In this document: one piece after another, positions 1 through 12,548 of the stretch | Numbering within the stretch: the first letter of the stretch is position 1 | Layout of the letters: every line of letters starts with the position of its first letter | NCBI GenBank assembly: GCA_033763455.1 | Contig: JANRKO010000085.1 | Coordinates: forward strand, 1-12,548 | Direction of reading: 5' to 3' | Origin: Polyangiaceae bacterium | GTDB taxonomy: Bacteria > Myxococcota_A > Polyangia > Polyangiales > Polyangiaceae | Length of the DNA stretch: 12,548 bases | The notes under the pieces: model-generated | Seen by the model: the letters and a program-made list of their open reading frames with translations, nothing else | What the model was told of the DNA's origin: nothing | Databases searched by the model: none | Position numbers and translations under genes: made by a program

Positions 1-140
1 GCCTCATCCACCGTTGCGAGGTTATTCCCATCGAAGGCCAGAGCTATCGCGCCAAAGAAGCCAAGGAACGCGCACAAACAAAACAGCGGAGCCCCAACTA
101 AACGCGCTCACATTGGCGCCGTTTTATGTGCCCGCTAACA
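1..140 (+). mobile_element. Right end of an IS21-family insertion sequence (partial, runs off the window)
   Basis: An IstB-like C-terminus is followed 39 bp later by a terminus ending ...GTGCCCGCTAACA (reverse complement TGTTAGCGGGCACATAAAACGGCGCCA), matching the TG...CA ends of IS21-family elements. An unrelated minus-strand ORF is cut at 140/141. Confidence 0.8.
3..101 (+). CDS. istB: IS21-family helper ATPase IstB, C-terminal fragment
   Basis: Frame 3 reads LIHRCEVIPIEGQSYRAKEAKERAQTKQRSPN*, matching the IstB C-terminal signature RLxHxxxxxxxxGxSYR followed by a basic tail. Not in the ORF track because it is 5'-partial. Confidence 0.85.
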   Translation, partial: LIHRCEVIPIEGQSYRAKEAKERAQTKQRSPN

Positions 141-276
141 CCGCCTCCGGGAAGGCACCGTCTACGCTGGTGCCCCGGCGAATTTGCCCCGCCGTCGTGT
201 CGGCGCACCCAATAGTAAAGAAGTTCGCTAAGAGGAGGCCGGGAAGGACTACCGCGATGGAGAGTGAGCAGCGCAT
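141..276 (-). pseudogene. 5' fragment of a lipoprotein gene (possibly a trypsin-like protease) interrupted by the IS21 element
   Basis: ATG at 276 gives MRCSLSIAVVLPGLLLANFFTIG-C24-ADTTAGQIRRGTSVDGAFPEA, a signal peptide II with a lipobox-like TIGC. The frame enters the IS at 140 and stops at 126-124. Confidence 0.6.
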
Positions 277-843
277 AGATGATTTCTCTAGAAATGATTC
301 CCGGAATGCCTCGTAGCATGGAATTTCTGCGGAAAACGAAGCACTCGAACGGCGTCATGCCCTGCAACCGTAGCCAGCCTCCATCTGCTCGAAACTCTTC
401 CGGTTTCCAAGCACTATGTCAATTTACAACGTAGGCAGCATTTGCCTCCGCGCGGTTTCAGCCCGCGAGCCGGCTGGCTGCAGCAGCCGGAAGTGGCTTT
501 AGCCGAATCTCAATTTCGCACATCCCCCGTGCGGGCAAGCGCGCCCCTCTACGCACACTTCCGCAGAGGCGAGACTCTTGTCGTTAAGTGTTCACTGCGC
601 CGCAATTCACGAGCGATCACCACTTTACCTGCGTGTCCAACTCATGCCTTGGTGAGCGTCAAAATACCGACGGCCATTGCAAGTTCTTTTTTCTATTTCG
701 GATTAAAGCCGAGAACTCACTGACCGTTCGCATCTTGTACCGATGAATCCTTCGACATGAGGTCGTAGGCAACAAAAGGCAACGGATTGTTATAGGTGGC
801 GCTCAGCTTCGACAGAGTCGCTCATCAGGCGGAGACAAAAACC

Positions 844-2817
844 ATGTTACCCAAGACTCGCATACTGAAAAATCTGGTTCTCGCACTCGGTACGTTTTCA
901 CCGGTGTTGCTTGGCGGCTGCAGCAGCGCCCCCATTGATACAGCTACCGAAGAGTTTAGCGAGAGCGCAGCGGCCCTCGGCGTTGCAGTAGCCACCTGCT
1001 CTACTGCGGGCTCCACGGGTTACAACGCCACCACCAAGCTCCTCGCCATCACGATGAGCACTCCGAACGTTGTTTTCGGCGTTGTGAACGGCATTATCAC
1101 GGTTAATGGCTACTCTTGCGTGACCTCGGGGAACGTGGCCTTGAAGCCCACCGACGTTAAGAAAGTCACCATCACGGGCACGGGCTCGAATGAAAAAGTT
1201 GTGATCGATACCCTTGGCGGCGCGCTTGGCGCCAGCATCCTTTCCGCCACTGGCGGCATCGTTGTGGACCTCGGGAGCGGCACGGACCAGCTCTCACTGC
1301 GCGGGTCCAGCTCGGCTGATAACTGGAAAGCCGGCGAAAACGCGAGCGACGTTTACTTTGAACTCAGCGGAGATACCACGCTTGACCTCAGGGTGATCGC
1401 GGCTGACACCATTGCTGTCGCTACCAGCAGTGGCAACGACATCTTCACCGCACGCGGGGGCACACTCACGGGCACGCATCTGAAAGGCTCCACGCTCACT
1501 GCCGTGACCGCCGTATCAACCACGCTGACCATCAACGGTGGCGACGGTAACGATACGATTACCGGTGGCGACGGTAACGACATCATCGCTGGCGGCGCTG
1601 GCGACGACACCTTCAAGACCGGCGCGGCAAAAGACGGCGACGACATCGTCTCCGGTGGCGCTGGCACGGATACTGTCGACTACTCGACCCGCACTGCCGC
1701 TCTGGCGGTTGTGCTCGACGGAGCCACATCGAGTGGTGATATCTCCGCGACTGCAGAGGCCGATCTACTGGGCGCGACAGTTGGTCCTGTCGTGAGCATC
1801 GACATCGAGAACATCATCGGCGGCACGGCTGCCGACACTCTAACAGGCAATGCCCTTTCCAATAACATCAAGGGCGGCGGCGGCGACGATCTCATCTCCG
1901 GTGGCGTCAACGCTGGCGCCTGTACGACCGATATCGATGTGATTGATGGCGAAGCTGGCAACGACACGTTCGACATGGGCTTGGCTTCCGATTGCGGTGA
2001 CGCTCTGACTGGTGGCACAGGCACCGACACAGTGGATTATCAAGGTCGCAGCGCGGTTCTCACCATCGACCTCGATGGGACGGCCGATGACGGCGACGGA
2101 ACCGCAGTTGAAAAGGACAACGTGAAGTCTGACATCGAGATCGTCCTCGGTGGCTCCCTCGGCGACACGATTACAGGATCGTCCGGCGACAACGAGTTGC
2201 ACGGTGGCCCGGGTGCGGACACCCTCAACGGCGGTTCTGGCAACGACACGTTGATCGGAAACACCGGCAACGACATCCTCAATGGCGAAGCGGGCGACGA
2301 CATCTTCAACGATCAGGAAGGCGATGACGCCAAGTACACAGTGGCCGAAGCCCACGGCGCCGGTGACGACATCTTCAACGGTGGCTCGGGCGTAGACGAC
2401 AAGGTCCTCTACACGGCCCGCGCAGCCACCGTCGATGCTACCATCTGCGTCGATCTCACCAAGCTCACCGGTAACTCGGCGTTGGTTGCAGCCGAGTGTG
2501 CGGATGACGATGGCGAAGGTGCCGAAGCCGATAAGCTCGTGAACATCGACCACATCGTAGGTGGCGACGGCGCTGACAACCTCACGGGAGGCTCAACCGA
2601 TGACACGCTCGAGGGTGGCCCTGGAGGTGACACACTCACTGGCGGAGCCGGCGCCGACCGCCTCTTCGGCGACGCAGACGCTGACACACTCAACGGCGGC
2701 GCGGACGACGACACGCTCGACGGTGGCGCAGACGCAGACACCCAGAACGGTGACGCTGGTGACGGCGACTCCTGCTTCGACGATGGGTCCGACACGCTCG
2801 CCACCTGCGAACTGTAA
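844..2817 (+). CDS. RTX/hemolysin-type calcium-binding repeat lipoprotein (657 aa), probable surface protein
   Basis: GGAG Shine-Dalgarno at 831-834 favours ATG 844 over GTG 796. Lipobox LGG-C26. Many GGxGxDxLx nonapeptides, three approximately 120-aa repeat units and a C-terminal Cys pair. Confidence 0.9.
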   Translation: MLPKTRILKNLVLALGTFSPVLLGGCSSAPIDTATEEFSESAAALGVAVATCSTAGSTGYNATTKLLAITMSTPNVVFGVVNGIITVNGYSCVTSGNVALKPTDVKKVTITGTGSNEKVVIDTLGGALGASILSATGGIVVDLGSGTDQLSLRGSSSADNWKAGENASDVYFELSGDTTLDLRVIAADTIAVATSSGNDIFTARGGTLTGTHLKGSTLTAVTAVSTTLTINGGDGNDTITGGDGNDIIAGGAGDDTFKTGAAKDGDDIVSGGAGTDTVDYSTRTAALAVVLDGATSSGDISATAEADLLGATVGPVVSIDIENIIGGTAADTLTGNALSNNIKGGGGDDLISGGVNAGACTTDIDVIDGEAGNDTFDMGLASDCGDALTGGTGTDTVDYQGRSAVLTIDLDGTADDGDGTAVEKDNVKSDIEIVLGGSLGDTITGSSGDNELHGGPGADTLNGGSGNDTLIGNTGNDILNGEAGDDIFNDQEGDDAKYTVAEAHGAGDDIFNGGSGVDDKVLYTARAATVDATICVDLTKLTGNSALVAAECADDDGEGAEADKLVNIDHIVGGDGADNLTGGSTDDTLEGGPGGDTLTGGAGADRLFGDADADTLNGGADDDTLDGGADADTQNGDAGDGDSCFDDGSDTLATCEL

Positions 2818-2846
2818 TCTGACCTAGATAGGCCTTAAGTGGCTCC

Positions 2847-2884
2847 AAGCGAGGCGCGTAACTGTACGTGCCTCGCTTCTTTTT
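2847..2884 (+). terminator. Rho-independent terminator
   Basis: AAGCGAGGCGCGTA (2847-2860), loop ACTG, TACGTGCCTCGCTT (2865-2878): a 14-bp stem with one G-U pair, followed by CTTTTT, 30 bp after the stop codon at 2817. Confidence 0.85.
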
Positions 2885-2925
2885 GTGTGTGGCGCCCTCA
2901 CTCTAGAACGGAAGAAAGTCCCAAC

Positions 2926-4203
2926 ATGAGAACTGCATTGCTCGGCCTCCCTCTTGCCGCAATTCTTATCGCTGCTGCGTGCAGTAGTTCCAAACCGGTG
3001 GATGGTGACGGCGCCTCCGGTGAAGTCGGTGAGGCGCGGTCCACCGGAGGAACGAAAGCCACAGGCGGCGCTCAAGCCAAAACGGGTGGCTTAGGCAACG
3101 GCGAAATGGGGGGAGCGAGTACATCTGCGGGGAACACAGAGGTTGGGGGGATGTCCGCTGCTGCTGGCGCTGCTGGTGCGCCAAGCGTAATGATTACGAC
3201 GGATGCAGCTTATGACGGCATCAATCTTGACGACGTGAACGTTGGCCTTGCACCCCCGGGCTGCGCCGAAGGCGTGGACGTTTTGGGTCAACTCGAACTA
3301 AAGCTCTCAGGCGCTGGCAAAGTAGTGGTTCAGGTGTTGGACGGACTGTTGTTCGCGAATGGAGTGAGCTGTGGCCCAGGCGTCACACATTTGACAGTCA
3401 CGGGGTCCGCCCAGAACAACATTGTCGTGTTTGATCGCACCCAAGGCGGCCCGCTTCCGATAGCAACCGTTGACCTCGGGGCAGGCACTGACGAGGTGTG
3501 GATCCGTGGTACGCCTGCGGCGGAAGCCGTGAGCGTGGGGGAGGAAGCTGGCAAGCTGGTTTTCAGCGATCTTGTGGCGCGCTTTCTTGATGCCTCCAAC
3601 ATTGAAGGACTGATAGTGAGCACCGGGCCTGGCGACGATCAACTGTTCGCGGACGGCGCGCTAGCTGCTGCGGCCCCCTTAAAGATGGGGGTAGATTTCT
3701 ACGGCGGTGCGGATAGCGACGAAATTCGCGGCGGTGAGGGCAAAGATCGCTTGTACGGCGGCCCCGGCCTGGACACGTTCCGAAGCCCCTCGGCCGACGG
3801 TGCGGACCTTTACGACGGCGGCGACGACAATGACACACTCTCCTATGACGGCCGCAGCCAGCCGCTGACCATCACGATCGGCACCGGAGCAAACGATGGC
3901 CCGTCCGGCGAGAACGACGACGTACAAAGCACGGTGGAAGGGATAATCGCCGGAAGCGGCAACGACTTCATCACGGGCTCAGCGTTCAGCAATCAGTTTG
4001 CGGGTGGAGACGGCAACGATACGTTGATCGGTGGCGACGGCGATGACTGGCTCTACGGTGACGCCGGAGACGACGTGCTCATGGGTGGCAACGGCGACGA
4101 TCTTCTGAACGGCCTCACAGGTACCAACGTTATCGACGCGGGCCCAGGCTGCAATATATGTTCTAGCACCCCGATGGACACCATTTCGGGCTGCAGCCTC
4201 TAG
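2926..4203 (+). CDS. RTX/hemolysin-type calcium-binding repeat lipoprotein (425 aa), paralog of the upstream gene
   Basis: ATG 2926 begins MRTALLGLPLAAILIAAA-C19 (signal peptide II). A Gly/Ala/Thr linker and GGxGxD repeats follow. Motifs are collinear with the upstream protein (NGVSC/NGYSC, VDLGAGTD/VDLGSGTD). Confidence 0.88.
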   Translation: MRTALLGLPLAAILIAAACSSSKPVDGDGASGEVGEARSTGGTKATGGAQAKTGGLGNGEMGGASTSAGNTEVGGMSAAAGAAGAPSVMITTDAAYDGINLDDVNVGLAPPGCAEGVDVLGQLELKLSGAGKVVVQVLDGLLFANGVSCGPGVTHLTVTGSAQNNIVVFDRTQGGPLPIATVDLGAGTDEVWIRGTPAAEAVSVGEEAGKLVFSDLVARFLDASNIEGLIVSTGPGDDQLFADGALAAAAPLKMGVDFYGGADSDEIRGGEGKDRLYGGPGLDTFRSPSADGADLYDGGDDNDTLSYDGRSQPLTITIGTGANDGPSGENDDVQSTVEGIIAGSGNDFITGSAFSNQFAGGDGNDTLIGGDGDDWLYGDAGDDVLMGGNGDDLLNGLTGTNVIDAGPGCNICSSTPMDTISGCSL

Positions 4204-4253
4204 CGGTTAGGCCAAGCCTAAGACCCGAAGTAGCGCCGGGCCTGCGCCCGATG

Positions 4254-4279
4254 TGTAACCAGAGTGGGCCACGCGCGTA
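4254..4279 (+). promoter_or_regulatory. ECF sigma factor-type promoter (TGTAAC-N16-CGTA)
   Basis: TGTAAC at 4254-4259 and CGTA at 4276-4279 fit the general ECF -35 AAC / -10 CGT pattern. ATG 4289 follows after 9 nt with no Shine-Dalgarno. Confidence 0.5.
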
Positions 4280-4288
4280 CAACGGCCT

Positions 4289-4747
4289 ATGCGAAAAGAC
4301 GTTCGACACCTAGCAGCAGCAGCATTCGCTCTTTTTTCGGGGGCCTGCGGCGGGGGTAACAACGAGGACGAACCCGGAGCAAAGGCCTTGCTCGCAAACG
4401 TCCAAGCACAGAGCTACCGAAGCTGGCAGCGCGCCCCGGGCTGGGAAACACGCCAACCCACCGTCTCAGTGCACGGCCAAACCGCGGACATTTTTGTGAA
4501 CGAGGTGCTGAGCTCAGCGCTCTCCACTCAGGGGCTCGGAGCTTGGCCGGTAGGCGCAGTTCTCGTGAAGGATGCGTACCGCGGTGGAGATCTTTCGCTG
4601 ATTGCCATCATGGAAAAGAGAGATAGCGGCTGGTTCTTTGCTGAGTTCTCGGCCAACGAAGAGGTGAAATACTCCGGGCAACCCGACGTTTGCTTAGGAT
4701 GCCACCAGGCAGCTACGGATTCTGTGCTCAGCGTGGGCCTACCATGA
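4289..4747 (+). CDS. Cytochrome P460-family monoheme c-type cytochrome, lipoprotein
   Basis: Lipobox SGA-C20. Motifs YRSW, IFVN, WPVGAVLVKD, MEK..GWFF and a C-terminal CLGCH heme-binding motif (4691-4705) occur in the order typical of the P460/c'-beta family. Confidence 0.85.
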   Translation: MRKDVRHLAAAAFALFSGACGGGNNEDEPGAKALLANVQAQSYRSWQRAPGWETRQPTVSVHGQTADIFVNEVLSSALSTQGLGAWPVGAVLVKDAYRGGDLSLIAIMEKRDSGWFFAEFSANEEVKYSGQPDVCLGCHQAATDSVLSVGLP

Positions 4748-5472
4748 GCGGGCGCGCGTACTTTTGGAGCCGGGTTCGAGCCGTCGTCTACGTGACGGGG
4801 CTTTGCCTAATTGGGCTCACAAGAAATGCTCACGCAGAACTATTCACACTCGGCGTAGGTGCTAACCTTTTTGGAGGCGTTGCCTGGTTGCCGCAACCCG
4901 AGCCTTCTGGTTTCACTCTGCTAAGGACCCAACGCGGTGGTGATATTCCCAGCCTGATCGGCGCCGCATACGGCGGTGGTGTCACATTGGAGCCGCGCTT
5001 CCTGGATACATTAGGCCTCGAGCTCGACGGCTTTTTGGCTAGAGACTTCATCTCCGGGGATGTGAAGGTGGGGGCGAGCAAAACGCCGTTGAACATTGGC
5101 CAAGTGGCGGTCCACATCCCTACCCTTCTCAAGGTGAGGCTTGAAACGGGGCTTTTCGACTTCACCGCCGCTCTCGGCCCCGAATGGGTCATCCCGACGC
5201 TGCCGCGTGCGGAGGCAACCAACAGCACATTCACGGCCATAGCTTCTGCGGATAGCTACACGGCTCTCACGTGTGCACTCGGCGGGGAAGCCAACGTAAA
5301 CCTCCCGGGCTTTGATGTACGTTGGCCACTTCAGGTTCGGCTGAGCTACATGCCGAGCGTTGGGTCGGCGTTATCCGAACGCGTCACCGCTCTGCCAAGT
5401 GACGCTGTGATATTTGAAAGCGTGCCGCAGTACCAGGTTTCGCTAGTAACCGGCCTATTGAATTTTTGGTAG
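4744..5472 (+). CDS. Putative outer-membrane beta-barrel protein (242 aa)
   Basis: ATGA overlap with the upstream stop. Signal peptide I ending AHA-E. Alternating amphipathic strands (FTLGVGANLFGG, YGGGVTLE, LGLELD, HIPTLLKVRL) and an aromatic C-terminus (LLNFW). Confidence 0.65.
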   Translation: MSGRAYFWSRVRAVVYVTGLCLIGLTRNAHAELFTLGVGANLFGGVAWLPQPEPSGFTLLRTQRGGDIPSLIGAAYGGGVTLEPRFLDTLGLELDGFLARDFISGDVKVGASKTPLNIGQVAVHIPTLLKVRLETGLFDFTAALGPEWVIPTLPRAEATNSTFTAIASADSYTALTCALGGEANVNLPGFDVRWPLQVRLSYMPSVGSALSERVTALPSDAVIFESVPQYQVSLVTGLLNFW

Positions 5473-5504
5473 CCAAAAGCCGCATGGCTCAGCGCATGAA
5501 CGGT

Positions 5505-6428
5505 TCAAGCCGCCCTTGAAGCCTGATATTGGGCTCGATAGGCGCGCGGCTCAATCCCGGTGTGTTTCCTGAACAAGCGAGCAAAGTAGTTGGCACCTTC
5601 CACGCCTACGAGGGGCGCAATCTCGGAAATTTTGAGCGAGGTTTCGCGCAGCATCTGCTCGGCTTTGCTGATTCGCAGGGTGTTTACGTATTGCATCGGC
5701 GCCATGTCGAAGCACTCCTTGAAGCAACGCTCCAGCGTCTTGCGAGACATGTGCGCTTCGTGGGCCAAACCTTCCACAGTAACCACTTGTGCAAAATGAC
5801 GCTCTAGCCACTCCAACACACCCGACAGGCGCACCAAAGCCTGGGACGTAACGGCTGGCATATGGGTGTAGAGACGGGATAATTCCACCAAGATTTGAGA
5901 GAAGATGCCGAGGCTCGCGACCTCGAAACCTGGAGCCCGCTCAGTAAGCTCGCCGTACAGCTTCCCTAGTGAAATGCTCAGACTGGTGAGCGTTTCTGGA
6001 CCAACCCGCAGCCTGCTCTGAAAACCATGGCGCACCCGGAGTTCGGGCTCAAACATGAAGAAGGCTGAATACCCGGGGATCTGGCGCAAATGTTGCTCAG
6101 GCAGCCAGAGGCGGCGGGGGTCAAAGATGACGTTAATGAGCGCCAGGTTCTTGCAGTCCGCGTAGCCGTGCAGCGTTCCTGCGGGGATCACAAAGACGTC
6201 ACCCGCTCCAATGTCGAAGGAATCTTTCGACAAAAGGTGCTTACCTGAACCTCCTGTGACCACAACAAGCTCCCAGCAACTGCCATGGCCGTGGATCGGC
6301 ATCGGGAGGTGGTCTTGCACGGCGAAGCTGTCCAGGGCGAAACCTTTCAGCGACGAAAGAGGCTCCTTAGTAGTGGCCCGCGGCTGGGGTTTCGTGGGCG
6401 TGATGAGTTCCGGGGTTGGCTCTGACAC
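5505..6428 (-). CDS. AraC-family transcriptional regulator (RhaS/RhaR-like, cupin sensor plus double HTH)
   Basis: N-terminal HGH..WELVVVTGGSGKH..GDVFVIPAGTLHGY cupin motif. C-terminal LAHEAHMSRKTLERCFK and ISEIA..VG..ANYFARLFRKHTGIEPRAYR AraC signature. Confidence 0.95.
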   Translation of the reverse strand: MSEPTPELITPTKPQPRATTKEPLSSLKGFALDSFAVQDHLPMPIHGHGSCWELVVVTGGSGKHLLSKDSFDIGAGDVFVIPAGTLHGYADCKNLALINVIFDPRRLWLPEQHLRQIPGYSAFFMFEPELRVRHGFQSRLRVGPETLTSLSISLGKLYGELTERAPGFEVASLGIFSQILVELSRLYTHMPAVTSQALVRLSGVLEWLERHFAQVVTVEGLAHEAHMSRKTLERCFKECFDMAPMQYVNTLRISKAEQMLRETSLKISEIAPLVGVEGANYFARLFRKHTGIEPRAYRAQYQASRAA

Positions 6429-6664
6429 AGCGCAAAAGTGTAGGTTATGATGGACTCGGACCTTTCAGCGTTGGCCAGGGCGACCCAGACACTGAATTGC
6501 GCCCCGAGACGCCAACCACGTTCCGGCCTGCGAACCATGGCTGGCGAGCGCGCTACCGGCACCGACCGCGTAAAGTGTCCGTCCAGCGCCGCCGGCGGCA
6601 CGTCCTTCGGCTCGCAGGACGTAATGTCAGGCAGTAATACAAATTGCCGGAAAATTCGCTGGAT

Positions 6665-6731
6665 TTTCGCCCACCATGGCCTCATTTCGCCCGCAAAACA
6701 GCGTGACGCCCCCGATAGCCCGCGCTAGGTT
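6665..6731 (+). promoter_or_regulatory. Putative sigma70-type promoter with upstream direct repeats (candidate AraC sites)
   Basis: TTTCGCCC at 6665-6672 and 6685-6692 (20-bp period), then GTGACG (6703-6708)-N17-TAGGTT (6726-6731). An AAAGGG Shine-Dalgarno-like sequence precedes ATG 6761. Confidence 0.35.
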
Positions 6732-6760
6732 CCACGGCCCCACCAAACGAAAGGGCCACC

Positions 6761-8227
6761 ATGCCGGGCTGGAGCACACCACTTAACCTCCTCGAAGAAG
6801 AACTCATTCAACGTCGCGACGAAGGCGTCAAAATCCCTGCAACGTTGCTTCAGAAGATAGCTGAGCTGCATCGCAAGTTCGACGCGTACAACACCGCGCT
6901 CATCGACCCTTTGTACGACGAACTCATGGCCCTTCCCGACGACGCGGAATTGAGCGCGCGTGAGCCCAATGAGCTCGATCAGATCCGTGCCTTGCGCCCG
7001 GACGGGCCGCGCGATCTCAAGTGGCAGCCTTCCGAGGCGGAGCTTTTGGACCGCCTGCACGGTGCGTGGACGGGGCGTGCCTCAGGCTGTGCCCTCGGTA
7101 AGCCCGTGGAAGGCGTGGGCGTACTGTCGACCGCCGCCGGCAAGCTCGTGGGGCGCCAACGAATCAAGGCTTACTTGAGCAACCGCGGCGATTGGCCGCT
7201 CAAGGATTACTTCTCGGGGCGCGACGTCGGGGATGGTCTCAAGGTTATCTGCAAGCCCTCACAGCGCGAAACCATCGCTTATATGGAGCCAGACGACGAC
7301 ATTCACTACACGCTCGTCGGCCTCGGGGTGATTGAAGAAAAGGGGCCCGAATTTACGTGGCAGGATGTGGGCCACTATTGGCTGGATCACATCCCGCAGA
7401 CCAACATCTGCACAGCCGAAGCTCAGGCCATGCTCAACCTGCAGAATCGCTCGATACGCGGGCGTCACGGCAACGCAACGGCAGCCTTCACCCGCCGTTA
7501 CAGGAATCCGTACCGCGAGTGGATCGGCGCCCAGATCCGCTCTGATGGCTGGGCTTATTGCTGCGCCGGAAAGCCGGAGCTAGCAGCCGAGTTCGCCTGG
7601 CGCGACGCTCACTGGACACACGAACGCAACGGTATTTACGGCGAGATGTTGTTCGCTGCGATCCAGGCTGCGGCTTTCGTGGAATCGGACCCGAAGCGCT
7701 TGGTGGAGATCGGGCTTTCAGAGATCCCGCGGGATTGCCGTTTGGCTGTAGCTGCTCGCAAGTGCCTGAAGCTCGTGGAAGCTCACGCGACCTGGGAAAC
7801 CTGTATGGATGCGGTCGAGGTGCTGTGCGCCGAGATCAGCCCGAGCCACATCGCGGGGGACCCGTGGTGGGAGGGAGATCCGGTGGAAGGCATGCATGCC
7901 GTGCACACTATCAACAACGCGCTCATCTGCATCTTGAGCTTGTTCTACGGCAAGATGGACACGGTAGATGTGCTCACCGTAAGCGTCATGTGCGGCCTCG
8001 ATACGGACTGCAACGGAGCTACCGTTGGCTCAATCGTGGGAGCCGCAGCCGGCAAGGCGCGCTTCAAGAACGATCTGGCGGGCCGCCTCAACGACACCAT
8101 CAAGCCCAATTTGATCGGGTTCCAAGAGGTCAGTATGAAAGATCTCGCCGCGCGCACTGCCGTACAGTGGAAGCGGGTCGAAGATTGGTACCGTTCGCGC
8201 CCAAGTGGCGACGTTAAGAAAGCCTAA
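6761..8227 (+). CDS. ADP-ribosylglycohydrolase (ARH/DraG) family protein with N-terminal helical extension
   Basis: Motifs GAWTGRASGCALGKPVEG, EPDDDIHYT, NPYREWIGAQIRSD and GLDTDCNGATVGSIVG (metal-binding DD and DTD). No signal peptide. Confidence 0.93.
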   Translation: MPGWSTPLNLLEEELIQRRDEGVKIPATLLQKIAELHRKFDAYNTALIDPLYDELMALPDDAELSAREPNELDQIRALRPDGPRDLKWQPSEAELLDRLHGAWTGRASGCALGKPVEGVGVLSTAAGKLVGRQRIKAYLSNRGDWPLKDYFSGRDVGDGLKVICKPSQRETIAYMEPDDDIHYTLVGLGVIEEKGPEFTWQDVGHYWLDHIPQTNICTAEAQAMLNLQNRSIRGRHGNATAAFTRRYRNPYREWIGAQIRSDGWAYCCAGKPELAAEFAWRDAHWTHERNGIYGEMLFAAIQAAAFVESDPKRLVEIGLSEIPRDCRLAVAARKCLKLVEAHATWETCMDAVEVLCAEISPSHIAGDPWWEGDPVEGMHAVHTINNALICILSLFYGKMDTVDVLTVSVMCGLDTDCNGATVGSIVGAAAGKARFKNDLAGRLNDTIKPNLIGFQEVSMKDLAARTAVQWKRVEDWYRSRPSGDVKKA

Positions 8228-8239
8228 TAGGCTCCCAGC

Positions 8240-10576
8240 GTGAGCGCGCAGCTTCCGCCGGAATCAGGCACACAGGGCTCGGTGTTCGAGCCTTTCGTGC
8301 CGGCCACCTCGGCCCCGGCGGAGCTCAACCTACGCACCTTAGTTATCGGTTCGTTGTTGGGCATAGTGTTCGCTGCCTCATCGGTGTACCTCGGCCTCAA
8401 GGTAGGGCTCACCGTCTCAGCATCGATTCCCGTGGCTGTGCTGTCGATCACGTTGTTCCGCTATTTGTCGAAGGTTCTCGGCAGGCCCCGCGCCACGATC
8501 CTTGAGAACAATATTGTTCAGACCACCGGCTCTGCGGGGGAATCTCTAGCTGCTGGCGTGGCTTTCACACTGCCCTCGCTTTTGCTCATGGGCTTCGAGC
8601 TGGAGATCTGGCGAATCCTGTTAGTGGCCATGCTGGGTGGGCTCATCGGCGTCTTGATGATGATTCCGATGCGGCACGGTTTGATGGTGAAAGAGCACGG
8701 CAAGCTCGCTTACCCAGAAGGAACCGCGTGCGCCGATGTGCTGATTGTGGGCGAACAAGGCGGCACCAACGCAAAGACCGTATTTTTTGGCTTCCTTGTG
8801 GGTCTTGGCTACACCATTCTGAATCTTGTAACCAAGCTCTGGGCAGATACGGCAAGCTTCGCGCTCACGTTTTGGGGGCGGCTCACCGGAGCCCGGCTGG
8901 ATGTTGAAGTCTCTCCGCCCATGTTGGGCGTGGGTTACATCATCGGCCCACGTGTCGCGTGCAGCATGTTCGCGGGAGGCATGCTCGCATTTCTGATCCT
9001 CATCCCGATGATACATCTGTTCGGGGGCGCTCTGCCGACGCCCATGTACCCTGAGCTTACGCGCACTATTTCCCAGATGAGCGCGTACCAAATCCGCAAC
9101 GCCTACATTCTCTATATTGGTGCTGGTGCCGTGGCGACGGGGGGATTCATTGCGCTTGGCCGCGCCTTGCCGACATTGCTCGCGGCCTTCAGGAGCGGCC
9201 TTGCCGATATCGGCCCACTCGGCAGAAACGCGGGCGCTTCTTCGGCCAAGAGCGCGCGTTGGACCCCACGCACTGAGCTCGATTTGCCGATGAGCATTGT
9301 TATCGGCGGCTCTCTGGCGCTCATCGTGGTCATTTGGCTGGCACCCGTGCTGGAGATCAACTTCGTCTCTGCCTTGCTTATCTTATTGTTTGGCTTCTTC
9401 TTCGTCACCGTTTCGAGCAGAATTACCGGGGAAATTGGCTCATCCTCGAATCCGATTTCAGGCATGACGGTGGCCACCCTGCTCATCACGTGCGGTTTGT
9501 TTGTTTTGATTGGTTGGGTGGGCGCTGGTTACAAAGCCATCGCCCTTACCACGGCCGCCCTCGTGTGTGTGGCAGCCTCCAATGGCGGCACCATCTCCCA
9601 AGATCTGAAGACGGGCTTCCTCGTGGGTGCCACACCGCGGGCGCAGCAGATCGCCATTTTAGTGGGCGTCGTCACAAGTAGCGTCGTCATCGGGTTCACG
9701 CTCCTACTGCTCAATCAGTCGCACACAACTTATCGCCCCGTGCAGGTGCCAGATTTCACGGCACCCGTCGCGGCCGACGCCGATCCTCAAGTGGGCCCCG
9801 ACGGCAAGGCTTATCGCGTCTGGTATGCCAAGGAAGATCATGGTGCGGTGGCGCGCGGCAAATATCTCGCTGACGGTGCGGGCAAGCTCCAGTTTCTCGT
9901 CGACCCCGGGGTGTGCGGCACCTACGAGTTTCGGCTGGAGGCGAAGACTTTTTCGAAGCCTCTACCTATTCCAGCAGGGGCCCCGAGCGAGCTCGGAATC
10001 GACCACCAAATGTACTCAGTGGTCACCACCGATCACGCCCAGGGAGAGATCCCAGCTGGGCGTTACCTTGTAGCGCCGAATGGCAGCGTCGCTTACCACG
10101 CTGCCAGTGTGTGGAAATTCGATGCCCCCAAAGCCCAGCTTTTCCGTTTGATCATCGATGGCACGCTTGGCGGCAAGCTTCCCTGGGGCTTGGTGCTCAT
10201 CGGAGCCCTGCTTGCCATCATGATGGAGCTTGTGGGTGTGGCGAGCCTGCCGTTTGCTGTGGGTTTGTATCTACCGATCGGCACTTCTGCAGGTATCTTC
10301 GTAGGCGGCATGGTGCGCTGGCTCGTCGATCGCCGTTCGCGAGCCACGGGAACCGCTGCGGAGTTTTCCCCGGGCGTCCTTATGGCTTCTGGCCTCATCG
10401 CCGGAGGAGCTATCGCGGGCGTGGGTCAGTCCGTGGTCGCGTTCTACGAACTGGACGGTAAGCTGGATCTTTCGGGTGTTCTGGGCTCGTTGTCGAGCAA
10501 CGCTTCGTGGTGGCCCATGGCTTGGTTTCTAGTGATGGCAGCGCTGCTCTACCGAAGTGGAACCAAGCGAGCGTAA
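8240..10576 (+). CDS. OPT-family oligopeptide transporter (bacterial YSL-like group)
   Basis: Motifs YLGLKVGLTVSASIP, ILENNIVQT..SAGES, YPEGTACA, GSSSNPISGM, QDLKTGFLVGATP..QQ and FAVGLYLP, with many transmembrane segments. Starts 12 bp after the ARH stop. Confidence 0.95.
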   Translation: MSAQLPPESGTQGSVFEPFVPATSAPAELNLRTLVIGSLLGIVFAASSVYLGLKVGLTVSASIPVAVLSITLFRYLSKVLGRPRATILENNIVQTTGSAGESLAAGVAFTLPSLLLMGFELEIWRILLVAMLGGLIGVLMMIPMRHGLMVKEHGKLAYPEGTACADVLIVGEQGGTNAKTVFFGFLVGLGYTILNLVTKLWADTASFALTFWGRLTGARLDVEVSPPMLGVGYIIGPRVACSMFAGGMLAFLILIPMIHLFGGALPTPMYPELTRTISQMSAYQIRNAYILYIGAGAVATGGFIALGRALPTLLAAFRSGLADIGPLGRNAGASSAKSARWTPRTELDLPMSIVIGGSLALIVVIWLAPVLEINFVSALLILLFGFFFVTVSSRITGEIGSSSNPISGMTVATLLITCGLFVLIGWVGAGYKAIALTTAALVCVAASNGGTISQDLKTGFLVGATPRAQQIAILVGVVTSSVVIGFTLLLLNQSHTTYRPVQVPDFTAPVAADADPQVGPDGKAYRVWYAKEDHGAVARGKYLADGAGKLQFLVDPGVCGTYEFRLEAKTFSKPLPIPAGAPSELGIDHQMYSVVTTDHAQGEIPAGRYLVAPNGSVAYHAASVWKFDAPKAQLFRLIIDGTLGGKLPWGLVLIGALLAIMMELVGVASLPFAVGLYLPIGTSAGIFVGGMVRWLVDRRSRATGTAAEFSPGVLMASGLIAGGAIAGVGQSVVAFYELDGKLDLSGVLGSLSSNASWWPMAWFLVMAALLYRSGTKRA

Positions 10577-10722
10577 GCTCAGTCGCTCTCAATCAGCGTC
10601 TTCTTGCAATTCCCATCACGCCTCCCACGCTAATGTTTATGAGCTTTGAGCAAGGGGTTAGAGCGCGTTCGCAGGTTCCGTAGTAACTAATTCGACGTAA
10701 GCTATTTCGGCTTGACTTTATT

Positions 10723-10736
10723 GGGGGGGGGGGGGG
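10723..10736 (+). repeat. G14 homopolymer tract in the putative promoter region of the protease gene
   Basis: 14 consecutive G, 5 bp downstream of TTGACT (10712-10717) and directly followed by TACTCA. Confidence 0.9.
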
Positions 10737-10787
10737 TACTCAGCTGCAGGTGTCAAGTCACTGTGCCGATCGGCGTGGGAGGATGTC

Positions 10788-11909
10788 ATGCGTTTAAGAA
10801 GTTCAGGCCCTTCGTTGGTGTGCTCTATCGTAGCCTTGTCAGCGGGCTGCAGTTCAGCTCAGCCCTCCCCAAACGAGGGCGCGCCTTTGGTGATTGACGG
10901 ACAGCCCTACGATTTATGGGACGGGGTCGCTGAAGGCGACAGCGGAGGGGACAGTCCCAACTCGGGCGTAGGCGAGAGCGTTGTGAGTCCCGCCCCCTCG
11001 TCCCCGCCCGTTGCTGCTGAGAGCTATGTGCGCGATCTGACGGACGAACAGCTTGCCGAAGAGCTTCGGCCAGTCGTCCTCAACCAGGAAGGCTCGTTCC
11101 GAGCGAGGAATGCCCCAATCGAGATGGCAAGGCGCATCCGGGAGACTCTCGGGCAATCCATCCGTATTGAAGGCCGTGCGCCCCTGGACCCTACCAACAA
11201 GCGCCTGCAAGGAATCTTTGGCGCCGACGACCGACGCACGATCGATAACACAGCATTCCCGTGGCGGACCGTGGCTTTTCTTGAACCGTCGGGGTGTACG
11301 GCTACCTTCATTGGGTGGACTACCGCCATCAGTGCAGCGCACTGCGTGGCTGCCAAAGGGGGCTGGAAAAGCGGTCAGCGCACCCAAACGTTCCGCCCTG
11401 GCGCCAAGGGCACAGCAAGCCCCTTCGGGACCGTTGCAGCGGGAGTTTCCGGATGCGGGGGGTTTGCCATCCCACAAGCGTATCTGGACACAGGTGATCG
11501 CAGATGGGATTTCGCGGTTTACGATTTTACCAACTGCACCTCAATGCCCACATGGCAAACTGGGTACAGTGGAATTTGGGTTAATGCCCCGATCGCGGGG
11601 AAGCAGGGCAAGCTTTACGGCTACCCCGCTCCGAGGTGTCCAGATACGAGCGTTTACCCTAGCAACTGCGGGATGTCGGGGGGGCTTTGGTATGACGACT
11701 ACGTCCTTCAGTCCACCAACATCGATTCGAGCGGCGGCCAAAGCGGTGGCCCCTGGATGTCGAGCGACAACTACTTGATAGGAAGCCACTGTGGTGACCA
11801 CACCTGGTCGTGCGGCTTCCTCGGTCTCAGTACTTGCCGAGCCAACGAGGGCAGACGCCTCGACACCGCCTATTGGAGCTTTATCCAGGGCTACGTTACG
11901 GAGTACTGA
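10788..11909 (+). CDS. Trypsin-fold serine protease (V8/glutamyl endopeptidase-like), lipoprotein with pro-region
   Basis: GGGAGG Shine-Dalgarno at 10777-10782. Lipobox SAG-C21. Probable mature start IFGADDR. Catalytic motifs SAAHC, WDFAV and GQSGGP, plus LIGSH. Confidence 0.92.
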   Translation: MRLRSSGPSLVCSIVALSAGCSSAQPSPNEGAPLVIDGQPYDLWDGVAEGDSGGDSPNSGVGESVVSPAPSSPPVAAESYVRDLTDEQLAEELRPVVLNQEGSFRARNAPIEMARRIRETLGQSIRIEGRAPLDPTNKRLQGIFGADDRRTIDNTAFPWRTVAFLEPSGCTATFIGWTTAISAAHCVAAKGGWKSGQRTQTFRPGAKGTASPFGTVAAGVSGCGGFAIPQAYLDTGDRRWDFAVYDFTNCTSMPTWQTGYSGIWVNAPIAGKQGKLYGYPAPRCPDTSVYPSNCGMSGGLWYDDYVLQSTNIDSSGGQSGGPWMSSDNYLIGSHCGDHTWSCGFLGLSTCRANEGRRLDTAYWSFIQGYVTEY

Positions 11910-12406
11910 TGCAACATCCAAACTGGTTCCGCTGCCTCTTGTTCGTACCCCTTATTCTGGGCTGCGAAGAAGATGTTGTGTGCGACGACAATCCCTGCGT
12001 TTCCGGAGCAAGCGTGATTTTCTCTCCCTACTTGTCCGAGAAAGGGACGTACAGGATCGAAGCCGCGCTGGATGATGGGGCCAGCGTGTCCTGTGATATT
12101 CAGGTTACCGACACACTGAAGGCAGGTGATTGGAAGTGTAGCTCGGAGGCTGCCTGGGTGGCACTCAGGTTGGAGAGTCCGAGCGGGAGCGGCGCAGGTG
12201 GCGTCGCTTCCCTCGGCCCAAATACCAGAGCTATCGGGATTGATTCCTTTGGCGTACGCGGCAGCGTAACACCCCTAAGAATCTCCGTCACTCGAGATGA
12301 CCGCGCTATCATTGAGGACTCGGCTCCCCAATGGGCCACCGAGAACTCATCTCCTGCGGGGTGCCCCGCATGTAATAGCCGCACCACCAAGGTCGCACCC
12401 CGCTAA
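11909..12406 (+). CDS. Cys-rich hypothetical lipoprotein (165 aa)
   Basis: TGATG overlap with the protease stop and GGAG at 11900-11903. MQHPNWFRCLLFVPLILG-C19 lipobox, with six further Cys in the mature part. Confidence 0.75.
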   Translation: MQHPNWFRCLLFVPLILGCEEDVVCDDNPCVSGASVIFSPYLSEKGTYRIEAALDDGASVSCDIQVTDTLKAGDWKCSSEAAWVALRLESPSGSGAGGVASLGPNTRAIGIDSFGVRGSVTPLRISVTRDDRAIIEDSAPQWATENSSPAGCPACNSRTTKVAPR

Positions 12407-12408
12407 GC

Positions 12409-12548
12409 TAGTTCTCATCCAGAAACGGCAAGAGCTCGAAAATAAAGCTGTTCTTGATGGTTAATGATGGAAATAAAAGCATCGGAGTGCGTGTTTTCTC
12501 GGGGTTCCTCCAAGAACGCTCGAAAGAAACGGCACTCCGATGCGAGAA
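12409..12548. mobile_element. Possible terminus of a second insertion sequence (family uncertain)
   Basis: Begins TAGTTCTCATCCAGAAAC in a CTAAGCTAG context, shifts to AT-richer non-coding sequence, and is 140 bp long like the IS21 piece at the other edge. Confidence 0.4.
12471..12543 (-). terminator. Long hairpin with U-tract; probable intrinsic terminator for a minus-strand transcript
   Basis: Perfect 12-bp inverted repeat GCATCGGAGTGC (12479-12490) / GCACTCCGATGC (12532-12543), with further inner pairing (TCGGG/CTCGA, GTTC/GAAC). On the minus strand it is followed by TTTTATTT. Confidence 0.55.

Follow-up and report, generated by a model that had tools for sequence, protein, structure and literature searches.

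We put at about 50% the probability that the ARH-fold gene and the adjoining OPT-family transporter gene described here form a genuine, lineage-specific two-gene unit, in which the OPT protein would import a solute that the ARH-fold enzyme then deglycosylates in the cytoplasm. The two genes are probably carried on one transcript. The solute would be a small organic compound, and the soluble, metal-dependent enzyme would remove from it a glycosyl group, most likely a ribosyl or other furanosyl group, for nutrition or salvage rather than for signalling. Elsewhere, members of the same enzyme subfamily may act as AraC-controlled catabolic enzymes whose importer varies by lineage (ABC, SSF, NCS1 or MFS), with an OPT carrier taking that role here, and the divergent AraC-type regulator may now control the pair.

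The window, by which we mean the whole 12,548-nucleotide stretch that was analysed, comes from a soil or sediment myxobacterium. The three ORFs that a first-pass annotation had placed at this locus are present (Table 1), and their Pfam families agree with its assignments. The arrangement it described is also found: the ARH gene precedes the OPT gene on the same strand, with its TAA stop codon at 8225-8227 and the GTG start of the OPT gene at 8240, and the AraC gene diverges from the ARH gene across the spacer. A promoter and terminator scan, whose counts were not above those of shuffled sequence, placed no terminator-like site in the 12-bp gap. Short contigs assembled from the DNA reads of two out of four DNA runs (X1 and X2) span the ARH-OPT junction, which establishes contiguity of the DNA and not transcription.

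Table 1. Features of the AraC-ARH-OPT locus, in window coordinates
Feature	Position	Strand	Basis
AraC-type regulator P0003, 307 aa	5505-6428	-	Pfam HTH_18, HTH_AraC, AraC_binding, Cupin_2
Divergent AraC/ARH spacer, 332 bp	6429-6760		Four-genome alignment, blastn synteny
ARH-fold (PF03747) enzyme P0001, 488 aa	6761-8227	+	Pfam, AlphaFold2, Foldseek
Gap from ARH stop to OPT start, 12 bp	8228-8239	+	Sequence
OPT-family transporter P0002, 778 aa	8240-10576	+	Pfam OPT, NCBIfam TIGR00733

P0001 matches the ADP_ribosyl_GH family (PF03747) over residues 101-433 with an expectation value of 2.7e-35 and 122.9 bits (cut-off 26.2). A Kyte-Doolittle scan detects no hydrophobic segment in it, which fits a soluble cytoplasmic enzyme. 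The AlphaFold2 model (pLDDT 91.7, pTM 0.93) adopts the all-helical ARH fold, and Foldseek aligns it with ARH3, DraG and MJ1187 at a probability of 1.00, with target-normalised TM scores of 0.58-0.80 and identities of 11-16%. For the DraG, ARH1 and ARH3 structures 2woc, 3o5t, 6g1q and 9rfe the probability is likewise 1.00, at TM scores of 0.65-0.76. The titles of the matched PDB entries name ARH3 complexes with ADP-ribosyl-arginine and with a serine-modified peptide. Residues E117, D178-D179-D180 and D414/D416 are invariant in 34 subfamily sequences, and we take these to be the acidic ligands of a binuclear Mg/Mn site. P0001 is accordingly predicted to retain the acidic residues that mark such a site in DraG, ARH1 and ARH3 (an N-terminal Glu, a central Asp-Asp and a C-terminal D-x-D-T/S), with C417 standing where T or S is usual, so that the last motif reads D414-T-D416-C417.

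Despite the common fold, sequence comparison places P0001 very far from DraG and ARH3. A PDB search with the single sequence returned nothing, and a profile search matched DraG at no better than E=0.55; the N- and C-terminal motifs of the two proteins align in that search, with weak E-values. The motifs themselves differ, reading GCALG and DTDC in P0001 but GDALG and DADT in DraG, and structural identity to DraG, ARH1 and ARH3 is 12-16%. P0001 also departs from these three enzymes in an N-terminal helical extension of about 100 aa and in a disordered insert at residues 362-377.

The assignment of P0002 to the OPT family (TC 2.A.67) is supported by matches to Pfam PF03169 (2.8e-90) and to the NCBIfam model TIGR00733, "OPT family oligopeptide transporter" (297.7 bits, cut-off 182.5). 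Its 14 hydrophobic segments, counted in a Kyte-Doolittle scan, fit a polytopic carrier. They are accompanied by a non-hydrophobic insert of about 155 aa (residues 487-641), for which a Pfam search of residues 495-647 gave no match at E<=0.01. OPT carriers are known to move peptides, glutathione and metal chelates and are not known for glycosides, and to our knowledge the substrate range of bacterial OPT proteins is poorly known.

The ARH-OPT block is preserved in all four genomes of the genus, with an intergenic gap of about 12-30 bp. Synteny with the three congeners covers window positions 6702-10551, that is, the ARH and OPT genes only; the flanking genes differ both upstream and downstream, and the region has been rearranged on both sides of the block. 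Across these congeners the ARH protein is about 91% identical and the OPT protein 83-84%, with a DNA identity of about 77%. The picture changes outside the genus. An OPT gene occurs at one of 80 ARH-family loci, and that locus belongs to a congener; the adjacency was not found at the 79 loci outside the lineage. Conversely, no ARH homologue was found at E<=1e-20 in five genomes (G033, G006, G038, G036 and G015) whose OPT orthologs are 55-69% identical, and a metagenomic OPT protein of 65% identity is adjoined by a second OPT rather than by an ARH gene. The OPT orthologs of other genera stand alone, with no conserved partner; an ORF upstream of the G033 OPT gene is of low complexity and probably spurious. 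Among the matches listed for a 201-genome sample of the phylum, no other ARH position lies within 100 kb of an OPT position, and a literature search for ADP-ribosylglycohydrolase together with the OPT family found no paper. The expected conservation of the adjacency in relatives holds within the genus but not beyond it, and the pairing appears to be confined to that one genus.

The link to the AraC gene is weaker than its position suggests. P0003 has the architecture of the AraC/XylS family: a cupin sensor lies in its N-terminal part (AraC_binding and Cupin_2, residues 44-108), and its C-terminal part holds a double HTH (HTH_18 at 1.2e-22, residues 221-299). The label "RhaS-like" given to it earlier is appropriate to this architecture but not to the equivalog: RhaS is its best NCBIfam match, but the score of 109.8 bits falls short of the cut-off of 288. 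The genome encodes 18 such proteins at E<=1e-10, P0003 being one of them, and P0003 is 41-56% identical to 12 full-length paralogs; at only 21-36% identity to the AraC proteins adjacent to ARH genes in other phyla, it was rejected as an ortholog of these. Although the AraC-ARH-OPT layout that had been described is real in the present genome, this is the only one of the four congeneric genomes in which the AraC gene adjoins the pair. In two congeners the positional AraC ortholog follows a GH42 beta-galactosidase gene at a distance of 8-12 kb from the pair, and the juxtaposition seen here therefore looks as if about 8-12 kb of intervening genes had been lost.

P0001 belongs to an ARH subfamily of about 470 aa that is large and strongly conserved (7836 of 8000 scored candidates at E<=0.001; 60-68% identity across Planctomycetota, Polyangiaceae and Verrucomicrobia) and of which no member has been characterised or crystallised. 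ESM Atlas matches fall only in generic "ADP-ribosylglycohydrolase family" clusters, and a literature search on the subfamily, in PUL, sulfatase, PVC, ribofuranosyl and substrate contexts, found nothing in the portions of text that were accessible. An AraC-type gene lies directly upstream at 17 of 80 subfamily loci and downstream at none; nine of the 17 are divergent (Planctomycetota, Lentisphaerae) and eight co-directional (Paenibacillus). PfkB kinases that match ribokinase best are immediate neighbours at three loci, one of them above the equivalog cut-off, and a PfkB cluster occurs at six; two IU-nucleoside hydrolases and one cytidine deaminase are also found among the immediate neighbours, and sugar and nucleoside transporter genes at some loci. 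An inner-membrane importer component (OPT, ABC, SSF or NCS1) is the immediate neighbour at seven of the 80 loci, and in genome G014 the gene that follows an ARH ortholog of 63% identity encodes an MFS carrier. The other 73 loci lack an adjacent importer, which suggests that the enzyme can work without a carrier of its own. This recurring context of AraC regulators, ribokinase-like kinases, nucleoside hydrolases and sugar or nucleoside importers, with no ADP-ribosyltransferase family among the 120 immediate neighbours scanned, supports the earlier view of the locus as catabolic rather than signalling. Eight longer homologues are fused to GH3, SASA esterase, sulfatase, FGE-sulfatase, CoA-transferase or AAA/DUF4143 domains; errors of gene calling may account for some of them, and the set was put aside as a functional clue, being too small and too mixed.

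We regard the locus as a lineage-specific variant of the known "transporter plus ARH-like hydrolase" modules. According to the accessible part of PMC10819704, the E. coli yegTUV operon encodes the NHS/MFS nucleoside-type transporter YegT, the ARH-like YegU and the PfkB kinase YegV, under the repressor GgaR/YegW. It resembles the present, probable operon in combining a transporter and a cytoplasmic PF03747-family gene in one unit with a sugar-type regulator, and differs in having an MFS rather than an OPT transporter, a GntR-type rather than an AraC-type regulator, and a kinase gene, which the window lacks. In the available portion of a preprint on Bacteroidetes ribose-utilisation systems (rus loci; bioRxiv 10.1101/574913), ADP-ribosylglycohydrolase variants are included as interchangeable "cleavage" modules beside transport and ribokinase genes, in the scavenging of ribose-containing nutrients. 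At the rus loci described there, outer-membrane uptake is of the SusC/D type and is accompanied by RusT and ribokinases, whereas the window contains none of these; no biochemical substrate is named there for the ARH enzymes. What the present locus has in common with both types of module is a co-directional transporter gene adjoining the ARH-like gene, in all four congeneric genomes; the PfkB or ribokinase gene is missing, as Pfam detected no PfkB family among the window ORFs and no ribokinase gene is present.

A possible but rather doubtful alternative is that ARH and OPT became neighbours, and perhaps co-transcribed ones, through lineage-specific rearrangement and have no common substrate. 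The OPT protein would then import ordinary oligopeptides for a proteolytic predator, and the ARH-like enzyme would act on an unrelated sugar conjugate, either cytoplasmic or separately imported. The restriction of the adjacency to one genus, the solitary OPT orthologs elsewhere, the highly variable neighbours of the ARH orthologs and the visible rearrangement between congeners all fit such an origin. Against it, the block has outlasted rearrangements on either side in four species-level genomes, and other subfamily members are coupled to importers of other classes. A further reading, unlikely on present evidence, is that the whole subfamily constitutes a new class of inducible cytoplasmic ARH-fold glycosidase, not an ADP-ribose hydrolase, which would act on a small conjugate and split off its ribosyl or other furanosyl group, and which in this genus would be accompanied by an OPT protein that imports peptidyl-nucleoside-type compounds or peptides bearing a ribosyl or other glycosyl group. 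If so, this would be the first route known for the catabolism of such conjugates, and it would give a bacterial OPT protein a role beyond peptides alone.

The first-pass annotation put forward ADP-ribosylated peptides, a proposal for which no result was obtained in support and which we regard as very unlikely: the OPT protein would take up peptides of prey or detrital origin that carry an ADP-ribosyl or ribosyl group, and the enzyme would cleave the sugar-amino-acid bond in the manner of ARH1 and ARH3. The intact acidic metal-site residues of the ARH fold and the match of P0002 to an oligopeptide-transporter equivalog agree with it, and cleavage of Arg and Ser linkages by ARH1 and ARH3 is established chemistry. 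The subfamily is nevertheless far removed from the ADP-ribose-specific enzymes, as the profile and structural comparisons indicate, 79 of the 80 ARH loci have no peptide carrier, and the recurring partners are sugar, ribose and nucleoside genes; nor is a source of ADP-ribosyl peptides, or a pyrophosphatase or peptidase partner, conserved. A regulatory or protective de-ADP-ribosylation, by a DraG-like switch or as immunity to a toxic ADP-ribosyltransferase of the kind found in Tri1-type ART-ARH pairs, seems highly improbable, although DraG and members of ART-ARH toxin/immunity pairs do occur among the structural matches. As had been noted earlier, no ADP-ribosyltransferase family is matched by Pfam among the 11 window ORFs, and unlike DraG the enzyme has no transferase partner either there or among the 120 neighbours of the 80 orthologs. 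PADLOC gave no hit for five window proteins; a DraT (PF07357) search of the same genome gave no match, but its control gave none either, so that it carries no weight here. The sequence similarity to DraG is marginal, and the surroundings, with AraC, kinase and transporter genes, are catabolic in character.

The main value of these results lies in the enzyme family behind the locus, and less in the locus itself. The subfamily is found in polysaccharide- and biomass-degrading phyla, repeatedly with its own AraC regulator, and identification of its substrate would provide a function for thousands of genes labelled "ADP-ribosylglycohydrolase" and show if nutrient catabolism is among the uses to which the ARH fold has been put. 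One approach to that substrate is through the ARH-OPT pair, which suggests a candidate imported compound; a more tractable one is through the AraC-ARH-ABC transporter loci of cultured Paenibacillus strains.

The divergent spacer is composite. About 120 bp proximal to the ARH gene (about 6641-6760) are partly conserved in all four genomes (alignment A3), blastn synteny with the congeners beginning at 6702, and in the four-genome alignment the remainder is specific to the present genome. A candidate promoter can be discerned by eye in A3, with a -35-like GTGACG (6703-6708) and a -10-like TAGGTT (6726-6731) separated by a 17-nt spacer, which the consensus scan did not call. A direct repeat, TTTCGCCC, at 6665-6672 and 6685-6692 is a lead only, since a sequence of 330 bp is estimated to contain an 8-mer repeat by chance. 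The window-specific part of the spacer is joined to the ARH gene by DNA-read contigs from runs X1, X2, X3 and X4.

Within the genus, the pairing of the ADP-ribosylglycohydrolase (ARH) family gene with the OPT gene is conserved. The OPT gene directly follows ARH in each of the three congeners (G001-G003), with protein identities to the window of about 91% for ARH and 83-84% for OPT, and five of the six OPT-bearing metagenome contigs come from the same lineage and have ARH upstream of OPT. DNA synteny with the congeners is limited to 6702-10551 of the window (about 77% identity), and the genes on both flanks vary among the four genomes; the two-gene block has therefore outlasted rearrangements on either side. 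Within the window, which is contig C85 of a 6.56-Mb genome bin (completeness 93.7%), ORFs and family matches agree with the positions and strands assigned to AraC, ARH and OPT in the first-pass annotation, and 12 bp separate the ARH stop from the OPT start.

Genes and sequence features of the window
Feature	Position	Strand	Basis
Two tandem RTX calcium-binding-repeat proteins, 673 and 454 aa	796-4203		
Cytochrome P460-like gene with lipoprotein-type N-terminus, then 260-aa ORF	4289-5472		
AraC/XylS regulator with cupin sensor	5505-6428	-	ORF, family profile matches
ARH-family gene (PF03747), product P0001	6761-8227	+	ORF, family profile match
OPT gene	8240-10576	+	ORF, family profile match
Non-hydrophobic OPT insert of ~155 aa (residues 487-641), between twelfth and thirteenth hydrophobic segments	9722-10180		
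Run of 14 G, 51 bp upstream of the next gene	10723-10736		
Weak trypsin-like lipoprotein gene	10788-11909		

The OPT protein scores 297.7 bits against the NCBIfam equivalog model TIGR00733 (cut-off 182.5) and has 14 hydrophobic segments. Its insert has no Pfam match, and part of it lacks a counterpart in the orthologous OPT proteins of G038, G036 and G023. The ARH protein has no hydrophobic segments, consistent with a soluble cytoplasmic enzyme. The 260-aa ORF overlaps the P460-like gene by 58 bp and has no family match; neither has a match in the 3.2-3.9 kb of sequence surrounding the syntenic AraC copies of the congeners. The run of 14 G may represent a tract prone to slippage, or an artefact of assembly.

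Beyond the genus, the pairing was not seen. OPT is present at one of the best 80 of 595 confirmed ARH-family loci in the genome collection, and this locus (L001, ARH 92% identical) is from a congener and so is not independent of G001-G003. OPT orthologs (55-69% identity) occur in other genera (G033, G006, G038, G036 and G015), where no P0001-type ARH was found at E<=1e-20; a metagenome OPT of 65% identity is adjoined by a second OPT instead of ARH, and the ARH of G014 (63% identical) is followed by an MFS carrier. In a phylum sample of 201 genomes, OPT is found in 124 and a PF03747 gene in 109, with no other ARH/OPT pair within 100 kb among the matches listed, when positions were compared by eye for 150 of 278 OPT matches and 150 of 166 ARH matches. 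Conservation of the adjacency in relatives thus stands for the congeners but not outside the genus.

The AraC regulator, one of 18 paralogs in its own genome (E<=1e-10), was joined to the ARH and OPT genes in a candidate import-and-salvage system by the first-pass annotation. It is their divergent neighbour in the window, but its positional orthologs (74% identity, recognised through the neighbouring RTX homolog) are separated from ARH by 8.3 kb in G003 and by 12.6 kb in G001, where the contig is shared. Homologs of the second RTX protein (51-53% identity) adjoin these AraC copies and mark conserved synteny around them. In all three congeners a GH42 beta-galactosidase gene is followed directly by the AraC ortholog, and the 7 kb examined upstream of the congeners' ARH encode, in order towards it, DUF1552, a DUF1592-type protein, a methyltransferase and a C-type-lectin protein. 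Orthologs of the GH42 and methyltransferase genes were not found in the window genome (best matches 54% and 35% identical). Given these absences and the distance of AraC in the congeners, the divergent layout looks like the outcome of a loss of ~8-12 kb rather than a regulator-operon pair of ancestral origin. The ~120 bp preceding ARH are partly conserved across the four genomes and, read by eye, include a putative -35-like GTGACG and -10-like TAGGTT or TAGCTT. Beyond this stretch the spacer is the window's own, and contains TTTCGCCC as a direct repeat with a spacing of 20 bp, a candidate AraC site that serves as a lead only.

P0001 is a member of a very large family (E<=0.001 for 7836 of 8000 candidates scored) of about 455-495 aa, with 60-68% identity across Planctomycetota, Polyangiaceae and Verrucomicrobia and remoter relatives (39-57%) in Lentisphaerae, marine Gammaproteobacteria, Paenibacillus, Anaerolineae and some archaea. 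By sequence this family is nearly beyond reach of solved ARHs; a confident AlphaFold2 model (pLDDT 91.7) matches the folds of ARH3, DraG and MJ1187 at 11-16% identity. The acidic residues E117, D178-180 and D414/D416, which correspond to the metal site of known ARHs, are invariant. Features peculiar to the subfamily are an additional N-terminal helical region of ~100 aa and two further invariant blocks, WIGAQIRxD and RDAxWTHxRNGIYGE.

The neighbours of the subfamily are variable yet not random. Genes in fetched loci were called by a simple script that takes the longest ORFs, and tblastn coordinates served to place five ARH loci. Because the 80 loci cluster phylogenetically, the counts overstate independence. 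An AraC-type gene is directly upstream at 17 loci (divergent in nine from Planctomycetota and Lentisphaerae, co-directional in eight from Paenibacillus), directly downstream at none, and within 8 kb at 22. PfkB kinases with ribokinase as best NCBIfam match adjoin ARH at three loci (L069 exceeds the cut-off), and IU-nucleoside hydrolases beside PnrA-type nucleoside ABC transporters at two. Other neighbours include, directly adjacent, a cytidine deaminase and a cytosine-permease-like NCS1 carrier, as well as CUT1-type sugar ABC components, an SSF carrier, sulfatases, GH29, GH9 and GH2 enzymes and xylose-isomerase-like TIM barrels. An inner-membrane importer component is directly beside ARH at seven of the 80 loci.

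These AraC, kinase, nucleoside and sugar neighbours point to an inducible catabolic hydrolase for a ribose- or sugar-containing small molecule. ADP-ribosyltransferase families have no match among the window ORFs scanned or the 120 direct neighbours scanned, and PADLOC has none on the window proteins; the context gives no indication of a DraG-like switch or toxin immunity protein, and the earlier preference for catabolism over signalling is supported. De-ADP-ribosylation for regulation or immunity is very improbable. For the pair itself, OPT would import a solute from which the ARH-fold enzyme would strip a glycosyl group in the cytoplasm; the two genes would have their own conserved promoter-proximal region, the adjoining AraC perhaps being recruited after the deletion. 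We put functional coupling of ARH and OPT at roughly one chance in two. A patchwork adjacency and nothing more, with which confinement to one genus is consistent and against which the persistence of the block can be set, is rather unlikely. The same import and cleavage acting on ADP-ribosyl-peptides, as first suggested, would suit the OPT and ARH families, but the neighbours favour other sugar compounds and we consider it improbable.

A transporter paired with a cytoplasmic ARH-like enzyme is already on record for E. coli yegTUV (PMC10819704) and for the rus loci of Bacteroidetes (bioRxiv 10.1101/574913). In the available text of both papers the ARH-like enzyme has no assigned substrate, and the yegTUV gene functions are stated there as unknown (PMC10819704). 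No publication was found with OPT as the partner of an ARH-like enzyme. Its restriction to one genus makes the pairing a lineage-specific variant and not a new kind of system.

ARH genes of this genus recur beside predicted carbohydrate-binding proteins. The congeners' pair is set among DUF1592/DUF1552 pairs with CBM60 or lectin domains, and an 80% identical paralog in the window genome (G000:C6:93369-94829; L101 8001-9482) has three PA14-domain proteins on one side and a DUF1592-type/DUF1552 pair on the other. A third ARH-family gene (G000:C80; L103 7414-10438; 37% identical) is followed on the same strand by a small cupin-domain gene, with a PhyH-type dioxygenase gene opposite, on a contig that also carries GH42 and AraC paralogs. 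In marine Gammaproteobacteria, ARH lies in a conserved gene row (L032, L040, L041 and others), preceded by an enoyl-CoA hydratase gene (L032, L040, L041, L055) and followed by a DUF3604 gene (L032, L040, L041), with recurring sulfatase, DUF1537-type sugar-acid kinase and Fe-ADH genes within 8 kb.
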